Source of the DNA: Promethearchaeia archaeon
Lineage (GTDB): Archaea > Asgardarchaeota > Lokiarchaeia > Sigyniarchaeales > SOKP01
Direction: 5' to 3'
Length of the DNA stretch: 64,000 bases
Assembly (NCBI GenBank): GCA_029856045.1
Contig: JAHQWG010000012.1
Location: forward strand, 128,001 to 192,000
In this document: one piece after another, positions 1 through 64,000 of the stretch
How positions within the stretch are numbered: position 1 is the first letter of the stretch
Layout of the letters: each line of letters begins with the position of its first letter
The notes under the pieces: model-generated
What the model was told of the DNA's origin: nothing
The model's database searches: none
Seen by the model: the letters and a program-made list of their open reading frames with translations, nothing else
Translations under genes and position numbers: made by a program

Positions 1-14
1 GGTGGTGATTAGAA

Positions 15-293
15 ATTAAAATAGTCACAGTAAATATACCAGAACCGTATATAAACGCCATTGATAAATTAACAGGGCATGAAGGTTTATATCCATCAAG
101 GTCCGAACTTATCCGGGTCGCTGTACGGGATTTTTTGCTTAAGGAACTCAGAATGGCAAGCAATCTTTCTCTTTATCAAAAAAGAACGCCTGAAGAAAAA
201 TTTGATCATGAAAATTTTGTTAGAGTTCCAGCTACCGATGTTGACTATGGGGGAGATAGAAATTTTAAAACCTTTAGGATTGTGAGAAAATAA
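15..293 (+). CDS. Ribbon-helix-helix (CopG/Arc/MetJ-type) regulator, probable ATT start; not in ORF track
   Basis: Manual translation: (M)KIVTVNIPEPYINAIDKLTGHEGLYPSRSELIRVAVRDFLLKE...FRIVRK*. RHH signature (N-terminal beta strand, YPSRSELIRxAVRD). In-frame TGA at 6-8; GGTGA at 4-8, 6 nt before ATT at 15. Confidence 0.85.
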   Translation: MKIVTVNIPEPYINAIDKLTGHEGLYPSRSELIRVAVRDFLLKELRMASNLSLYQKRTPEEKFDHENFVRVPATDVDYGGDRNFKTFRIVRK

Positions 294-446
294 AATAATT
301 AGTTTTAAACTTCATAAATATAAGATAAATAGAACAATATCCTGATTATCTTCCACCCTTTCTTTTTTTTTATAAAGAAAAAATTTAAAAATTTATAAGT
401 TTTGCATAAAAGCTTTAAGTAAATTGAAAAATTTTTGCTTTAGAAA

Positions 447-1316
447 ATGTTAATAGTTGTATATTTTGATAAAATTATTGGACCTAAAGCAATCGCTAGT
501 AAGCCCGAAGATTTGATTAAAAACTTAAAAAAAGAGACCTTAAATCAAATTGTTTCTCTCTTAGATACTGGTGATGAAGGTTTTTTCACCCATGATTTTT
601 CTTCTGAACTTCGAACAGCAAATTGGATTTTTCGGGTACCATCTAGTTGGGCACGGGGAAGCATTGAACTAATTATGTTATCGGTAATTATTCAAAAAGA
701 AATTGAAATTAAAGAATATCAATTAGAAATGAAAAAATTTATTGATCAAATCATAAAAATAGATGATTTATATAAAGCGTTTTACATACACAATCCGAGT
801 TTAATGCATAAAACAGAGATTCAAAAAAAATTTAAAACTCTAAATGGTAAATTAGACAAATTATATAAAATCCTGTCGCTTAAGAGTGTGGAAACTGCAG
901 GAAGGTTAATTAAATTAGAAGATTTTCAAAAAAACAAAATCATTTCTGTTCCAAAAATGATGTTAATAAATTTAAAAAAATTAATTAAAAATAAAAAAAA
1001 TTTATTTATTGTGCATAGAATACGGGGCGATTCTCTAAAAATTGATGTAATTCCAGTTACTTCGAAAGAAATAAATAAGTTGGAAATTATTTTTGGTGTT
1101 GATATGACGCCAGCTATTATAAAAAGAATAAGTGATATCTTTTCAAAATATGAAATTTCATTAGTTTTTACGTCGGGAATCTGTCAAGAGGCAGAAAAAT
1201 GTATTTATGAAGTCTATGTTGAGCTTTTAAATATAAATGATCTTGAGGATTTAAAAAATGAAATCTATGAAATCGAAGGAATTATCGATATTCAGACTGA
1301 AAAATTATCCACTTAG
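447..1316 (+). CDS. Longin/uDENN (NPR2-like) N-terminal domain fused to C-terminal ACT-like domain
   Basis: N-terminal 'YFDKIIGPK' and 'SSWARGSIELIMLSV' are shared with 54240..55316. The C-terminal ~80 aa 'LEIIFGVDMTPAIIKRISDIFSKYEISL...YEVYVEL...LKNEIYEIEGIIDI' has an ACT beta-alpha-beta-beta-alpha-beta pattern. Confidence 0.6.
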   Translation: MLIVVYFDKIIGPKAIASKPEDLIKNLKKETLNQIVSLLDTGDEGFFTHDFSSELRTANWIFRVPSSWARGSIELIMLSVIIQKEIEIKEYQLEMKKFIDQIIKIDDLYKAFYIHNPSLMHKTEIQKKFKTLNGKLDKLYKILSLKSVETAGRLIKLEDFQKNKIISVPKMMLINLKKLIKNKKNLFIVHRIRGDSLKIDVIPVTSKEINKLEIIFGVDMTPAIIKRISDIFSKYEISLVFTSGICQEAEKCIYEVYVELLNINDLEDLKNEIYEIEGIIDIQTEKLST

Positions 1317-1583
1317 TGAAATTTATTGCGTAAAAATACTAAAATTAATAGTGGAGATATTAAAAATAAGAAAAAATTCCTTTTTTTTAAAAAAACAATC
1401 AAATTTTTACCCATATTATGTTATCATAAAGATCCTTCTAAAATAGCCTTGAAACCGTTATAAATAAAAATTAAAAATAAATTATATTAATTTTGAAATA
1501 CTAAATATTTATTAAAGGAAATCATTAGAATTAATTTAATAATCAATTAAGCCAATTTAAAAATAGGTATTTCTTTTACAAAT

Positions 1584-2129
1584 ATGTCAACAAAAAGAAC
1601 ACTTATCTATAAAGTTTGTGTTATAGGCGATGGAGGAGTAGGAAAAACTTCCTTGGTTCTACAATATACAGAGAAAAAATTTACCGAGCAATATGTGATG
1701 ACGATTGGAAGCAATTTCGGGATTAAGAAAGTTGAGATTCCAGAATATCCTGATTTAGAAGTACGATTACAACTCTGGGATTTGGCTGGACAACGTCATT
1801 TTTCATTTGTTCGCCCTCCCTTTTATCGTGGAGCTACAGCATTAATGTATGTTTTTGATGTTACACGCCGGAGTTCGTTCACAAACCTCCCGAATTGGAA
1901 AGAAGAGGCAGAAAAAGTAATTGGGCAGAAAACATCAGTGATATTAGGAAATAAGATTGATTTAGCCCAAGATTATAGGGAGGTAGGGTCAGAAGAAGGG
2001 CGGGCAATTAGTGAAGAATATGATTCAGGAGGCTATTTTGAAACTTCTGCAAAAGAGGAAGTCAATATTAAGGAGGCTTTTAATACGCTTGTATCAACAA
2101 TTCTAAATAAATTAAATTTTGAGTTATGA
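1584..2129 (+). CDS. Rab-like small GTPase
   Basis: GDGGVGKT, MTIG, WDLAGQ, NKID and ETSAK motifs; no C-terminal Cys prenylation motif. Confidence 0.95.
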   Translation: MSTKRTLIYKVCVIGDGGVGKTSLVLQYTEKKFTEQYVMTIGSNFGIKKVEIPEYPDLEVRLQLWDLAGQRHFSFVRPPFYRGATALMYVFDVTRRSSFTNLPNWKEEAEKVIGQKTSVILGNKIDLAQDYREVGSEEGRAISEEYDSGGYFETSAKEEVNIKEAFNTLVSTILNKLNFEL

Positions 2130-2337
2130 AGAATAATTTACGAGAAAAAAGTAAATTTTATTATTTAATTGAGATTTCTCCTTGATTATATTTTAATAAC
2201 CATTTATTTCTGCAATAATTATATTTTGATAAATCTAATTTTATATAAGATTATTCTTTATTATTGTACCTAGAAGTAGTGATTTTTTTAATATTTCATA
2301 AAAAGTATAAATATCAAAAAATTGGTTGAAAACTGAG

Positions 2338-3054
2338 ATGTTTGGAGGCGGAAAAATTCAATATGATCGAGCTCTGACTATTTTTTCTCCAGAGGGAAGA
2401 TTATATCAAGTAGAGTATGCATTAGAGGCAGTTAGAAGAGGAACCTTAATTGTAGGAATAAAAACAGAAAATGATGTGTGTTTAGCTGCACAAATAAAAG
2501 TTGCATCTACTTTAATGGAAATTGATTCAATCGATAAGTTATTTAAAGTTGATGAACATATAGGGTGTGCAATTTCAGGTTTACATGCAGATTCTAGGGT
2601 ATTAATAAACTATGCAAGGGTACAAGCTCAATCTTATAGGCTAGTATATGATGAACCAGTAAGATTAAATATGTTAGTAAAATCTATTGCGGATTTAAAA
2701 CAAATGTATACACAATACGGTGGAATAAGACCCTTCGGTTGTAGTTTATTTTTTATTGGTTATGATTCAGATGGACCTCAGATTTATACTACATCTCCAA
2801 GCGGGATTTATCGTAGTTTTAAAGCTTTTGCGTTAGGTTCAGGAGAGACTACTGCACGGGAATTTATTGAGAAGGAATATAACCCAACATTTTCATTGAA
2901 AGAAATTCAATTGCTTGCAATAAGAACTATAAAGGAAAGTGTTGAAGATGACATAACAGCAGAAACTATTAAAATTTCTCAAATCTCTAGTGAAGATAAA
3001 AGATATAAATTGCTTTCTAAATCTGAAGTTGAAAGTTTAATAGCAGAATTATAA
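2338..3054 (+). CDS. psmA: Proteasome alpha subunit
   Basis: YDRALTIFSPEGRLYQVEYA alpha signature, GGIRPFG. ATG at 2338 preferred over TTG at 2326. Confidence 0.95.
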   Translation: MFGGGKIQYDRALTIFSPEGRLYQVEYALEAVRRGTLIVGIKTENDVCLAAQIKVASTLMEIDSIDKLFKVDEHIGCAISGLHADSRVLINYARVQAQSYRLVYDEPVRLNMLVKSIADLKQMYTQYGGIRPFGCSLFFIGYDSDGPQIYTTSPSGIYRSFKAFALGSGETTAREFIEKEYNPTFSLKEIQLLAIRTIKESVEDDITAETIKISQISSEDKRYKLLSKSEVESLIAEL

Positions 3055-3122
3055 TAATAGGCTCTTTTTTAAAAAAATTAAGTGAAAAATAGAAAAAAAT
3101 TGATTTTTTGTTTTTCGGAAAT

Positions 3123-6100
3123 TTAAATGTTTTTAGTAAATAATATCGAATTCATTTCACTTGTGTAAATAACCACGCCATCCACAATTAATGTGTATTC
3201 AAACATAACTAAAAGTCCAGAGACACTCACTGAACTCGCATAGAATTGTGTAGTAAAAATTTTTCCTTCACCTGGATAAAGAATTTCATTCATTAACGTA
3301 TAATTATAACCAATATTGCCTTCACCCCAAGTGAATGTACTATTAATTAAACTACCTTGAGTAGGAATAGTAGCATTAACAAGATCAGAATAGATCGATA
3401 CATTAAGTACCACATTCCTCGCTGGGTGTGAGATATTAAAATTGACTTCTATTTCAATTCTTGAATTGGCTGGATTCGGATACTCTACTGTAGAATCATA
3501 GATATAACTTAATGTGACATTTCCTTCACTTGGTTCTTCTTCGGCTGTTATATTCAAAGCTTTATATGCCTCAATTGCGGACACACCATAACCGGGATCT
3601 ACACCTGAAAATCCATCGATTAATCCTGTTAATTTTAACTCTTGAATACCACTTACCGTTGCATAACTGGGTATAAAGTAATAGAGAGAACCGGCTAATG
3701 GATATATTAGGGTATTGCCATACCTATGCCCCGTTATTAATTCAATCTCTTGAGTAGCTGCAGTCCCATAGTAATCTCGAGCTGTCGCAGGTCCAACCAA
3801 ATTAATGTTAGTTAGACTTCTTGTATGATATAATATTGCCTGTCCGAAATTATCTCCATGTCTTATTACGTATAAACCAGAAAGAATTTTTGCCTCTCTA
3901 CCAACATACTCAACTAAATCAATTCCAACATACTCAATGCCATCCCCTAAATCAGTTTCTATATAGAAAAGATCTCCACCATCTGGTCGCTCATGAAAAT
4001 CATCACCTCTTCGGAATGTCGTAGGATCTTGAACATGATAAATATATTCCCATTCTAATTGTTTTTCAAAAAGTGTTTCAGGGTATCTTAATTGATCTTT
4101 TAACCAACTCGGTATATTCTTCCATGGATATTTTTCAAGATAGATTTTCCAAAATGGATAAGTCAAATCATCGTTAATACTTTCTTTTAAAGCAGGATTC
4201 TTATAAAATGTCATGCTGCCATCCAAAATATCTACTAAACAAATTCCCAAAAATCTATAAATTGGACTTTTGGAGTAAGACCCTATTGCAATATTAGTGC
4301 ATATAGAAACCCCATAATACACTTTACCAGAATTTCTATCAAAAATAAGATATGGATCATTATCTATCCAAAGCCCGGGTAAAAGTGCCCTTGAGACTCT
4401 GGTTTTTATATTTCTATTAATTAAATAACTACTTTCTGTCAAATTTAAAGCGTATGGAAATAACCCTAGGTTAGAAGTAAAATAAAATTGCTCAAGTCCC
4501 TCTAATTCTCCATCTGGTGCTCCTTTATATGAATATTTTAAGTTTTCAATTCCTGCTGACCAAGTTGTATTTAAAAGAATATCTGTCTCATATGCTCCAA
4601 GACCCCCTTCAGAAGAATCAAAAAAGCCATCTTCATCTGCTAAATTATCGAAATATGATGCAGTAAAGACAGAACTCTCGCGTTCACCAAAGAATATTGG
4701 ATAATCCTGAGATACATTAAAGATATTTTGATATTGACTTTCTGTTGCTAATAAATTACCAGTGAACGTATCCATGGCAAGAAATCCTTCCACATGATCA
4801 AAAAGGGCTGTGTGCAACTCTACGCCACCAGCAGTTATCCCGGACATTCTTAAGGTTTTTGGTGAAACCCAATATTCATTCCCTCCAATATAGATAATAT
4901 CACTATCTGCTATAGATTCATATTTTGAAGCAATCTGGGCAGACATTTTCTGAACTGCTGCACTTTGATCATATTGTCGGATGAGAGGTATAATTTCCGA
5001 ATCGGGAGTAATAGTAGACTCCGTATAATTCTCTATAGTGCGTTCTTCAAACATGTCTAATCCTGCACAAATTCGAGTCCACTCGACTTCACGAGCTGTT
5101 TTTTTATTCCATCTTTCTAAATTCCATGTAGAAGTACTTGATTCAATATTAACTGCCACTGGTATGCTAATGATGAGTGGAATTATTATAATAATTATTA
5201 GCCCAATAGCTAATATGCCCATTTTTTTCTGGTGGGAACTTAACATTATAAAACCTTTTCCTCGTTTCTTACCATAAAAAAATGTATATCCATTAATTAG
5301 GATCCCTAATACTATAAATCCAACAAAACCAAAAATCAAGGACGCCGATTGCAGAAGATTCAAACCGTCTAACGCAAGTAATGGTAAATTAAAAAAAGCT
5401 AATCCGAAAACAATACCAATAATTAAAAAGAGATCTGCAAGAGCATAAAAATCGTTCCTTCTAAGGTATGTATTTTTTAATATGTTTAAGATAATCCGAA
5501 AAATAATAACTCCTAAAATAAAATTTATTATGGGTAAATAAAGCGCTGAATAGAGAAAAATACTTGTTAAGTCCGTGCTATTTTGATCAAATAGCACATT
5601 AAATGCATTACTCATTAAATTTGGAGATAAATTAAAAATTCCATTATCTAAAAGATAAATTGCCCAGCTAAAATTTGATGATGCATCAATCAATTGACCA
5701 ATTAAATAAAAAACTCCAAAACCTATCGTCCACCAATAAATCATCGCTTTAAACTTAGATGTCCGACCCCATCCCAAATAAGTGCCGAGGAGAGTAAAAA
5801 GATTTCTTTCTGGGGGGATACTCATAATAATAGCCCCCAATAAGGCCCCAATTAAAGCAGTTTTATTAAATATAAAATTTGCGCTCCAAAAATTTAGTGT
5901 GAAAATTTCTACATAATTTACTCCTCCAGCTTTATTAGAATAGAGTTGAATTTGTAAATTCATTCCTGCTGTCCAACTAGGGATAAACCAAAATATTGAT
6001 AAAAAGAAGATAATTACAAATACCGGAATCAATAGTAAAAGATATTTTTTAAATTCTTTTCTCCTTTTAATTGGAGTATATTTATATCGAGGTTCTCTTG

Positions 6101-6335
6101 TGTATGCTCTATTATCTTTTTTATAAGGACCACGTTCAGATGGAGTTGTAGTTTTTTCTCTGACTTCAAATTTTTCCTCCTTAATCTCTCCTTTTTCTAT
6201 TGCATCTGGATAGAGTAGTTTTTCTTTTTCTCTTTCTTTTTGCTCTTCATTTGCTGCCCTACAATCTTTGCAGTAATAGTTAAATTTGTCATGTTTCTTA
6301 CAGGATTTCTTCTTTTCTTTAGTCATATTTATCAT
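3123..6335 (-). CDS. UPF0182-family multi-pass membrane protein with N-terminal CxxH-x6-CxxC motif
   Basis: About 9 TM segments, then a soluble domain with 'IYFGE'-like IFFGE, 'RNIKTRV', 'DNDPYL', 'LRYPETLF', 'YHVQDP..F' and 'GNTLIYP' motifs typical of UPF0182. Confidence 0.8.
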   Translation of the reverse strand: MINMTKEKKKSCKKHDKFNYYCKDCRAANEEQKEREKEKLLYPDAIEKGEIKEEKFEVREKTTTPSERGPYKKDNRAYTREPRYKYTPIKRRKEFKKYLLLLIPVFVIIFFLSIFWFIPSWTAGMNLQIQLYSNKAGGVNYVEIFTLNFWSANFIFNKTALIGALLGAIIMSIPPERNLFTLLGTYLGWGRTSKFKAMIYWWTIGFGVFYLIGQLIDASSNFSWAIYLLDNGIFNLSPNLMSNAFNVLFDQNSTDLTSIFLYSALYLPIINFILGVIIFRIILNILKNTYLRRNDFYALADLFLIIGIVFGLAFFNLPLLALDGLNLLQSASLIFGFVGFIVLGILINGYTFFYGKKRGKGFIMLSSHQKKMGILAIGLIIIIIIPLIISIPVAVNIESSTSTWNLERWNKKTAREVEWTRICAGLDMFEERTIENYTESTITPDSEIIPLIRQYDQSAAVQKMSAQIASKYESIADSDIIYIGGNEYWVSPKTLRMSGITAGGVELHTALFDHVEGFLAMDTFTGNLLATESQYQNIFNVSQDYPIFFGERESSVFTASYFDNLADEDGFFDSSEGGLGAYETDILLNTTWSAGIENLKYSYKGAPDGELEGLEQFYFTSNLGLFPYALNLTESSYLINRNIKTRVSRALLPGLWIDNDPYLIFDRNSGKVYYGVSICTNIAIGSYSKSPIYRFLGICLVDILDGSMTFYKNPALKESINDDLTYPFWKIYLEKYPWKNIPSWLKDQLRYPETLFEKQLEWEYIYHVQDPTTFRRGDDFHERPDGGDLFYIETDLGDGIEYVGIDLVEYVGREAKILSGLYVIRHGDNFGQAILYHTRSLTNINLVGPATARDYYGTAATQEIELITGHRYGNTLIYPLAGSLYYFIPSYATVSGIQELKLTGLIDGFSGVDPGYGVSAIEAYKALNITAEEEPSEGNVTLSYIYDSTVEYPNPANSRIEIEVNFNISHPARNVVLNVSIYSDLVNATIPTQGSLINSTFTWGEGNIGYNYTLMNEILYPGEGKIFTTQFYASSVSVSGLLVMFEYTLIVDGVVIYTSEMNSILFTKNI

Positions 6336-6449
6336 TAAATTTTTTTAATTATTTTTAATACGATTTAAATAGATGTATTTTATTTATTTATTATTTTAGA
6401 TTATATTATATTAAATTGCAATAGATAAATAGTTTAAGTGCATTCAAGA

Positions 6450-6836
6450 ATGGCAAAAAAGAAAAAAATACGGGATGATTTTGAATTTTATTTTAAAAGA
6501 GGAGACGAAAAAAAAATTAAACAAATGTTAGTAGATTATCCTTGGTTATTAGATGAGCAAGAAAGACGTATGGATAGTGATATTGGGCAACAAAATGAAA
6601 TTCTAGCAGCACTCGGAGTCATGGAAGATGAACTTAATTCACCAGTGCCAATTGATGAAATAATATTCTCACTACGCGTGGATTTTAATATTCAAAAAAA
6701 AAATGATGAGATACTCGAAGTTCTAAATAATATTAAATCACTAGGTTATGTAAAAAAAGAGGAGGATGGATGGGTTTTAACTTCTGAAGGAGGCCGAATG
6801 TGCGATCAATTCTTGAATTCAAAATTAGAATTATAG
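6450..6836 (+). CDS. Winged-helix domain protein
   Basis: C-terminal 'EVLNNIKSLGYVKKEEDGWVLTSEG' is a wHTH wing pattern. ATG at 6450. Confidence 0.6.
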   Translation: MAKKKKIRDDFEFYFKRGDEKKIKQMLVDYPWLLDEQERRMDSDIGQQNEILAALGVMEDELNSPVPIDEIIFSLRVDFNIQKKNDEILEVLNNIKSLGYVKKEEDGWVLTSEGGRMCDQFLNSKLEL

Positions 6837-7054
6837 AAAAATCATATAAATCTTAAACTAAGAGGTTAATAAGTTGCTTTTCTTCAAATTTTATAAATTT
6901 CTGAAGGAATTTTGACATAAAAAATTAAAATTATAGTCTTCTTAATATCAAATATCCATTTATGCAATTAAAAATCAATGAAATTTATAATACAAGTGTT
7001 TTATTGTTATTTGTAGTATTAGATATTAAAACTATAAAAAAGTCGTGAAATATA

Positions 7055-10000
7055 TTGAGAAATCCCGCTAATTCAGATAATGTTGATGATGATCTTGTAA
7101 AGCAAATTTTTAAGATAATCAATATGGGGAAGGAACTTATTGAATTGGATAAATTCAATGATGGTATTGACTGTTATAATAAAGCCATAGGTATATTGAA
7201 ACAGATGCCTGGTTATGAAAATGAAGTTCAAAAAACTGAAAAATTAATTGAAGAAGCATATACTAAATATGATCAGGTTTTTCCGAAAAGTGAACAAGAG
7301 GGTGAAGAAATAGATAGAACTCAGTTAAAAAAAGAAAAGTTAGCAGATTTTACAAAGAAGAAAGAAGAAATAGAAGAAAAAAGTAAATTAGCTTATGATT
7401 ATTTGGGAAAAGGGTCAGATTTTGCCCAATCCAATCAATTTGATAAAGCTCTTGAGAAATATACACAAGCAAAAAATATTTTTCAGGAGATAGGTTGGAC
7501 CTCGGAAGTTCCTAAGGTTGAGCTGCTAATAAAGGAATTGAATGAAAAGAAAAATAAATTTCTAAAAATACAGGAAGAAAAACAAAAAATAATTGAAAAA
7601 AAGAAAAAAATAACAAAAAAAGAACAAGAAATTATTTCACAACATGGAGAATTTCTCCAGAAATCTGAAAATGCAAAAGAAACTAAATTAAAGACTTACC
7701 AACAAAAAAAGCAAAAAGAAAAAGACCTAAGTGCAGAAGCTTATGATCTGTTGGGTGAAGCTTCAGAGCTAATCCAATCCAATGAATTTGAGAAAGCGCT
7801 TGAAAATTATAATCAAGCAAAAAAATTATTTAATGAGATCAATTGGCAAAGTGAAATTTCTAAGATTCAACAATTTATAAAGGATTTGGAGGAAAAACAG
7901 AAGAAATTCATGATATTACAGCAAGAACTATTGAAAAAACAAGATATAAGTAAAGAAATAACTGAAAAAGATCAAGAATTTTTATTAAAACAACAAGAAT
8001 TAAAAAAGTATATCGAAGATATAAAAGAAACTAAAGTAAAAGCATATCAACAAAAAAAGCAAAAAGAAAAAGACCTAAGTATAGAAGCATATGATATGTT
8101 GGGAGAAGCTTCAGAACTTGAAGAAGAAAATCAATTCGATGAAGCTCTGGAGAATTATTTACTTGCAACCGAAATTTTTAAAGAAATAGGATGGCATTCA
8201 GAAGTTCCTAAGATTCAAGAATTGATGAAAAACTTAAAAATTAAGAAGAATAAATATTTAGAATTGCTTCAAAAAGAGAAGGAAATGCAAACACAGTTGC
8301 AAATTGAACAAAGTAAATTAAAAGAATTTGAATTAATCAAACAAGAATCTCTTCAAAAAGAGTCTATTCAAAAGGAAGAAAAAATAAAAAGAATGGAGCA
8401 ACAAAAGAAAGAACAGAGAAGAATTGAAAAAGAAATTCAAGATAAAGTAAATTATGTAGGTAAATTAGTAAGAGATTATGAGAAATCTTTAAAAAAAGGA
8501 AAGTTTGATCAACAAAATCCATACGAGGAGATTATTTCTATTTATGAAGGAATAATAGAAATCCTTAAGGAAACCGGTTGGACTGATCAAATTAATCCAT
8601 ATAAAGAAACTATTAAACATTACGAGGAAAAACTAGCTCGTGACGGAAAATTAAGAGAGATTGAACGCCAAAAGCAAGAAGAAGAATTGATATCTACAAT
8701 ACCTGTTGAAGATCAAATTGAAACTCAAGTTTTAACTGATAAAAGAAAGAAATTAGAGCAAAAAAAGAAAGAACAGAAAAGAATTGAAAAAGAAATTCAA
8801 GATAGAATAAATTATGCAGAACAATTAGAGAGAGAGTATGATTTAGTATTAAAAAAGAAAGATTTTTCTCAAAAAGCTCCATATAATGAAATAATTATGA
8901 TTTATGAAGATATAATAAAGATTCTTAAGGAAGTAGAATGGATGGATCAAATTAAACCTTACAGGGGAACAATTAAGCATTATGAGGAAAAATCAGCTCA
9001 TGATTTAAAATTAAGAGAGTTAGAACGCCAAAAACAAGAAATAGATGAGTTCGTAATTACTCCTTTGGTGGATGACTCAAAAAGTCAAAAGATTACAGAT
9101 AAAAGAGTTGAATTGGAACAAAAGAAGCTTAAACAACAACAGATTGAAAATGAAATCCAAGATAGAGTAAATTATGCAGAATCGTTAGAGAGAGAATATG
9201 AGTTGGTATTGAAAAAAAAAGATTTCTCTTTAGAATCTCCATTTGATGAAATAATTATAATTTATGAAGAACTAATTGAAATTCTTAAAAATGCAGGATG
9301 GACTGATCAAATCAAACCATATTCAGAAACAATAAAACATTATGAGGAAAAATCCGTTCGTGACACCAGATTAAGAGAGTTTGAACGCCAAAAGCAAGAG
9401 AAAGAAATGATCCCAATAGCAGTTGATGAAGATGGAGCTAAAACTCAAGAACTGTTAGATAAACAAATGGAATTAGAGATAAAAAAGAAAAAACAAGAAC
9501 GTATTGAGGAGGAAATACAAAAAAAAGTCAATTATGCAGAATCTTTAGCAAGAGAATATGAATTAGCACTTAGAAAAAAAGATTTTTCAAAGGTTTGTCC
9601 CTATGAAAATATAATTGAGATTTATAAAGAAATAATTGAGATTCTCAAGGAAACTGGATGGACAGATCAAATTAAACTTTATACAGAAACCATTAAACAT
9701 TATGAACAAAAATTAGAACACGATAAAAAATTTAGAGAATTTGAACGGCAAAAACTTGAGAAGGTTGAAATCGAATATTTTCCCCCTCAAGAATCTTTAA
9801 AAGATTCGGTTGCAACAGATCTAAGGATGATTAAACATGAAAAAAAGAAAAAGGAAGAAATTCAAGTTCAAAAAGAGATAGATGATATGATTAATATTGC
9901 AGAAAATATGGCAAGAGAATATGAAAAGAAATTGAGGTATAAAGATTTTTCAAAACCTTGTCCCTATGAAGAAATAATTAAAATTTATAGAAAGGCTAAA

Positions 10001-11743
10001 AACAAATTACAATCTGTCGAATGGAATGATCAAGCAGAATCTCTAATAGCGACAATTACCCATTATAAAAATAAATTAGAGAAAGATATTAAATTTCGTG
10101 AGTTAGAAAAAATTAAAGAATTAAAAAAGGAAAAAGAAAAATTAGAATTTCAAAAATTAACAGAGGAGCAAAGAGATCTAAAAGAAAGAGAATTGGATTT
10201 AAAGAGGAAAACTCTCTATGAAACTGAAGAAAGGGAAAAATTAATCGAACAATTACAAGAAAAAGCATTTCAATTAATGGATCAAGCAAAATCTAAATTA
10301 AGGAATAAGAAGTTTGATGAATCTATTGAATTATATGGGAAGAGTAAAGATATTTTCGAAGAAATTGAATATAAAGAAGGAATAATTTTAACAACAAATA
10401 CTATTCTTTCACTTAAAAAGGAAAGAGACACTTATTTTCAAAGATTGGAGAAAGCTGAAGAAATTGAAGCAATCAAACTTGTTGAAGAAAGAGAAATGGA
10501 ACAAAAATATAGAGAGACACTTGAAAAAGAAAAAGAAAAACGTAAAGAGAGATTATCAGAACTTGCTGTTAAAAAGAAGGAAGAAAAAAGAAAGGCTGAA
10601 AAGGCGTTTAGTTTAATCGATAAAGCTTCCAATTCAATTTTAAAAGAAAAATTTGATAAGGGATATGAACAGTATATGGAAGCACGTCAAATTTTTATGG
10701 AATTGGGGTGGAAACAAGAAGTTACAAAGATTGATCAAGACAATTTATTTTACCTAAAAAAGAAAATGAGAGAAGTTGAAGAGAGAAAAGAAAGACTTAA
10801 ACAGATAAGTGGAGAAAAGAAAAAAATGGAAGAATTAATGTCTGAATCTGAAAAAATACAATCTGAATTAGAGAAAAGTTCTGCAGCAAAGTTACGAAGC
10901 AAATATTTAGAAAAAGAGAAGGAAAAAATAAAACTTATAAGTAAAGAAGCAAAATCTTATCAAGCTTTGGATGAAGCAAATGAATTAATTGATAAGAAAA
11001 AGTTCAACTCTGCTGTAAGAATACTCAAAAAAGTTTATTCTGAATTTATTAATTCAGGTTGGAAAAAAGAAGCTCAAAAAATTAAACTTAAAATTGATAA
11101 AATCACAAATCAAAGCTTAATTCCGATAATTCAAGAGGAAAAAACTGAAAAAAAAGAATATTTTAAAGAAATAGATAGGGCTTATAATTTATTAGATGAA
11201 GCTGAAAGAGCAAGCCAACGAAAAAAATTTATGCGTGTTGTTTCAGTATTAGTAGAAGTAGAAGAAATTTTTGAAGACATCCAATGGGTTAATGCTTTAA
11301 AAATTATTAAGGAACAAATTGAAATAAATAAGATTAATGTTAAAGAAAAAAGAAAAAAAAGAGAAATTGAAGAAACTGGAGATATTATTGAAGGAAAAGT
11401 AGATTCTGAAACAGCATTTAATTATATGAATAAATGTAAAATGGCAGAGAGAAGAAATAATTTTTCAAGAGCGATCCAATTTGCTGAAAAGGCTCATCTT
11501 ATTTTTAAAGAATTAGGAAAGGATTGGGAAAGAGAAGCAAACAGAATAGAGCAATATATAGGTCAATTACAAACAGCACAGAAAGAGAGAAAAATAAAGA
11601 TTGATAGAGTAAAGACAGAAAAAACAAAAAAATTAGAAACGGAAAAAATAAAAGAACAAGATATTAAAGAGAGATTAGAAGAAAGAAGAAAACGGAGAGA
11701 TGATTTAAGAAAAAGACTTCAGGAAAGAAAAAATAAAAAATAA
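7055..11743 (+). CDS. Giant helical-repeat (TPR/MIT-like bundles) plus charged coiled-coil/SAH protein
   Basis: 1562 aa. Repeated 'AYDLL..A.....FDKALE.Y..A..IF.EIGW..E' units separated by E/K/Q-rich helices. Confidence 0.75.
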   Translation: MRNPANSDNVDDDLVKQIFKIINMGKELIELDKFNDGIDCYNKAIGILKQMPGYENEVQKTEKLIEEAYTKYDQVFPKSEQEGEEIDRTQLKKEKLADFTKKKEEIEEKSKLAYDYLGKGSDFAQSNQFDKALEKYTQAKNIFQEIGWTSEVPKVELLIKELNEKKNKFLKIQEEKQKIIEKKKKITKKEQEIISQHGEFLQKSENAKETKLKTYQQKKQKEKDLSAEAYDLLGEASELIQSNEFEKALENYNQAKKLFNEINWQSEISKIQQFIKDLEEKQKKFMILQQELLKKQDISKEITEKDQEFLLKQQELKKYIEDIKETKVKAYQQKKQKEKDLSIEAYDMLGEASELEEENQFDEALENYLLATEIFKEIGWHSEVPKIQELMKNLKIKKNKYLELLQKEKEMQTQLQIEQSKLKEFELIKQESLQKESIQKEEKIKRMEQQKKEQRRIEKEIQDKVNYVGKLVRDYEKSLKKGKFDQQNPYEEIISIYEGIIEILKETGWTDQINPYKETIKHYEEKLARDGKLREIERQKQEEELISTIPVEDQIETQVLTDKRKKLEQKKKEQKRIEKEIQDRINYAEQLEREYDLVLKKKDFSQKAPYNEIIMIYEDIIKILKEVEWMDQIKPYRGTIKHYEEKSAHDLKLRELERQKQEIDEFVITPLVDDSKSQKITDKRVELEQKKLKQQQIENEIQDRVNYAESLEREYELVLKKKDFSLESPFDEIIIIYEELIEILKNAGWTDQIKPYSETIKHYEEKSVRDTRLREFERQKQEKEMIPIAVDEDGAKTQELLDKQMELEIKKKKQERIEEEIQKKVNYAESLAREYELALRKKDFSKVCPYENIIEIYKEIIEILKETGWTDQIKLYTETIKHYEQKLEHDKKFREFERQKLEKVEIEYFPPQESLKDSVATDLRMIKHEKKKKEEIQVQKEIDDMINIAENMAREYEKKLRYKDFSKPCPYEEIIKIYRKAKNKLQSVEWNDQAESLIATITHYKNKLEKDIKFRELEKIKELKKEKEKLEFQKLTEEQRDLKERELDLKRKTLYETEEREKLIEQLQEKAFQLMDQAKSKLRNKKFDESIELYGKSKDIFEEIEYKEGIILTTNTILSLKKERDTYFQRLEKAEEIEAIKLVEEREMEQKYRETLEKEKEKRKERLSELAVKKKEEKRKAEKAFSLIDKASNSILKEKFDKGYEQYMEARQIFMELGWKQEVTKIDQDNLFYLKKKMREVEERKERLKQISGEKKKMEELMSESEKIQSELEKSSAAKLRSKYLEKEKEKIKLISKEAKSYQALDEANELIDKKKFNSAVRILKKVYSEFINSGWKKEAQKIKLKIDKITNQSLIPIIQEEKTEKKEYFKEIDRAYNLLDEAERASQRKKFMRVVSVLVEVEEIFEDIQWVNALKIIKEQIEINKINVKEKRKKREIEETGDIIEGKVDSETAFNYMNKCKMAERRNNFSRAIQFAEKAHLIFKELGKDWEREANRIEQYIGQLQTAQKERKIKIDRVKTEKTKKLETEKIKEQDIKERLEERRKRRDDLRKRLQERKNKK
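7333..8376 (+). repeat. Three intragenic 348-nt (116-aa) repeats
   Basis: gcttatgat at 7391 and 7739; aactaaa...caaaaaaagcaaaaagaaaaagacctaagt at 7681 and 8029. Boundaries approximate. Confidence 0.8.
8401..10140 (+). repeat. Five intragenic ~360-nt (120-aa) repeats
   Basis: Lines starting 8401, 8761, 9121 and 9481 align in register (attga...aa...caa...aattatg); the fifth copy near 9841 is shifted by 3 nt. Confidence 0.85.
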
Positions 11744-11948
11744 AAGAGTGAAACATAGATAAAATGATTTTAACTTTTTTGCAGTAATTAATTTCAAAAA
11801 AATGAAATAAAAACGAGACAAAATTTCATAAATTTTTGTCGGCAATAAAAACTCATTAATTTTGGGGATATTTTTGGACTGTGGTCAATTTCCACTGCAA
11901 AATTAAAATAAGAGAAAAATATAATAAAAAATAAAAAGGTGAAAAATA

Positions 11949-12140
11949 ATTCAACTCTCTTCTGTTTGCTTACCTGAAAAATATTTAGAAATATTGGAAG
12001 TTTTTGTCACTGAAGGTCGATTTCCAAATAGATCAGAAGCTATTCGTGTGGCAATTCGAGATTTAATTAAAAAAGAATATTTATTAGAAGAAATATATAA
12101 AAAATCCCAGCTCCAATACCAGAATAGCCAGAAAAATTAA
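11949..12140 (+). CDS. Ribbon-helix-helix regulator, probable ATT start; not in ORF track
   Basis: (M)QLSSVCLPEKYLEILEVFVTEGRFPNRSEAIRVAIRDLIKKEY...KN*. Classic G.FPNRSEAIR.AIRDL RHH motif. In-frame TGA at 11940-11942; GGTGA at 11938-11942, 6 nt before ATT at 11949. Confidence 0.85.
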   Translation: MQLSSVCLPEKYLEILEVFVTEGRFPNRSEAIRVAIRDLIKKEYLLEEIYKKSQLQYQNSQKN

Positions 12141-12282
12141 AATCTTTTTTATTTCTTAATTAAATTGTTCATTTCTTAGAATTTTAGATCTCTAGAAAAA
12201 TAGTAAATTTGAAATTTTTCAGAAAACTTATATGTTACATATTATATGTATAGTACACATAACAAATAAAATGATACTAAAT

Positions 12283-12603
12283 ATGGCGGATATTAAAATG
12301 CAACTCAAAGATCATCTAAAAAGCGCCGAAGATTGGGGGAAAATGGAGACTCCAATTCCAGGAGTTTATGTAGTGAAAGTGCCTGCTACAAAAACACGCC
12401 CTGCTCTTCTATTTTTAGAGATAAATCCAATAAAAGACGATGGCAAACCAATAAAACGTAAGGGGCTTTTTATTGGAAATTTTGAAAATCTTTTACTCTT
12501 CTCAGAAGCACTTGCAGATGATAAAGTTGTTCAGCTTATAAGAACTCTTGAAGACATAAACCCGAAAGCTCAAACACAAATGAAAAAGTTAAAAATGGAT
12601 TAA
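12283..12603 (+). CDS. Hypothetical protein
   Basis: Coding-like ORF (MADIKMQL...), followed by a T-tract. ATG at 12283 preferred. Confidence 0.65.
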   Translation: MADIKMQLKDHLKSAEDWGKMETPIPGVYVVKVPATKTRPALLFLEINPIKDDGKPIKRKGLFIGNFENLLLFSEALADDKVVQLIRTLEDINPKAQTQMKKLKMD

Positions 12604-12630
12604 TTTTTTTTTTTTATTTTTATTTTTATA
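12604..12630 (+). terminator. Poly-T archaeal terminator candidate
   Basis: Long T tract immediately after the stop at 12603. Confidence 0.45.
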
Positions 12631-12770
12631 TTAAATTCTAAGAAAAAAAAATATTGGGATGCAATTAATTGGAAATAATTAAAAATCTTATATTTTTTTT
12701 ATATCTTAAGACTCATTTATTTATATTATTATAAAATTTTCAAACTAAAATAAAAAAAATATGATTTAGA

Positions 12771-13037
12771 ATGGAAGATAAATGTGATGAGTGTGATGGT
12801 GCTATCTTTAGAATCGTAAATGATAGTATTCTAAAGCGAAGGTACAACTTTGTAACCGATACTAATTTGAAGATGTGTGAAGATTGTGGCGCGAAATATA
12901 TTACATGTAAAAATTGTGGTGCGCTATTAACTCGAGTACATCTTTCATTAGATGTATATGGTGTTAGGAGTAAATGCCGATCATGTGGTACTGAAGATCC
13001 AGAAGTTGCAGCATGGATTAAAAGGGGGGGCGGGTAA
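12771..13037 (+). CDS. Small double zinc-ribbon protein
   Basis: Four CxxC pairs (CDEC, CEDC, CKNC, CRSC) in 88 aa. Confidence 0.75.
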   Translation: MEDKCDECDGAIFRIVNDSILKRRYNFVTDTNLKMCEDCGAKYITCKNCGALLTRVHLSLDVYGVRSKCRSCGTEDPEVAAWIKRGGG

Positions 13038-13163
13038 AAAAAGTTTTTCACTTTTTTATTCTTATTTTTTTAAAAATAGAATAATCTTGATAATTAAAAA
13101 TTAATAAATGATTAAAGAGATATTTTCTATATATCTTTATAAATATTATTTAGGTATCATATT

Positions 13164-13613
13164 ATGGACGTTCGTATTCGAGTCGGAACTCCTGATGATA
13201 GAGCGACATTAAAAAAGTTTGTTAATCAACTGGTTGCTGATTTAGGAGAAGATTTTGATGAAAAGAGATTTGATTGGGGCATATTACGTAGATTATATGA
13301 TCCATTGCAAAGGCATGGCATCTTCATAGCAGAAAATGAAGAAAATGGTGAACCAGCCGGAATGATCGTTGCTGAATTGAGAGTTGATCCCTATGGTTTA
13401 AGTGAAGGATATATAAAGTTAGTTTTTGTAAGTCCAGAGTATAGAGAAAAAGGAGTTGGAGAAAATTTGCTACAAGAGGCTCTAAATCATCTAAAGAAAA
13501 TCAAAGTTCAAAGAGTTAAGATAAATCTTAAAGAAGAAGCGATAAAAGCAGCTAAACTATATGAAAAATATAAATTTAAAAAGAAATACGAAGTACTGGA
13601 ATTAAAATTCTGA
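13164..13613 (+). CDS. GNAT family N-acetyltransferase
   Basis: 'FVSPEYREKGVG' acetyl-CoA-binding motif A; 'A.KLYEKYKF'. Confidence 0.9.
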   Translation: MDVRIRVGTPDDRATLKKFVNQLVADLGEDFDEKRFDWGILRRLYDPLQRHGIFIAENEENGEPAGMIVAELRVDPYGLSEGYIKLVFVSPEYREKGVGENLLQEALNHLKKIKVQRVKINLKEEAIKAAKLYEKYKFKKKYEVLELKF

Positions 13614-13637
13614 TAAGTTGATGGAGAATTAAATTTA

Positions 13638-14636
13638 ATGGCATTGGATAATGAATCCTTATTAGATGTTCCTTGGATTGAGAAATATAGACCACAGGAA
13701 TTCGAGGATATTATTAGCCAGAATCTCGCAATTAATAATTTAAAAAGATTTATTAATAGTAAAACAGTTCCTCATCTTATTTTTACTGGTCCTGCGGGAA
13801 ATGGTAAAACAAGTTCGGCTTTAATTTTAACACATAAATTATTAGGTAATGATTGTAAAAAGAAAGGGCTTCTTCTAGAATTAAATGCCTCTGATAATGT
13901 CAGGATGGAATATGTTAGGAATATTTTGAAAAAATTTGTTAATCAATCATTAATTTCACAAGATTCGGAAGAGAATCATGGTAAAATCGTGATTCTTGAT
14001 GAGGCAGATAATATTCCTGGAACTGTTCAGCAGGCATTAAGAAGAATCATTGAAAAATCTTCAGGAAATGTAATTTTTATATTCTTGTGTAATAATATAA
14101 ACCGAATTATAGATCCACTTATTTCAAGATGTGCAGTTTTAAGATTTACACCATTAAATAAAGAGAAAATAATTTCTCGTTTAAAATTTATAATAAAGAA
14201 AGAAAACATCACTATAAAGAATCAAGATAAATTGTTAGATATATTATTTTTCATCAGTGAAGGAGATCTTAGAAAAGCAATAAATACATTACAAATGACT
14301 GTTGCTTTAGAAATTATTGATGATCTAAAACTTGATGAAATTTATTCGATCTCCGGCTATTTCAAACCAGAAATCTTGGAAAAATTATTTAATGCTTTAA
14401 AACTAAGAAAAATTGATGATTTAAAAGATATAGGTAAAAGTCTTAGGGGATACTCAAGTAGAAATTTAATAAGACAAGTGCTATTAAAAATATCTCAAGA
14501 GAAGGATTTAAATAATATAAATTTAGCAAAAATTTATAATTTCCTTGGAGAATACGAATTTAGAATAACTCAAGGTTCTAATTCAGAAATTCAATTAAAT
14601 GCATTATTTAATATGATCAGTAGGGAGTTGAGATAA
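13638..14636 (+). CDS. rfcS: Replication factor C small subunit (canonical)
   Basis: PWIEKYRP, GPAGNGKT, ELNASD, ILDEAD, SRC, GDLRKAIN. Confidence 0.95.
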   Translation: MALDNESLLDVPWIEKYRPQEFEDIISQNLAINNLKRFINSKTVPHLIFTGPAGNGKTSSALILTHKLLGNDCKKKGLLLELNASDNVRMEYVRNILKKFVNQSLISQDSEENHGKIVILDEADNIPGTVQQALRRIIEKSSGNVIFIFLCNNINRIIDPLISRCAVLRFTPLNKEKIISRLKFIIKKENITIKNQDKLLDILFFISEGDLRKAINTLQMTVALEIIDDLKLDEIYSISGYFKPEILEKLFNALKLRKIDDLKDIGKSLRGYSSRNLIRQVLLKISQEKDLNNINLAKIYNFLGEYEFRITQGSNSEIQLNALFNMISRELR

Positions 14637-14642
14637 ATAACA

Positions 14643-15689
14643 ATGACTATTAATTCTCCCGTTTGGTCGGTTAAATACAAACCAAAAACTTTAAGTGAAA
14701 TTTGTGGTAGAGAACAAATTAAATTTCAATTAAAAGAGTATATTTCAAAAAAAAATTTCCCTCATTTACTTTTGACTGGCTATTACGGAGTTGGAAAAAC
14801 TACAATTGCAAAATGTTTTGCTAAAGAATTTTTAGGAGGATCTTATGAATCTAATTTGAAAACTCTTTTTGCAGACGTACCCATATCCAAAGAAGAAAGA
14901 AAGCAAGCTGGAATTAGATCAACCTTTTCTACAGGGATGATTGGAAGTCGAGCAGGGAAGAGAAGATATATCCATCCCTTTCTGGATATAAAAGTAAAAC
15001 CTTTTATTCAAATAAGAGTGCTTGGAGAAGCTCCCTTTAAAATATTAGTTGTTAAAAATTTTGAAGCTTTAGGACAATTTCAACAAGGCTTTAGAAGGCT
15101 TATGGAAACTTATGGATCTAATTGTAGAATGATTCTAATTACTTCTAAAATCTCAACAATTATTGATCCGATCATTTCTCGTTGTCAAATTTTATTTATC
15201 CCTCCTGTAGAATTTAAAGACTATAGTGATTTTATTAAGGGAGTATCAAAAAAAGAAGATATTAACATAAATGAGCCTGCACTTAAAATTCTTTATAAAT
15301 ATTCAGAGGGTCAATTAAATAAAGCAATTAATATCTTGCAATTATCTGCAATGTTATCAACTAATATCAATTCAGAAGTATTATACGAAGTAATCAATAG
15401 TACTAAGGATAAGAAAATAAAAGAATTGTTAAAACTGATTTTAAAAAGCGATTTTTCTGCCGTAAGAGCACAATTGAGAGCAATTCGAAGAGAATTTAAC
15501 TATTCTGCGCAAGAAGTATATAAAAAATTATTAGATGAGATATTTATATTGCCTTTAAGTAAATCTATCAAAATTCAATATATTAATTATATTGCCGAGG
15601 CTGATTTTAAAAGTATAGATGGCTTGGATCCTGATATTCAATTATCGAATTTAGTATCTAAATTGTGTTTTTTATTTGAAAAAATCTAA
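14643..15689 (+). CDS. Replication factor C small subunit 2 (degenerate ATPase)
   Basis: WSVKYKP, GYYGVGKT and SRC retained; Walker B position reads VVKNFE and sensor-2 reads GQLNKAIN. Confidence 0.88.
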   Translation: MTINSPVWSVKYKPKTLSEICGREQIKFQLKEYISKKNFPHLLLTGYYGVGKTTIAKCFAKEFLGGSYESNLKTLFADVPISKEERKQAGIRSTFSTGMIGSRAGKRRYIHPFLDIKVKPFIQIRVLGEAPFKILVVKNFEALGQFQQGFRRLMETYGSNCRMILITSKISTIIDPIISRCQILFIPPVEFKDYSDFIKGVSKKEDININEPALKILYKYSEGQLNKAINILQLSAMLSTNINSEVLYEVINSTKDKKIKELLKLILKSDFSAVRAQLRAIRREFNYSAQEVYKKLLDEIFILPLSKSIKIQYINYIAEADFKSIDGLDPDIQLSNLVSKLCFLFEKI

Positions 15690-15716
15690 TGGAAATTTAA
15701 TAAAAAGGAATCAATA

Positions 15717-16982
15717 TTGAAACAGAGAGAAAAAAAAACAGAATTACCCTGGGTGGAAAAGTATAGACCTAAATCAATTAGGGATATGGCAAAGCCCGTC
15801 GCAAAAGTAAATAGACAAAAAATCGATTTAATTGATGAGTTAATTAAATTCATCAAAAATTTTAAAAAAGATAGTAAAGAAAAGGCAATATTACTTGAAG
15901 GATCACCAGGCATTGGAAAAACTTCGGTTGTTTATGCTATAGCCAATGATCTAAACATGCAAGTAATAGAAACAAATGCATCTGATACTCGAACACAACG
16001 ATCTCTAAAAAGTAAATTAGATGAAGCTTCCAAAGCAAGAGATATGATGGATTTTATATCTAAATCTAAAAATAAAATTATCCTTATTGATGAAATAGAT
16101 GGAATTTATGGAGTTAGTGATAAAGGAGCTATTCCAACTGTTTTAGAAATTATGAATAATAGTGAATTTCCAATTATCATAATCGCTAATGAATATAAAA
16201 GAAGTTTAACTCCAATTTATAAAAAAGTAAAAAAATTTGAAGTTCAACCCTTATCTGAGGAAGCTGTTATTAAAATACTAGAAAAAATCCTTAAAAAAGA
16301 AAATATTCATGATTTTAAACCTAAAGATTTAATTTCTATTGCCCAGAAAAACAAAGGTGATCTACGTGCTTCTATTAATGATCTCCAAGGATTAATGCAA
16401 GGTGGAAGAAGCGCTGAATCTCTTAGAAATATTGATGAACTTCAAAGAGATACATCTGAAGTTATTTTTTCTCTAATACGGTCTCTATTTACAGAAGTAA
16501 AAACATTAATCGATGCAAAAAGATTACTTGATAAATCAGATGTGGATTATAGTTTATTATATAGATGGGTAAATGAAAATTTGCCGAAATATATTAATTT
16601 AAATGATGAGCTGGTCGATGCGTTTGAAAATATTTCCACTGCAGACCAGATATTTGGTCGAATAAGAAAATATCAAAATTGGGCTTTACTGCCTTATTTC
16701 TTTGATTTATTTGGTGGAGGTGTTTCTCTTGCTAAAAAGAGGAGTTATACCCCAAAATTTGTAAGAACTACTTTTCCTGAAATTATTTCAAATATAATTG
16801 GTAGAGATAAACTTTCTTTAGCAAAAAAAATAGAGGATGTATATGAAATTTCCGCTATCGAAGCAACAAGAACTGTAATTCCATTCCTGAGACTATTATC
16901 CTCGAAATCAATAAAAATGAAAAAGGAGATAAGCGATTGGCTGCAACTCGATTCAAAAGAGAAACAAGTTTTGAAAAAATAG
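15717..16982 (+). CDS. rfcL: Replication factor C large subunit
   Basis: PWVEKYRP, GSPGIGKT, ETNASDTR, IDEIDG, GDLRASINDLQ, WVNEN. Confidence 0.93.
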   Translation: MKQREKKTELPWVEKYRPKSIRDMAKPVAKVNRQKIDLIDELIKFIKNFKKDSKEKAILLEGSPGIGKTSVVYAIANDLNMQVIETNASDTRTQRSLKSKLDEASKARDMMDFISKSKNKIILIDEIDGIYGVSDKGAIPTVLEIMNNSEFPIIIIANEYKRSLTPIYKKVKKFEVQPLSEEAVIKILEKILKKENIHDFKPKDLISIAQKNKGDLRASINDLQGLMQGGRSAESLRNIDELQRDTSEVIFSLIRSLFTEVKTLIDAKRLLDKSDVDYSLLYRWVNENLPKYINLNDELVDAFENISTADQIFGRIRKYQNWALLPYFFDLFGGGVSLAKKRSYTPKFVRTTFPEIISNIIGRDKLSLAKKIEDVYEISAIEATRTVIPFLRLLSSKSIKMKKEISDWLQLDSKEKQVLKK

Positions 16983-17009
16983 AGATAATGATGCCTTTAA
17001 GATAGTTTT

Positions 17010-17621
17010 TTATAATTTCTTATAAAACATATATATTGCATTAACAAGGATCCAAGATGTAATTATAAATGTTACAGCCCATTCTGTTATCGGCCACCAT
17101 GTAAATAAGTTAAACAAGATTACACCAATACCAATAAAACCATGAAAAGCTTGTAATTTTGAAAATTTTGAATTTTTTAAAATTAAAATGCTAAAAAGAG
17201 TTAAGTAAAGAATCTCGCATATCCAATTTATCAAAGCAAAAATGACATGAAAAAATAAAATAACATTATTCTGTATTGCTGGAAAGCATCCGATAAGTGA
17301 AAAAGAAATGCAAGAAATAATGGAAATAATCACTGCACTTTTTTCAAGACTGTCATAATTATTATCACTTCTAAAAACTCGACCAAAATAAATAAAAAAT
17401 GGTATTGCCAATATTCCAGCTAAAACTAATCCCAAATTAAAAAAAAATCCACCTGGGCCTACACCCAATTCGCTTATCATATCGAGAAGAAAATTATAGT
17501 TTGGAGATAATAATAATGCGATAGTATTAAATAAAAGTCCAATTGCAACCGATAATATACCATAGACACTGCCACGTGCAAATCTATAAAGTTTTTCAAT
17601 AAAACTATTGTATTTTTCCAT
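17010..17621 (-). CDS. DUF998-like membrane protein
   Basis: 'PNYNFLLDMISELG', FNLGL, G.FP and H motifs; 5-6 TM segments. Confidence 0.7.
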   Translation of the reverse strand: MEKYNSFIEKLYRFARGSVYGILSVAIGLLFNTIALLLSPNYNFLLDMISELGVGPGGFFFNLGLVLAGILAIPFFIYFGRVFRSDNNYDSLEKSAVIISIISCISFSLIGCFPAIQNNVILFFHVIFALINWICEILYLTLFSILILKNSKFSKLQAFHGFIGIGVILFNLFTWWPITEWAVTFIITSWILVNAIYMFYKKL

Positions 17622-17819
17622 AATTATTCAATTCTATAAATATTTTAAATTGTTTTGCGAAATTAAAAAAAATTCTTCATTTTAGAATTAAATTAAATAT
17701 ATTTAGACTACTCTAAAATGAGTAAATACTAGGGATTATTTGAGTAATCCTTTTTATAGAATGGGATATTTTTATATATAATAACTTTTTTAAAATCATT
17801 TCTTTAAGTTGGATTAAAA

Positions 17820-18632
17820 ATGGAGCCAGAATCAAAGATAATTCTTCCTAAAAGCTATTTTAACTCAAAATCTATTGCATTTCTAAGCGTAATGAGTGCA
17901 TTGGGCGTGGTTTTAGCATTTTTATCAGTATATACGTTACCTATAGGTCCCGGTGTCGCAATTGATTTGTCACATATAGGTACATATATTGTAGCTTTAA
18001 GTGGGGGACCTTTGTTAGGTTCAATAGCAGGAGCTATAGTAGGGCTTATTCCTGCTTTTCGTTTTGCAAATCCAGCGTTGATACCAGGAAAAGTTTTAAC
18101 TGGATTCTCTGTTGGATTTATTTATTATATTCTAAATGCAAAAATAACATTCTTTAAACAATATAAATATAAGAAAATATTTGCAATTTTAATTTCAGGA
18201 ATTTTAGGTTATATTCCTGAAATGATTTTCACGATATGGGATTTAAATATAATTATAGGAATGCCAGAAGCAGTAGTTTTTGAAATCTTAATTAAAGCAT
18301 GGATAGAAATTATCGTAATTTCAATTCTAATGAGTATAATATTTAAAAATAAACATATTTCAGACCTGATTAGTAATTTAATTGGAGAACGAGAACAAAT
18401 CAGAACGTCTGAAATCTTAGTTTTTACTAGTATAATCGATGCATCAATGCTGTTTTTAATGTTAATTTTCCTTCCATTCGACTTTTATTCACATGCATGG
18501 GGTTGGACTTTTACCAGTCAAACGGAATTTGAATATTTTATGTGGATAGTCGGACTAACAATTATTTTAGCCGGAATTATATTATATATTGCATACGATC
18601 TGAAGATTAAAAAGAAAAGAGAAATAAATTAA
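17820..18632 (+). CDS. ECF transporter S-component-like membrane protein
   Basis: 'IAFLSVMSALGVVL', 'IDLSHI', 'GPLLGSIAGAIVG' pattern of S-components. Confidence 0.7.
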   Translation: MEPESKIILPKSYFNSKSIAFLSVMSALGVVLAFLSVYTLPIGPGVAIDLSHIGTYIVALSGGPLLGSIAGAIVGLIPAFRFANPALIPGKVLTGFSVGFIYYILNAKITFFKQYKYKKIFAILISGILGYIPEMIFTIWDLNIIIGMPEAVVFEILIKAWIEIIVISILMSIIFKNKHISDLISNLIGEREQIRTSEILVFTSIIDASMLFLMLIFLPFDFYSHAWGWTFTSQTEFEYFMWIVGLTIILAGIILYIAYDLKIKKKREIN

Positions 18633-18659
18633 AAAAAAAATACCAAAAAATATTATTTC

Positions 18660-20111
18660 TTATTTTTTTTCGATTATTTCTTTTACATAATAAAATCCGA
18701 CTAGATTTCCAAAATCTGGATATTTTCTTGAAGCTAATAAAATAATTACATGATTATTTAACTCAAAATGCCCATGATCAACAGCATATTGAACTGCTTG
18801 ACTTATAATATCCTCTACGGATTGATTAAAAAAATTTTCATCTGTAATATGGATTGGCATGACACCCCATAAAAGTTTCAATTCTCTTGCAGTTCTTTTA
18901 AACGGAGTAATTGCATATATCGGTAGTGGTGGTCTATATTTAGAAATCATCCGGCAACCAAATCCTTTTCTGGTAATAACTAAAATCTTACCTTGATAAT
19001 TTAAATTTACTAATTGATGTGAAAGATCTAAAATACCTCTACCTAATAATTGTGTATGTTGTAGTTTTTCAGAGTCAAATTCAGCAGGATCTCGTGCAGG
19101 TATAATCTCAGAAGCAGTATTTGCAATTCTGTTCATGTAGCTTACACTTTGTATTGGGAATTTTCCCATAGCTGTTTCGGCTGAAAGCATTACAGCATCC
19201 GTGCCATCGAATACAGCATTGAATACATCACTTGCTTCTGCTCTAGTAGGGATTGGATTTATTGTCATCGATTCCAGCATCTGTGTAGCTGTTATTACAG
19301 GCTTTCCTAAGATATTACATTGTTTTATTATTTCCTTCTGTTTGACAGGAACTAGGTCTGGGGATATCTCAACGCCCAAGTCTCCTCTTGCAACCATTAT
19401 TCCATCAGAAACATCCAAAATCTGCGCAAAATTTTTTAAAGCTATCGGTCTTTCAATTTTAGAAATTAATTTGATTTCTGAATTACTAAAATTTTGCATC
19501 AATTTTTTAACGTTCAATACATCGGCTGCTGTTCCAACAAAAGAAATAGCTAAAAATTCAGGATCAAGCTTTGCAATTAATTTCATATCTTCTACATCTT
19601 TTTTAGTTGGAACTTTCTGTTTAAGTTCACCAGAAGGGATATTAACTCCTTTATTAGAGGAAATTGGTCCGCCCGAAATTACTTGTCCTATTATATGATC
19701 CTTTTCTTTACTTTTAATTTCAATTCGAATGATACCATCATTAATAAATATAAAATCTCCAACATTTATATCCGAAAGAAAACCATCATAGGGGATGCTG
19801 AATTGTTCTTCATTTCCTTCAATGTTTTCTTCATAAATCTTTATTTTTTGATTCACATTCATAATAAATGGTTCTTTTATTGTTCCAACCCTAATTTTAG
19901 GGCCTTGTATATCGCACATTATGCCAATATATTCATTTACTTCTCGAATCATTTTAAAAGTTTCAGTTTTTTGTTCATGCGTTCCATGAGAAAAATTTAA
20001 TCGAAAAACGTCAACACCCGTATCAATTAATCTTTTAAGTGTGGCTTTATTATTAGAAGCAGGACCAAGTGTAGCTACAATTTTTGTTTTAACCAATTTT
20101 TCATAAGACAT
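18660..20111 (-). CDS. pyk: Pyruvate kinase
   Basis: KTKIVATLGPAS, RLNFSHG, SKIE, MVARGDLGVE, TATQMLESM, PTRAE. Confidence 0.98.
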   Translation of the reverse strand: MSYEKLVKTKIVATLGPASNNKATLKRLIDTGVDVFRLNFSHGTHEQKTETFKMIREVNEYIGIMCDIQGPKIRVGTIKEPFIMNVNQKIKIYEENIEGNEEQFSIPYDGFLSDINVGDFIFINDGIIRIEIKSKEKDHIIGQVISGGPISSNKGVNIPSGELKQKVPTKKDVEDMKLIAKLDPEFLAISFVGTAADVLNVKKLMQNFSNSEIKLISKIERPIALKNFAQILDVSDGIMVARGDLGVEISPDLVPVKQKEIIKQCNILGKPVITATQMLESMTINPIPTRAEASDVFNAVFDGTDAVMLSAETAMGKFPIQSVSYMNRIANTASEIIPARDPAEFDSEKLQHTQLLGRGILDLSHQLVNLNYQGKILVITRKGFGCRMISKYRPPLPIYAITPFKRTARELKLLWGVMPIHITDENFFNQSVEDIISQAVQYAVDHGHFELNNHVIILLASRKYPDFGNLVGFYYVKEIIEKK

Positions 20112-20145
20112 AAAAAATCAACTAGAAATAATTTTATTAATCAAA

Positions 20146-20595
20146 TTAATTGGTCATTTCTGATATCTTAATTAATTTATATCTTAGCTCTTTATATACT
20201 ATTTTCATTATCGTTTTGGTTTTGAAAAAATCATCCTTATTTTTTATCTCTTTTAAACACATTAAACTCAATCTAAATTGTTTAGCTTTTAGTGGATATT
20301 GTGTCAAAAGTAAGTTAGCTCTTTTTACTAAATCTCTAGCAATAAAAACAAGTAAATCAGAACTTTGATATGCTAAAATAAAAGATATGAAATAAAGATA
20401 TTTTGGTTTGTTTTCAGGATTAATAAATTTTATTAGATAAAAACGGTCTTTTAATTCATCTTTTAAAGAATAAATCGCTTTAACTTTATAGTTATGTCGT
20501 TTTTTTCTTAAATTTTCTGAAATAGGGAGAAATTTTCCTTTTAATCTGTTATTTCTTAACTCGAATGTTTTTATAAATACACTAAAAGAACTCAT
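20146..20595 (-). CDS. Hypothetical protein
   Basis: 149-aa ORF co-oriented upstream of pyk. Confidence 0.55.
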   Translation of the reverse strand: MSSFSVFIKTFELRNNRLKGKFLPISENLRKKRHNYKVKAIYSLKDELKDRFYLIKFINPENKPKYLYFISFILAYQSSDLLVFIARDLVKRANLLLTQYPLKAKQFRLSLMCLKEIKNKDDFFKTKTIMKIVYKELRYKLIKISEMTN

Positions 20596-20725
20596 ATTGA
20601 TTAAAGAAGAATATGAAATAATAATAATAATTTTTACAATTAACTATTAAATTTAATCTAAATAACTTTAATAATAGAGATTTAAGATTGAAAAAAAATA
20701 AAAAAAATTGAGTTATTTAATTTTT

Positions 20726-21229
20726 TTAAAAACCTTCACTTGCCGAAAGTGCTGCTATTGCTCCATAAAATAATCCGTTTATAACCCCACTCAATATATA
20801 AACTAGAATAGTTACGACTTCAACCGAGAGGGAACCTCCGATAATGCCTAAGATTAAAGGAACAACAGCACAAATAATGGCGATTAAGAACCAAGCTCCG
20901 AATGCTGCTCCTTTACCCTCTCCAGTTCGTCCAGCAATAATTGCGGCTAATATTGGTGGAACAATTAATCCTATCATTACAATTAAAGCTACAATCATTG
21001 CATCAGGAGTTGCGGCTAATATTGCTAATATTCCTAGAGTTAACCATGCAGTTCCAGGGAGAATTAATATTGGAGCGAACAGACCACTGATAAATGCCAT
21101 TGGATCTGTTGTTATTAAACCAAAATATGTATCTATTTGATTTAATAAAAGGGCAACAATTAGTGCAAAAACAAAATTCAAAGCTACATAAATTAGTAAA
21201 CCTAAGCCAAATGCTTTACCAAAGCCCAT
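20726..21229 (-). CDS. Small Gly/Ala-rich membrane protein
   Basis: 4-5 hydrophobic helices; internal duplication GFGKAFG / GKGAAFG. Confidence 0.7.
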   Translation of the reverse strand: MGFGKAFGLGLLIYVALNFVFALIVALLLNQIDTYFGLITTDPMAFISGLFAPILILPGTAWLTLGILAILAATPDAMIVALIVMIGLIVPPILAAIIAGRTGEGKGAAFGAWFLIAIICAVVPLILGIIGGSLSVEVVTILVYILSGVINGLFYGAIAALSASEGF

Positions 21230-21360
21230 TTAAAAATCGAACTCTTATTTTTTTTTTTTATTTTAATATAAATTATTTTAATATAGTATAACTAAGGATT
21301 ATATAAATATATAAATCTTTAAGAGTCCATTCTTTTAAATTGATTTTTTCTTAGTGGAAA

Positions 21361-22443
21361 TTATTGCCTTTCAGAAGTTGAAATACAAGAAGAGTCCCCA
21401 ATTATTATGTTTTCTTTGATAAGATCTTCCAGAGTAGAGAAATCTCCAATTAGACTACTTGAAGTAATAATTTGATTTAGAGATGTATTATCTCCAATTA
21501 TTGTATCCGAACAAATACATTTATTTAGAACGACATTATCTCCCAGAGAAACATATGGGCCTATTATCGAATTGGTGATTTTTGCATTTTCACCAATTAT
21601 TACTGGAGGTATTATTTTAGAAGATATAGAATTTCCTTTAATTCTTAAAGATTCATAAAGTGGATCAATTTGTTTTATCTCACTTAACAAATAGCGATTT
21701 CCCTCAATAAGACTCTCTGGACGACCAAAATCTAATATGATATCATGCATTTTATTTATTTTAACTTTTTTTCCCATTTCAATTAATTTTTGTATTATTG
21801 ATGTTAATTGGTGTTCTCTTCCATTATCAAGTGGAATTTCGTATTGTTTTTGGATTAATTCAAAAAAAATGGAAGAAACTGAATTATTGATTAAATATGC
21901 TCCTGAAACAGCAAGGTTTGAAATAAATTGCTCGGGTTTTTCTATAATCTTTTTTATATTACCACCCTCATCACATTGTACTACCCCATAATATTCTGGT
22001 TGTTTAACTTCTTGCACATTAATTAAAATATCAAATTGATCTTGATGAAAAGAGATTAACATTGATGAGTAGTCTCGAGTTGGTAATCTATCACCTAAAA
22101 TGATGAAAAAATCCTTATTTCTTACATAATCTTTAGCCAATAAAATGGCATCAGCTAAACCAGAGAAATAGGGTGCATCATCTTCAAAACCTAAAGGTTT
22201 TTGTTCTACAAAAAAAAGTTTATAATAATCTGAGTAATTTTCTTTTAAATAATCAGAAATCTGTCTTCCTTTATATCCAATAATAAATAGAAGATTTGTA
22301 CCTCGTGGAAAATTGTTTTTCAATTTAATCAATAAATGATCAATAAGTTTATTCCCTGCAATTTTTAAAAACGCCTTAGGCTTTGTATAAGTGAATGGTT
22401 GGAGTCTTTTTCCAACACCAGCTATCGGAATAACAATCCACAT
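21361..22443 (-). CDS. Sugar-phosphate nucleotidyltransferase (glucose-1-P thymidylyltransferase long form)
   Basis: IAGVGKRLQPFT..PK, LGD, IEKP, D.GRPE, C-terminal left-handed beta-helix repeats. Confidence 0.88.
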   Translation of the reverse strand: MWIVIPIAGVGKRLQPFTYTKPKAFLKIAGNKLIDHLLIKLKNNFPRGTNLLFIIGYKGRQISDYLKENYSDYYKLFFVEQKPLGFEDDAPYFSGLADAILLAKDYVRNKDFFIILGDRLPTRDYSSMLISFHQDQFDILINVQEVKQPEYYGVVQCDEGGNIKKIIEKPEQFISNLAVSGAYLINNSVSSIFFELIQKQYEIPLDNGREHQLTSIIQKLIEMGKKVKINKMHDIILDFGRPESLIEGNRYLLSEIKQIDPLYESLRIKGNSISSKIIPPVIIGENAKITNSIIGPYVSLGDNVVLNKCICSDTIIGDNTSLNQIITSSSLIGDFSTLEDLIKENIIIGDSSCISTSERQ

Positions 22444-22574
22444 ATTTTGAGGAGCTTGTTTTTATTTTTAATATATTAATGCGCTTATTTAATAGTTATA
22501 TTAAATCATGTAGGATATTATTTAGAATTATACTATAAAATAAGAGTAAATAATAATTAATTTTCGGTTTAAAA

Positions 22575-23093
22575 TTATTGGTTTAAAATTTTATCCACGA
22601 TTTGGTATATTCTTGCTCTTTTTAACTGATCTTTAACGAGAGATTTCAACTTACGTAAATAATATCTATCAGAATTGTTCAATTTATCAATATATGCATA
22701 TTTTTTTAAGGTTAAGGTTAATTTTTCATCAAAAAAAGTAGGAGGTATCTCTTTTAATAACTCTATATTGCTCTCTTTATCATTTGTGTCAAGATTTTCA
22801 TTAGAATTAATCAATTCTTTATATTTATAGTTTAAATTTGTAATCCATGTTATTAAATTATCAAGGTCTCCACGTAGATAAGTTCTCGAATTTAAAAATT
22901 CTTTAAATTCCAATACATAAGAGATAAAAGCATTTATTGGGTCTTTCAATTCTGATTCTTGCTTTTGACTCTTCTTAATTGATTCTTTTATTTTTTTTAG
23001 CTTCTGTTCTTTAAAAGGGGATATAATTTTCGTTTTTGATTTTGCTTTATTATTTTTTGAGTTATCCTCATCCAACCATTTATTTAAAGACAT
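22575..23093 (-). CDS. Hypothetical protein
   Basis: 172-aa ORF, divergent from the HAD gene. Confidence 0.6.
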   Translation of the reverse strand: MSLNKWLDEDNSKNNKAKSKTKIISPFKEQKLKKIKESIKKSQKQESELKDPINAFISYVLEFKEFLNSRTYLRGDLDNLITWITNLNYKYKELINSNENLDTNDKESNIELLKEIPPTFFDEKLTLTLKKYAYIDKLNNSDRYYLRKLKSLVKDQLKRARIYQIVDKILNQ

Positions 23094-23156
23094 TTAATTT
23101 CGTTATACTCAATAAATTTTTATAATCTTCTTATTAAATGTTTAATGTGATTAATA

Positions 23157-23957
23157 ATGGATAATTTATTTAAGAATAAAATCAAACCTAAAGGTATTAT
23201 TTTTGATTTTGGTTTCACACTATTCTATTTTAAAAATCCATCGCTTGAAAGATATATAGAAATTGAATATCAAGGTCTAAATTTAGTTGCAGAATTTTTA
23301 AAAAACGAAGGGCTCTTTAATAAGAATCAAATTGATACATTTGTTGAAAATGTTAAGAAACAGAACAGAAAATTTTGGCAATTGAGCATAAAGACCAAAT
23401 TAGAATATCCTACTGCGAAAATTCTAGAATTTGTCTTAAAGAATATGAAGAATTTGGAACCTTCTATGTTAGAAAAATTTCTCACTACTGAAAATTTAAA
23501 AAAAATATCTGATAAATATCATTCGTTTTCTGATGATGCATGGATTCCTTTTGCAGATACTAAACAAACCTTAATAACGTTATTAGATGCAAAGATTAAA
23601 ACAGCTGTTTTATCTAATGCTAAACATCATGATAGTATAATTAAAATGCTTAAGAAACATAATCTTTTAAATTATTTTAATACAATTGTAACATCTGCAG
23701 GTTTCGGTAAGAGAAAACCAAATATAGAAATATTTCATTTTACTCTTGAAGAATTAGGTTTATCTCATTGCCCAGAGAGTTGCCTTATGATAGGAGACGA
23801 AGCAGCGGATATGATTGGTGGAAAAAAAACCAAATTAAATACATTTTTAATAAAAAGATCTTTTAAATTCCCCTTCGAACAAGATATCCTGCCTAAATAT
23901 AAACCAGATTATACAATCAATAAAATTTCTGATATCTTAAATTATATTCAGATTTAA
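23157..23957 (+). CDS. HAD-superfamily hydrolase
   Basis: FDFGFTL, LSN, RKP..IF, MIGD...D. Confidence 0.9.
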   Translation: MDNLFKNKIKPKGIIFDFGFTLFYFKNPSLERYIEIEYQGLNLVAEFLKNEGLFNKNQIDTFVENVKKQNRKFWQLSIKTKLEYPTAKILEFVLKNMKNLEPSMLEKFLTTENLKKISDKYHSFSDDAWIPFADTKQTLITLLDAKIKTAVLSNAKHHDSIIKMLKKHNLLNYFNTIVTSAGFGKRKPNIEIFHFTLEELGLSHCPESCLMIGDEAADMIGGKKTKLNTFLIKRSFKFPFEQDILPKYKPDYTINKISDILNYIQI

Positions 23958-25504
23958 TTCTCTCCTTCATGCTTAGATTCGATTTCTACCTCATATACAT
24001 CTAAAAATTCAATCATATTCTTAATTAAATTATCAAGAAATGTTATTCTATTTTTTTCATATATTATTTTTACAAAAGAATCTTCCAATCTATTTTTTGA
24101 TTCTTTTAAATGTTTAATATTTAATTCTTGCAATTCAATATAGGAATCTCTATATAAATTCAAAATTTCTCTTAAGGATAAATTTTTACTAGGGCGAACA
24201 CAAGTTAAACCATAATCTAATTGTTCCTTATATTTCCACCAATCAAGAAAATAAAATTCACTTCCATATGTCTCTCGATAATAATCCAAATTGCAATATA
24301 GTGGCGTTCCTGGAAAATTTCGAAATAAATTATAATTCAAATTAACTAAATCAACTTTCTCAGAAATCTTTTTCGCAAAATCAAATGTTTCCTTAAAAGA
24401 TTGTCTTGTTTCGCCAGGATGATTGATAATAATATTTAAAACGCAGAACATCTCCAACTTTTCTGAAATTTTCATAATTTCATTAAATTTTTCTATATAT
24501 TGAGCGGGATTTTTGGTTTTATTCATGATTGAAAGCATTTGTTTCGAATAAGTCTCTAATCCATACATCAATGAGACTTTTCGGGCTGCCAGTTTAGTTA
24601 AAACATCTTCATTTAAAACATCCAACCGACATTCGGCCCACACGTGAAAATCAGGCTCTATAGGGTATAAATCCAAAAATTTTAATAGCCATTGCCGATT
24701 AAAGCCGAAAATGGGGTCATAAAAAGCATATGATTTAATATTATTAATTTCACCAAATTTAAGCATAGATTCAAATTCTATTTTTGCACGTTTTGGAGTA
24801 TAACTTCTCCATTTTTTATGTATGTTTCCAGTTCCTTCAATCAATTTTTTTTCCATACAAAATGAGCAATTAAAAGGACAACCCCTACTAAGAGAAATGC
24901 TTAATGTGGTGAATTCTTTTAAATATTTTTCATATAAAGAGAAATCTATTACCGGAAGATCATCTAATTGTTCAATGGGATTGTTTAAATATTTTTTAGG
25001 TGTTTTTCTCTTTTTAAATCCATCATTAATAATATCTAGGAAGGATCTTTCACCCTCTCCAATAATAATATAATCTATAGGTGTCTGGTTAAATATAAAA
25101 TCCTGAGGGACAGAGCTAACATGAGCTCCACCTAAAACAATGGGAATTTGCGGATAATTCTTCTGGAAATATTTCGCAATCATCATAGTAGGAATAAAAT
25201 GCTTTGATGTGGGAACGGTTATTGCAATAATTGAATTTGTATCTAACTCAAAATTTATTGTGTCTATTAATTTATCCATTTGAGAGTGAAATTTTTCTAT
25301 TGGTTCAAATTGATTTGGATTAAAATTACCTAACTTCTCTTCTTTAATTAGGTCAATTATATCAGTTTTCACATTTCCTATCTTACTCTTTATGAGATTC
25401 TCTATATAAACGGGTCCTATTAAGATTTCTTCGAGCATATACTCTTTCTTCCCTAAAATATTTGGATTCACAAATAAGATATTTAATTTTTCTTCTTTAA
25501 TCAT
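23954..25504 (-). CDS. B12-binding radical SAM protein
   Basis: LGGAHVS, IIGEGE, SRGCPFNCSFC (CxxxCxxC), PGET, PGTPLY. Confidence 0.92.
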   Translation of the reverse strand: MIKEEKLNILFVNPNILGKKEYMLEEILIGPVYIENLIKSKIGNVKTDIIDLIKEEKLGNFNPNQFEPIEKFHSQMDKLIDTINFELDTNSIIAITVPTSKHFIPTMMIAKYFQKNYPQIPIVLGGAHVSSVPQDFIFNQTPIDYIIIGEGERSFLDIINDGFKKRKTPKKYLNNPIEQLDDLPVIDFSLYEKYLKEFTTLSISLSRGCPFNCSFCMEKKLIEGTGNIHKKWRSYTPKRAKIEFESMLKFGEINNIKSYAFYDPIFGFNRQWLLKFLDLYPIEPDFHVWAECRLDVLNEDVLTKLAARKVSLMYGLETYSKQMLSIMNKTKNPAQYIEKFNEIMKISEKLEMFCVLNIIINHPGETRQSFKETFDFAKKISEKVDLVNLNYNLFRNFPGTPLYCNLDYYRETYGSEFYFLDWWKYKEQLDYGLTCVRPSKNLSLREILNLYRDSYIELQELNIKHLKESKNRLEDSFVKIIYEKNRITFLDNLIKNMIEFLDVYEVEIESKHEGEN

Positions 25505-25695
25505 ATCAATAATATTTAAAATTATTTAGAGTTTAAAATCTCCGATAAATTTACTTAAAATTATACATTTTAAATTTAATAGGATTTTCAATTTTCTTCA
25601 TAATATTTTAAGGAATTATGGAAATTTAACAAAATTTTCATTTATTTCTTAATTTAAAGTTATTTTTAAATAGATTCTATTAGAATTTAATATTA

Positions 25696-27066
25696 ATGTT
25701 AAAAGCGGAAATTAAAAAAAGTATTATCAATGATATATCTTCTCATAGGTTAGGCGCAGTCTTATATATTGAGATTTATAATTTTATTTGTAGCTCGAAA
25801 AGTCCTAATCCAATTTCTGAGAATAAATTACATGAAATACTTTTTAAAATGATTAAATCTAAAGAACTCGATTTGATAATTCCGGATCCTTTTTTAATCA
25901 AATGGGAAAAAAAAACTTTAAAAAATTTAAACTATCTGCAAGATAACGACCATTACGTAAGAAATTTTTATTACATCAATGATAAGCTTATCAATAACTC
26001 AAATAAAAATCAACCCTTAATTGATACAAGGCCTTTAAATAAAGATGAAGGTGGAAAATTAGAATTAACTGCAGAGAGATTTATTAATATTATTTCAAAA
26101 TTTCCCAGAATCAAAGAAAAGATTATTTTTTCATTACCAAATAAATTTCCTTCAATAAAATTACATTTTATTGATAATATATTTGAAAGGGAAAAATTAG
26201 TAGAGAAATCTTTTGATACTCAAATTAAAAAGATTGATAAAAAACAAGATAAAATTGTAATAAAATTAAAGGAACAGGAAGATGCAATTGAACTTATCAA
26301 AAAATATCGAGAGAAATATATGTGTGTTTATATTACTCTTATAGAAACAATTCAAAAAGAATTATCCTATCTGGAAAAATATAAATCTAAGATTGATAAT
26401 TATGAGGAAATATATAGTGATGTTATGGAAGCTTTTAAAAAATATTCTATAATGTTCGCCGAAGAGGCATGGACTGAAGATTCAATAACAGTTCGGAAGG
26501 GAATAATTATAAAAACTGGAAAACTATATTATTCTTCTGTAATTTTTAAAGAAGAGTTCTTTTTAATCAAAGGAAATCAAGAGTATTGGGTACTTTTTGA
26601 TATGAAAAAATTTCCAGGTTTATTAAATTTTTTATTAAAATTAGGATACGAGGAAATGGGGATTGATAAAAAAAATGATTTAAACAGAGTTGGATCAAAA
26701 TTAACTTTTGAATTTCCATTTTCGAACGTAGAGCAATTATTTTTTTTATGTAAATATATTTTTATGGCAAACTTATTTCATTTACTATTTTTAATAAATT
26801 TATTTTTTAAGATAAATGGAGATCTTACAAAATTAGACGAAAAAAGAGATAACTTATCTGAAATATTTTTACCCATTTTAAAACCACTATTTAACATTAA
26901 TCAAGTAAAACCTGCAAAAAAGATCACTTTTGCATTCCCTGATGCAAACAAGGACGAAATGAATATAATATTTCATCGATTCCTTTTTTTCAATTCTCGT
27001 ATAGTTGAACAAAAGTTACGATTTTTTCAATCATTATACAAACGAAAATTAGAAAAAACTGGTTAG
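25696..27066 (+). CDS. Hypothetical protein
   Basis: 456-aa open frame with no recognisable motif. Confidence 0.6.
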   Translation: MLKAEIKKSIINDISSHRLGAVLYIEIYNFICSSKSPNPISENKLHEILFKMIKSKELDLIIPDPFLIKWEKKTLKNLNYLQDNDHYVRNFYYINDKLINNSNKNQPLIDTRPLNKDEGGKLELTAERFINIISKFPRIKEKIIFSLPNKFPSIKLHFIDNIFEREKLVEKSFDTQIKKIDKKQDKIVIKLKEQEDAIELIKKYREKYMCVYITLIETIQKELSYLEKYKSKIDNYEEIYSDVMEAFKKYSIMFAEEAWTEDSITVRKGIIIKTGKLYYSSVIFKEEFFLIKGNQEYWVLFDMKKFPGLLNFLLKLGYEEMGIDKKNDLNRVGSKLTFEFPFSNVEQLFFLCKYIFMANLFHLLFLINLFFKINGDLTKLDEKRDNLSEIFLPILKPLFNINQVKPAKKITFAFPDANKDEMNIIFHRFLFFNSRIVEQKLRFFQSLYKRKLEKTG

Positions 27067-27069
27067 AAA

Positions 27070-27191
27070 TGGGGGTAGGGGGATTTATTCACAAAAAGCG
27101 AAATGCTTTTTCTTTTGAACCCTCGGCCTTTAGCTCCGCAAGCTAACGCCCTTTCTGGAACAAAAAGTTATCCATACTAGGCTATACCCCC
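27070..27191 (-). tRNA. tRNA-Arg(GCG) with two non-canonical introns (D-loop ~27154-27168; T-loop 27085-27114)
   Basis: Minus strand: acceptor GGGGGTA/TACCCCC plus discriminator A; D stem GCCT/GGGC; anticodon arm TTAGC-TTGCGGA-GCTAA; T arm GAGGG-TTCAA[intron]AT-CCCCC. Both inserts form bulge-helix-bulge-like junctions. CCA not encoded. Confidence 0.9.
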
Positions 27192-27686
27192 ATATTTCTT
27201 ATATATTTTCTTTTCAATCTATATATATTCTAAATCTTTCCTACATTATAATTTTATTAATTATCATTTTTCTATGTTTTAGAGATTCTTTAACTTCTGG
27301 CTTTCCCAGTTGATCCCCAATTTACGAGATCTTATCCAAATATGAAATCTCAATACTTATTCTGGTTAAATGAATTATGTCAAAGATATATTCAAATATA
27401 GAAAATATTTAAATTTTATAAGTTCTTCATTATCAAATTTTTTAATTTTATATGTACTTGATTAAATGCTCTGCTTTACATTAAGAAGTTGTTTAAGTAG
27501 TTCCGATTTACTAAAGAGGACTTTATCAATTATAATTATATTTAATTTTAATCTTTTCAAAAAAGGAAGATTAATAAATCCTATTTTTTATTCACGTAAT
27601 ATAAGGGTTATTAATAAAAAGATAGACCCTTTAAAAAATAACTCAAAAGACTGGAATTTAGTTTAAACAAACTAATTTGAGGAAAT

Positions 27687-30020
27687 ATGACTTTTAGTTT
27701 AGAGTTAGCAAAAGAAAAATTTAAGGACCTTTTTAAATATTCTTTAGACCTAATTTATGTTCATGATTTTAGAGGAAAATTTCTTGATGCAAATGAAATC
27801 ACGTTAGAAAAACTAGGTTATAAAAGGGAAGAAATTAACAATTTAAGTTTCAAGGATTTGATTAGTAAAGATCAATTAACAGTAGCATTTAAGGCATTAA
27901 CAGAAATTAGAGATTTTGGAAAGCAAATAACACCTAGAGAATATAGACTTAAAACGAAAAATGGAGATTTTATTTATGTCGAAACATATGGCATTCCGCT
28001 AAAAGAGGATGGAAAAATTTTTGGAATTTTTGGGATTGCTAGAGATATTACAGAACGGATGATAGCAGAACAAAAATTAAAAGAATCCGAAGAGAAATAT
28101 CGAAGACTTGTTAATAACATAACAGATATAATAATAGAGGAGGACCTCAATAGCAAAATTTTATATCTAAGTCCCAAAATTTTTGAGATTTTGGGTTATC
28201 AACCTCAAGAACTAATTGGATCAAAATTGTATAAATATATTCATCCCAAGGATTTTCCAATGGCTGTGGAAAGAGCAAAAGAATTAGTAAATACTGGGAA
28301 GATTGAAGCACTGCGTTATAGATTACGCCATAAAGATGGACATTATGTTGAAACATCTGCAAAAGGTACTATATATAAAATTAATGGAAAAAACAGATAT
28401 ATTGGTGTAATAAGGGACATCACCGAACAAATAAAAGCAACACAAAAACTAAAAGAATCAGTAGAAAAATATAGAGCAGTAGTCGAACAGGCAAATGACG
28501 GTATCGTGATAATTCAAAATGAGTTATTCAAATATGTAAATCCCAATATTTGTGAAATGTCGGGTTATACTCGTGAAGAGTTAATAGATAATTCATTTAA
28601 AATTATAGTGAATCCCGAAGTAGTTGATGAGGTAGCAGATAGACATACACGTAGAATGGTGGGAGAAGATGTTCTTAAAAAATACGACACTCTACTTATT
28701 AGTAAAGATGGAAAGAGAATTGACGTGTCAGTTAATGTAAGTATTATTATGTATAATGGAAAACCTGCAAATTTAACCATTTTTCATAATATCACTGAAC
28801 GCAAGAAAATGGAGGAGAGATTAAAAGAATCGGAAGAAAAATATCGAGATATACTTGATAATATTGAAGAAGGATATTTTGAACTTGATCTGAATGGTAA
28901 TTTTACTTTTGTAAATGAATATCATAGTAATTTCTTAGGTATTCCAAAAGATGAAATAATAGGAAAAAATTATGCAGATTTTGTAGATCAGAAATATAAA
29001 AAAATGTTATTTAAAATCTTCACTCAAGTTTATAGAGAAGAGGTTCCTAGTGCAACATTTGATGTTGAGGTTACTAGATATGACGGAGTGAAACGAGTAT
29101 ATGAAGGTACTTGTAATTTAAAATTAGATTCTAACGGTAAAAAAATTGGTTTTTACAGTCTAACCCGTGATATCACAGAAAGAAAAAAAATGGAGGCGTT
29201 AAGAGAAAAATTTACAGAGCAATTAAAAATTGAAGTAGGTATGAAAACCAAGGAATTGCAAGAGATAATATCCCAACAAAAATTGTACCTTGAACAAATC
29301 ATAAAAGCCTCACAGTTTAAGACAGAATTTATGGGTTCAATGTCTCATGAGTTAAGAACTCCTCTAAATGCAATTATTGGATTTACTGATTTACTTCTTG
29401 AGAGTTCTTATGGACCAGTAAATGAAGATCAATTCGATTTTCTTAAGGATATTAAATCTTCTGGAGAACACTTGTTATATATGATAGATCAGATTTTAAA
29501 TATTTCAAGAATTGAAGCGGGCGAATTAAATTTAAGATTCCAAGAAATTAACTTAAAAAGTCATATTGCTCAAATAAAGTCATCAATTCAGCCTATGTAT
29601 GAAAAGAAAAAATTAGAATTTGAAATTATTGGGTTAGATACGGATAAAAGTATTTATGCAGATCCAATAAGGTTAAAGGAAATATTTTATAACTTATTAA
29701 CTAATGCCATAAAATTCACTAATAAAGGAAAAATAACACTTAAAATTTTGGACAAAGAAGATCAGTGGGAATTTCAAGTGATTGATACAGGTATAGGGAT
29801 TATGAAGAAAAATTTTGATTTAATCTTTAAGGAATTTAAGAGGGTAGAATCTCCAGAGGTTATTGCTGTTTTGGGAAGTGGGTTAGGATTACCAATAACT
29901 AGAAAATTAGTATATATGCACGGAGGAACAATTTCTTTTACAAGCGAAATAGGTAAAGGTTCAACTTTTATTTTTACTATTCCAAGAAATATAGAGCAAA
30001 AAAATCAAGAATTAGAATAA
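27687..30020 (+). CDS. Cytoplasmic multi-PAS (4x) sensor histidine kinase
   Basis: Four PAS/PAC units ending DITE/NITE; SHELRTPLN H-box; NLLTNAIKF, DTGIG, GSGLGL, GKGSTF. Confidence 0.96.
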   Translation: MTFSLELAKEKFKDLFKYSLDLIYVHDFRGKFLDANEITLEKLGYKREEINNLSFKDLISKDQLTVAFKALTEIRDFGKQITPREYRLKTKNGDFIYVETYGIPLKEDGKIFGIFGIARDITERMIAEQKLKESEEKYRRLVNNITDIIIEEDLNSKILYLSPKIFEILGYQPQELIGSKLYKYIHPKDFPMAVERAKELVNTGKIEALRYRLRHKDGHYVETSAKGTIYKINGKNRYIGVIRDITEQIKATQKLKESVEKYRAVVEQANDGIVIIQNELFKYVNPNICEMSGYTREELIDNSFKIIVNPEVVDEVADRHTRRMVGEDVLKKYDTLLISKDGKRIDVSVNVSIIMYNGKPANLTIFHNITERKKMEERLKESEEKYRDILDNIEEGYFELDLNGNFTFVNEYHSNFLGIPKDEIIGKNYADFVDQKYKKMLFKIFTQVYREEVPSATFDVEVTRYDGVKRVYEGTCNLKLDSNGKKIGFYSLTRDITERKKMEALREKFTEQLKIEVGMKTKELQEIISQQKLYLEQIIKASQFKTEFMGSMSHELRTPLNAIIGFTDLLLESSYGPVNEDQFDFLKDIKSSGEHLLYMIDQILNISRIEAGELNLRFQEINLKSHIAQIKSSIQPMYEKKKLEFEIIGLDTDKSIYADPIRLKEIFYNLLTNAIKFTNKGKITLKILDKEDQWEFQVIDTGIGIMKKNFDLIFKEFKRVESPEVIAVLGSGLGLPITRKLVYMHGGTISFTSEIGKGSTFIFTIPRNIEQKNQELE

Positions 30021-30088
30021 TAATCCTTATATTCTAAATCGGTTTAGTTATAAAAAATAGTTTATATTAGACATAACAGAAACTAAAA

Positions 30089-31189
30089 TTAGATAATATT
30101 AACAATATCCTTGCATTTGGTTTCGCATATTTGCTTACCAATTTTTGCAATTCTAGATACTAACTCTGAAATTTTCCAATGTTCATAATCTTTAACATAA
30201 GTATTAAAGGTATCTTTTAATGGCTCTCTCCACTTTGATTTTATCATTTCTACACCAATTTGAGCTCCAACAATCGCTCCTACATTGCCACAATTACAAT
30301 CTGTGTCCAAACCAAGCATTGCTGCAATACAAATTGAATGTCCAAGGGGATCTTCTTTTGCATTAGCGCCATACAATAATGATAAAATTATAAAACCTGC
30401 ATTAGGTAATACATGAACTCCTGATAATATCTCGTGATTTAAGAATTCCCTCTTTCTTCTAACGTTAGCTTTTTGTACTAATTCTGCTCTTATTATATTC
30501 CAATATTCCATTAATTTCTCTCTTGCTTTTCGAAAATTATTCGTATTTTCATCATATAATTCAATTGCTTTAAAAATCATATCTGTATATCTACTTTCTT
30601 CTCTTAAGGGAAGTAATTTTATTGAATTATGAATATTTTTTCTAATATCTTTTTCAAAAAAAGCATTAGATATTAATGTCGCTACATATACTTCCCCATC
30701 AATACCAATTCCGGTATGTGAAATAGATCCATCAATTTCTGCGTAATATTTAGCCATCCTTGGACAACCAGGACATATTTGCCCCCAAATATCTGCTCTC
30801 ATTTGTGCTCCAATAGCATCATACCAAATATTTTTTGTAATTCCTGATTTGGGTGGATCGATTCCTTTTCTTAAATTTTTTAAAGCTACTCTCTCTGCGG
30901 TGAAATTTTGTTTATAGAGGCGATTCACCCATTCCTTTGTAATATCTTTTGAAGAAATATCAAGTCCATGTTTTTCTAACGCAATAAGAGCACATATTTC
31001 ATACATTTCATCATCATTGACATAATTGACATCAATTGGTTTTAAATAAGAGTCTATTGTTCCATATTTTTGCTTAATGAAATCATAAGGTTTAAACTCA
31101 ATTGGAGCACCAACATGGTCTCCCGCAACTCTACCAATCCAACTGCCTAAAACTCTATTATAATAATTTTCAAATTTTATTTGTTTCAA
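30089..31189 (-). CDS. ADP-ribosylglycohydrolase family protein
   Basis: G..GD..GAP.EF, NDDE, GAQMR, SH, DTDCN.G..GAIVGA. Confidence 0.9.
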   Translation of the reverse strand: MKQIKFENYYNRVLGSWIGRVAGDHVGAPIEFKPYDFIKQKYGTIDSYLKPIDVNYVNDDEMYEICALIALEKHGLDISSKDITKEWVNRLYKQNFTAERVALKNLRKGIDPPKSGITKNIWYDAIGAQMRADIWGQICPGCPRMAKYYAEIDGSISHTGIGIDGEVYVATLISNAFFEKDIRKNIHNSIKLLPLREESRYTDMIFKAIELYDENTNNFRKAREKLMEYWNIIRAELVQKANVRRKREFLNHEILSGVHVLPNAGFIILSLLYGANAKEDPLGHSICIAAMLGLDTDCNCGNVGAIVGAQIGVEMIKSKWREPLKDTFNTYVKDYEHWKISELVSRIAKIGKQICETKCKDIVNII

Positions 31190-31354
31190 ATTAATAATCT
31201 CGGAAATCTTTAGCTTTTACTAGTTCTTTGTTTTTTTATTTTATATAGATTTCGTGTAAAAATCGCTTTTGAAAAGATTATTATGACCAAGGATGAATTG
31301 TAAGTAAGAACTTATATAAAAAATAGATATAAATTTAGACTTAGCAGTAAAAAT

Positions 31355-32446
31355 TTAAATATTTGTGAGTTCTTTCTCATACTTTTGAACATCAAACAGA
31401 GAAATATCTTTATCAATTATTATTTCTTTTTTAACTCCGAGATAAGCACATGCAAGCTTGGTTGCTGCGACAATTTCTGCCTTTTTCAGAGTAGTAGAAT
31501 ATTCCTCATCTCCATATTGATTTGCTCTCTCTCTTTTCATTCCATATAGAAGAGATGCAATCTTATCAGCTACTTTGAAAGATAATTGATTTTTTACAAC
31601 GATTCGGGTAATATTATTTATATCAAAATAGTTTAGGTTTTCATGTTTCGCTCGAATATAACCTTTTAAATTATCTGAATTTCTTTCACATTCTATACCA
31701 GTCCAATCGAACAATGATAATTGCCTTCTGAAATATATCATCTCCCAATTAATTCCAAGCTCTTGAAGGAATTGATATAATAACTCGTCATCAAATTTTT
31801 TTGCCTCAATTATAATATAAAGCTGTATGCCGTAGTATTTATGAACTTCCTGTAAATAATATCCTCTCTGTTGCATGCTCGATAATAATTTTAATTTAAT
31901 TGATGAAATATTAGGGGAAAGATTCTTTTTTTGGCAACTTAAATATATAACGTTTCCTTCCTCATTTATATACTCTCTATTTAAAAAGCCAATAATACTT
32001 TCACGATTTTCTTGAATAAATTCCATTAATCCGTTCAATGTAGGATGAACATTATTAATAGTCAAATCAGATTCTTCAATTGATACATAATCATCTTTTT
32101 CCCCGCCAACTGATATTCTTATCTTATTTAGATCTAGATCTTTTTCGTCCCCAAATACTTTTTTAATTGAATCATTAATAGGAAAGATTTCTTCCACCAA
32201 AATCTTAACATCTGCCATAGATATTTCATATGGCTCCGGACTTCCCATAAATTTATTTACAATTGGCGCTTCCGATGCTTCAATTTGTAGATCATAATTA
32301 TTTGAGAGATCAATTCTTATAATTAATTTCGCATTTTCTGGTCTACTAATCACAGTAACTGAAGTTCGATCATCTACTACAGCTCTAAACTTTTCTCCCT
32401 CTTTAGATTCTGTTCTCCGCTCACTATTCCTTCTCATTCTTCTCAA
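31355..32446 (-). CDS. Hypothetical protein
   Basis: 363-aa ORF with normal composition; no family recognised. Confidence 0.65.
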   Translation of the reverse strand: MRRMRRNSERRTESKEGEKFRAVVDDRTSVTVISRPENAKLIIRIDLSNNYDLQIEASEAPIVNKFMGSPEPYEISMADVKILVEEIFPINDSIKKVFGDEKDLDLNKIRISVGGEKDDYVSIEESDLTINNVHPTLNGLMEFIQENRESIIGFLNREYINEEGNVIYLSCQKKNLSPNISSIKLKLLSSMQQRGYYLQEVHKYYGIQLYIIIEAKKFDDELLYQFLQELGINWEMIYFRRQLSLFDWTGIECERNSDNLKGYIRAKHENLNYFDINNITRIVVKNQLSFKVADKIASLLYGMKRERANQYGDEEYSTTLKKAEIVAATKLACAYLGVKKEIIIDKDISLFDVQKYEKELTNI

Positions 32447-32595
32447 ATAAAGAACAACCTTTTAGAAAATATTTATATAAAGAAATTATCTCTCTTAATA
32501 AAGAATAATAATTTTAACATAAATTCTTATTGATCTTTTTTTTGATAATATTGTAAAAATATTTAGAATCTAAAAAGATTCCAAAAAAAAAAATT

Positions 32596-32790
32596 CTATT
32601 TTTTTTCTTCCATCTCTAATTCCTCTTTCAGAAAATATTTATCCCCTTTCTTTGTATATATAATTATGTTACCCCAATTATTACGGAGGGTATAATTATC
32701 TCCATCAACAGAAATAAGTTCTATTGAGTATGGAAGATTTTTCGTACTCCTTATTTCTACTAAAATTGCTTTCTCTTGTTCCTCATCCAT
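32596..32790 (-). CDS. Small hypothetical protein
   Basis: 64-aa ORF with ATG start and protein-like composition. Confidence 0.6.
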   Translation of the reverse strand: MDEEQEKAILVEIRSTKNLPYSIELISVDGDNYTLRNNWGNIIIYTKKGDKYFLKEELEMEEKK

Positions 32791-33060
32791 AAGAGTGAAA
32801 ATAATTGATTGTAAAAAAATTTTTTGATTAAATTTGGTTAAAAAAGTAAAAAAAAAACAGAGACTAAAAAAAATTCAATTACAAAAACCAATAATAAATC
32901 TATTTCCATTAAGACTGCGGAATATTTATTAAAAACTATCAATTTTTTTAATAAAAATACATAAAACAAGGATTTATATAAATCAATAGCTAAATAAATA
33001 TATATCACACTATTAATAATTTTAAAACTAATTATAGGAAAGAATAGAGTTCAAGTTTAG

Positions 33061-34308
33061 ATGCCTAAAAACGTTCTTGATATCGGATTTTTCAGTATGA
33101 TGTATTCTCAAGTAAGTGGGATTGCAAAAGCTGTCAGAAGTTTAGCCGAAGCTATAGCAAGAACAGGGCACAGAGTCCATGTTTTTTCTCCCAAAATTCA
33201 AAATGGGGAACCTAAACCAAAAAATCTATTTATTCATAGTATTGGTGGGTTTAGGGTAGGAACAAATCCAGAAATAATATTTTCACTCCCAATTCACAAT
33301 TATTTTTTTCCTGAGCATGAATTTTTAAACATAAGCCATATTATGACTCCTGTAACTATTGGAGTGATGGGACTTAATTGGTCAAAATATTTAGGTATCC
33401 CACTGGTTGGAACTCATCATTCTCCACTTTCATATTATTCAGATACATATATTCCTATAGCAGGGAAGATAATGAGTAAGACTGGTTTTTTATGGGCATG
33501 GGAGAGACATATTTGGCAAAAATTTGATTTGGTTTCTGTTCCAACTCCCTCAAAAAAGGAGTTATTACTTGAACACAGATTTTTTAAAAATCCAATTATA
33601 AGCTTAACGAATGGCATTGATGATTTCTACTTCCAAAAAGTTAATGGGAATGGTATTAGAGAAAAGTATAATCTCGGTGATAAAAAAGTTTTAGTTTATG
33701 CATCTCGTCAATCTCCTGAAAAAAACATTGAAAAAGTAGTAAAGGCATTTAAAAGAATACATAAAGAAATCCCTGATTCTCATTTATTATTAGTCGGAAC
33801 AGGACCTGCTATGCAATCAATTAAACGTAGAATTAATTGGTACAAATTACAAAAGCATATAACACAAACAGGATACGTATCGGACATGGAATTACTAAAT
33901 ATTTATAAGACAGCTGATGTATCATGTCTATACAGTTGGGTTGAAGCGGAGGGTTTAGTTTTATTAGAATCAATGGCTCAAGGTACTCCTTCAGTAGGTG
34001 CAAATGGATGCGGTATTAAAGACGTGATAAGACATAAAAAAACAGGATTTCTCGTTAATAATTTGAAGGAATTTGAGAACAGAGTTATTCAATTATTTAA
34101 AGATGATGATTTAAGAGCAGAGTTAAGTAAAAATTGTAAAAAATATGCAGATATGCATAGGATAGATGAAGTGGCAAAAATATGGATTGAAATTTACAAA
34201 TTTACCATAAATGAATTATATCCTTTACGGTATTATAAAAGATCTAAAGAAGAAAGATTTCAGAAAGTCTTTGAATTTTCACAAAAAATCCCAGGTATTT
34301 CTTTTTAA
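33061..34308 (+). CDS. GT4 family glycosyltransferase
   Basis: SGIA, THH, NGID, R...EKN, E.EGLVLLESMAQGTP. Confidence 0.92.
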   Translation: MPKNVLDIGFFSMMYSQVSGIAKAVRSLAEAIARTGHRVHVFSPKIQNGEPKPKNLFIHSIGGFRVGTNPEIIFSLPIHNYFFPEHEFLNISHIMTPVTIGVMGLNWSKYLGIPLVGTHHSPLSYYSDTYIPIAGKIMSKTGFLWAWERHIWQKFDLVSVPTPSKKELLLEHRFFKNPIISLTNGIDDFYFQKVNGNGIREKYNLGDKKVLVYASRQSPEKNIEKVVKAFKRIHKEIPDSHLLLVGTGPAMQSIKRRINWYKLQKHITQTGYVSDMELLNIYKTADVSCLYSWVEAEGLVLLESMAQGTPSVGANGCGIKDVIRHKKTGFLVNNLKEFENRVIQLFKDDDLRAELSKNCKKYADMHRIDEVAKIWIEIYKFTINELYPLRYYKRSKEERFQKVFEFSQKIPGISF

Positions 34309-34313
34309 AATCT

Positions 34314-34619
34314 TTATTTAATATCTTTATATGATATTTGCTCTTCCTTGCTTTTTTCTAAAAATTTTGCAATTTCATTTTCAAAAATATAAAATTTCTC
34401 ATTCTTAAATGAGATAAAAGGAAAAGGTACCATTATTAATCCTTTCTCTAATTTAGGTAATTTCGAGATAATGCTTTTATTATCAGTCAATTTCACAATA
34501 TATGAGATAATTTTCCCTGTTTCTTTTGATACTACGAGGTCATCTAATTTACCGATTTTGGCTCCTTGCTGATTGAATATTATACTTCCACCCAAATGTT
34601 TTGATAATAAAATAGTCAT
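34314..34619 (-). CDS. PRC-barrel domain protein
   Basis: 'LGGSIIFNQQGAKIGKLDDLVVSKETGKI...VPF' PRC-barrel pattern. Confidence 0.85.
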   Translation of the reverse strand: MTILLSKHLGGSIIFNQQGAKIGKLDDLVVSKETGKIISYIVKLTDNKSIISKLPKLEKGLIMVPFPFISFKNEKFYIFENEIAKFLEKSKEEQISYKDIK

Positions 34620-34767
34620 AATTAGAAAATATTAAATTTTATAATCTTAAAATTATTTAGGATTTTTTCTACATTATTTAAAAAAACAAAAAGAATTTGT
34701 ATTTTAGTATTCCTTTAATTCTTAATGTAATAGTTTTTAATAATTTTAAAAATATAAATAGAAGATA

Positions 34768-35832
34768 ATGCCTGAAAATAAGGAAAATATTAACAAGAAA
34801 GAAGAGAAAAATTCTGATACGAAAATAAATCTTGAGGAACAGAAAGAAAAGAACCTCGATGATAATAATGTTATTGAGGAAGAAATATCTGAACCAAGTT
34901 TCATGCCCACATTTCAAGTTAAAGCAAAATATTTTCCAATCCCAATTATTGTGGTTGTAATCTTATCCGGAATTTTGGCTTATCTTAGCTATGTAATAGC
35001 TGGAATTCAACTCGAAGGGGTAATCTTTCCTGAATCTGAATATGGAGGTATAGGTGCGTTATTAAATGGGCTAATATTTATTAGTTATGCAGCTATTACA
35101 AGTTTTATTATAATATATGTTATTAAGAAAAAAGGAATTAATGCTTTAAAATACATATTTGCTTTCTCTTTTGCATTTTTATGCTTTTTTCTATTGATTC
35201 TCTATGGGGATATAATTTTATGGCTAATAACTAGGGACATATTTGAAAATGAACTTTATATAATTGTCTCAAATATAATGTATGTATGTATAGGTGCCTT
35301 TACAATTCTTATAACATATAAATATGTAAAAGGAAATTCCTTTATAATTAAAAATTTCTTTGTTCTACTTATTGGCTTATTGATTGGGGCTTTTTTAGGA
35401 ATGGTAATTCCACCAATTACCACTATAATTATTTTAATCCTAATTTCAATTTGGGATATTTACGCTGTTAAATCGAAACGAGGACCAATTAAAAAAATGT
35501 TTGATATTTTTTTTGAAAATTCTCCAAAAAAAGAAAAAATTAAAAAATTAGAAGAAAAAGTAGAAGATGGAGATTACGAGGTTGAATATGATATATCTTC
35601 TTTAGAAATTGGTATTGGAGATTTAGCTTTTTACAGTATGCTAACCTCTCATGCAATAATTTTTACAAATAATGTTATAATTTTAATCGCAACAGCATGT
35701 GCTGTAATATTAGGTACCGGAATTACAATCTTGGGATTAAAGAAAAATAAGATTTTACCCGGATTACCCATCTCTATATTTCTAGGATTAGGGACAATGT
35801 TATTAACCAACTTGATTTTTTCAATTTTATAA
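34768..35832 (+). CDS. Presenilin-like GxGD intramembrane aspartyl protease
   Basis: ISIWDIYAV...GPI, IGIGDLAFYSML, LPGLPISI; 9 TM segments. Confidence 0.9.
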   Translation: MPENKENINKKEEKNSDTKINLEEQKEKNLDDNNVIEEEISEPSFMPTFQVKAKYFPIPIIVVVILSGILAYLSYVIAGIQLEGVIFPESEYGGIGALLNGLIFISYAAITSFIIIYVIKKKGINALKYIFAFSFAFLCFFLLILYGDIILWLITRDIFENELYIIVSNIMYVCIGAFTILITYKYVKGNSFIIKNFFVLLIGLLIGAFLGMVIPPITTIIILILISIWDIYAVKSKRGPIKKMFDIFFENSPKKEKIKKLEEKVEDGDYEVEYDISSLEIGIGDLAFYSMLTSHAIIFTNNVIILIATACAVILGTGITILGLKKNKILPGLPISIFLGLGTMLLTNLIFSIL

Positions 35833-35852
35833 AAAGATCATTTATTTATGGA

Positions 35853-36776
35853 GTGTTTATTATGGGAAATATAAATTCAAATCAAGAAATAATAGAAAAT
35901 TCTAAAATTTTAATAAATGTGGGAGATTGCACCAAGTGTAAAGCTTGTGTTAACGATTGTGTTCCCAGACTATTTTATTTCAAAGATGATAGGCTTCAAA
36001 TAGCGAATAATTTCGAAGAAGATTGTATTGAATGCGGTCATTGCGTAGCTATCTGCCCTGTTAATGTGATTCAATTAAAAACTCGTCCTTTAGATGGAGT
36101 GAAAGATCTTCCAGCAAAAGAAAAGGGAATAACTTACGATTCTTTATATAATCTTGTTCAAACTCGAAGGTCAATCCGACAATTCAAAGAAAAGCCAGTT
36201 CCAAAAGAAACTATTGAAAAGATTTTAGAATTATCAAGACATTCTCCTACCGGTTCTAATACTGAAAATGTTCATTATACGGTCGTGAAAAATCCAGAAT
36301 TACTTATAAAATTTTCAGAAGCTTTAACAAAAAATGTTTCTGAATTTATAAAAAAATATGAAGATCCTGAAGGGTTTATTTCGCTGAAAGCGTTATTAGG
36401 AGAAAAGATGTTGAGAATCGTAGGGGAACAACTTGATTCTTTTAAAAGGATATTACTAGGAATTAAGGTTGGAATAGAATTTTGGCATTGGAATACAGAA
36501 ATTATTATTATTCATGCTCCTAAAGAAACGACATCCACTTTAGTAGAAGATTGCTCGTTAGCTGCTTGTCATATAATGTTGGCTGCAGAAACTTTGGGTT
36601 TAGCAACTTGCTCTTTAGGATATGCGACCTCTCTCTTAAATCAATTCAGTTCTGTTTCTGAATTAGTTAAAATCCCGAAAGGACATGTTGTAGGATATAC
36701 ATTATCAATAGGGTATTCAAATGTTAAATATCATAGAATTCCAGCTCGGAAACCAGTAAGAGTTAAATGGCTTTAA
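35853..36776 (+). CDS. Nitroreductase with N-terminal 2x[4Fe-4S] domain
   Basis: CTKCKACVNDC, CIECGHCVAICP, RRSIRQF, SPTGSN. Confidence 0.93.
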   Translation: MFIMGNINSNQEIIENSKILINVGDCTKCKACVNDCVPRLFYFKDDRLQIANNFEEDCIECGHCVAICPVNVIQLKTRPLDGVKDLPAKEKGITYDSLYNLVQTRRSIRQFKEKPVPKETIEKILELSRHSPTGSNTENVHYTVVKNPELLIKFSEALTKNVSEFIKKYEDPEGFISLKALLGEKMLRIVGEQLDSFKRILLGIKVGIEFWHWNTEIIIIHAPKETTSTLVEDCSLAACHIMLAAETLGLATCSLGYATSLLNQFSSVSELVKIPKGHVVGYTLSIGYSNVKYHRIPARKPVRVKWL

Positions 36777-36887
36777 AACTTATCGATAATTATTATTTTA
36801 AGCAAAGAATAAGAATTAGTTTTCACACCAAATAATTTATTAAGAGAAATGGTGAAATAGGTTTTATTAAAAAAAAAGAAGATAAAT

Positions 36888-36950
36888 ATCTGTAAATGGT
36901 GTCAAGAACACGGCACCGGTAAAAAATGATATCTTAATGCTAAAAATTGC
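36888..36950 (+). pseudogene. Remnant of a 'MCxxCxxHGxGKKWYLNAKN'-type 4Fe-4S protein N-terminus
   Basis: ATC TGT AAA TGG TGT CAA GAA CAC GGC ACC GGT AAA AAA TGA TAT CTT AAT GCT AAA AAT = ICKWCQEHGTGKK*YLNAKN; the rest of the gene is absent. Confidence 0.6.
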
Positions 36951-36976
36951 TATAATTTAAAAAATTCGAGATTAAA

Positions 36977-37369
36977 ATGAGTATAATAAATCAGCCTAAG
37001 GATATTTTAGGTTTAGCATTAAAAAATTTACTTACACCAATGCTAAATGAGGAAAAAATTTTAAAGAAAATTAAGAATTGGCATCGAATAATCGTAGTTG
37101 AACTAATTGGATTATATGAAATAACCCTTATTTTTAATAATTCAGAAATTACTATTGAATATGGAGAGAAACCAAAATATGATTTAAAAATAAGAATGAC
37201 ACTTGATGCTTTAATAGCTATAACCGAGGGGAGAATGGGGTTAATCTCTGCTTTTTTAAGAAGAAAATTAAAAGTAAAAAAAATTTACCGCATTTTTACA
37301 ATAAATAAATTTCAAAGTATTTTAGTTAAAGCATTACATTTGGCAAATAAAACTTATGTGGAGGCTTAA
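36977..37369 (+). CDS. SCP2 (sterol-carrier-like) lipid-binding domain protein
   Basis: 'YDLKIRMTLDALIAITEGRMGLISAFLRRKLKVK' SCP2 pattern. Confidence 0.8.
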   Translation: MSIINQPKDILGLALKNLLTPMLNEEKILKKIKNWHRIIVVELIGLYEITLIFNNSEITIEYGEKPKYDLKIRMTLDALIAITEGRMGLISAFLRRKLKVKKIYRIFTINKFQSILVKALHLANKTYVEA

Positions 37370-37371
37370 AT

Positions 37372-38847
37372 TTGACAACCATTAAAGAAAGAAATATTTT
37401 TGAAAGGATAGAGAAAGAAAAAATATTAAATGGATTAATAAGGATATTTGGAAAATCTAATGTTTCTGATAGGCAACATGATTTATATCCCTACTCCTAT
37501 GATATGACTGAAGCAACACCACATATGCCGGATTTTGTTGTAATTCCTGAAACTGTAAACCAAATTATTTCTTTAGTAAATTTTTGTAATGAGTATTCAA
37601 TCCCAATTGTTCCCTATATTAGCGGAAATAACGTAGGAGGTCTCACAATTCCAAATGAAGGTGGAATTATTTTAGATATGGGTAAAAAAATGAATAAAAT
37701 TATCAAAATTCATGAATCGATGATGTACGCCATATTAGAACCTGGTGTGACATTCGGACAATTAAAAAAAAATTTAGATGAGAACCATCCTAACCTGAAA
37801 TACGGCTATACAATGGCCCCACCATATGCTAGCGTTGTTGGAAACGCTCTCTTATCCGGATTATCAAATTTAAGTGGTTCCTATGGAAGTATGGCAGATT
37901 GGGTAAATGGGTTGGAAATTATTCTAAATAATGGGGATTTAGTTAGAACAGGCTCATGTTTTATCTCTAAGGAATTTAAACCCAATAATTGGTTTGCGCG
38001 ATATCCAATTCCCGACTTAACCGGTTTATTTATTTGTTGGCAAGGAATGACCGGAATTGTAACTAAATGTGCTATCCAATTATGGCCTAAAAAGGAATAT
38101 AATAAGGTATTATTAGGAATTGTTTATGGACATGAGGAATGTGCTGAAATTATTAGAGAATTGGGTAGAATTGAAGTTTGTGAGGATATTTCTGCAATTA
38201 ATTCAGAAATAGCAAAAATGACGTATGGCTTGATTAAACCTAAAAAGTTTGAAAAAGAACCAGATTATGTAGTTTTAATATCCATTTCAGGTCATACGAA
38301 AGAATTACTAAATGCTAAAATAAATTACGTGAGAAAGGTTTTTAAGAAAATAAAGGAAAGAGTTAAAAATAAAATATTCCTTACAAATTTCTTCACCTTC
38401 GCTAATATTTTAGGACCTGAATTTAGAATGTTCTACGATATTCCCAGCGTAATAACTCCTCTTTATGAATGGGATGGATTAACTTGGATCGGGAGTTATG
38501 CAAACCCAGATCATCTTGGACCCCTTATGGAGAAATGTTATAACTTATTTAACCAATATGGAATTGGTCCAATAATTTATATGAAAAGCATGAAATCAGC
38601 CCATTATTGTGTTTTCAGACCAATTATTCGATATAATAAGAAAAAAGAGCAAGCAATAGTAGAAAAACTACAAAAAGAATTTTTAAAAGTTATGCTTGAA
38701 TACGATTGTGTGCCCTATAAAACACCAGTGTGGATGACAGAAAAAATAAGAGAAAGGTGTGACCCAAATTGGATTAAATTATTAGAACGAATTAAAAATG
38801 CAATGGATCCCAATAATATCTTTAATCCGGGAAAATGGGGATTATGA
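37372..38847 (+). CDS. FAD-binding oxidoreductase (VAO/PCMH/GlcD family)
   Basis: PDFVVIPE, SGNN.GG, EPGVTF, GMTGIVTK, DPNNIFNPGK. Confidence 0.9.
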   Translation: MTTIKERNIFERIEKEKILNGLIRIFGKSNVSDRQHDLYPYSYDMTEATPHMPDFVVIPETVNQIISLVNFCNEYSIPIVPYISGNNVGGLTIPNEGGIILDMGKKMNKIIKIHESMMYAILEPGVTFGQLKKNLDENHPNLKYGYTMAPPYASVVGNALLSGLSNLSGSYGSMADWVNGLEIILNNGDLVRTGSCFISKEFKPNNWFARYPIPDLTGLFICWQGMTGIVTKCAIQLWPKKEYNKVLLGIVYGHEECAEIIRELGRIEVCEDISAINSEIAKMTYGLIKPKKFEKEPDYVVLISISGHTKELLNAKINYVRKVFKKIKERVKNKIFLTNFFTFANILGPEFRMFYDIPSVITPLYEWDGLTWIGSYANPDHLGPLMEKCYNLFNQYGIGPIIYMKSMKSAHYCVFRPIIRYNKKKEQAIVEKLQKEFLKVMLEYDCVPYKTPVWMTEKIRERCDPNWIKLLERIKNAMDPNNIFNPGKWGL

Positions 38848-38939
38848 TTTTTTAACAAAAGAATGTTTAAAAAAAAAAATTAAATAAAATTTAGAATCCA
38901 AACAGATACTGAGATTTCTTTAGTTTTTTTTTCATAGAT

Positions 38940-39263
38940 TTATGGAGGAACCAATGGCCATGGAGTATATAATTCCCATTGGCTACTCTGGATAATCAAT
39001 TGTGATTCAGCTGTAAGTTTCTGATACTCAGGATCCAAGACAGCTTTTGTTACCGTTTTTTCCATTTTAGCCATACTCTCCCATTGGAATTCTATAATAA
39101 GGGTACTCATATCTTGGGTCCCGATTAAGTGACGATATCGCTTCTTGTTGTCAGGAAATCCAAGCTTCTTTTCGATTTCATTGAATTTTTTGTTAATCTC
39201 TTCTAACTCATCCCATTTATCCTGATAAATTTTCTGAATTTGACGCCATATAACTATTACCAT
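38940..39263 (-). CDS. Small dimeric alpha-beta barrel (NIPSNAP-like) protein
   Basis: 'TLIIEFQWESMAKME...DPEY' pattern; GGTGA-N6-ATG start. Confidence 0.55.
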   Translation of the reverse strand: MVIVIWRQIQKIYQDKWDELEEINKKFNEIEKKLGFPDNKKRYRHLIGTQDMSTLIIEFQWESMAKMEKTVTKAVLDPEYQKLTAESQLIIQSSQWELYTPWPLVPP

Positions 39264-39391
39264 TTAATTTCACCTTTTAAAAAATGAATAAATTCATTTT
39301 CAAACATAATTTAACAAAGGATCTATTTATATTTTTGTACAAAAATATTTTTCTGATCGCTCTGTTTAGAACGCCGCAAACCTTATAAATG

Positions 39392-40153
39392 TTAAAAGAG
39401 TTTCTGATCTTTAATTTCTTTTATTCTTTTTTCACGCTCTTCTTTTATCTCTTTTAATTCTTGCGGATCAATTGGTTTCAAAGGATTTCCTTTATTGAGT
39501 GCTTCTTTTAATTCCGCAACTACTGCACGAAAAGCATTTTCTTTAGGATTAAGGTGTGTTTTTGCCGTTGGTGGTCTTTTTATCCGTTTTATTTCGATAT
39601 CACTATGAACTCTAGGAATTTGAGCTAAATTTGGATTTGAAGGTAACGCAGGTAAGTATGGAATATTAGTAAGCACTTTAGAGACAAGATCTTTAAAGAC
39701 TTTACTTTCCAAAATCTCTTTCTCTTTCGTTAAATTTATGTTTTCTTCTCTTATATCTTGAATTTCTTTATTTTTCTGTATTTCAATCTCTTTAATTTTA
39801 TCCTTCTGATACTGAATAAAATGTTTTAATTTCCCTAATTTATCATTTGATATTTCTATTGCATTCAATATAGTTTGGTTATTTATATCTATACTTCTTA
39901 CTAACTGTTCCTCCTCATTGAGTAAGTGTTTTTCAAGGTGTTTATTTTTCTCCTTTTCTATAAGAATTCCATCATTTTTGCAAATTTTTTTGAGAATTTG
40001 TATGTATTCATTATAATTCTCCAGCTGTACCCCAGGATCCATTCCATATCGCGGATCATAATCAATATTAGGGATATTTTTTTCTTTTAAATACTCGAGA
40101 TGTTCTTTGGGTATTTTTCTTTTTGTTTTTTCTTCCATTTGTTGGAATTTCAA
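39392..40153 (-). CDS. Coiled-coil protein with Pro-rich segment
   Basis: Central heptad-rich region, PYLPALPSNP, charged C-terminus. Confidence 0.6.
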   Translation of the reverse strand: MKFQQMEEKTKRKIPKEHLEYLKEKNIPNIDYDPRYGMDPGVQLENYNEYIQILKKICKNDGILIEKEKNKHLEKHLLNEEEQLVRSIDINNQTILNAIEISNDKLGKLKHFIQYQKDKIKEIEIQKNKEIQDIREENINLTKEKEILESKVFKDLVSKVLTNIPYLPALPSNPNLAQIPRVHSDIEIKRIKRPPTAKTHLNPKENAFRAVVAELKEALNKGNPLKPIDPQELKEIKEEREKRIKEIKDQKLF

Positions 40154-40497
40154 TTAAATATCTTTTTGATTATATAGAATCAAGTAAGGTAATATATATA
40201 ACAAGAAAGACTATTAATTTAGTAATAATTCTAATTATCAATCAATATATTTCCGAGAAATAAAGCCAATCCATAAATTTTTTAAATATTTTCCCGGAAT
40301 TTTTTCAATGGATAAACTAAGTTTTACTAATTCAATAATGAATAAATTGGTAAGTTTAAAAATTGGACTTGATGAGTTTGAAATTTCAAACATAACTTTT
40401 TAAATTTTTTTTAATTCTTAAAATTAAATTTAGTTGGCATTAAGAATCTTTTAAAGGTCGTTAAAAAATAACAGAAAATGATAACATTCAAGAACCA

Positions 40498-40740
40498 ATG
40501 AGTGGCTATGAAAAAATTGTCACTTTTTTCAATAACATGGAAGAAAACCATCCAGTTTCCATTAAAGAGATCGAAGATAACACAAATTTATCATGGACTT
40601 ACATAAAAAAGGTTCTTTTCAAAATAGAAGATAACTATCACTTAAATCTTAGAAAATCTGGAGGTACATGGATTGTATGGAAAGAACCGGGCCATTTAAG
40701 GCGTAGACTTAAAGATTCTTGCAGTCAATATTTAAAATAA
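40498..40740 (+). CDS. Small winged-HTH protein
   Basis: 'SIKEIEDNTNLSWTYIKKVL...RKSGGTWIVW'. Confidence 0.7.
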   Translation: MSGYEKIVTFFNNMEENHPVSIKEIEDNTNLSWTYIKKVLFKIEDNYHLNLRKSGGTWIVWKEPGHLRRRLKDSCSQYLK

Positions 40741-40773
40741 AAAGATACAATTGTAGATTAAAGTGGATAAGAA

Positions 40774-41718
40774 ATGTTAAAAGTTGAAAAATCTTCTCCT
40801 GATTTGGAGACTGAAGTTATTTACAATGGAAAATGTGCCCATTGTGGCACTTGCGGAGCTTTTTGCCATCATATAGCGTATGATGATGTTGGACTTCCAC
40901 AATTTGAATTTGAATGCCAAGAAACAATCGGTTTATGTTATAATAGTTGTCCTAGAACAGACCTTCCGTTAGGAAAAATAGATGAAATGCTTTTTGGTCA
41001 GAAAAGAGCAGATATGGCTCTTGGGTTTTATAAAGACATAATCTCTGTAAAAACTAAAAAAGCAGCTTCTGTTTTATTAGGTTTAATTGAAGCAGCATTT
41101 TCTGAAAAAATGATTGACGCAATGGTTTTACCGAAGGATGCTACGAAAATTAAAGGAAAAAATAACAATATCCCAGTTGTCGTAAAAGCTGCTAAAGAAG
41201 CTAAAAAATATATCCCCGAAAGAAGCCTTCAATTAGCAGGTCCATTAGTCACTGGTATCGGTGAAGCATGGGAAAATGGTGCTAATAAAATTGGGTTTCT
41301 TGGAAATCCTTGCCATCTTACAGGAGTTAGTAAAGTCATGCTTTCTCCGTTTAGTACTGGGGCAAATTATACAACATTAAAGATTGGGTTTATGTGCGCT
41401 TCTGGAGGGTTGCCGGGTTGTAAATTTTGCGTGGATTTCGCTGCTGAGCATTCAGATTTATCAGTTGGAACAATGGGTGCAGAAAAAGAAGAAACTCTAG
41501 TAATTATTAGAAATAAAACAGGTCAAGATCTTATTGATGCCGCAATAAAAGGGGGTCAGATTGAAATTGCGAATAAGACTCCAGATTTAATAAAGTTGAA
41601 AGAACTTACAAATAGAAAGAAGAGAAAAAATATTCAGACTTTAATTGGATCTGATATGGCTAAAATACATTACTTGGGTCTCACACTTGAAGATCTGAAA
41701 TATTTTATGAGTGAATAA
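40774..41718 (+). CDS. Coenzyme F420 hydrogenase/dehydrogenase beta-subunit-like (FrhB/FdhB) protein
   Basis: CAHCGTCGAFC, CYNSCPR, GNPCH, IGFMC, GCKFCVDFAAEHSDLSVG. Confidence 0.85.
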   Translation: MLKVEKSSPDLETEVIYNGKCAHCGTCGAFCHHIAYDDVGLPQFEFECQETIGLCYNSCPRTDLPLGKIDEMLFGQKRADMALGFYKDIISVKTKKAASVLLGLIEAAFSEKMIDAMVLPKDATKIKGKNNNIPVVVKAAKEAKKYIPERSLQLAGPLVTGIGEAWENGANKIGFLGNPCHLTGVSKVMLSPFSTGANYTTLKIGFMCASGGLPGCKFCVDFAAEHSDLSVGTMGAEKEETLVIIRNKTGQDLIDAAIKGGQIEIANKTPDLIKLKELTNRKKRKNIQTLIGSDMAKIHYLGLTLEDLKYFMSE

Positions 41719-41757
41719 ACCCTATTTTTTTTTTTTCCTTTTTATATTAAAATTACC

Positions 41758-42291
41758 TTATATATTTTTATTCATCTTATCTTTAATTTTTCTGACTAGT
41801 TGTTCAAAGACGTCTTTATTGTTTTCCCCTGTTTTAGAAGAAGTTTCAATATAACCCTCAATATTATGTGATTTTTGAAATTCTAATACTTCTTCAAAAT
41901 CTATAGCGCCTTTTGCTTTCACTAAATCGCATTTAGAACCAACTAAAATAATAGTAAGATGTTTTGAATTTTGTGTTACTATCTCATACCACTCATTCAA
42001 TTTTTTAAAGGTTGAATATCTAGCGAGATCAAAAACTAAGAGAGCGCCTACTGCACCTTTACAATAAGAAGGAAGGAAGAATCTAAACCTCTTTTCTCCC
42101 GCAAAATCCCAGAGCTGTAATTTATACGGATTATCATCGATCTCCAAGTCATATGAGGCTAAATCCGCACCTATTGTGAGCTTTTGGGGCATATACTTTT
42201 GGTAACATAACCGGCGGATCATTGTGGTTTTTCCTACGCCACCTTCACCTAGAACAACAATTTTAAATACATATAAAGGTTTATTGCTCAT
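41758..42291 (-). CDS. Rab-like small GTPase
   Basis: GEGGVGKT, LTIG, WDFAGE, GSKCD, ETSSK. Confidence 0.93.
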   Translation of the reverse strand: MSNKPLYVFKIVVLGEGGVGKTTMIRRLCYQKYMPQKLTIGADLASYDLEIDDNPYKLQLWDFAGEKRFRFFLPSYCKGAVGALLVFDLARYSTFKKLNEWYEIVTQNSKHLTIILVGSKCDLVKAKGAIDFEEVLEFQKSHNIEGYIETSSKTGENNKDVFEQLVRKIKDKMNKNI

Positions 42292-42379
42292 TTTCGAATT
42301 TTTTATTATTATACCTATTAGAGATAAATGATTCTTCTATAATATATGGAAAATATTTATGTTATTTATAAATTTATAA

Positions 42380-43243
42380 TCAATTTTTTTTGTTAAAATT
42401 AAGAAAATTTAATAATACTGCTTTTTTTGAATCATCGGTTATATTATTAATAACCTTTTCTGCGGAATCATAAGAAAAATCTATTATATTTTTATAGATC
42501 TGATACAAAAACCAAATTGTATAGATTGGTGGTATAATTACCCCTAGATATAGTCCATAAGAAATATTAACTGGTTGAGAACCTTCAATACCGGTTCCTG
42601 GGAGATAAAAGGGCAGCGCCAGTATTTGACTGAAGAATGCTAAAAATGACATTCCCAAGGTAAAAATCAGAATTATTATAAACAAAAAAAGGTTATACAG
42701 AGAATATTTTTTAAATCTCTTAACTTCAATAAATGAAATTACATCTTTATTCGTCTTATTTCTATAATTCTGTATTATTTGATTCTTAAAATTCTTTAAA
42801 TCGATTTCTATTATTGCGTTATTTAGAACTTTAATAAGGAGCAAAAAGAATTCAAATCCATATAAGAATACAAGGGGAATCAAAAAAAACAAGAAAAAAT
42901 TATCTACTAATTGTGGATGGAATAATGAATCTAACCCTGCTAAAAAGATTAAAAGCATTTGCAAATAAGAAAATATGGTCAATATATTTGAGTTTCCCCC
43001 TTCTCCTCCAAAAGGGTTATATAATATAATAGAATCCTCTATTTTCGTAATTTTCTTATTAGATTCTATTATTTGAAAAAATAATGAAAAACTAAACGAG
43101 ACAATGGGATATAAAATTAAAATTGGGTTTATCCAATTTTGAACCAAAATTAGAAAGAATCCTATTAAAAATATGGAACTTTTTAAGAGGATGTCTCTCT
43201 GTATAAGAAGTTTGGTTGAGTTTAAATAATATTTTTCGGGCAT
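42380..43243 (-). CDS. Multi-pass membrane protein
   Basis: About 6 hydrophobic segments. Confidence 0.65.
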   Translation of the reverse strand: MPEKYYLNSTKLLIQRDILLKSSIFLIGFFLILVQNWINPILILYPIVSFSFSLFFQIIESNKKITKIEDSIILYNPFGGEGGNSNILTIFSYLQMLLIFLAGLDSLFHPQLVDNFFLFFLIPLVFLYGFEFFLLLIKVLNNAIIEIDLKNFKNQIIQNYRNKTNKDVISFIEVKRFKKYSLYNLFLFIIILIFTLGMSFLAFFSQILALPFYLPGTGIEGSQPVNISYGLYLGVIIPPIYTIWFLYQIYKNIIDFSYDSAEKVINNITDDSKKAVLLNFLNFNKKN

Positions 43244-43383
43244 TTAATTAAATAGATAATTTTGAATTATTTTAATTTTTCTTTATAAGTTTTATTTTTA
43301 TTATAATTTACTAATCTCTTATTCATTAAATTTAATTAAAATATTTATTAAATAGTATTTAGAAACTTATATGGTGTAAATTT

Positions 43384-45357
43384 ATCGTATTTAAATATGC
43401 AACCTTTTTCCCTTATGAAGCCTTTAGACAAGGACAAGAGGAAAATACAAAAAAAATTAGTGATTGCGTCAAAGAAAGAAAGAACATTATTTTAGTCGCT
43501 CCCAATGGTACTGGAAAAACAATAATTGCTCTTAGTAGCATTTTACCCTTGGCTCTTGAAAATGGCTTAAAAATTGTATATCTTTGCAGAACTCACACAC
43601 AAAATTTCAGAGCGCTTAGAGAATTAAAAAAAATTACACAATTTTTATCAAAAAATAAATTTGATAAACAAGTCAATGGAATTAGCATTAAAGGGCGGCA
43701 TGAAATGTGTCTTAACAAAATATTGCTTCAACTCAAATTATCGCCTCGTGACAGTATTTCTGTTTGCAGAGATTTAAGAAAAAATAAAAATTGCAAATAT
43801 TTTTCAAAACTAATGAAAGATCTGGGAAAAACCGAAGATGTTTCGATAATTGCAAAAAAGCTTCTAATACAACCATGTGATGCTGATGAAATCATTAGTT
43901 TTGCAGAAGAAGCAGGGTACTGTCCTTATTTTTTAAGCAAATATTTATTAGAAAAAGTGGGAATTGTAATTTGTTCATACCATTGGCTTTTTAATCCTGA
44001 TATAAAGGACGTTTTCTTAAAATTTTTAGATACCGATCTATTTAACTGTATTTTAATAAATGATGAATGTCATAATCTCTTAAGTATGGCTACAGAAGTG
44101 AATTCTGAGCGTATAACCCCATTTATTCTTAAATTAGCTCTAAAAGATTTAGAACTATATAACTCTGATCGGAATATGATAAATTTAATAAGAATTTTAA
44201 TTGCTCATCTGGAAAATAAACAAACAAATCTTAACGTAGAGGAGCGTGAATTAAATCCAGAGATTTTGATAAAAAATCTTTATGAAAAGATAGGATTAAA
44301 GGATTTAAACAGCTTTAAAATTTTAATAAAAGATTTGAAAGAATTTAGTTCTTATGTAGCCGAAATTAAATCAAGTCAGGGATTAGCTCAACGCGATTAT
44401 ATCGGATCAATCGCAAAATATTGGTTAAAATGGTTAGAAGTCTTAGATAGTGAACGATATTTCTTTTGTTACAATATTAAGACAACACGAGAAGGTAAAA
44501 AAAACATTTCTATGGATATTGTGGCTTTAGATCCTCGGGAAATAACTGTTCCTGTTTTTAAGAATGCATTTTCTACATTGAGTCTCTCTGGTACAGTAAA
44601 CTCATACGTTTATTCCAATTTAATGGGGTTAAATGAAACCGGGAAAACAAGTAAAGTTATTGTGTCACCATCCCCCTTCCCAAAAAATAATATTAAAGCT
44701 TTGATCATTGAGAACGTAAATACCAAAAGAGGAAACAGAAACGCTCAAACATATAAAAAAATGGTTAATAAAATTGAAGAAGTTATTTATTCCACTCCGG
44801 GAAATGTCGGGATTTTCTGTGCATCTTATAATGTACTTAAAGGCCTTTTAGAACAAGATATTGAGCAAAAAGTGCAAAAATACAAGAAAAAATTGTATAT
44901 TGAAGATTCAAAAATTTCTGCGGCAGAAAATGCAAAAATGATTGAAGATTTTAAAGGTGAAGGAAAAAATAATGGAGGAATACTTTTAGGAGTAGCAGGT
45001 GGGCGTAATTCTGAGGGCGAAGATTATCCTGCTGAATATATGAATTCAGTTGTGGTAGCAGGTTTCCCTTATCATGTCCCTACTCCACGAGTTAATGCCA
45101 AAATTAAATATTATGATAAGGTTTTTCATAATCGAGGTTGGGAGTTTGCCTATCTTTATCCGGCGATTGAAAGAGCGAATCAAGCAGCTGGACGACCAAT
45201 TAGAAGACTCGATGATAAGGGAGCAATTATATTTCTAGACAATAGATTTAAAGATAAAATGAAATGGATATCATCTTGGCTTAGAGATGAGATTGAAATT
45301 GTTCCAGATAAAAAAGGGGCAATTGTTCAGCAATTATATCCCTTTTGGAATGAATAA
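43384..45357 (+). CDS. XPD/Rad3/DinG family Fe-S DNA helicase (true start upstream of ORF-track 43549)
   Basis: In-frame upstream extension FFPYEAFRQGQ...APNGTGKT carries the Q motif and Walker A; then RTHTQ, Fe-S Cys, DECHN, SGT, SEGED, QAAGRPIR. Start position uncertain. Confidence 0.9.
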   Translation: MVFKYATFFPYEAFRQGQEENTKKISDCVKERKNIILVAPNGTGKTIIALSSILPLALENGLKIVYLCRTHTQNFRALRELKKITQFLSKNKFDKQVNGISIKGRHEMCLNKILLQLKLSPRDSISVCRDLRKNKNCKYFSKLMKDLGKTEDVSIIAKKLLIQPCDADEIISFAEEAGYCPYFLSKYLLEKVGIVICSYHWLFNPDIKDVFLKFLDTDLFNCILINDECHNLLSMATEVNSERITPFILKLALKDLELYNSDRNMINLIRILIAHLENKQTNLNVEERELNPEILIKNLYEKIGLKDLNSFKILIKDLKEFSSYVAEIKSSQGLAQRDYIGSIAKYWLKWLEVLDSERYFFCYNIKTTREGKKNISMDIVALDPREITVPVFKNAFSTLSLSGTVNSYVYSNLMGLNETGKTSKVIVSPSPFPKNNIKALIIENVNTKRGNRNAQTYKKMVNKIEEVIYSTPGNVGIFCASYNVLKGLLEQDIEQKVQKYKKKLYIEDSKISAAENAKMIEDFKGEGKNNGGILLGVAGGRNSEGEDYPAEYMNSVVVAGFPYHVPTPRVNAKIKYYDKVFHNRGWEFAYLYPAIERANQAAGRPIRRLDDKGAIIFLDNRFKDKMKWISSWLRDEIEIVPDKKGAIVQQLYPFWNE

Positions 45358-45367
45358 AAAAAATATT

Positions 45368-46606
45368 TTACACCTTTTTTTTAGTCGATTTGAATCCAAA
45401 AAGAATAAATAATACAGAAATTGTTGGGAATAAGAACAATACGAGAATAGTAAAATAAAAATTATCATTTATTATTAATAGGATTCCAATAAAAATATTT
45501 CCTGTAAAGTTTCCTAAACTAAAAAATGAATTTGCCATACCAACATAACGCCCCTTATTCTCAGGTGTAGTTTTTTGGGAGATATAAATAAATGTCGCTG
45601 TCCAAAAGGCAGCATAACTGAAGCTTACTAGAAATTGAGAAATTAGAAAACCCCAGAAATCTCGGGAGAAATAATAGCCAAGCATAGCAAATGTGCTAAA
45701 TAGAAATCCTAAAATGAGTATGAATTTCATGTTTTTCTTATTAATGATTTTTCCAATGATAACAGAAATTGCAATTTGAAGTAAATAATTTATACTAATT
45801 AAAAAGCCAATTTCTGTATCTGATGTTAAAGTTAAAGCAAAAAAAATAGCAAGTACATTAAAAATAGGGCGAACCCCAAAATTTCTAAAAAATAATGCAA
45901 AATAAAGAGAAGGAGATATCTTATTTAACATATTATCATGTTGGATTTTCTCTAAATCAACATTTAAAAGATTATTTTGTTTCAGAGATCTGTTTAACTT
46001 AAAAATTTCTTCTCTATTCTCTTTAATAAATAAAGTAAAAACAAAACTAATTACTAAAAATGAGAAATAATAATAAAATAAATTTTCAATTCCAATAAGA
46101 TCTATATATATTCCACAAAAAAAAGAACCAAAGAACCATGCCGAAGCAACAACTGCATTGTAATAAGAAATCCATTTTGCATCATTTAAACAGATTTCTG
46201 AAAATAAAGGATAAGTCATACCAAAACAACTAAAAAAAAACCCATTAATAAAAATTAAAGGAAAACAAATCCATATGTATTCTATTCCTATAAAAAATAT
46301 GAAAATTGCATTAATTATAATCCCAATAATTCCAAATCTAATAAACCAATTTCTTGTCTGAAATTTATCGGAAAAAAAGCCAATAAGAGATGGAAAAATA
46401 AAAGATGCTAAGGAAATCATTGAAATAATAAAACTGATGAGGGAATTGTCAGCACCAAGAGCTGAAAGAAATCTTGGATAATAGGTAAAAAAGGAGATCC
46501 CTCCAGCCATTTGAAAAAAAACGGATAGAAGAAGAATAATACGATTTCTCATTATATAAAAAATCATTGATAATTGAAAAGATTTATTTCTTTTAACTAG
46601 ATCCAA
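45368..46606 (-). CDS. MFS transporter
   Basis: 12 TM segments, GFFSDKFQTR, PENKGRYVG. Confidence 0.9.
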   Translation of the reverse strand: MDLVKRNKSFQLSMIFYIMRNRIILLLSVFFQMAGGISFFTYYPRFLSALGADNSLISFIISMISLASFIFPSLIGFFSDKFQTRNWFIRFGIIGIIINAIFIFFIGIEYIWICFPLIFINGFFFSCFGMTYPLFSEICLNDAKWISYYNAVVASAWFFGSFFCGIYIDLIGIENLFYYYFSFLVISFVFTLFIKENREEIFKLNRSLKQNNLLNVDLEKIQHDNMLNKISPSLYFALFFRNFGVRPIFNVLAIFFALTLTSDTEIGFLISINYLLQIAISVIIGKIINKKNMKFILILGFLFSTFAMLGYYFSRDFWGFLISQFLVSFSYAAFWTATFIYISQKTTPENKGRYVGMANSFFSLGNFTGNIFIGILLIINDNFYFTILVLFLFPTISVLFILFGFKSTKKKV

Positions 46607-46660
46607 TATCTCCAGCTCTTAAGGCTTAATTAGTTCATCGAAATAAAAAAAGTGAATTTC

Positions 46661-47272
46661 TTATATTGATTTTATTAATAATAGAGAAGCTCCTGGAGAT
46701 AACCCCAAAAATAAAATAATTGCAAAACCTCCAATTATCGAACCAAGACTATACTTCTTTCCCTTAAGATCCTTATTGACAAATACTAGAATTCCATAAC
46801 TTAAAGATATAAAACCAATAATTGAGATAGTTCCAATAATTAACATGCTCAGCAGTTGGAGATTATTTAAATTCTGCCATTCTGAAGTTAGAGGAATAAA
46901 TAAATCAGCAAATTCAGTTAATTCAAGCGAATCAATAATATAAAATATCAATGGAGGAGGAGAAAATTCAGATATATTAATAATTAGGATTAAGATAAAA
47001 TCAAAGTATAAACCCCATGCAAGTATTATATAAAAAATACCTAGTAAAGTTTCTGGAATAACTGGTTGATAATATCCGGTTTTAATTTTTATATTTTTTC
47101 TCCTTTTGAAAAAGATCTTATAAATCAATAAGATTCCCATTATTAGAAAAATAGTCGCAAATAGATTTTTTATGCATGGCATAACTAAAATATAAATGTT
47201 TATTATCATATCTATAACGTCACTAAAAGACGTTATAAAACCACTAAACGGGTCAAAATCAAAAAATAACAT
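46661..47272 (-). CDS. Membrane protein
   Basis: About 4 hydrophobic segments. Confidence 0.6.
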   Translation of the reverse strand: MLFFDFDPFSGFITSFSDVIDMIINIYILVMPCIKNLFATIFLIMGILLIYKIFFKRRKNIKIKTGYYQPVIPETLLGIFYIILAWGLYFDFILILIINISEFSPPPLIFYIIDSLELTEFADLFIPLTSEWQNLNNLQLLSMLIIGTISIIGFISLSYGILVFVNKDLKGKKYSLGSIIGGFAIILFLGLSPGASLLLIKSI

Positions 47273-47455
47273 TTACTTCATTCTTTCCTAAAGAAAAAAC
47301 TATTTAAAATTGTAAAAAATTGTTGGTGTTAATATCTTAATACTTAATGAGATGTATTGCTTTTTTTAAAACAAGCAAGATGTATTATCAATTATTAAAA
47401 AAAGGAATTTTATAACTATGACGGATCTTAGATATCGCTCTTTTTGCCTTTAGAT

Positions 47456-47869
47456 TTATTTTTTCTCCTTTTTTTTATACAAACTCACATCTTTTTTTTC
47501 AAGGGAAAGTGGATCGCCACCGAAACGGATTTTTTTTCCTTTATAATAATAAATAGTTCTATCTTCGCAAATCTTTGACCATTCTTTTAGACCCAATTTC
47601 CTTATCATAACTGAGTTATAAACTTTCGAATTATGTGGTAAAAAGATTTCAAAATTGACGATAGGCATAAGCATTTCGCAAGGGAATTCTTCACATTCAT
47701 AACAAAAATCACATCCCTTATTGATAACACATTCATAAGTTTTACATGTAGGAAATTTAGATATTTTACCTTTTTCTTCTCGACATCCCTTGCAGTTATA
47801 AAATTTTATTCCAGGACAAGCTTTACAATAAATTCCGCAGGGAGCATGCCATTTTAACGATTCTTCCAG
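47456..47869 (-). CDS. DUF3795-like Cys-rich protein, probable CTG start
   Basis: Frame extends 65 codons above the ORF-track ATG: LEESLKWHAPCGIYCKACP...CKGCR...CKTYECV...FCYECEEFPC. GAGGAG precedes CTG at 47869; in-frame TAG at 47882-47884. Confidence 0.82.
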   Translation of the reverse strand: MEESLKWHAPCGIYCKACPGIKFYNCKGCREEKGKISKFPTCKTYECVINKGCDFCYECEEFPCEMLMPIVNFEIFLPHNSKVYNSVMIRKLGLKEWSKICEDRTIYYYKGKKIRFGGDPLSLEKKDVSLYKKKEKK

Positions 47870-47884
47870 AAAATATCTCCTCTA

Positions 47885-49663
47885 TTAATTATTTTTTATT
47901 AATTTTATTGATTTATTATAGATATTTATTAGTTTTTGAGAAACTATTTTCCATCTGAAATTATCCTCTACTCTCTTCAGACAATTCTGCTTAATCTTAT
48001 CATAAAAAAGGTTGTCCTGTAAAACTTGCTTTCTAAGAGCAGGATAAGAAATATCTTGTGCCATTAAATTCAATTCAGATTTTGGAATTAATCCTTTAGT
48101 ATTCTTCATTCTGCAAATTTCAGAGATTATTAACATTGAAATAAGTGCATTAGCTAATTCCTCTGGATTTTCATTCTTAACTAAAATTCCTGTTCCATTT
48201 TCTAAGTCTTTATTAAGATCAATTATGGATTCTTGAAAACCTCCAACTCTCGTAGCAATTACAGGGATTTTGGAAGACATGGCTTCAAGCGCAATAATAC
48301 CAAAGGGTTCCCATCTAGAAGGACAACAATAAAGATCTGCATAAAAGTGGGCAAGGTGATAAATTGATATTGATTTTCCAAATAAAATTCTAAGATTTTG
48401 GGGATAAATTTTCATAAATTCGGCATAAGATTTGACATCATCTAAAGTATATTCGTTGGGCATCAGAAGCATTAAAAATCTTACATTAGGAACCTTCTCA
48501 ATTACTAGAGGAATTGATTCCAGAATTGTATCTATTCCTTTTTGATATGAAATTCTACCTGAAGTTAGAATTAAAGGACCATCTTGATTAAACGCTTTAA
48601 CTTTTCGATCTTGGAGTATCGGATAGATTCCATTTAAAGAATTAACAACATCTAAAACGATTTTCGATGTAATAATTGGTTCATTTTTAGGAATATTCTC
48701 AATTTTATATGTCAATAGAAATTTTCTTATATCCCATCGGGATATTTTTGAATAATCAGTAATGCCAGTAAAATTTATAATTTCTTTAGAAAAATTTTTT
48801 TTTATCTCAGTTATGATTTCAGTGTAATCCCAGTCACATCCATCCCATACAAAATCAGATTTAGGAGAAATTAAATCACCTCCAAGATTGGGTATTACAT
48901 CTGATTCTAAGTATGATTTACTCACTGAAGTTATAACATCTGCAATTAATGCGCAAATTTTTTCTAATGAAGGATTTATATGCTCATTGTTTCTTGCTAA
49001 TTCGAAAATCTCCTCAAATGATAATTTTTTTTTCTCATTATCCAAACAAATTAGCAGAGATGTATCATCAATGCCACATGCTTTTAAAAAGCGCTTATTT
49101 TTTCTTGGCCATGTCAATAAATGAAATGTAATAACAGAAGGAATATTTAAATCATGTTTTAATAATTCCTGTTTCATAGCGATATAAGCTATGAATGGAT
49201 GATAATCATGAATATGCACAATATCAGGTAATAAATTTGGATTATTTTCAATTAAATATTCCACATAATGTCTAATTGCATAGCTAAATAATCCAATTTT
49301 TCCAGATAAGGATTCAGGACTATAAACACGTGGATCATCTAAAATCTTTTTTGAAATTTCATTATTTCCGGAAATTAATATAACATTTATTACATCAACT
49401 TCTACTTTATGTAGTGAAATTTCATATTTTGCGTGGGGAATGTGAATATCAAATTCATAGGGGATAAAATCCCCCGTAAAATTAAATCCTAAATCAGATA
49501 TATTCGAATTTGATTGAAAATTATCTTTTTTACCGTGAGAAGGCATAAAGATTGTAATATCTAACTCATCTTTAAGAGATTTTGCTTGGTTTGCTGGAAC
49601 TTCACCTAATCCTCCAACTTTAACCACACCTGCATATTCAAAAGTAAATATCCAAACCTTCAT
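47885..49663 (-). CDS. glgA: Glycogen/starch synthase (GT5)
   Basis: KVGGLG, HIHDYH, TFH, GRISYQKG, PSRWEPFGI.ALEAM. Confidence 0.88.
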   Translation of the reverse strand: MKVWIFTFEYAGVVKVGGLGEVPANQAKSLKDELDITIFMPSHGKKDNFQSNSNISDLGFNFTGDFIPYEFDIHIPHAKYEISLHKVEVDVINVILISGNNEISKKILDDPRVYSPESLSGKIGLFSYAIRHYVEYLIENNPNLLPDIVHIHDYHPFIAYIAMKQELLKHDLNIPSVITFHLLTWPRKNKRFLKACGIDDTSLLICLDNEKKKLSFEEIFELARNNEHINPSLEKICALIADVITSVSKSYLESDVIPNLGGDLISPKSDFVWDGCDWDYTEIITEIKKNFSKEIINFTGITDYSKISRWDIRKFLLTYKIENIPKNEPIITSKIVLDVVNSLNGIYPILQDRKVKAFNQDGPLILTSGRISYQKGIDTILESIPLVIEKVPNVRFLMLLMPNEYTLDDVKSYAEFMKIYPQNLRILFGKSISIYHLAHFYADLYCCPSRWEPFGIIALEAMSSKIPVIATRVGGFQESIIDLNKDLENGTGILVKNENPEELANALISMLIISEICRMKNTKGLIPKSELNLMAQDISYPALRKQVLQDNLFYDKIKQNCLKRVEDNFRWKIVSQKLINIYNKSIKLIKNN

Positions 49664-49934
49664 TTCATGAATTTGATATTTTTAATCAAATGCAATAATA
49701 AATTAAATATGATTTTATTATTCTTAAACCTAATTTTAAATAATTATTAATTCGCATTAAGCATTGAATTTCTATAAGAAAATTCAATTTAATTTAAGGA
49801 ATTTTAGATTTCATCCCAAATTGATTAATAAAGTTATAGAAGAAACGAAAGAAAGAATTAATGAAATTGGGAAAAAAAAATATTTTAACTTTTTAAATAT
49901 GTATTAAATTAAAACAAAAGAATGGTAATTTGTC

Positions 49935-51155
49935 ATGGAAAATATTGAAAAAGAGATTATGGAAAAAATTAATAAGATGAAAGATGAGATTATTAAATTT
50001 CACCAGCAACTTGTTCAAATGCCTTCTGAAGTTCCTCCTGGAAAATATCGAAAAATTTCTAAATATATAGCGGAAAAAATTAATGAATTAGGAATGACGG
50101 CTGAAATTAAAAGAAATAATGTTTTAGCTGAACTGGGCAATAGCAATGGTCCATCTTTAATATTCAATGCTCATTTTGATACAGTCCCGGTTTTTGATGG
50201 TTGGACGAAAGATCCTTTAGGTGGAGAACTAATCGAAAATAAGATTTATGGTCGAGGGGCAGCAGATGATAAAGCATGTGTAACCGCGGAAATTTTTGCA
50301 GCTAAGGCATTAATTGATGCTGGAGTTGATTTAAATGGTAAATTAATTATTACAGCTGTTGTTAATGAAGAAATTGGTGGGATTGGTGGCACTGAATATC
50401 TTGTTAATGAAGAAATTGTTAGAGGAGATGTTTGTTTATTGGGAGATGCTCCTAGTGATTATCCAATTGCATATACTGAAGGTGGGTTTCAGATAAGCTT
50501 CAATATAACTGGAATACGTAGACATTCAATGGCATATCCAGATCTACCTTCTCCTAATCGCAATAAATATTCGGGAATAAACGCTATTCATAAAATGTTA
50601 AAAATTATGAATTTTTTAATGGAATTACAAGAGGATTTTAATAAAGAAGAAACTAAATATCCTTGCCATCCTGATCTCCCATCTAAGATTAGCAGTGTTA
50701 CTTTTTCTATGATTGAAGGAGGTACATCACTTACTGCAGTACCTGATAAATGTCTCCTACAATGTTGGATTAGCTTAATTCCAGAACACGATGCCGAAAA
50801 TATAAAAACAAAGATTTTAAATTATATAGAAGAATTGAAAAAAGATGATACCGATTTAGATATATTTGTTCAAATCCCAGTGACTATTGGACCACAAATA
50901 GCAGAGATTAACTCGGATTTTGCAAAAATTGTTAAGAAATCCTTTAAAATAGTTTATGGTGAAGATAGAGAATTTAAGTTATTCATGGCCACCGATGATG
51001 CTCATTTATTTCAAGAAAAAGGAATCCAGACAATTTCAATTGGTCCATTTCGCGGAGAAAGCCAAATTCACGCTCAAGATGAGTTGGTATATATTGAAGA
51101 TCTAATAAATACTACAAAATTATATGCATTAACTGCTTTGAATTATCTTAAATAA
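49935..51155 (+). CDS. M20 metallopeptidase (ArgE/DapE-like)
   Basis: NAHFDTVP, GRGAADDK, NEEIGG, H..DE. Confidence 0.92.
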   Translation: MENIEKEIMEKINKMKDEIIKFHQQLVQMPSEVPPGKYRKISKYIAEKINELGMTAEIKRNNVLAELGNSNGPSLIFNAHFDTVPVFDGWTKDPLGGELIENKIYGRGAADDKACVTAEIFAAKALIDAGVDLNGKLIITAVVNEEIGGIGGTEYLVNEEIVRGDVCLLGDAPSDYPIAYTEGGFQISFNITGIRRHSMAYPDLPSPNRNKYSGINAIHKMLKIMNFLMELQEDFNKEETKYPCHPDLPSKISSVTFSMIEGGTSLTAVPDKCLLQCWISLIPEHDAENIKTKILNYIEELKKDDTDLDIFVQIPVTIGPQIAEINSDFAKIVKKSFKIVYGEDREFKLFMATDDAHLFQEKGIQTISIGPFRGESQIHAQDELVYIEDLINTTKLYALTALNYLK

Positions 51156-51265
51156 AAAAGAATTTGAAATGTTATTTTATTTCTTTCAAATTATATTTTT
51201 TAATTTTTATTTTTTAAATAATAAAACTTTTTTTACTTTCTATTTCTATTTCTATTTGAATTATT

Positions 51266-52468
51266 ATGTGTGATACATTTCTTGCATTAGCAAATAGTAC
51301 TAAAAATGGGGAAGTTATTTTTGGAAAAAATAGTGATAGACCTCAATCAGAAGCTCAATTAGTTACCTATTCTCCCAGAACCAAGCATACAATTGGAGAA
51401 GAATTAAAATGCACATATATTTCGATACCCCAAGTTAAAGATACTTCTGCAGTATTATTAAGCCAACCTTGGTGGATGTATGGTGCTGAAATGGGGGTAA
51501 ATGAATATGGTGTAACTATCGGTAATGAAGCTGTTTTTACTAAGGAACCTTTAAGGGATACAGGTCTATTAGGAATGGATCTCTTACGTTTAGGACTCGA
51601 AAGAGGTAAAACAGCAAAAGAATCACTCACGGTGATCACAAATTTATTGGAAAAATATGGTCAGGGTGGGAGCTGTGCTGTCGGAACTCAAGGATGGACC
51701 TACCATAATTCATATATAATTGCAGATCCTAAAGAAGGATATGTACTTGACACAGCAGATAAGTGGTGGATTGTTGAAAAAATCCAAGATGTTAGGTCTA
51801 TATCAAATAATTTATCTATTCGTGGAAAAGGAGATCTTAGAAAAAAAGGAATAATACAGCATGCGATAGAGAGTAGATATTGTAAGGATGATAATGATTT
51901 TGACTTCGCACAAATATTTTCAAATCCGCCAATTCCAGATACATTTCCACCTTCTTGTAGAGATGGAAGATCTATGCAATTACTAAATGAAAATAAAGGG
52001 AATATTAACCAATTTTTGATGATGGATTTTTTAAGAGAGCATGAAGTGGGGATCTGTATGCATGGATCATTTGAATCAACTGCAAGTCAAGTAAGTATGC
52101 TAAGATCAGGTTTAAAAAAATCAATTCATTGGTTTACAGCAAGTACTATGCCTTGTTTAAGTATTTATAAGCCCTACATATTTCCTGTAGAAGGTCTAAA
52201 AGTTATGAAACCAGGCCCGTATGCTAAAATTAATACTGGTTGGTTCTGGAGTAAACATATTGCACAAATAAAACCATATAGAAAAAGATCCAAAAAAGAA
52301 GAAAAAGAGAAATACATCAAAATATTGAGAACATTAGAAAATCAAGTAATAAGTCAAGTTAATGAGATTTTAACTGAAGAGGAGAAAATCTCCGATGAAG
52401 AATTTCGAGATAAAATTAAAATAATCAATTCTGAAGCTTGGAAAAAATCTGAAGAAATGATTAATTAA
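51266..52468 (+). CDS. C69 family dipeptidase / secernin-like Ntn hydrolase
   Basis: MCDT, FGKNSDRP, GAEMGVNEYGV.IGNEA, GMDLLRLGLER. Confidence 0.92.
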   Translation: MCDTFLALANSTKNGEVIFGKNSDRPQSEAQLVTYSPRTKHTIGEELKCTYISIPQVKDTSAVLLSQPWWMYGAEMGVNEYGVTIGNEAVFTKEPLRDTGLLGMDLLRLGLERGKTAKESLTVITNLLEKYGQGGSCAVGTQGWTYHNSYIIADPKEGYVLDTADKWWIVEKIQDVRSISNNLSIRGKGDLRKKGIIQHAIESRYCKDDNDFDFAQIFSNPPIPDTFPPSCRDGRSMQLLNENKGNINQFLMMDFLREHEVGICMHGSFESTASQVSMLRSGLKKSIHWFTASTMPCLSIYKPYIFPVEGLKVMKPGPYAKINTGWFWSKHIAQIKPYRKRSKKEEKEKYIKILRTLENQVISQVNEILTEEEKISDEEFRDKIKIINSEAWKKSEEMIN

Positions 52469-52555
52469 AAAATAAAAGAAATTTAATAGAATCATTTTTT
52501 TAATAAAATAAAAGAAATTGATAGAAAAACTAAAAATAATAGCTGATAAATAAAA

Positions 52556-52993
52556 TTGAGTAAAAAATCTGCTGAAGATCTCCCTAAAAACGCAATAGAA
52601 GCTCAAGGCCAACTAATTAAAGCATTTTATGAAAAATATGGAAATGAAATTCTTCCAATTATTGAAACGGTGCTAGGAAGGCAGGGTCGTGCTCTTGGGT
52701 TAAGAACTAAAAAAAAAATATCTGATAATAAATTATCTACAGTAGCCAAGGTGTTTTCTAAAAGTAATGACCCCGAATCAGTTAAAGTAATTTCAATTTC
52801 TGATGAAAAATTTCATATTCAAGGAATGCAATGCCCATTTGGTTTAGAAAATACCTCAAGAGAACTTTGTGAAGCTGTAATGGCAATTGATTATGAGTAT
52901 TTCAACATAGCGACTGATAGAAAGATAAATTTACACATTAATAAAACAGTAGCAGCAGGAGATCCTTTTTGTGATACGATTTATACGGTTTAA
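52556..52993 (+). CDS. ATC-hydrolase/V4R-like small protein
   Basis: CPF, LCE...D, TVAAGDPFCD. Confidence 0.65.
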   Translation: MSKKSAEDLPKNAIEAQGQLIKAFYEKYGNEILPIIETVLGRQGRALGLRTKKKISDNKLSTVAKVFSKSNDPESVKVISISDEKFHIQGMQCPFGLENTSRELCEAVMAIDYEYFNIATDRKINLHINKTVAAGDPFCDTIYTV

Positions 52994-53140
52994 AATTATG
53001 ATTTCAAGAAAGGTTGAAGAATATATTAAAAAATTAGTTAAATCTTTGAGTCTTTTTTTTTAAATTTCAATTTTATTTCTTTTAATTTAAACATTTTAAG
53101 AAAAATATAATCTAAATAAGAACCCTCATAACCTAAGATA

Positions 53141-54232
53141 ATGGGTCGTATTATTTTACACATCGATATGGATTGTTTTTTTGCCGCAGTCGAAGCGAGA
53201 GATAATCCAGAATATAAAGGAAAACCCCTTATTGTAGGAGCGGATCCTAAAGAGGGAAAAGGTAGAGGAGTTGTGGCTACGTGTTCTTATGAGGCGAGAA
53301 AATTTGGGATTCATTCAGCAATGCCGATATCTCAGGCATATAAATTATGTCCTCATGCAATTTTTGTTCGACCTAATTATTTTAAATATGCAGAAGTTTC
53401 TAAAAATGTGATGAACATTTTGAAAACATATTCACCAGCTTTTCAACAAATGGGTTCTGATGAAGCCTATTTAGAGTTAACAGAAATATGTTCTAATTTT
53501 AAAGAAGCTAGGAAAATAACGGAAAATATAAAAGATGTAATCTATGACTCTGAAGGTATAACATGTTCTATTGGTTGTGCCCCTACAAAAACTTTAGCTA
53601 AAATAAGTTCAGATCACAACAAACCAAATGGAATTACCATAGTTGAATCAGAAAATATTAAATCATTCTTAGAAAATATGGATATTATTAGGATTCCAGG
53701 GATTGGAAAAAAAACTAAAAAATACTATAACGAGAAAGGAATAAAAGTAATTGGAGATTTCATTAAAATCCCTTTACCTAGGATGATTGAGTTATTTGGT
53801 AAAAGTGGAAAATGGATTTGGGAGATCGTAAATGGATTAGATGATAGGCCTGTACAAGAATTTAGAGAGGACAGAAAATCAATCAGTAGAGAAAGAACGT
53901 TTCTTGAAGATACAGATGATTTTAAATTAATACTAACAACTTTTGAAGAGATCAATAAGAAAATTCATAAACCAATTATTAAACACAATATTTTCTATAA
54001 AACAATAACTTTAAAGATTAGATTTCAGGGTTTTATTACTTTTACTCGATCTAAATCACTTTTAATTCCTATCCAAAATGAGAAAAAAACATTAGAAATT
54101 ATTTTAGAGTTATATAAAGAATTTTCAAAAGGAAAAAGAAAAATTCGTCTTATTGGAATTAAATTATCCAATTTAGATACTAAGATAAAATTCAAACAAA
54201 GAAATTTATTAAATTTTTTAACTGTTCCATAG
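53141..54232 (+). CDS. dinB: Y-family DNA polymerase IV (DinB/Dpo4)
   Basis: HIDMDCFFAAVE, SYEARKFGI.SAM, SDEAYL, KPNG, IPGIG; C-terminal PIP-like QRNLLNF. Confidence 0.96.
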   Translation: MGRIILHIDMDCFFAAVEARDNPEYKGKPLIVGADPKEGKGRGVVATCSYEARKFGIHSAMPISQAYKLCPHAIFVRPNYFKYAEVSKNVMNILKTYSPAFQQMGSDEAYLELTEICSNFKEARKITENIKDVIYDSEGITCSIGCAPTKTLAKISSDHNKPNGITIVESENIKSFLENMDIIRIPGIGKKTKKYYNEKGIKVIGDFIKIPLPRMIELFGKSGKWIWEIVNGLDDRPVQEFREDRKSISRERTFLEDTDDFKLILTTFEEINKKIHKPIIKHNIFYKTITLKIRFQGFITFTRSKSLLIPIQNEKKTLEIILELYKEFSKGKRKIRLIGIKLSNLDTKIKFKQRNLLNFLTVP

Positions 54233-54239
54233 ATTTTTA

Positions 54240-55316
54240 TTATTTTCTTAGATATTTGGGAAAGGATGTAGTAATCTGAATATCAGCTATTAAAACAACA
54301 AAAATTTCCTTTTTATATTTAAATTCATCAATAATTTCATGTTTTTTCAAAATTTTGAGAATTTCAAGCAATGAAGTAAAAGCATCTTCTGAAATTAGAT
54401 TTGGTAGAGTGTTTTTTAAGATAGGACCTGCTCGAAGTTTTGAAAGTACATTGTATATTTTAGGATCTGCAATAAATTGAAATAATTGAAATGAATCTTC
54501 CTTAGTTGGAATATATTTATCAAAAACTTTTTTAACTTTTTGGATAACAAGATCACTAATTTTTGGACTTTCGTCAAAATGCTCTATTAGACTTTTTGGT
54601 GGCATTCTTATAGCTTTAACTTCTTTTAAAAGAAGTAGATGTTGTTCATAGATAATTTCGGTTATTAAAATAAATTGATTATCAATAAATTTTTTTATTA
54701 CGCCATCAAACAATGATTGTTTAAAATTTTCATTAAACCATTTTTGTAAATCATCACATCTAATAGCACCTTTAGAAAGCTTTTCATGAGTATCAAAGAT
54801 TTCCTTCTCTTTAAATATAGATGCTATTTTTTCTTCTTCACTCTTATCACGAAATTCCTCTAATGATTTCCAATGTATTTCTTTTAACCAACTCTTAACT
54901 AATTCTTCATTTTCTTCTATATTTTTTTGAACTTTCTCATCATATTTTTGTTTTTCATATATATGGAATGCTTTATATGCCTCTTTATTAGATTGTAACT
55001 TTTCTGTAAATTCAATAAACCATAATAGAACATTTTTTTCTCTCTCTTTATTAACACTTTGATTTACAATTACCGATAACATTAACATTTGTCTGCCACC
55101 ACGCGCCCAATCAGAATAAATATCAAAATAATAATTCATAGAATTAAGATCTTCAAAATTATAAATAAAAAAGCCTTCTTCAAGTGGGTGATCCATAAGG
55201 TTTGCAATTCTACGCATTAATTGGGCATCTAAAGCATTTTCTGGAAATGAACAATATATTTGTGGACCGATTTTTGTATGAAAGAATGATAAAGTGACAA
55301 ATAATTTCAAATACAA
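54240..55316 (-). CDS. NPR2/uDENN-like longin protein with C-terminal winged-helix-like repeats
   Basis: 'LSFFHTKIGPQIYCSFPE' resembles the NPRL2 N-terminus (F..FH...GP.I...P); 'SDWARGGRQMLMLSV' is shared with 447..1316. Confidence 0.6.
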   Translation of the reverse strand: MYLKLFVTLSFFHTKIGPQIYCSFPENALDAQLMRRIANLMDHPLEEGFFIYNFEDLNSMNYYFDIYSDWARGGRQMLMLSVIVNQSVNKEREKNVLLWFIEFTEKLQSNKEAYKAFHIYEKQKYDEKVQKNIEENEELVKSWLKEIHWKSLEEFRDKSEEEKIASIFKEKEIFDTHEKLSKGAIRCDDLQKWFNENFKQSLFDGVIKKFIDNQFILITEIIYEQHLLLLKEVKAIRMPPKSLIEHFDESPKISDLVIQKVKKVFDKYIPTKEDSFQLFQFIADPKIYNVLSKLRAGPILKNTLPNLISEDAFTSLLEILKILKKHEIIDEFKYKKEIFVVLIADIQITTSFPKYLRK

Positions 55317-55520
55317 TTCTACCTAAATTATTAAAATATAGTATAGATTTCCAGTATTAATATTAATATTGAAAAAATGGTTAACTTTTAAAAATTTATG
55401 GAAACCACTCTATTTGATTAAAAGATCTTGCCTTAATTTTTTATTAATTTGTTTCAAAATAACTTTTGTTATTAAAAATTTATAAAACTTAAAATTAAAC
55501 ATATTTTTGAGTTATGTGAG

Positions 55521-56657
55521 TTGTTAATTATGTCAAAAGTATTAACACTTCGGCAAAGAGTTTTAAACACATTTTCTCGAAAAACAATTGATAGAATCGT
55601 ATTTAGTCCCAGACTTTATTACTGGTACTATGGAAACCGTCTATGGAGACGACCAAGAACTGATAAAAAATGCGCAGGTAAGATACCTAAATATATTTTA
55701 AGAAAAAGTCTACTTGGAATTTTTGATTATCTTGAAGCAAGTCCACGATATGTTATAGAAAATTTTTATCTACCTTTAATTTGGCCAAGAAAAAAAGTAA
55801 GATATGTTCGGGTTAAATGGGGTAAGGACCGAGATGGGTCATTAATTACTGTTTATAAAACAAAAATAGGGAATCTTTATAAAAAAAGTCGAGGAGGGCA
55901 TCTTGTAGAATATCCAGTTAAAACTGTTAATGATATGAAAATTTTAAAATATATTATAAGACATACAAAATTTCATTTTTATTTGCCAATTTTTAAGTTA
56001 GCAAAAAAAATAATTGGAGATAGAGGTGTTGTAGGTACCTTTTTTGCTCGTTCTCCTTATATGAGTTTAATAACACAATATATGGGTTTTGAAAGGACAA
56101 TTATAAATTTAAGGCGATATCCGAATGAAATGGAAGATTTAATGAAATTTATGGACGGTTGTGATGATGATATGTTTGAAATTCTATGCAATTCCCCAAT
56201 TAAAATTTTTAATTTCGGAGAGAATATTGATTGTAATTTAAGTCCTCCAAGATATTTTGAAAAGTTTCTAATTCCATATTATGAAAAACGAGTGAAACAA
56301 TTTCATAGAGTTGGAAAATATTGCCACATTCATATGGACGGTTCCTTAAAGGATTTACTTCCATACTTAGAAGGATTACCATTTGACGGTTTAGAAGCCC
56401 TTACAGCTAAACCCCAGGGTGATGTCACTTTAGAAGAAATTCAAGATTCAATAGGCAAAAAGATTTTTCTTGATGGAATTCCTGCTTTAATATTCTTGCC
56501 TCAATACTCATTTAAATATGTGAAAAAATATACTCAAAAAGTGTTAGAGATGTTCTCTCCAAACCTTATTTTAGGAGTATCTGATGAACTGCCTCCAAAT
56601 GCTGATTTTAGGAAAGTGGAAATGGTCGCCGATATAGTAAAACATTATGAACTATGA
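55521..56657 (+). CDS. Uroporphyrinogen decarboxylase/MtaA-CmuA methyltransferase superfamily protein
   Basis: EYPVKT..D, SP......MG.E, SPP.YFEK...PYY, HIHMDG, LGVSD. Confidence 0.8.
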   Translation: MLIMSKVLTLRQRVLNTFSRKTIDRIVFSPRLYYWYYGNRLWRRPRTDKKCAGKIPKYILRKSLLGIFDYLEASPRYVIENFYLPLIWPRKKVRYVRVKWGKDRDGSLITVYKTKIGNLYKKSRGGHLVEYPVKTVNDMKILKYIIRHTKFHFYLPIFKLAKKIIGDRGVVGTFFARSPYMSLITQYMGFERTIINLRRYPNEMEDLMKFMDGCDDDMFEILCNSPIKIFNFGENIDCNLSPPRYFEKFLIPYYEKRVKQFHRVGKYCHIHMDGSLKDLLPYLEGLPFDGLEALTAKPQGDVTLEEIQDSIGKKIFLDGIPALIFLPQYSFKYVKKYTQKVLEMFSPNLILGVSDELPPNADFRKVEMVADIVKHYEL

Positions 56658-56688
56658 AAAAATATTAAAAGTATTTTTCTATAATATT

Positions 56689-57708
56689 TTACTTAGTTTT
56701 TATATAACCATTTTGATAAAACCAGTCAATTTGTTCCCTAATAGCAATATATAAATTTGTTCTAGGCATCATCAACTCGGTCCATGCTTTAGAACAATCG
56801 AATTCTCGATAGTGCTCAGAAGCGGCAACACTCTCTAAAGGTGTTTTTGGGTCGGTATGTCTTATTTTACACGAGATGAATTCATCGAAGAATGCAAACA
56901 TTTTCGCTAAAATTTTTGGAAACATAAAAAATGGAGCTTTTTTTCCTGCAACATCAGCAATTAAACGTAAGAAATCTCCGAAGGACATGTTTTTATTTCC
57001 TGCAATATAACGTTCTCCTCCTTTTCCATTCTTAATCGCAAGAACATGTGCCATTGCAACATCTTTAACAGAAACAATATTTAATCTTGTATCAACAAAA
57101 CCCGGCATTTTCCCGTTCATGAAGTCCCTTATAATCCTGCCAGTAGGTGTAGGTTTTATATCATAAGGGCCGATAGGAACGGTTGGAAGAATAGAACAAG
57201 TTATTAATCCCTTTTTATTCCATTTTTGTGCTATTAATTCACCCAAATACTTTGATCTCTTATAATGACCAGGTAATTCTTTTGGAGTTGCAAAAAGTTT
57301 TTCATCTCCTAAAGAACCATCAGATGGCATACCTATAGCACTTTCTGAACTGGTAAAAATTACTTTTTTAATTCCTTTTTCCTTTGCTTCTTTCATTAAT
57401 TTATTTGTAGCCCATACATTCACATCATATATTGCCTGTATTTTTTTAGAATCTGCCCAAAACCACATAGGTAAAAATATGTAAATTGCTCCTGCATGAA
57501 TTATATAATCACAATCATCCATTGCTTGACTTATGGATTTGATATCCCTCAAATCACCATAAGCAAAATCAATATCTAAATCCCTAAGGTTTATTAAATT
57601 TGAGGTTTTTCTCACGAATACTTTAACTTCATAACCTTTCTTAATAGCTGCTCTTACAATATTCGCCCCAATAAATCCGTTTGCACCTGTTATTAAAACT
57701 TTTGACAT
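56689..57708 (-). CDS. NAD-dependent epimerase/dehydratase (HpnA-like extended SDR)
   Basis: TGANGFIG, TSS, YKRSK, PIGPYDIKPTPTG. Confidence 0.9.
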   Translation of the reverse strand: MSKVLITGANGFIGANIVRAAIKKGYEVKVFVRKTSNLINLRDLDIDFAYGDLRDIKSISQAMDDCDYIIHAGAIYIFLPMWFWADSKKIQAIYDVNVWATNKLMKEAKEKGIKKVIFTSSESAIGMPSDGSLGDEKLFATPKELPGHYKRSKYLGELIAQKWNKKGLITCSILPTVPIGPYDIKPTPTGRIIRDFMNGKMPGFVDTRLNIVSVKDVAMAHVLAIKNGKGGERYIAGNKNMSFGDFLRLIADVAGKKAPFFMFPKILAKMFAFFDEFISCKIRHTDPKTPLESVAASEHYREFDCSKAWTELMMPRTNLYIAIREQIDWFYQNGYIKTK

Positions 57709-57860
57709 TTTCCAAGCCTGTTCGAAATCAAATTTTTATTTAACTATTATAATAATTTTAATCAATAAAAAAAATTAAGACTTTTAGATTACTTATAAAT
57801 TATCATTCTTAAGCCTAATTTAAATTAATTTTCGATCAATATTTAATAGAGGTTTTTATT

Positions 57861-59078
57861 TTGCAAAATTCAAATGCTGTTCTAGAGAAAGAGATGAGAA
57901 ATTATATTCTCGAAATTTGTGAAAAAATTGGACCGCGCCCACCTTGTTCTAAGAAAGAAGCAGAGGGGTCTAAATTTTTTTATAATACAATCAAAAAGTA
58001 TTGTGATAAGATTACCATTGAAAAATTTTATACACATCCCGGAGCATATAAGGCAGCATTTAGAATCCCGATGATTTTTTATATTATTGGAATCTGTTTT
58101 TATTTTTTGTCCCCCTGGTTAAGTTTAATTATTACAGTAATTTCAGTTTTAATTTTATGGGGAGAAATGTGTTTTGTTAAAGAAATTATTGATCCTTTTT
58201 TTTCTAAAAAGAACTCTCAAAATGTTATAGGAAAAATAGAACCCAAGGAAATGAGAAAAAAAATTATAATTATTGGAAGTCATATCGACTCAAATTGGGA
58301 ATTTCCTTTAATTAGAAAAATTCATTCCGGGTTTGCGGTAATTATTGCAATAAATCTATTTTTAAATGTGATTTTATTAGTGATTTTATTAATTCAGAAT
58401 TTCTTGATTATTTTTCAAATGCAAGTAATCTTTTCTAATATTTACTTCTTTTTTTTTTGGATATTTATAGCTGGCGTTCCAATTATCTTAATTCAATTAT
58501 TTTTTATAATTTCAAATCGTTCTGTTATGGGGGCTAATGATAATCTATCAGGAACTGCAGTATGTTATGAATTAGCTAAAAATTTGAACCATCCTAAAAA
58601 TAAGCCTAATTCAGTAGAAATTTGGATTAATTCCTATGGATGCGAAGAAATTGGGTCTAAAGGAAGTAAAGCGTTTGTTAAATCCCATTTAGATGAAATT
58701 AAAAATGGTATAGTAATAAATGTTGATAATGTGGGAAATAAAAATGGGATACTTCAAATAAGTACAACTGAAATTTTTGGCTTAGTGAAAATGGATAAAA
58801 AAATTATAGGGCTTATAAACGAGGTCGCTAAAGAGTTGAATATAAATGTAAGATTGGCTCCTTTAATGGCATATACGGATTCATTAAGCTTTAGCCGTAA
58901 AAATATTGCAACCACTTCAATAAGTAGTATACCACGCTCATCAAAAGAACTTTTTTATCACACAAGGAATGACGTCATTGAAAATGTAGATTTTAAAAAT
59001 TTGGTTAATGTTTTTAAAATATGCATGCAAATTATAAAAAAAATAGATAATTCCTGTTCAAATTCCTACACTGTTTGA
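57861..59078 (+). CDS. Membrane-embedded M28 family peptidase
   Basis: SHIDS, GANDNLSG, CEEIG..GS, NVD, YHT..D; internal TM segments. Confidence 0.9.
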   Translation: MQNSNAVLEKEMRNYILEICEKIGPRPPCSKKEAEGSKFFYNTIKKYCDKITIEKFYTHPGAYKAAFRIPMIFYIIGICFYFLSPWLSLIITVISVLILWGEMCFVKEIIDPFFSKKNSQNVIGKIEPKEMRKKIIIIGSHIDSNWEFPLIRKIHSGFAVIIAINLFLNVILLVILLIQNFLIIFQMQVIFSNIYFFFFWIFIAGVPIILIQLFFIISNRSVMGANDNLSGTAVCYELAKNLNHPKNKPNSVEIWINSYGCEEIGSKGSKAFVKSHLDEIKNGIVINVDNVGNKNGILQISTTEIFGLVKMDKKIIGLINEVAKELNINVRLAPLMAYTDSLSFSRKNIATTSISSIPRSSKELFYHTRNDVIENVDFKNLVNVFKICMQIIKKIDNSCSNSYTV

Positions 59079-59220
59079 GCTACAAGTGATTAATTGCAAT
59101 TTTAATAAAGGATTTAATTAAAACAATATTATATATCTTCTTACTGAGTCTATATTATCAAAAAAAAATAATTTTTTTTTTAGAGTTTAATTATAAACTA
59201 ACTTATGAGGGATATTTTTT

Positions 59221-60696
59221 ATGGGTTTATATGATGAATTAGTCAAAATTGTGGGAAATAAATATTGCTCAGATAAAGATTACATTAATATATCTTATTC
59301 TAGAGGATTGGATCCAGTTCTACCAGAGATTATCCCACAAATCGTGATAAGACCGGAATCAACTGAACAAGTATCTGAAATTGTAAAGATTGCTAATAAA
59401 TATAAAGCCCCAATCTTACCGAGAGGTGGTGGTTGTGGCTTGATGGGAGGTAGTAAACCCATTAGTGAAGAAACAATTTTAGTAGATATGAAAAGAATGA
59501 ATAAAATTTTAGACATTGATGAAGATAATCATTGTGTCACGGTTCAATGTGGAATAAATTGGTCTCAACTCAATGCTAGACTGTTTGATAAAGGTTATTA
59601 TACAGGTAATATGGGTCCTGGAAGTGGGTTAGCCGCTGCAGTCGGTGGAGGGTTATCTCATCATTCAGGAGGTGGTGGGGGTTGTGCAAAGTATGGAGAA
59701 TGCACTGAAAATTGCGTTGATTTAGAAATTGTATTAGGAACTGGGGAAGTTTTAACATTTGGTTCAGGTGCAAGCCAATATGTAAAAAAACCATTTATAC
59801 GGCTTGGTCTTGGTCCTGATTTAATGGGAATTTTCCTTGGAGATAATGGAACAATGGGTATAAAAACTACTGCAACATTAAAAATATATCCTAAACCTCC
59901 ATATTATAGAGGCAAAACTTACTTGCTCGAAAAAGATCCCTATGAAAATTCCTGTAATATGGTTCAAGAAATGATGAAAATGGGTTGGGCAAATCATTTA
60001 GGAATTTATGATTATTTTTTTACACCACCACCTTCTATAATGGGTATAACAGTGGAAAATTTGATTGAAACATGGGGAGATATAAGTGGAGGGGTTGTTT
60101 TTTATGTTACCGAAGCTTACGATGAGAAAATTTTGGAGAGAAACTCGGAAATTTTAGAAAATATCGCAAAAAAATATTCGACCAGAGAATTAGGTCCAAG
60201 TAAAGAGGAGGGAAATATTACTGATTGGTTTTATGGAGAACAAGGACACTGGCAAATATATCATGCCTTATTCTCAGTAATGGGACCAGATTATTTTGCT
60301 TGTACCACTGAAATGAAGGTTCCAATCGTTAAATTTCCCGAAATGCTACATAAATTAGACGATTGGCTAATAAAAAATGAAGAAGCTTTATATGAAGTAG
60401 ATGCAGAAGCGGGAGTCAGTCATGTAGTAATGTTGGATCATAATAGCTGTTATATTGGAAGTGGTTTGTCAGCAACACATGATGAAGAATTAAAAGAAGG
60501 GGTAATTGAACTTTGGCGCAAACAATTTGAATTTATGCTAAAAGAAGGAATGGTATTATACATGTGTGGTCAAATAGGCTCTCAAGTAATTATTGATTCA
60601 AGAGTTTATTCTGAAGAATACTATAATTTTTTCAAACAAGTAAAGAAATTGTGCGATCCTAATAATTTAATAAGTCCAGGTAAGTTTAGATTTTAA
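59221..60696 (+). CDS. FAD-binding oxidoreductase (GlcD-like)
   Basis: PRGGG, DMKRMNKI, G..GTMGI.T, DPNNLISPGK. Confidence 0.9.
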   Translation: MGLYDELVKIVGNKYCSDKDYINISYSRGLDPVLPEIIPQIVIRPESTEQVSEIVKIANKYKAPILPRGGGCGLMGGSKPISEETILVDMKRMNKILDIDEDNHCVTVQCGINWSQLNARLFDKGYYTGNMGPGSGLAAAVGGGLSHHSGGGGGCAKYGECTENCVDLEIVLGTGEVLTFGSGASQYVKKPFIRLGLGPDLMGIFLGDNGTMGIKTTATLKIYPKPPYYRGKTYLLEKDPYENSCNMVQEMMKMGWANHLGIYDYFFTPPPSIMGITVENLIETWGDISGGVVFYVTEAYDEKILERNSEILENIAKKYSTRELGPSKEEGNITDWFYGEQGHWQIYHALFSVMGPDYFACTTEMKVPIVKFPEMLHKLDDWLIKNEEALYEVDAEAGVSHVVMLDHNSCYIGSGLSATHDEELKEGVIELWRKQFEFMLKEGMVLYMCGQIGSQVIIDSRVYSEEYYNFFKQVKKLCDPNNLISPGKFRF

Positions 60697-60779
60697 AAAA
60701 TATTGATCAAAAATTATGAGTGAAAAACCGTAATTAAAATGAAATTATCGAAATAACTAAAAAAAATAGAAGATTAAAA

Positions 60780-62000
60780 ATGACCGGAAAACTAAAAAGA
60801 ATGTCAGAATATGAAGAGAGATTACTTTCCTGTGTTTCAATTGGAGATTGCACAAATGCTATTAAAGGATTTTATAGTGATCCAATACTTGAGGCAACTT
60901 GTCCTATGATTGAACATGGTCCGGGATTTGAAGCTTTCTTAGCTCGAGGAAAATTCACTATCGCACGAGGACTTCTTGATGGAAAGATAGAACCAAGTGA
61001 AGGACTTGCAGAAGTGATTTATCAGTGTACTTTATGTGGTGCTTGCCGAGAAGTATGTAACAATCCTGAAAATCCTTTTATGAAAATTAACGCAAAAGAA
61101 AATATCATAGATCATATAGAAATATGGGAGGCTTTAAGAGCTGACCTCGTAGATGCAGGAGTGGCCCCTATGTCTCGACACAAAGAAATTTTTCAACATG
61201 TCAAAAAGGAACATAACCCTTATTTCGAAAAACATAGTGAACGTTTAAATTGGTTGCCTAAAAATTCAAAATATATATCAAAAGGAGGGGATGCTTTATT
61301 TTTTGTTGGATGTACCTCCGTTTATCGTTTAAATTATGTGTCTTCGACATTTCTTGATATTGCTAATAAGTCAAAAATAAATTTAACAATTTCACCGGAT
61401 GAATGGTGTTGTGGCTCAATAAATCTTAGAACAGGCGATTTAAAAATTGCCAAACAATTAGCACAACATAATTATGAATTATTTAAAAATTCTGGAGTCG
61501 ATAAAATAGTCACGACTTGCGCGGGTTGCTATAGAACTCTAAAGATGGATTATCCTAAATTAATCGATAATTGGGAATTCGAGGTGGTACATTCGATTGA
61601 AATGATAGATGAGTTAATCAAAAAAGGAAAAATAAAAATCTCGAATAAAATTGATGGTGCCATGACATACCACGATCCTTGCCATTTAGGAAGACATTGT
61701 GGAATATATAATGCCCCGAGAAATGTTATTGATGCAATAAGAGCAGATGACTTTGTTGAAATGAGGAGAAATAAAAAATATGCTTTTTGTTGCGGAGCTG
61801 GCGGTGGTGTTAAATCTGGTTTTCCTGACCTTGCACTTGAAATAGCAATTGATAGAATTGAAGAAGCTGAAGATACTGGAGCAAAATATTTAACTACTAC
61901 TTGTCCTTTTTGTCTTAATAATCTAAAAGATGCGGCAAAAGCGAAAAAATCCTCAATAAAAGTTGTTGATCTACTTGAATTAGTAAACATGGCTATTTAA
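60780..62000 (+). CDS. Fe-S oxidoreductase (GlcF/HdrD-like, CCG domains)
   Basis: CTLCGACREVC, CCG, CAGC, YHDPCHLGR, CCGAGGG, CPFC. Confidence 0.92.
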   Translation: MTGKLKRMSEYEERLLSCVSIGDCTNAIKGFYSDPILEATCPMIEHGPGFEAFLARGKFTIARGLLDGKIEPSEGLAEVIYQCTLCGACREVCNNPENPFMKINAKENIIDHIEIWEALRADLVDAGVAPMSRHKEIFQHVKKEHNPYFEKHSERLNWLPKNSKYISKGGDALFFVGCTSVYRLNYVSSTFLDIANKSKINLTISPDEWCCGSINLRTGDLKIAKQLAQHNYELFKNSGVDKIVTTCAGCYRTLKMDYPKLIDNWEFEVVHSIEMIDELIKKGKIKISNKIDGAMTYHDPCHLGRHCGIYNAPRNVIDAIRADDFVEMRRNKKYAFCCGAGGGVKSGFPDLALEIAIDRIEEAEDTGAKYLTTTCPFCLNNLKDAAKAKKSSIKVVDLLELVNMAI

Positions 62001-62096
62001 AAATTAAAAATATGATTTTATTTCAAACCACAATATTTTAACAATTTCTATTTAAATAATTAGGAAAAAAAATTAAGACTTTATGGGTATTTAAAA

Positions 62097-63506
62097 TCAA
62101 AACCTTTTAATTAGCCTAAGGCAAAATTCAATTCCATAACTGAGATTCGGGATCCACATGCGTTCCCCGGTCCCATGTTCCAATTCAATAAATTCTGAGA
62201 AGGACATGTTCGGATCAAGTCTTAAAGGAATAAAACCTAAACAATAAATACCTTTAGATCTAAAGAATTTAGTATCACAAGAGCCAGAGGATAACATCGG
62301 GACAATATTGGCCCCTGAATGCATCTCATTCATAATTTCTTCAATTAAATCATAAAAAAGATCTTTACTTGAATTTATTGTTGCCAATTGTGTGGGTTCG
62401 ATTGGAATTATCTCGATTTTATTAAATAATTTTTTACCTAAAGCTTTTCTAAGATATCCTTTTATTGTTTCACGATCATGCCCGGGTAAAATACGACAAT
62501 CAAACGTCATTTCAGCATATTGAGGGATAACATTGACCTTCTTTCCTGCGTTCAATAGCGTAGGATTTAATATATCGGATACTAGAGGAATTATCAATTT
62601 TGATAAAGGTTGTTTAAACAGTTTTCCTGCTAGATTAAGTGCAGGTCTAATTAATCGTTTAGAGGTTAATATTTTCTTTACAATTCCCGGCAAAGATATT
62701 TTCTTTGCTGTTTCTTTTATAGAATCTTGAATCTCAATTGGCGGTTTGAATTTGGCTATTCGCTGGATAACCTTAGATAAAACATAAAGTGCATTATCAT
62801 CAGGTTTCAACGGCATGGATCCATGACCTCCAATACCTTTGACCCTAATTTTTGTTTCTGCAACTCCTTTCTCTCCAATTTGAGCAACATAATCCTTAGA
62901 ATCCTTACCAAACGGTAATAAAAACCCTCCACCTTCATTGATCACATAATCAACATTCACCTTATCAAAATGATTTTTAATTAAATATCCAACACCTAGC
63001 TCCCCACCCGCCTCTTCATCTGCGGTGAAGCATAATACGATATCGCCTTTTGGGTTATAACCTTCTCTTTTTAAATAAACTGCAGCCATTAATTCGGGAA
63101 CTAAAATTCCTTTACAGTCAAGAGCCCCACGACCCCAAATATATTGGTCAGTTATGTCTCCACAAAACGGATCTCGCTCCCAGTTGGTTGGATCAGCGGG
63201 GACAACATCTAAATGCGCTAATAATAATAAACTTTTAGCATTTGAATCTGAACCTTTCCATCTACAAATGATACTTCCTCTTCTTGGCTCAGACTCAATA
63301 ATTTCTATGTTTTCAAAACCCTCCTTTTCTAAAAGTCTTTTACAATATTCTGCAGCAGGGGTTTCATTACCTGGAGGATTTGTTGTGTCAATCTTAATTA
63401 AATCACTTAATATTTCACATGCTTCTTTCACAACAGGACTACTAACAGGAAACATTAATTTAAATAATTCTTTTTCAGATTTCTCAATAATTTCTTTACT
63501 TGGCAA
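62097..63506 (-). CDS. M20/M25/M40 metallopeptidase
   Basis: TTNPPGNE, AHLDVVP, WGRGALDCK, DEEAGG, NEGG, GHGSMP. Confidence 0.93.
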   Translation of the reverse strand: MPSKEIIEKSEKELFKLMFPVSSPVVKEACEILSDLIKIDTTNPPGNETPAAEYCKRLLEKEGFENIEIIESEPRRGSIICRWKGSDSNAKSLLLLAHLDVVPADPTNWERDPFCGDITDQYIWGRGALDCKGILVPELMAAVYLKREGYNPKGDIVLCFTADEEAGGELGVGYLIKNHFDKVNVDYVINEGGGFLLPFGKDSKDYVAQIGEKGVAETKIRVKGIGGHGSMPLKPDDNALYVLSKVIQRIAKFKPPIEIQDSIKETAKKISLPGIVKKILTSKRLIRPALNLAGKLFKQPLSKLIIPLVSDILNPTLLNAGKKVNVIPQYAEMTFDCRILPGHDRETIKGYLRKALGKKLFNKIEIIPIEPTQLATINSSKDLFYDLIEEIMNEMHSGANIVPMLSSGSCDTKFFRSKGIYCLGFIPLRLDPNMSFSEFIELEHGTGERMWIPNLSYGIEFCLRLIKRF

Positions 63507-63689
63507 GATTAATCATCATTTAATTTTACATAAATTTTTAATTTAGCGATATAATAATTTAAAAATCGTCTATTTCTAAAATAAAAAATATTGGAAAAAA
63601 TTAATGATTTCCTAAATTAAGGTAAATTTTTTATTTTTTTAATTATTTAACAATGTATATTTGGATATATTAACGGAAATTATCATATT

Positions 63690-63983
63690 ATGTCAATTAG
63701 CAAACTGGAATTATTAGGTATGGAAGGAGCTATTGCCAATTATAAAAGGGGTCGGCATTTAATTCACCCAAAATATTGTATTTTACATTTTGATGCTATA
63801 AAATCTAGGAATAAGGCATCTATATTAATAGGCCGAACAGTAGAATGGATTTCGCCGGCAGGAAGATCTTTAAAAGGAAAAATAACAAAACCACATGGAA
63901 ATAATGGAGCAGTTTTAGCCCATTTTAAAAAAGCTGGTTTGCCAGGTCAGGCATTAGGCCAAAAAATTAAAATAATTAAATAA
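63690..63983 (+). CDS. rpl35ae: 50S ribosomal protein L35Ae
   Basis: YKRGRH, GKITKPHGNNGAV.A.F..GLPGQALG. Confidence 0.95.
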   Translation: MSISKLELLGMEGAIANYKRGRHLIHPKYCILHFDAIKSRNKASILIGRTVEWISPAGRSLKGKITKPHGNNGAVLAHFKKAGLPGQALGQKIKIIK

Positions 63984-64000
63984 ATATTAAGTTTAATTTT

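Follow-up and report, generated by a model that had tools for sequence, protein, structure and literature searches.

The RHH gene with which the analysed window opens is best explained, with a probability of roughly 70%, as a functional gene that is started at ATT and whose 5' end was rebuilt by an imported tract. The ATT start itself is very probably real; what is unusual at this locus is the allele that carries it, in which a stub ORF and an import are combined. The window is the whole stretch of 64,000 nucleotides that was analysed (G000:C15:128001-192000; its position 1 corresponds to L001 1501). G000 denotes this genome, a MAG of 55 contigs from a host belonging to the Promethearchaeota (Lokiarchaeia-type Asgard).

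Reading frame and Shine-Dalgarno sequence

The window opens with GGTGGTGATTAGAAATTAAAATAGTC. In frame 3, the codons read TGG (3-5), TGA (6-8), TTA, GAA, ATT (15-17), AAA, ATA and GTC, and the frame stays open up to the TAA at 291-293. Between the upstream TGA and the beta strand only TTA, GAA and ATT are found, i.e. no in-frame ATG, GTG or TTG. The codon reading is thus in agreement with the sequence-only reading, which had described an RHH frame closed by this TGA and devoid of canonical starts before the beta strand. The first in-frame canonical start is the TTG at 135, and its use would delete the entire RHH domain. For the product started at ATT, the predicted N-terminus is (M)KIVTVNIPEPYINAIDK.

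The single 16S rRNA of G000 ends in GGATCACCTCC. Since the GGTGAT in front of the gene is complementary to the AUCACC in this 3' end, it constitutes a perfect Shine-Dalgarno (SD) sequence of 6 nt. The spacing of N6 between GGTGA and ATT lies within the modal GGTGA-to-start distance of N5-7 in this genome. The identical arrangement GGTGA-N6-ATG, which had been reported for the gene at 39263, was found there as described, on the minus strand. In its anatomy, the start of the regulator combines a strong SD with a codon that would be a weak initiator.

Two other readings of the 5' end were tried and rejected. With 11 nt between it and GGTGAT, the ATA at 21-23 does not fit the spacing that G000 uses. 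A decoding of the TGA as Sec or Trp was considered, as a tRNA-Sec gene exists, but a second TGA and a TAA are located within 8 codons upstream and no start is found.

Table 1. Features of the RHH locus and example ORFs with a putative ATT, ATA or ATC (ATH) start. Positions refer to the window; for ORFs elsewhere in G000 the contig is given.
Feature	Position	Strand	Remark
Full-length RHH-1 ORF	15..293	+	92 codons + TAA; RHH domain, variable linker, conserved C-terminal hairpin FVRVP...FKT(F/Y)(R/K)I
TGA closing the RHH frame upstream	6..8	+	More same-frame stops (TGA, TAA) within 8 codons upstream
ATT, sole plausible start codon of the full-length RHH ORF	15..17	+	Aligned with ATG/TTG/GTG/ATT of 40+ orthologues
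Shine-Dalgarno GGTGAT	4..9	+	5 nt before ATT; inside the final codons of the 26-codon remnant ORF
TAG, stop of the remnant ORF	10..12	+	2 nt upstream of ATT; TAA in the diverged relative L114
Remnant ORF tail GGT GGT GAT TAG	1..12	+	ATG outside the window at -69 (L001 1432 = G000:C15:127932)
Copy 2 of the 72-nt direct repeat	15..86	+	Copy 1 = L001 1432-1503, 83 nt upstream
Divergent tract, SD through codon 37	4..125	+	About 16% off the congeners' allele, synonymous only; sharp right boundary
Example ORF with ATH start	C35:99888	-	SD + ATH
Example ORF with ATH start	C51:179189	+	SD + ATH
Example ORF with ATH start	C51:47922	-	SD + ATH
Example ORF with ATH start	C51:22752	-	SD + ATH
Example ORF with ATH start	C27:337390	-	SD + ATH

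Start codons of orthologous genes

The codon at the aligned Met position was tabulated for the related genes. Among 29 related genomes it is ATG in 17, TTG in 7, GTG in 1 and ATT in 4, and a sister family adds four more cases of ATT. A wider search covering the 79 closest loci gave 70 ATG, 8 TTG and 1 GTG. ATT is present at this position in all three g14 species (as GGAGG-N8-ATT), in all four g21 species and in G008, so that it recurs in orthologues of three other genera. One of the g14 species is represented by a single-contig genome, in which a stop is located two codons upstream of the ATT. For two single-contig relatives, G032 and G038, the orthologues show GGAGG-N8-ATT and GGTG-N7-ATT. 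A canonical alternative is missing in two of the three g14 species, in G008 and in G043 (g21); in the remaining g14 species, G028, an in-frame TTG lies inside the SD, and the other three g21 species have a GTG two codons upstream. The codons following ATT in these orthologues vary synonymously, with the protein being conserved.

A second RHH_1 gene of 63 aa lies 12 kb away in the same window (11938-12140, plus strand). Its start region reads GGTGA-AAAATA-ATT, where the TGA belonging to the motif is in frame, and a canonical start is first reached 15 codons in. GGTGA-N6-ATT precedes this gene in four of five congeners; it is common to G001, G002 and G004, and G003 has ATG. In the orthologues of this second gene from G024, G023, G016, G009 and G020 (L138-L141, L144), the sequence (A/T)TGGTGAT... 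was observed. The SD-like GGTGAT here shares bases with a canonical start, and the usual Met position, occupied by ATT or ATA, follows 4-5 codons later. Due to this overlap the true start is ambiguous in these five genomes.

ATT, ATA and ATC starts across the genome

For the genome-wide comparison, the test set comprised the 5'-end codons of ORFs of at least 150 codons that lack a canonical start both upstream and within 8 codons, and an SD was counted when a 5-mer of GGAGGTGAT was present at the right spacing. The share preceded by an SD amounted to 1.1% overall, 2.9% for ATT (OR 3.1, p=4e-5), 3.6% for ATA (OR 3.8) and 4.1% for ATC (OR 3.9), and of the codons that most frequently follow an SD, no other was enriched. 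At ORFs of at least 60 codons the signal was diluted, with 45/3975 for ATT compared to 0.84% overall. Furthermore, the counts of ATT and ATA peak at N6 behind GGTGA, a position at which the control codons show no peak. In total, an SD precedes ATT, ATA or ATC in about 46 long ORFs that lack a usable canonical start, which is about 35 above chance; the number of SD-led canonical starts is 303. From these counts, about 10% of the SD-led genes in G000 appear to start at ATH codons. A Ras-family GTPase and an SDR keep their P-loop and Rossmann motif, respectively, only if they are read from ATT.

The candidate ORFs with an ATH start, five of which are listed in Table 1, include a Ras-family GTPase, an SDR, an ABC ATPase and an acyl-CoA synthetase. 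The N-terminus of another one, of 788 aa, resembles by eye a pyruvate-formate-lyase-type enzyme.

Initiation of E. coli infC and pcnB takes place at AUU, and NCBI table 11 lists ATT, ATC and ATA as alternative initiators. Like these two genes, the regulator is intact and under selection, its sole start is a near-cognate AUU behind a good SD, and its N-terminus is missed by gene finders limited to ATG, GTG and TTG. In contrast to both, the host is an archaeon, in which start selection depends on aIF1/aIF2 and not on IF3, and ATH starts occur genome-wide in ordinary genes of many kinds. A further difference to infC is that the ATT of the regulator is not conserved in the family, since most orthologues (17/29 and 70/79) and the congeners have ATG. 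In the feedback of infC, IF3 rejects its own AUU. Such a loop cannot apply to the regulator, because its product is a DNA-binding RHH protein and not an initiation factor.

The sequence-only reading had proposed that non-AUG initiation keeps this transcription factor at low or conditional expression, as known for infC and pcnB. One part of this reading was supported: ATT is the only start option and the gene is selected; ATH starts are moreover enriched across the genome. For a special device of the infC/pcnB kind no support was obtained, given that about 10% of SD-led genes appear to have ATH starts and that the congeners have ATG, and the ATT may or may not hold the factor at low or conditional levels. 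Altogether, initiation of the regulator at ATT is well supported, and it would probably belong to a routine minor start class instead of being a throttle specific to the RHH gene.

Duplication and stub ORF upstream of the gene

Upstream of the gene, a partial copy with an ATG is located, the first 69 nt of which lie outside the window. This copy spans 72 nt corresponding to codons 1-24 and is 92% identical to copy 2 (Table 1). It starts with ATG, encodes MKIVTVNIPEPYINAIDKLTGHEG and continues with GGT GAT TAG (+GD), resulting in a stub ORF of 26 codons. Besides ATG versus ATT, the two copies show 5 differences, all of them at synonymous third positions, and they hold identical runs of up to 29 nt. 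The offset between the copies, 83 nt, cannot be divided by three, which puts the full-length ORF into another frame and deprives it of its ATG. The promoter, the AAGGAG site and the ATG context before copy 1 are the same as those of the intact gene in the congeners. The earlier reading had thus missed that the ATT sits in an 83-nt duplication/import allele, whose ancestral ATG, SD and promoter are kept on the stub.

The stretch is contained in public runs from 15 studies, with no RNA run among those listed. Logan contigs of four runs (marine sediment 2016 and 2021, salt marsh 2019) were aligned on L001:1100-2100, and all of them span the duplication, in which neither a gap nor a joint occurs. 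Two show no difference from the window, which may have been built from them, one shows 7 SNPs and one 3 SNPs; X6 and X12, which come from two different studies, are not possible sources of the assembly. The earlier reading had left room for reads with ATG at 15-17, but the contigs of the four runs have ATT at this position. A search with a 20-mer from the gene additionally gave L114, a JGI metagenome contig that combines this architecture with a more diverged background. The linker of L114 is GGTGATTAAAAATT, i.e. the stop of the stub changed from TAG to TAA, and GGTGAT and ATT were kept. Both of these elements are unchanged in all five sequences bearing the duplication. Since the four runs and L114 share the structure, the duplication belongs to natural populations and not to one assembly.

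Two mechanisms by which the stub and the full ORF could be joined were rejected. For a structured RNA or a bulge-helix-bulge intron removing the 83 nt no support was obtained, the fold of L001:1385-1560 giving z=+0.56. For a programmed frameshift from the stub into the ORF, no slippery heptamer was found, and TGA occurs in the target frame at L001 1497 and 1506.

Comparison of the alleles and proposed origin of the tract

In the congeners G001, G002 and G004 the gene is one uninterrupted reading frame of 92 codons with an ATG start (AAGGAG-N12-ATG). As this plain ATG gene has the same upstream context in all three, the 83 nt represent an insertion specific to the G000 allele. From GGTGAT through codon 37, this allele diverges by about 16% from the congeners without any amino-acid change, and from codon 38 on the divergence drops abruptly to about 3%. 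Within codons 2-37, G000 and L114 are 97% identical, compared to about 84% between G000 and the congeners. The flanks of 1.2-1.4 kb show a different grouping, with L114 falling among the genomes with the ATG allele (93-96%) and G000 being the outlier (86-94%).

Since the strong divergence is synonymous only, the tract most likely stems from a diverged relative. A search for the donor with an exact 25-mer of the 5' end of copy 2 gave 0 matches in genome contigs and metagenome contigs, and a search with a 20-mer of the tract returned only L114, which itself bears the same allele. From the mosaic alone we infer that the tract was imported from such a relative together with its own SD and ATT.

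According to the proposed course of events, a tract of about 125 nt, reaching from the SD GGTGAT and the ATT through codon 37, would have been joined behind resident codon 24 with a net gain of 83 nt. The left joint would have formed at a short similarity, and a homologous crossover at codons 37/38 would have produced the right joint. The resident promoter, AAGGAG, ATG and first 24 codons would have been left behind as the 26-codon stub, which stops 2 nt before the ATT. Afterwards, the allele may either have been passed between lineages or have been retained as a polymorphism.

In naturally transformable bacteria, events with one homologous anchor and one microhomology joint are known as homology-facilitated illegitimate recombination. 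No such event is known to us from Asgard archaea. The locus resembles it in the right junction, a clean homologous crossover at codons 37/38, in the non-homologous left junction with a short GA(G/A)GG(T/C) similarity, and in the combination of a partial duplication with a tract of foreign synonymous divergence. In contrast to the bacterial cases, the mechanism is deduced here from sequence alone.

Proposed translation of the regulator behind the stub

The regulator would be translated from ATT by ordinary SD-guided initiation. Since copy 1 is preceded by the conserved promoter, the stub and the regulator are presumably located on one mRNA, and ribosomes finishing the stub ORF may also reinitiate at the ATT. 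In Haloferax, coupled genes showed termination-reinitiation when their distance was between -8 and +10 nt, and coupling was lost by 22 nt (Huber et al. 2023, PMC10666635). The final 15 nt of the upstream gene were sufficient for it (PMC10666635). An ATT start in E. coli reaches about 0.3% of ATG, a value which the same article takes from another study (Hecht 2017 as cited in PMC10666635). The locus resembles the coupled pairs of that work (PMC10666635) in its same-strand ORFs, the gap of +2 nt and a downstream SD that falls within the final codons of the ORF in front. It differs from them in that this ORF is no partner subunit but a remnant, 26 codons long, of the regulator gene itself, and in that the downstream start is ATT. 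Because a ribosome translating the stub could equally occlude the SD and thereby inhibit initiation at ATT, a real contribution of coupling to the expression of the regulator is put forward tentatively, at somewhat less than even odds.

A more far-reaching interpretation would be that the stub-plus-ATT allele is an adaptive expression variant, the output of which is set jointly by the weak ATT and by reinitiation after a leader ORF derived from the gene itself, and which moved by recombination between species of the genus or is an old polymorphism beside the ATG allele. We regard this as unlikely.

Selection on the displaced ORF and on the stub

In the RHH domain (codons 2-47), the comparison of G000 with L114 revealed 5 synonymous and 0 non-synonymous substitutions over 32 and 106 sites, respectively, and one further synonymous SNP was found in run X6. 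Under neutrality, a ratio of 6:0 has a probability of about 1.6e-4, in a test that rests on 6 substitutions. The C-terminal linker is variable, as it likewise is among the ATG alleles. The full ORF is intact in 5/5 of the duplication-bearing sequences. In terms of substitution pattern, purifying selection on the full ORF is thereby shown. Taking the 6:0 pattern together with the invariant GGTGAT and ATT, the full ORF is presumably still translated, which is possible from ATT only. As a result that would speak against a functional ATT start, the sequence-only reading had named orthologues that all use ATG combined with relaxed selection on this copy; the data point in the opposite direction on both counts, with ATT in other orthologues and 6:0 in the RHH domain.

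The same observations bear on the interpretation of the locus as a young pseudogene, in which the 83-nt duplication frameshifted the gene, translation is confined to the 26-aa stub, and the ORF behind it is, along with its SD and ATT, an untranslated relic that has so far escaped decay. The frame is indeed disrupted relative to three congeners and about 110 other orthologues, and the RHH paralogues of G000, at least five in number, could cover a loss. A relic would, however, hardly have gained 6 synonymous changes in its RHH domain since the event without a single non-synonymous one. In addition, the allele is common to lineages whose flanks are 7-14% different, GGTGAT and ATT are invariant in five sequences, and a perfect SD at modal spacing is expected by chance in only about 1%. 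A pseudogene is therefore considered improbable.

The direct repeats could also be taken as the basis of a reversible switch, in which recombination between the 72-nt repeats deletes the 83 nt and converts a weak state (stub and ATT) into a strong one (ATG). The repeats, 92% identical, 83 nt apart and with identical runs of at most 29 nt, would allow this, and excision anywhere in the repeat register restores an intact frame. Nonetheless, no joined form was present in the contigs of the 4 runs, although contigs hide rare variants. The ATG allele of the congeners is not a product of such a collapse, as it is without the divergent tract in codons 25-37, and the repeats recombine less readily owing to their five synonymous mismatches. 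Overall, a switch of this kind is very improbable.

The stub showed 1 synonymous and 3 non-synonymous changes (I3T, G21R and H22Y), a pattern which fits neutrality and would be expected without constraint on the peptide. This is of relevance for the idea that the 26-aa stub, comprising the beta strand and helix 1, is a functional microprotein poisoning the dimer of the regulator. The stub retains the ancestral promoter, SD and ATG and is open in all five sequences; 3/4 of the observed changes alter the peptide, though, and one of them (I3T) affects the core of the beta strand. A role as microprotein is judged to be highly improbable.

The explanation of the structure as an assembly artefact, in which two strain variants were joined and the true gene starts at ATG, would agree with copies differing at synonymous sites only, as two strains would, and with the fragmentation of the MAG into 55 contigs, but has a practically negligible probability in view of the independently built contigs of four runs spanning the junction gap-free with different SNPs, of X6 and X12 (2 different studies) as contigs that the assembly was not built from, and of the same structure in the JGI contig L114 from a more diverged relative.

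Protein family and gene neighbourhood

The 92-aa product started at ATT matches Pfam RHH_1 over residues 4-41 with 27.0 bits (cut-off 20.5, E 3.9e-6). The AF2 model of the monomer shows a pLDDT of 66 with helices at 12-19 and 29-56. The low pLDDT (<50) of the putative strand region 1-7 would be expected for a strand that forms only in the dimer. A PDB sequence search with the family profile gave no match. As far as sequence comparison reaches, the gene is a member of a well-conserved Lokiarchaeial RHH family with a C-terminal hairpin extension and without a solved relative.

The best NCBIfam matches of the regulator were CdrS of haloarchaea (NF058555) and aCcr1 of Sulfolobales (NF053762). With both it shares the small RHH protein, a predicted N-terminal beta strand and a sequence resemblance over about 40 residues. 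In contrast to true members of these families, it scores 30.8 bits against an equivalog cut-off of 100 for CdrS and 21.2 bits against a cut-off of 60 for aCcr1, and it has an additional C-terminal part of 45 aa with the conserved hairpin. The gene of CdrS adjoins ftsZ2 and is co-transcribed with it. At the locus, no tubulin/FtsZ or cdv gene was found within about 8 kb on either side. The regulator is a member of the RHH superfamily and fails the tests for CdrS and aCcr1 on score as well as on context.

Within about 8 kb, the neighbours comprise a 289-aa ORF without a Pfam match, a Ras GTPase, a proteasome alpha subunit, a 472-aa protein and an Arf-like fusion. The RHH gene is thus placed among eukaryote-like trafficking genes (window 447-3054; L125 4657-7218), including a V4R protein. 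Two of the neighbours recur beside the RHH gene in related loci, namely the 289-aa ORF in 25/118 and the 472-aa ORF in 36/118. The 36-aa and 52-aa ORFs of the locus with canonical starts are absent from the protein collection.

A search for operators upstream of the RHH gene yielded weak AT-rich inverted repeats only. In the g14 orthologues (L026, L028), a conserved block TTAACACA(C/T)AATTCTGTA was noticed about 45-65 nt upstream of the ATT, which may be a promoter or an operator. Several related genera carry 2-3 full-length RHH-1 paralogues (G018:C64:31425-32536; G006:C46:11778-13811; G016 on three contigs), some of them in tandem less than 2 kb apart.

Implications for annotation and minor observations

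If only ATG, GTG and TTG are allowed as starts, the regulator, the second RHH gene and about 35 other genes lose or truncate their N-termini. Among the affected genes are small GTPases, which are studied as eukaryote-like signatures. In the reviews covered here, archaeal starts are given as AUG, GUG and UUG only, and SD motifs are called rare in Lokiarchaea. A start class consisting of an SD plus AUH is absent from those reviews and would change this picture if it is routine. The ATG allele and the stub-plus-ATT allele, which occur in near-identical contexts, additionally provide a natural pair for the effect of an ATT start and an upstream ORF on archaeal expression.

The gene for aIF1 (SUI1; L160 1384-1773, G000:C27:190727-191116) contains an in-frame GTG 11 codons before ICPKC and an ATA 5 codons past this GTG. 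Going by these codons, its start is canonical or ambiguous, and an ATH start is not needed.

ARAGORN detected only 25 tRNAs in G000, none of them for Met, with the genome being rated 100% complete; a tRNA-Sec (TCA) was found. Most tRNA genes of G000 are probably intron-bearing or otherwise atypical. In the 16S-23S spacer (L113 1642-1779, G000:C27), a tRNA match of 138 nt follows directly after the 16S rRNA, presumably with an intron inside.

Follow-up and report, generated by a model that had tools for sequence, protein, structure and literature searches.

The 289-aa ORF at positions 447..1316 (+) of the window (i.e., the whole 64,000-nt stretch of DNA analyzed here), which we call LA, probably encodes a GTPase regulator. 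More specifically, we favor, at a probability of roughly 55%, the reading that LA is a three-part Asgard signaling protein in which a GAP-type longin domain is fused to an AbrB/ACT-like module with a Cys pair and is modulated by a signal. The first-pass annotation had taken the same ORF for an amino-acid-sensing partner of the adjacent Rab-like GTPase. From that interpretation, the longin domain, the ACT-like fold, and the Rab-like neighbor were retained; amino-acid sensing was not, and adjacency to this Rab orthogroup proved to be largely confined to the window's own clade.

Coordinates and Pfam searches confirmed the gene layout proposed earlier. LA is followed, after a gap of 267 nt (1317-1583), by the gene for a Rab-like small GTPase (1584..2129, +; 181 aa; PF00071, 3e-47) and by that for a proteasome alpha subunit (2326..3054, +; 242 aa; PF00227, 7e-54, together with the A_N signature, PF10584). 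Upstream lies a ribbon-helix-helix (RHH, CopG-type) gene (15..293, +; PF01402 RHH_1, 3.9e-6), which uses none of ATG, GTG, or TTG as its start codon, matches seven orthologs used as tblastn queries with 53-78% identity over 93 aa, and is kept directly upstream of LA throughout family f1. Another conserved neighbor encodes a 472-aa protein with no Pfam family and a poor Atlas model (pLDDT 0.34), and therefore no fold could be assigned to it. Since 18 homologs of LA (41-83% identity) were found in Lokiarchaeota/Promethearchaeota metagenomes, and a wider search returned 292 representative proteins at E<=0.001, LA is a real, conserved gene. Its full-length AF2 model has a pLDDT of 85.8. Pfam searches with the whole protein and its halves gave no significant family, and the corresponding PDB sequence searches gave only chance-level matches (uL23m, FliG, NPRL2 at E 1.2, and CadC at E 0.5).

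The N-terminal half of LA (residues 1-147; 447..887, +) was assigned to the longins through its domain model (pLDDT 95.2) and two fold searches, both headed by longin structures, and DSSP applied to two models gave the topology β-β-α-β-β-β-α-α. Using VIA on the LA model, we found FLCN to be the best match (Z 12.5, 132 residues, rmsd 2.7), followed by a solved Lokiarchaeota longin (Z 11.6), NPRL2 (Z 11.2), Npr2 (Z 10.5), and Lst4 (Z 10.0). Foldseek with the longin domain alone likewise ranked NPRL2/Npr2/FLCN first, and so the proposal that the N-terminus is a longin of the NPRL2/FLCN kind was borne out (VIA Z 10-12.5). The SNARE, adaptor, and TRAPP longins (VAMP7, AP sigma/mu, Sec22, and TRAPP) span Z 8.5-9.8, with VAMP7 at 9.8, AP mu at 9.7, and sedlin at 8.5, and LA is nearer to the GAP longins than to these by a margin of only 1-3 Z units. 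In addition, two entries of the C9orf72-SMCR8 complex match LA at Z 9.2-9.4, at the level of the entry and not of a given chain.

Two short motifs of this domain are strongly conserved. FDKIIGP (residues 7-13) ends in the Gly12-Pro13 pair (the GP motif; codons 480..485, +) at the start of β2, which begins at residue 12 of the domain model, and WARG..LIMLSV (residues 68-80) contains Arg70 (codon 654..656, +), a candidate arginine finger. In an alignment of 60 diverse sequences, G12 is invariant, and P13, R70, and G71 are each at least 90% conserved. The β4-β5 loop of the model (residues 66-72) holds R70, a location compared with FLCN R164 by loop position; the arginine fingers FLCN R164 and SMCR8 R147 sit in the βL4-βL5 loop. 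The GP motif and the loop arginine have been described as a hallmark shared by eukaryotic GAP longins and a class of Asgard longins, and their joint presence as specific to GAP longins (PMC12290439). In its topology, GP motif at β1-β2, and β4-β5 loop arginine, the LA longin is of the GAP type, sharing all three with FLCN, NPRL2/Npr2, and SMCR8.

Paralogs of the LA longin are found fused to Arf-like GTPase domains as well as to PAS/histidine-kinase modules, a Rosetta-stone link. Eukaryotic GAP longins pair with another longin, itself non-catalytic, to act as heterodimers, and no such partner was identified for LA; the N-terminus of an Arl8-like 334-aa protein was considered and rejected, as hhalign against the GP-longin profile gave a probability of only 0.2%. 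Neither the C-terminal DENN domain of FLCN and SMCR8 nor the C-terminal domain specific to NPRL2 is present in LA. Because its C-terminal half is AbrB/ACT-like instead, LA does not qualify as an ortholog of the eukaryotic proteins at full length.

This C-terminal half (residues ~160-289) is probably a divergent relative of small archaeal AbrB-ACT proteins, composed of a swapped-hairpin-like subdomain and then an ACT-like fold with a Cys-pair hairpin. A six-sequence profile aligned with the AbrB-ACT family in hhalign at 87% (E 3.7e-6, 119 columns), whereas a single-sequence comparison with a 133-aa AbrB-ACT protein from the window's genome (L023:1483-1881) was weak (20%), the relationship being clear only with the profile. 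Matches to NCBIfam PRK08577 (E 7e-5 to 1e-3) all score below the curated cut-off of that family, and the Atlas yielded MazE_antitoxin+ACT proteins at TM 0.63-0.68. The linker (residues 148-163) and the putative AbrB/SpoVT-like subdomain (about residues 164-205), delimited from hhalign and the Atlas match, occupy 888..1061 (+), and the LA model is least confident at residues 150-204 (pLDDT 64-81). The AbrB-ACT family itself matches MraZ (E 3e-4) and MazE (E 2e-3) below the Pfam cut-off, and the basic RGR..RK motif in the AbrB part of PRK08577-like proteins is not matched by any conserved residues in the C-half family.

Residues 206-289 (1062..1313, +) form an ACT-like domain, with a ferredoxin-like β-α-β-β-α-β topology at residues 208-288 of the model. 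The best solved match to residues 205-289 is the metal-binding domain of NikR (Foldseek TM 0.84, rmsd 1.7, about 20% identity), and Foldseek also returned the ACT domains of PGDH, IlvN, and Rel. VIA gave NikR at Z 8.9 and the aspartate kinase ACT at Z 8.3, with the solved ACT/NikR matches overall spanning Z 7.6-8.9 and TM 0.67-0.84. An ACT-like fold had been predicted for the C-terminal ~85 residues, and it holds, although the probable AbrB-like subdomain ahead of it, indicated by hhalign to the AbrB-ACT family, had been overlooked. No Pfam ACT model matched LA at E<=1, and the sequence link to ACT runs only indirectly, through the AbrB-ACT family.

Conservation in the C-terminal half peaks at a Cys-pair hairpin rather than at the ligand loop typical of ACT domains. 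The signature T-S-G-I-C-x(4-5)-C-x-Y-E-x-Y (residues 242-257; 1170..1217, +) is invariant across fused and stand-alone members of the family, and its two cysteines, Cys246 and Cys252, flank the β2-β3 hairpin loop. G217, in the β1-α1 ligand loop, is at least 90% conserved in close fused orthologs and drops out of the set of conserved columns when the C-half family is taken more widely. Nothing supports the earlier suggestion of amino-acid sensing. The module is itself a widespread Asgard family, occurring as a stand-alone protein in 148 of the 201 Asgard genomes searched and fused to a longin in a subset, and it has no name in Pfam, NCBIfam, or the ESM Atlas. At L048, a GP-longin and a C-half are encoded by two distinct, overlapping genes. 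A possible paralogous cluster on contig C27, with RHH, C-half-like, and GP-longin genes within 7 kb, was judged coincidental because its C-half-like gene lacks both cysteines and lies among RNase P and ribosomal genes.

The gene downstream of LA encodes a GTPase of a pan-Asgard orthogroup (about 60% identity), and the best solved relatives of this GTPase are a Thorarchaeota Rab (7e-36) and then Rab7, Rab2, and Rab8. The first-pass annotation was thus right about a Rab-like neighbor followed by a proteasome alpha gene, a pair that also occurs in L005, L007, L045, and L021. The catalytic Gln is present (WDLAGQ), Q70 being invariant. The translation ends ...LNKLNFEL with no C-terminal prenylation Cys, which sets the protein apart from canonical eukaryotic Rabs and makes Rab-like the fitting label. 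A predicted complex of two longin domains with the 181-aa GTPase, GTP, and Mg (score 0.01, mark 0.32) carries no weight either way.

Within the gap, a T8 run (1382..1389, +), 66 nt past the LA stop codon, is a possible archaeal oligo-T terminator; it is not conserved in L005/L007. An intergenic block with TATA-like elements (1474..1542, +), lying 42-110 nt ahead of the start codon of the GTPase gene, is nearly invariant in an alignment of the window with L005, L007, and L045. This conserved block suggests that the Rab-like gene has its own promoter. A scan for sigma-70 promoters and hairpin terminators, models not suited to archaea, gave chance-level results.

We compared LA neighborhoods across Asgard genomes. 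A small GTPase lies near LA in all three LA clades examined, and its type varies. Four of six context classes have one within 2.5 kb, against a background of 0.10, the classes being few and defined post hoc, and none of 20 stand-alone C-half genes does. For a distance of 300 nt, the background probability in the window's genome is ~0.04, given 58 GTPase ORFs in 3.34 Mb. Published work places Asgard GTPases and longins generally outside operons, and for the three remaining GP-longin paralogs of the window's genome the nearest GTPase is 6-12 kb away.

The partners themselves differ between clades. The window's Rab orthogroup adjoins LA only in the window's own clade, made up of its genus and two contigs of no assigned placement (76-83% identity), and in rearranged form on a single distant contig, L021, where it lies with proteasome alpha 2.5 kb from LA; the best match of that Rab in the window's genome is the 1584-2129 gene (2.7e-49, vs 7e-38 for the next). 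The adjacency is absent from the same-family genera g3, g5, and g8 and from L004; sister genera carry a different gene in the position of the Rab-like GTPase, and a different Rab-like orthogroup neighbors LA in clade iii. In a Hodarchaeota-type clade, a Rag-like GTPase gene is the immediate divergent neighbor of LA, an arrangement common to L022 and L068 (identity between the two loci, 38% for LA and 71% for Rag). The Rag-like ortholog in the window's genome, a 403-aa protein encoded at G000:C15:118413-119621, lies 8.8 kb upstream of LA, and across four genera belonging to the same family as the window its distance from LA is 7.8-13.6 kb; the Arl8-like GTPase, a 334-aa protein encoded at G000:C15:124660-125661, lies 2.8 kb upstream of LA. 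Because the type of neighboring GTPase differs in this way, no single partner is indicated. A link of LA to small GTPases fits the Arf-like fusions of its paralogs and the recurrent GTPase neighbors.

Given these data, we propose that LA may dimerize through its C-terminal module, its longin domain, or both, and that the dimer would be a platform binding a small GTPase. Arg70 would be supplied to the bound GTPase to stimulate GTP hydrolysis, and the Cys-pair module would modulate this GAP activity upon a signal; redox state, a metal, or a small ligand would be a likelier signal than an amino acid. Three proteins are candidate clients, namely the Rab-like neighbor, the 403-aa Rag-like protein, and the 334-aa Arl8-like protein. 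A narrower version, which we regard as rather unlikely, is that LA is a self-contained, signal-gated Rag GAP with its own redox, metal, or ligand sensor, acting on the Rag-like GTPase; if so, the Rab-like and Arl8-like neighbors would be later or additional clients.

Other explanations account for parts of the same evidence. A one-polypeptide analogue of CASTOR/GATOR, in which an ACT domain binds an amino acid and thereby gates a longin GEF/GAP for a co-transcribed Rab-like GTPase, would fit the adjacent, co-oriented genes, the recurrence of the same Rab orthogroup with proteasome alpha in the distant L021, and the precedent set by SMCR8-C9orf72, a GAP-longin complex active on Rab8a/11a in vitro. 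We nevertheless consider it improbable, as the adjacency fails in g3, g5, g8, and L004, clade iii uses another Rab-like orthogroup, and the gap holds both the promoter-like block and the T8 run. Moreover, conservation across the C-half family falls on the Cys-pair hairpin and not on the classical ligand-loop glycine, and no Pfam ACT match was obtained.

We hold it to be similarly improbable that LA is a longin scaffold free of GTPase catalysis (an adaptor, SNARE-like, or SRX-like docking protein) and that its GTPase neighbors merely reflect the dense, mobile GTPase genes of Asgard genomes. The matches to VAMP7, AP sigma/mu, Sec22, and TRAPP longins, the varying type of GTPase neighbor, and the GP-longin paralogs away from GTPases are all consistent with such a role; however, the top structural matches are GAP longins, the GP motif with the loop arginine is specific to that class (PMC12290439), and the Rag-like pairing is kept across deep divergence. 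More doubtful still is a transcription regulator whose AbrB/ACT-like half binds DNA in a ligand-dependent manner, like NikR or SpoVT (AbrB+GAF), with the longin as an input or docking domain. Homology of the C-terminal half to small AbrB-ACT proteins, the alignment of full-length NikR over about 135 columns (Foldseek), the conserved RHH neighbor, and the fusion of NPRL2-like longins to two-component signaling domains point that way, yet the basic RGR..RK residues are not conserved in the C-half family, and the conservation of the longin GP motif and arginine would be left unexplained.

The concept is not new, since both NPRL2-like longin fusions and GP/Arg-finger Asgard longins have already been published. 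The latter share the domain class and both motifs with LA (PMC12290439), and a preprint describes NPRL2-like longins fused to prokaryotic sensor/signaling domains in Asgard archaea (bioRxiv 10.1101/2020.10.19.343400). In the searchable text of the literature, there is no mention of a longin fused to an AbrB/ACT-like Cys-pair module or of its gene neighborhoods. Compared with FLCN, NPRL2, and SMCR8, LA has about 13% identity, carries the AbrB/ACT-like module in place of the DENN or NPRL2-specific domain, and has a GAP activity that is only predicted. Archaeal AbrB(SpoVT)-ACT small proteins (NCBIfam NF006352 / PRK08577-like) have the two-subdomain layout and length of the C-terminal half, which lacks their RGR..RK motif and has gained an invariant pair of cysteines flanked by TSG and YExY.

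NikR, like LA, places a small DNA-binding-type fold ahead of an ACT-like sensor; its N-terminal subdomain is RHH, whereas that of LA is AbrB-like, and PDB sequence searches gave no NikR match. The NikR sensor binds a metal, not an amino acid. CASTOR1/GATOR resembles LA in concept, in that a sensor with the ACT fold acts upstream of a Rag-directed longin GAP, but consists of separate proteins in a multi-subunit eukaryotic pathway, whereas LA is one polypeptide. In bacteria, MglB-MglA provides a precedent in which a dimer of the roadblock/longin type regulates a Ras-like GTPase, although MglB has the roadblock rather than the longin topology and no sensor fusion.

In the LA family, both predicted catalytic motifs and a built-in putative sensor are combined in a compact candidate of 289 aa that looks soluble. 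Together with the three genomically linked GTPases (Rag-like, Arl8-like, and Rab-like), it allows the GAP question to be put directly to the test by means of recombinant proteins and point mutants. Whether Asgard longins were already GAPs bears on the origin of eukaryotic Rag/Arf/Rab regulation and nutrient signaling. If the Rag GAP reading were true, LA would represent a prokaryotic precursor of the Rag / FLCN-GATOR1 nutrient-signaling axis of eukaryotes.

The start of the window, which comes from a 3.34-Mb Lokiarchaeial (Promethearchaeota) genome (G000:C15:128001-192000), carries three ORFs lying exactly where the first-pass annotation had placed them: a 289-aa longin/AbrB-like/ACT-like fusion (447..1316, +; hereafter LA, as are its orthologs), a 181-aa Rab-like GTPase (1584..2129, +) 267 nt further on, and a 242-aa proteasome alpha subunit (2326..3054, +). 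LA has no significant Pfam family. The identities of its neighbors were confirmed by Pfam matches to proteasome alpha and, for the GTPase, to the Ras family (3e-47). Among solved structures, the GTPase is closest to a Thorarchaeota Rab (7e-36) and then to Rab7, Rab2, and Rab8; it belongs to a pan-Asgard orthogroup (~60% identity), and its translation contains the catalytic Gln and no C-terminal Cys. The conserved RHH gene at 15-293 (+) lacks an ATG, GTG, or TTG start codon, an Ile codon being aligned to the Met or Leu start of its orthologs. Convergent to the proteasome gene, 3123-6335 (-) encodes a 1070-aa multi-pass membrane protein with a UPF0182-like region (PF03699, 7e-11).

The N-terminal domain of LA is a GAP-type longin. 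The AlphaFold2 model of full-length LA (17 orthologs in the alignment; pLDDT 85.8) and a model of residues 1-147 (60 diverse homologs; pLDDT 95.2) both have the longin order beta-beta-alpha-beta-beta-beta-alpha-alpha. An exhaustive structural comparison ranked by Z score revealed FLCN as the top match (Z 12.5; 132 residues aligned, rmsd 2.7), followed by the solved longin domain of a Lokiarchaeota roadblock-longin protein (11.6), NPRL2 (11.2), yeast Npr2 (10.5), Lst4 (10.0), and, at Z 9-10, VAMP7, adaptor sigma/mu subunits, the C9orf72-SMCR8 complex, and DENND1A. NPRL2, Npr2, and FLCN also head the Foldseek list for the longin domain alone, in agreement with the NPRL2-like longin originally proposed. 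Across the 60 aligned sequences, G12 never varies, and P13, R70, and G71 are each at least 90% conserved; in the model, strand 2 begins at G12-P13, and R70, a candidate arginine finger, lies within the beta4-beta5 loop. A Gly-Pro (GP) motif together with an arginine finger is specific to the GAP longins FLCN, NPRL2, and SMCR8, the GP motif also occurs in C9orf72, and a class of Asgard longins has both features (PMC12290439, 2025). According to a preprint on C9orf72-SMCR8, the finger lies within the betaL4-betaL5 loop, and there is GAP activity on Rab8a and Rab11a. Given these fold matches, motifs, and published Asgard longins, the domain can be assigned firmly, to a class that had been described before. 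The LA-type longin is also a mobile domain, carried by ~290 representative proteins; among their architectures are fusions to Arf-like GTPase domains with PAS/GAF modules behind them, and PAS-histidine kinases. A second GP-longin paralog in the window (54240-55316, -; 358 aa) lies 11.9 kb from the nearest GTPase, and the remainder of that protein has no Pfam match.

The C terminus had been annotated as an ACT-like domain and proposed to sense a ligand, by analogy with amino-acid signaling. Residues 208-288 are modeled as a beta-alpha-beta-beta-alpha-beta fold matching the NikR metal-binding domain (TM 0.84, rmsd 1.7, Z 8.9) and the ACT domains of aspartate kinase, PGDH, IlvN, and Rel, so the call is valid at the level of the fold, but the unit is larger. 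Stand-alone proteins of 140-170 aa correspond to residues ~148-289 (the C-half), whose profile matches in 148 of the 201 Asgard genomes searched, mostly as stand-alone proteins; the fused form (290-320 aa) occurs in a subset. A fold search of the Atlas aligned residues 163-289 with small archaeal MazE/AbrB + ACT proteins, a 133-aa example of which is encoded in the window's own genome, and profile-profile comparison with AbrB-ACT gave 87% probability (E 3.7e-6) over 119 columns across both subdomains. The best-conserved C-half site, kept in fused and stand-alone members alike, is a hairpin signature, T-S-G-I-C-x(4-5)-C-x-Y-E-x-Y, with two invariant cysteines (Cys246 and Cys252 in LA). With this Cys-pair hairpin conserved best, instead of the classical ACT ligand loop, the signal would more plausibly be redox, a metal, or a ligand other than an amino acid. 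Pfam, NCBIfam, and the ESM Atlas offer no name for the Cys-pair module. One genome harbors a split counterpart of the fusion (L048:6761-8513, on G162:C6), in which the GP-longin sits at the N terminus of a 440-aa ORF that overlaps a stand-alone C-half gene by ~20 nt.

Co-transcription of LA with the Rab-like gene, already considered uncertain because of the gap between them, is not favored by the sequence of that gap. A T8 run begins 66 nt beyond the end of LA, and a 69-nt block with TATA-like elements (1474-1542) upstream of the GTPase is nearly invariant between loci where flanking intergenic sequence has diverged, which suggests that a separate promoter or regulatory region serves the GTPase. 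The block contains two copies of ATTAATTT ~40 nt apart and may combine operator and promoter functions.

A tree of 28 fused proteins resolved three clades with different GTPase neighbors. The order RHH, LA, Rab-like GTPase, and proteasome alpha is common to close relatives (76-83% identity). In clade ii (the window's family, four genera), a block of V4R, an Arl8-like GTPase (334-351 aa), and a 444-536-aa unknown protein is followed by divergent RHH and LA genes; the downstream Rab-like/proteasome pair is confined to the window's own clade (g1 and contigs L005-L007), its place being taken by an unrelated 404-431-aa gene in genera g3, g5, and g8 and four further contigs. In four clade iii loci, a Rab-like GTPase lies downstream of LA on the same strand, at <100 nt (L043) or ~1.7-2.1 kb (L041, L042, and L020), but these are orthologs of another paralog, which is unlinked to LA in the window's genome (G000:C41:101700-102188, -) and whose orthologs have an unusual P-loop context, FGSQNVGKTS. 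Locus L021, also in clade iii, has the window-type Rab and proteasome alpha, then a 496-aa unknown protein, then LA 81 nt downstream. In two clade i (Hodarchaeota-type) loci, the divergent immediate neighbor is a 401-402-aa Rag-like (Gtr1/RagA) GTPase; the two LA proteins are only 38% identical and the GTPases 71%. Its clear full-length ortholog lies 8.8 kb from LA in the window's genome and 7.8-13.6 kb away across g1, g3, g5, and g8, and is unlinked in G162. The proposed LA/Rab-like adjacency holds only within the window's own clade and, rearranged, in L021.

Within 12 kb (G000:C15:118413-130126, reaching window positions 1-2129), the genome encodes small GTPases of three different families, one Rag-like (403 aa), one Arl8-like (334 aa), and one Rab-like (181 aa), where ~0.2 would be expected; the intervening genes include a V4R and a Prismane/4Fe-4S gene. 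The most conserved neighbor of LA, just upstream of the window (G000:C15:125803-127227, -, equivalent to L018:9800-11218, -), encodes a 472-aa protein that fits no known family. Its versions in 7 loci share 37-69% identity with one another, and the L021 counterpart is co-directional with LA, 81 nt upstream. Its tail has three or four W-x-E-E-L-type short repeats ~20 aa apart, then a CPxC...CPxC zinc ribbon.

The window's genome has 58 GTPase ORFs, and 4% of random 900-nt segments drawn from it had a GTPase within 300 nt, 10% within 2.5 kb. No GTPase lay within 2.5 kb of any of 20 stand-alone C-half genes taken from different genera, and the other three GP-longin paralogs of this genome lie 6-12 kb from any GTPase. 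LA is recurrently associated with small GTPases, in excess of these controls, though with no single type; the statistics are indicative only, because there are few context classes and they were delimited post hoc.

We therefore weighed several roles for LA. Its AbrB-ACT kinship would suit a DNA-binding regulator, but the C-half family has not conserved the basic RGR..RK motif of AbrB-ACT proteins, making DNA binding by this half doubtful; this role seems unlikely. An operon in which amino acids gate the adjacent Rab-like protein appears unlikely given the hairpin site, the gap, and the shifting neighbors, and a non-catalytic scaffold is similarly improbable. No paper on a longin + ACT combination in archaea was found in the literature searched; LA's longin class and the fusion of that class to signaling domains are already published, and NPRL2-like longins, many fused to two-component signaling domains, were described as abundant in Asgard archaea by Liu et al. 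We favor LA as a GTPase regulator (probability of roughly 0.55), whose longin domain would bind a small GTPase and supply Arg70 while the C-terminal module would dimerize and transmit a signal. More tentatively, LA might act on the Rag-like GTPase as a self-contained, signal-gated GAP.

Follow-up and report, generated by a model that had tools for sequence, protein, structure and literature searches.

The question raised by this locus is where translation begins in a small gene whose reading frame has no canonical start codon ahead of the conserved N-terminus of its product. The window, by which we mean the whole 64,000-nucleotide stretch of DNA that was analysed, belongs to contig G000:C15 of a genome of 3.34 Mb and 29% GC, whose relatives are labelled as Promethearchaeota (Asgard) MAGs. 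A sequence-only reading of it had proposed a hidden ribbon-helix-helix (RHH) gene that starts at ATT behind a Shine-Dalgarno (SD) motif, the TGA of which is an in-frame stop. From position 11937 onward the sequence runs AGGTGA, AAAATA, ATT (11949), CAA CTC TCT TCT GTT TGC TTA CCT, and the layout as it had been read (AGGTGA AAAATA ATT CAA CTC, with the TGA in frame) is exact. The features of the locus are as follows.

11937..11942, + strand: AGGTGA Shine-Dalgarno site, complementary to the 16S 3' end
11940..11942, + strand: in-frame TGA within the SD, closing the upstream frame (from the sequence and the arithmetic of N6)
11949..11951, + strand: ATT, proposed initiation codon (aligned with the ATG of orthologues; N6 spacing)
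11949..12140, + strand: RHH gene, 63 codons plus TAA stop at 12138-12140 (Pfam RHH_1, AF2 model)
11994..11996, + strand: TTG, false start of the gene callers, giving the 48-residue form (TTA in two same-genus orthologues)

The SD core ends 6 nt before the ATT (N6), and no canonical start lies in frame between the TGA and the conserved N-terminus; the earliest in-frame ATG, GTG or TTG is TTG 11994, 15 codons past ATT 11949. The TGA falls in frame because the spacer is N6, which by arithmetic is true of any codon placed at N6 behind GGTGA. Within the window the GGTGA-N6-ATT pattern occurred 4 times against 2.4 expected, a number reached in 23 of 100 shuffles and thus not above chance. The locus was contained in 20 DNA runs from salt-marsh and marine sediment, and the sequencing-run search listed no RNA runs containing it.

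Translated from stop to stop (P0001), the frame matched Pfam RHH_1 (PF01402), a profile of the CopG/Arc/MetJ superfamily, over residues 7-43, with an E-value of 2.8e-6 and 27.5 bits against a cut-off of 20.5. In an AF2 model computed with 30 orthologues (mean pLDDT 89.9), residues 1-9 were extended and residues 10-21 and 28-62 formed helices; the model is that of a monomer, and the RHH strand as such forms only in the dimer. The nearest solved structures were the RHH domains of NikR, ParD and CopG, at weak Foldseek E-values. By these matches the protein is classed as an RHH protein of the NikR-N-terminal/CdrS-like subfamily, conserved across Promethearchaeota (Asgard), and its family resemblance suggests a probable role as a small, dimeric regulator of transcription. 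Both the RHH_1 match (residues 7-43) and the AF2 model place the ribbon strand and half of helix 1 in codons 5' of TTG 11994, which bears out the earlier statement that a start at this TTG, 15 codons in, would delete the DNA-binding strand.

Orthologues of the RHH gene were present in all 40 relatives searched. The surrounding gene order (window 7055-13613) is conserved family-wide and consists of a 1562-residue TPR/coiled-coil repeat protein, the RHH gene, a 106-residue protein, an 88-residue zinc ribbon and a GNAT acetyltransferase; the downstream 106-residue ORF had no Pfam or NCBIfam family match. In public gene calls the RHH gene exists only as the 48-residue form begun at TTG (P0005), which is stored with an initial L, and an exact look-up of the M-started 48- and 63-residue forms returned no match. 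One relative is public as a 44-residue form (P0082), and the relatives that start with ATG are called at full length, 59-60 residues.

We then considered how the proposed start is conserved. The string AAGGTGA-AAAATA-ATT-CAA-CTC is identical in this genome (G000) and in three other species of the same genus (G001, G002 and G004). The fifth member of the genus, G003, carries ATG at the exact position of the ATT codon, behind a weaker and more distant AGTGA (N9). ATG is also the aligned codon in most of the 30 + 80 related loci. Most other genera read ATG AAA TTA ATx TCx (MKLISVNLP...) at the aligned start, and among the 80 wider loci the aligned codon was ATG in 43, TTG in 11 and GTG in 8. Three paralogues within G000 likewise begin with M or V at the residue aligned to the ATT. 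Over codons 2-16, G000 and G003 differ by 7 synonymous and 0 non-synonymous changes (pS 0.68, pN 0), a pattern that indicates purifying selection on the 15 N-terminal codons, those lying before the TTG.

These observations bear directly on a start at TTG 11994, or decay of the gene, either of which would leave 48 residues and no DNA-binding strand. TTG can legitimately serve as a start codon, and gene callers do produce the corresponding products, P0005 here and P0082 in the relative. However, the codon is replaced by TTA in two of the four ATT-bearing species (G002 and G004), no SD precedes it, the 15 codons upstream change only synonymously relative to G003, the reading frame is unbroken in all four species, and the resulting product would lack the ribbon and half of helix 1. 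We regard this account as highly improbable. Sequencing error and decay, which had been called unlikely from the letters alone, are excluded by the presence of ATT in four independent assemblies, the intact frame and the purifying selection on the N-terminus. Taken together, conservation, frame, synonymous-only change and SD distance make error, decay and the TTG start excluded or very unlikely, and translation of the RHH gene most likely starts at AUU 11949. The hidden gene is thus real, missed or truncated by gene callers, with ATT as its only usable start. In evolutionary terms, an ancestral ATG would have changed to ATT in the common ancestor of the four species of this genus, and a rearranged leader would have accompanied the change, setting a strong SD at the optimal distance.

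The 3' end of the 16S rRNA in this genome is ...GGATCACCTCCT, to which AGGTGA is complementary. Genome-wide, the commonest distance of GGTGA from the ATG of a long ORF downstream is 6-7 nt, and the ATT therefore stands at the optimal SD distance; an SD 5-mer precedes 7% of the ATG starts in this genome. Further upstream lies one additional feature.

11886..11912, + strand: conserved upstream block CAATTTCCACTGCAAA, then an A/T-rich TATA-like stretch ATTAAAATAAG; proposed promoter, possible operator

The block (11886-11901) is kept throughout the genus: all five species have it, among them G003 with its ATG start, whose intergenic sequence otherwise diverges. The TATA-like stretch keeps a distance of about 43 nt to the start codon, whether this is ATT or ATG. 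The arrangement is consistent with a promoter role for 11886-11912 and with a transcript start near 11930-11934; the block would be a candidate operator for autoregulation. The conserved block and the TATA-like stretch together suggest a short, SD-bearing leader, perhaps with an operator.

An alternative is a start at ATA 11946, or a leaderless transcript beginning at or near the ATT and driven by a second A/T-rich box (11917-11929). Among the near-cognate codons that this genome uses is ATA, and the second box does form an A/T-rich, TATA-like stretch about 26 nt upstream of the ATT. But ATA 11946 lies only 3 nt from the SD, while near-cognate starts in this genome peak sharply at N6 (see below), and the ATG of G003 aligns with the ATT, not with the ATA. 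Against ATA 11946 the weight is carried by the genome-wide N6 peak rather than by conservation as such. A leaderless transcript would make a strictly conserved SD pointless, and of the two TATA-like stretches it is the upstream one that keeps its position between ATT- and ATG-started forms. Either variant is accordingly given only a slight chance.

For initiation at AUU 11949, we propose that pairing of the AGGUGA Shine-Dalgarno exactly 6 nt 5' of AUU would keep the 30S subunit in register, and that AUU would be decoded, with a third-base mismatch, by the ordinary initiator tRNA (anticodon CAU). The searches gave a single initiator-type tRNA, which has A1:U72, a GGG/CCC stem to its anticodon CAU, and a 37/38 intron; aragorn and Rfam searches, in a tRNA set that is incomplete, found no special initiator tRNA for ATT, ATA or ATC. 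Near-cognate decoding is the simplest inference because only this one initiator-type tRNA was found.

As to the tRNA set itself, aragorn (introns allowed) and the Rfam tRNA model each recovered only about 25 tRNA genes in a genome scored as 100% complete; it is probable that many of its tRNAs are split or rich in introns and are overlooked by standard finders.

We next asked whether the ATT start is a property of RHH regulators. It had been suggested that Asgard RHH regulators use ATT family-wide for translational control, possibly in response to the fidelity of initiation (aIF1), as non-AUG starts respond to eIF1 in eukaryotes and to IF3 in bacteria, an idea founded on a second RHH gene with the same layout 12 kb away. 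That second gene is present.

15..293, + strand: the other ATT-started RHH gene (P0002 type), preceded by a stub of its own 5' end

Its GGTGA-N6-ATT (window 4-17, ATT at 15) reads as had been described, but the GGTGA turned out to be duplication-junction sequence, GGT GGT GAT TAG. The stub begins with ATG, runs for 26 codons and lies at G000:C15:127933-128011, just ahead of window position 1. It stems from a partial tandem duplication in which about 80 bases of the P0002-type 5' end were copied; it keeps AAGGAG...ATG and reads MKIVTVNIPEPYINAIDKLTGHEGGD up to a stop codon, and the ATT of the full-length copy follows 2 nt past that stop. The two 5' copies differ at five synonymous sites and in ATG versus ATT. 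In the same genus the P0002-type orthologues are single, undisrupted genes with AAGGAG...ATG, and the 5' duplication was absent from the three same-genus genomes searched. Since the orthologues are single and ATG-started, this ATT configuration arose in this genome alone.

Several points would fit a family-wide control. A six-frame RHH_1 search of the genome gave 10 genes, two of them ATT-started; ATT or ATA recurs at the start in several genera, with no canonical alternative at L132, L141, L182 and L189, and is also found at the start of P0002-type genes in G008, G025 and G032; and aIF1 of S. solfataricus has been reported to disfavour non-canonical starts (PMC6237735). Against this, the other 8 of the 10 RHH_1 genes have ordinary starts (ATG, GTG or TTG) before the strand, one of the two genes lacking a canonical start is the duplication product exclusive to this genome, and the orthologues mostly have ATG, by the 43, 11 and 8 counts given above. 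Nor is GGTGA-N6-ATT restricted to RHH genes: the same layout stands on many unrelated ones (SDR, EtfA, GTPase, PAS kinase), and between about one quarter and one third of the SD-N6 genes are headed by ATT, ATA or ATC. Nothing, moreover, connects the RHH protein with the initiation machinery in a way that would complete a feedback loop. A family-wide control sensing initiation fidelity is, on this evidence, very unlikely.

Some RHH orthologues differ in spacing. At L129, L130, L133, L139, L142, L144, L013-L015 and L019 the SD lies 5 nt from ATA or ATT, which brings the GTG of GGTGA into frame, and public annotations of these orthologues start at that GTG (MIVIKLISV..., MEKIKLISV...). Such annotations probably add three or four spurious residues.

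The genome-wide occurrence of ATT, ATA and ATC (collectively ATH) behind an SD was assessed on ORFs of at least 80 codons that directly follow an in-frame GG-TGA and have no canonical start in their first 8 codons, with other positions from ORFs selected alike as controls. The codon at N6 after GGTGA was ATT, ATA or ATC in 16 of 23 cases. The corresponding figures were 4/20 at N0, 1/23 at N3, 7/23 at N9, 4/25 at N12 and 2/25 at N15, or 18/116 when the control positions were pooled and 11/93 without the N9 shoulder; N6 compared with the latter gave a Fisher p of 8e-8. Canonical starts at N6 after GGTGA numbered 12 ATG and 8 TTG.

When all SD 5-mers were taken at an aligned spacing of 6, the codons were ATG 64, TTG 26, GTG 2, ATT 21, ATA 17, ATC 2 and other 45. 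ATH thus made up 47% of the non-canonical codons at this spacing, against mostly 4-22% elsewhere (30% at N5), an excess of roughly 33 genes. The ORFs had median lengths of 276 codons for ATH and 295 for ATG, compared with 102 for other codons. An earlier, cruder test, in which all in-frame codons at the heads of start-less ORFs served as the reference, had yielded a weak and noisy ATT/ATA signal (ATT 1.1% and ATA 1.25% against 0.72% pooled) and nothing clear with 6-mer and 7-mer SDs; the same-ORF positional control took its place.

The genes headed by ATH include an SDR, a small GTPase, an EtfA-like protein, zinc-ribbon proteins, an acyl-CoA synthetase, a PAS protein and transporters, and starts at the first canonical codon would drop the Rossmann motif of the SDR and the P-loop of the small GTPase. 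For the EtfA-like gene, AAGGTGA-N6-ATA is kept in four species. For a GHMP-kinase-like gene the arrangement within the genus is GGTGA-N7-ATC; the aligned start elsewhere is ATG or TTG in most genera, mostly without an SD. In 1.2 Mb of G032, a closed genome from another family, N6 gave 37 canonical, 7 ATH and 20 other codons, a weaker signal; the ATH share is likewise smaller there than the quarter to a third seen here. Within the two RHH orthogroups, ATT and ATA occur at the start at a frequency of the order seen for SD-led genes generally, and because ATH heads so many SD-N6 genes, this frequency is what any SD-led family would show. The ATT start of the RHH gene is thus one case of genome-wide ATT/ATA starts behind an SD and is not RHH-specific.

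A stronger SD might have been expected to compensate for the weaker codon. SD length was equal for ATH- and ATG-started N6 genes across the genome, and a trade-off between SD and codon was seen at the RHH locus only (ATT with AGGTGA-N6 versus ATG with AGTGA-N9 in G003).

The uS10 gene (G000:C7:8425-8727, minus strand) presents a different codon behind its SD. It reads GGTGA-N7-TCG, with TCG where orthologues have ATG, GTG, TTG, ATA or ATT, and no canonical or one-mismatch start was found nearby in frame in G000. The TCG is common to G001, and two same-genus species have TTG there. Four other genera begin uS10 at ATA or ATT, three of them directly behind GGTGA.

These data are consistent with AUU, AUA and AUC being routine initiation codons of SD-led mRNAs in this Asgard lineage, at a strict 6-nt spacing, which we hold to be reasonably probable. 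For the locus as a whole, we put at about four in five the probability that it is a functional 63-residue RHH gene started at AUU 11949 and one instance of a genome-wide SD-led ATH class. Our literature search found no paper linking Lokiarchaeia or Prometheoarchaeum with non-AUG starts. In Haloferax, ribosome profiling placed about 30% of novel initiation sites at near-cognate codons, which were set aside as possible false positives (PMC7261190).

For the gene itself, the corrected start would restore the DNA-binding strand of an order-wide conserved regulator that is public only as a 48-residue truncation. The locus would also serve as a clean, phylogenetically supported example of near-cognate initiation, combining a derived ATT, a strong SD at N6 and an N-terminus under selection. 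If the wider reading is true, start-codon discrimination by aIF1/aIF2-type machinery would be SD-assisted or relaxed in close relatives of eukaryotes, and standard gene callers would systematically truncate or miss ATH-started genes. Asgard genomes, whose initiation factors are of the eukaryotic type, are widely used for reasoning on the origin of eukaryotes; were ATH starts that common, their annotation would need start models that allow ATT, ATA and ATC behind an SD, and the stringency of start selection by aIF1 in Asgard archaea would become a concrete experimental question.

Among known RHH systems, the best NCBIfam match was CdrS (NF058555, E 1e-10), a haloarchaeal cell-division regulator. 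The score, 41.4 bits, lies below the cut-off of 100 for that family, and the adjacency of cdrS and ftsZ2 has no counterpart here: FtsZ/tubulin genes were found at C27:226050 and C51:220766, away from the RHH gene and its listed paralogues. The Sulfolobales cell-cycle regulator aCcr1 is likewise an RHH protein (PMC9976878), and its model (NF053762) scored 17.6 bits against a cut-off of 60. Like the present protein, CdrS and aCcr1 are stand-alone RHH proteins of about 60 residues whose helix 2 starts with ...NRSEAIR....

The N-terminal RHH domain of NikR (PDB 2bj1, 2hza) was the best sequence match among solved structures, over residues 7-44, and the top Foldseek hit, with the motif SxxxPxxLLxxxDxxxxxxxxxNRSEAIRxxIRDxI common to both. 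Unlike NikR, the present protein ends after an extended second helix; at 63 residues it has no C-terminal nickel-binding domain, and NikR models gave 14-22 bits against cut-offs of 83-175. ParD-type antitoxins, the name that some sources give to relatives, have the same RHH fold and produced weak matches to TIGR02606 and to ParD structures in the PDB. The TIGR02606 score was 22.6 against 46.2 bits, and no ParE-like or recognisable toxin gene is adjacent; unlike that of a ParD pair, the neighbourhood of this RHH gene is chromosomal and conserved across the family.

With regard to the start codon, NCBI table 11 lists ATT, ATC and ATA as alternative initiators, and infC and pcnB of E. coli are initiated at AUU. 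The present gene resembles these two in having a near-cognate AUU behind an SD, presumably read by the normal initiator tRNA, and conserved among close relatives. The weak start of infC serves in a feedback loop, since the gene's product, IF3, itself discriminates against AUU. Here, by contrast, the gene encodes a DNA-binding RHH protein that resembles neither aIF1 nor IF3, and no such loop is evident. The host differs too: unlike the bacterial AUU genes, this one belongs to an Asgard archaeon with eukaryote-type aIF1, aIF1A and aIF2, in which ATH starts would be common rather than exceptional.
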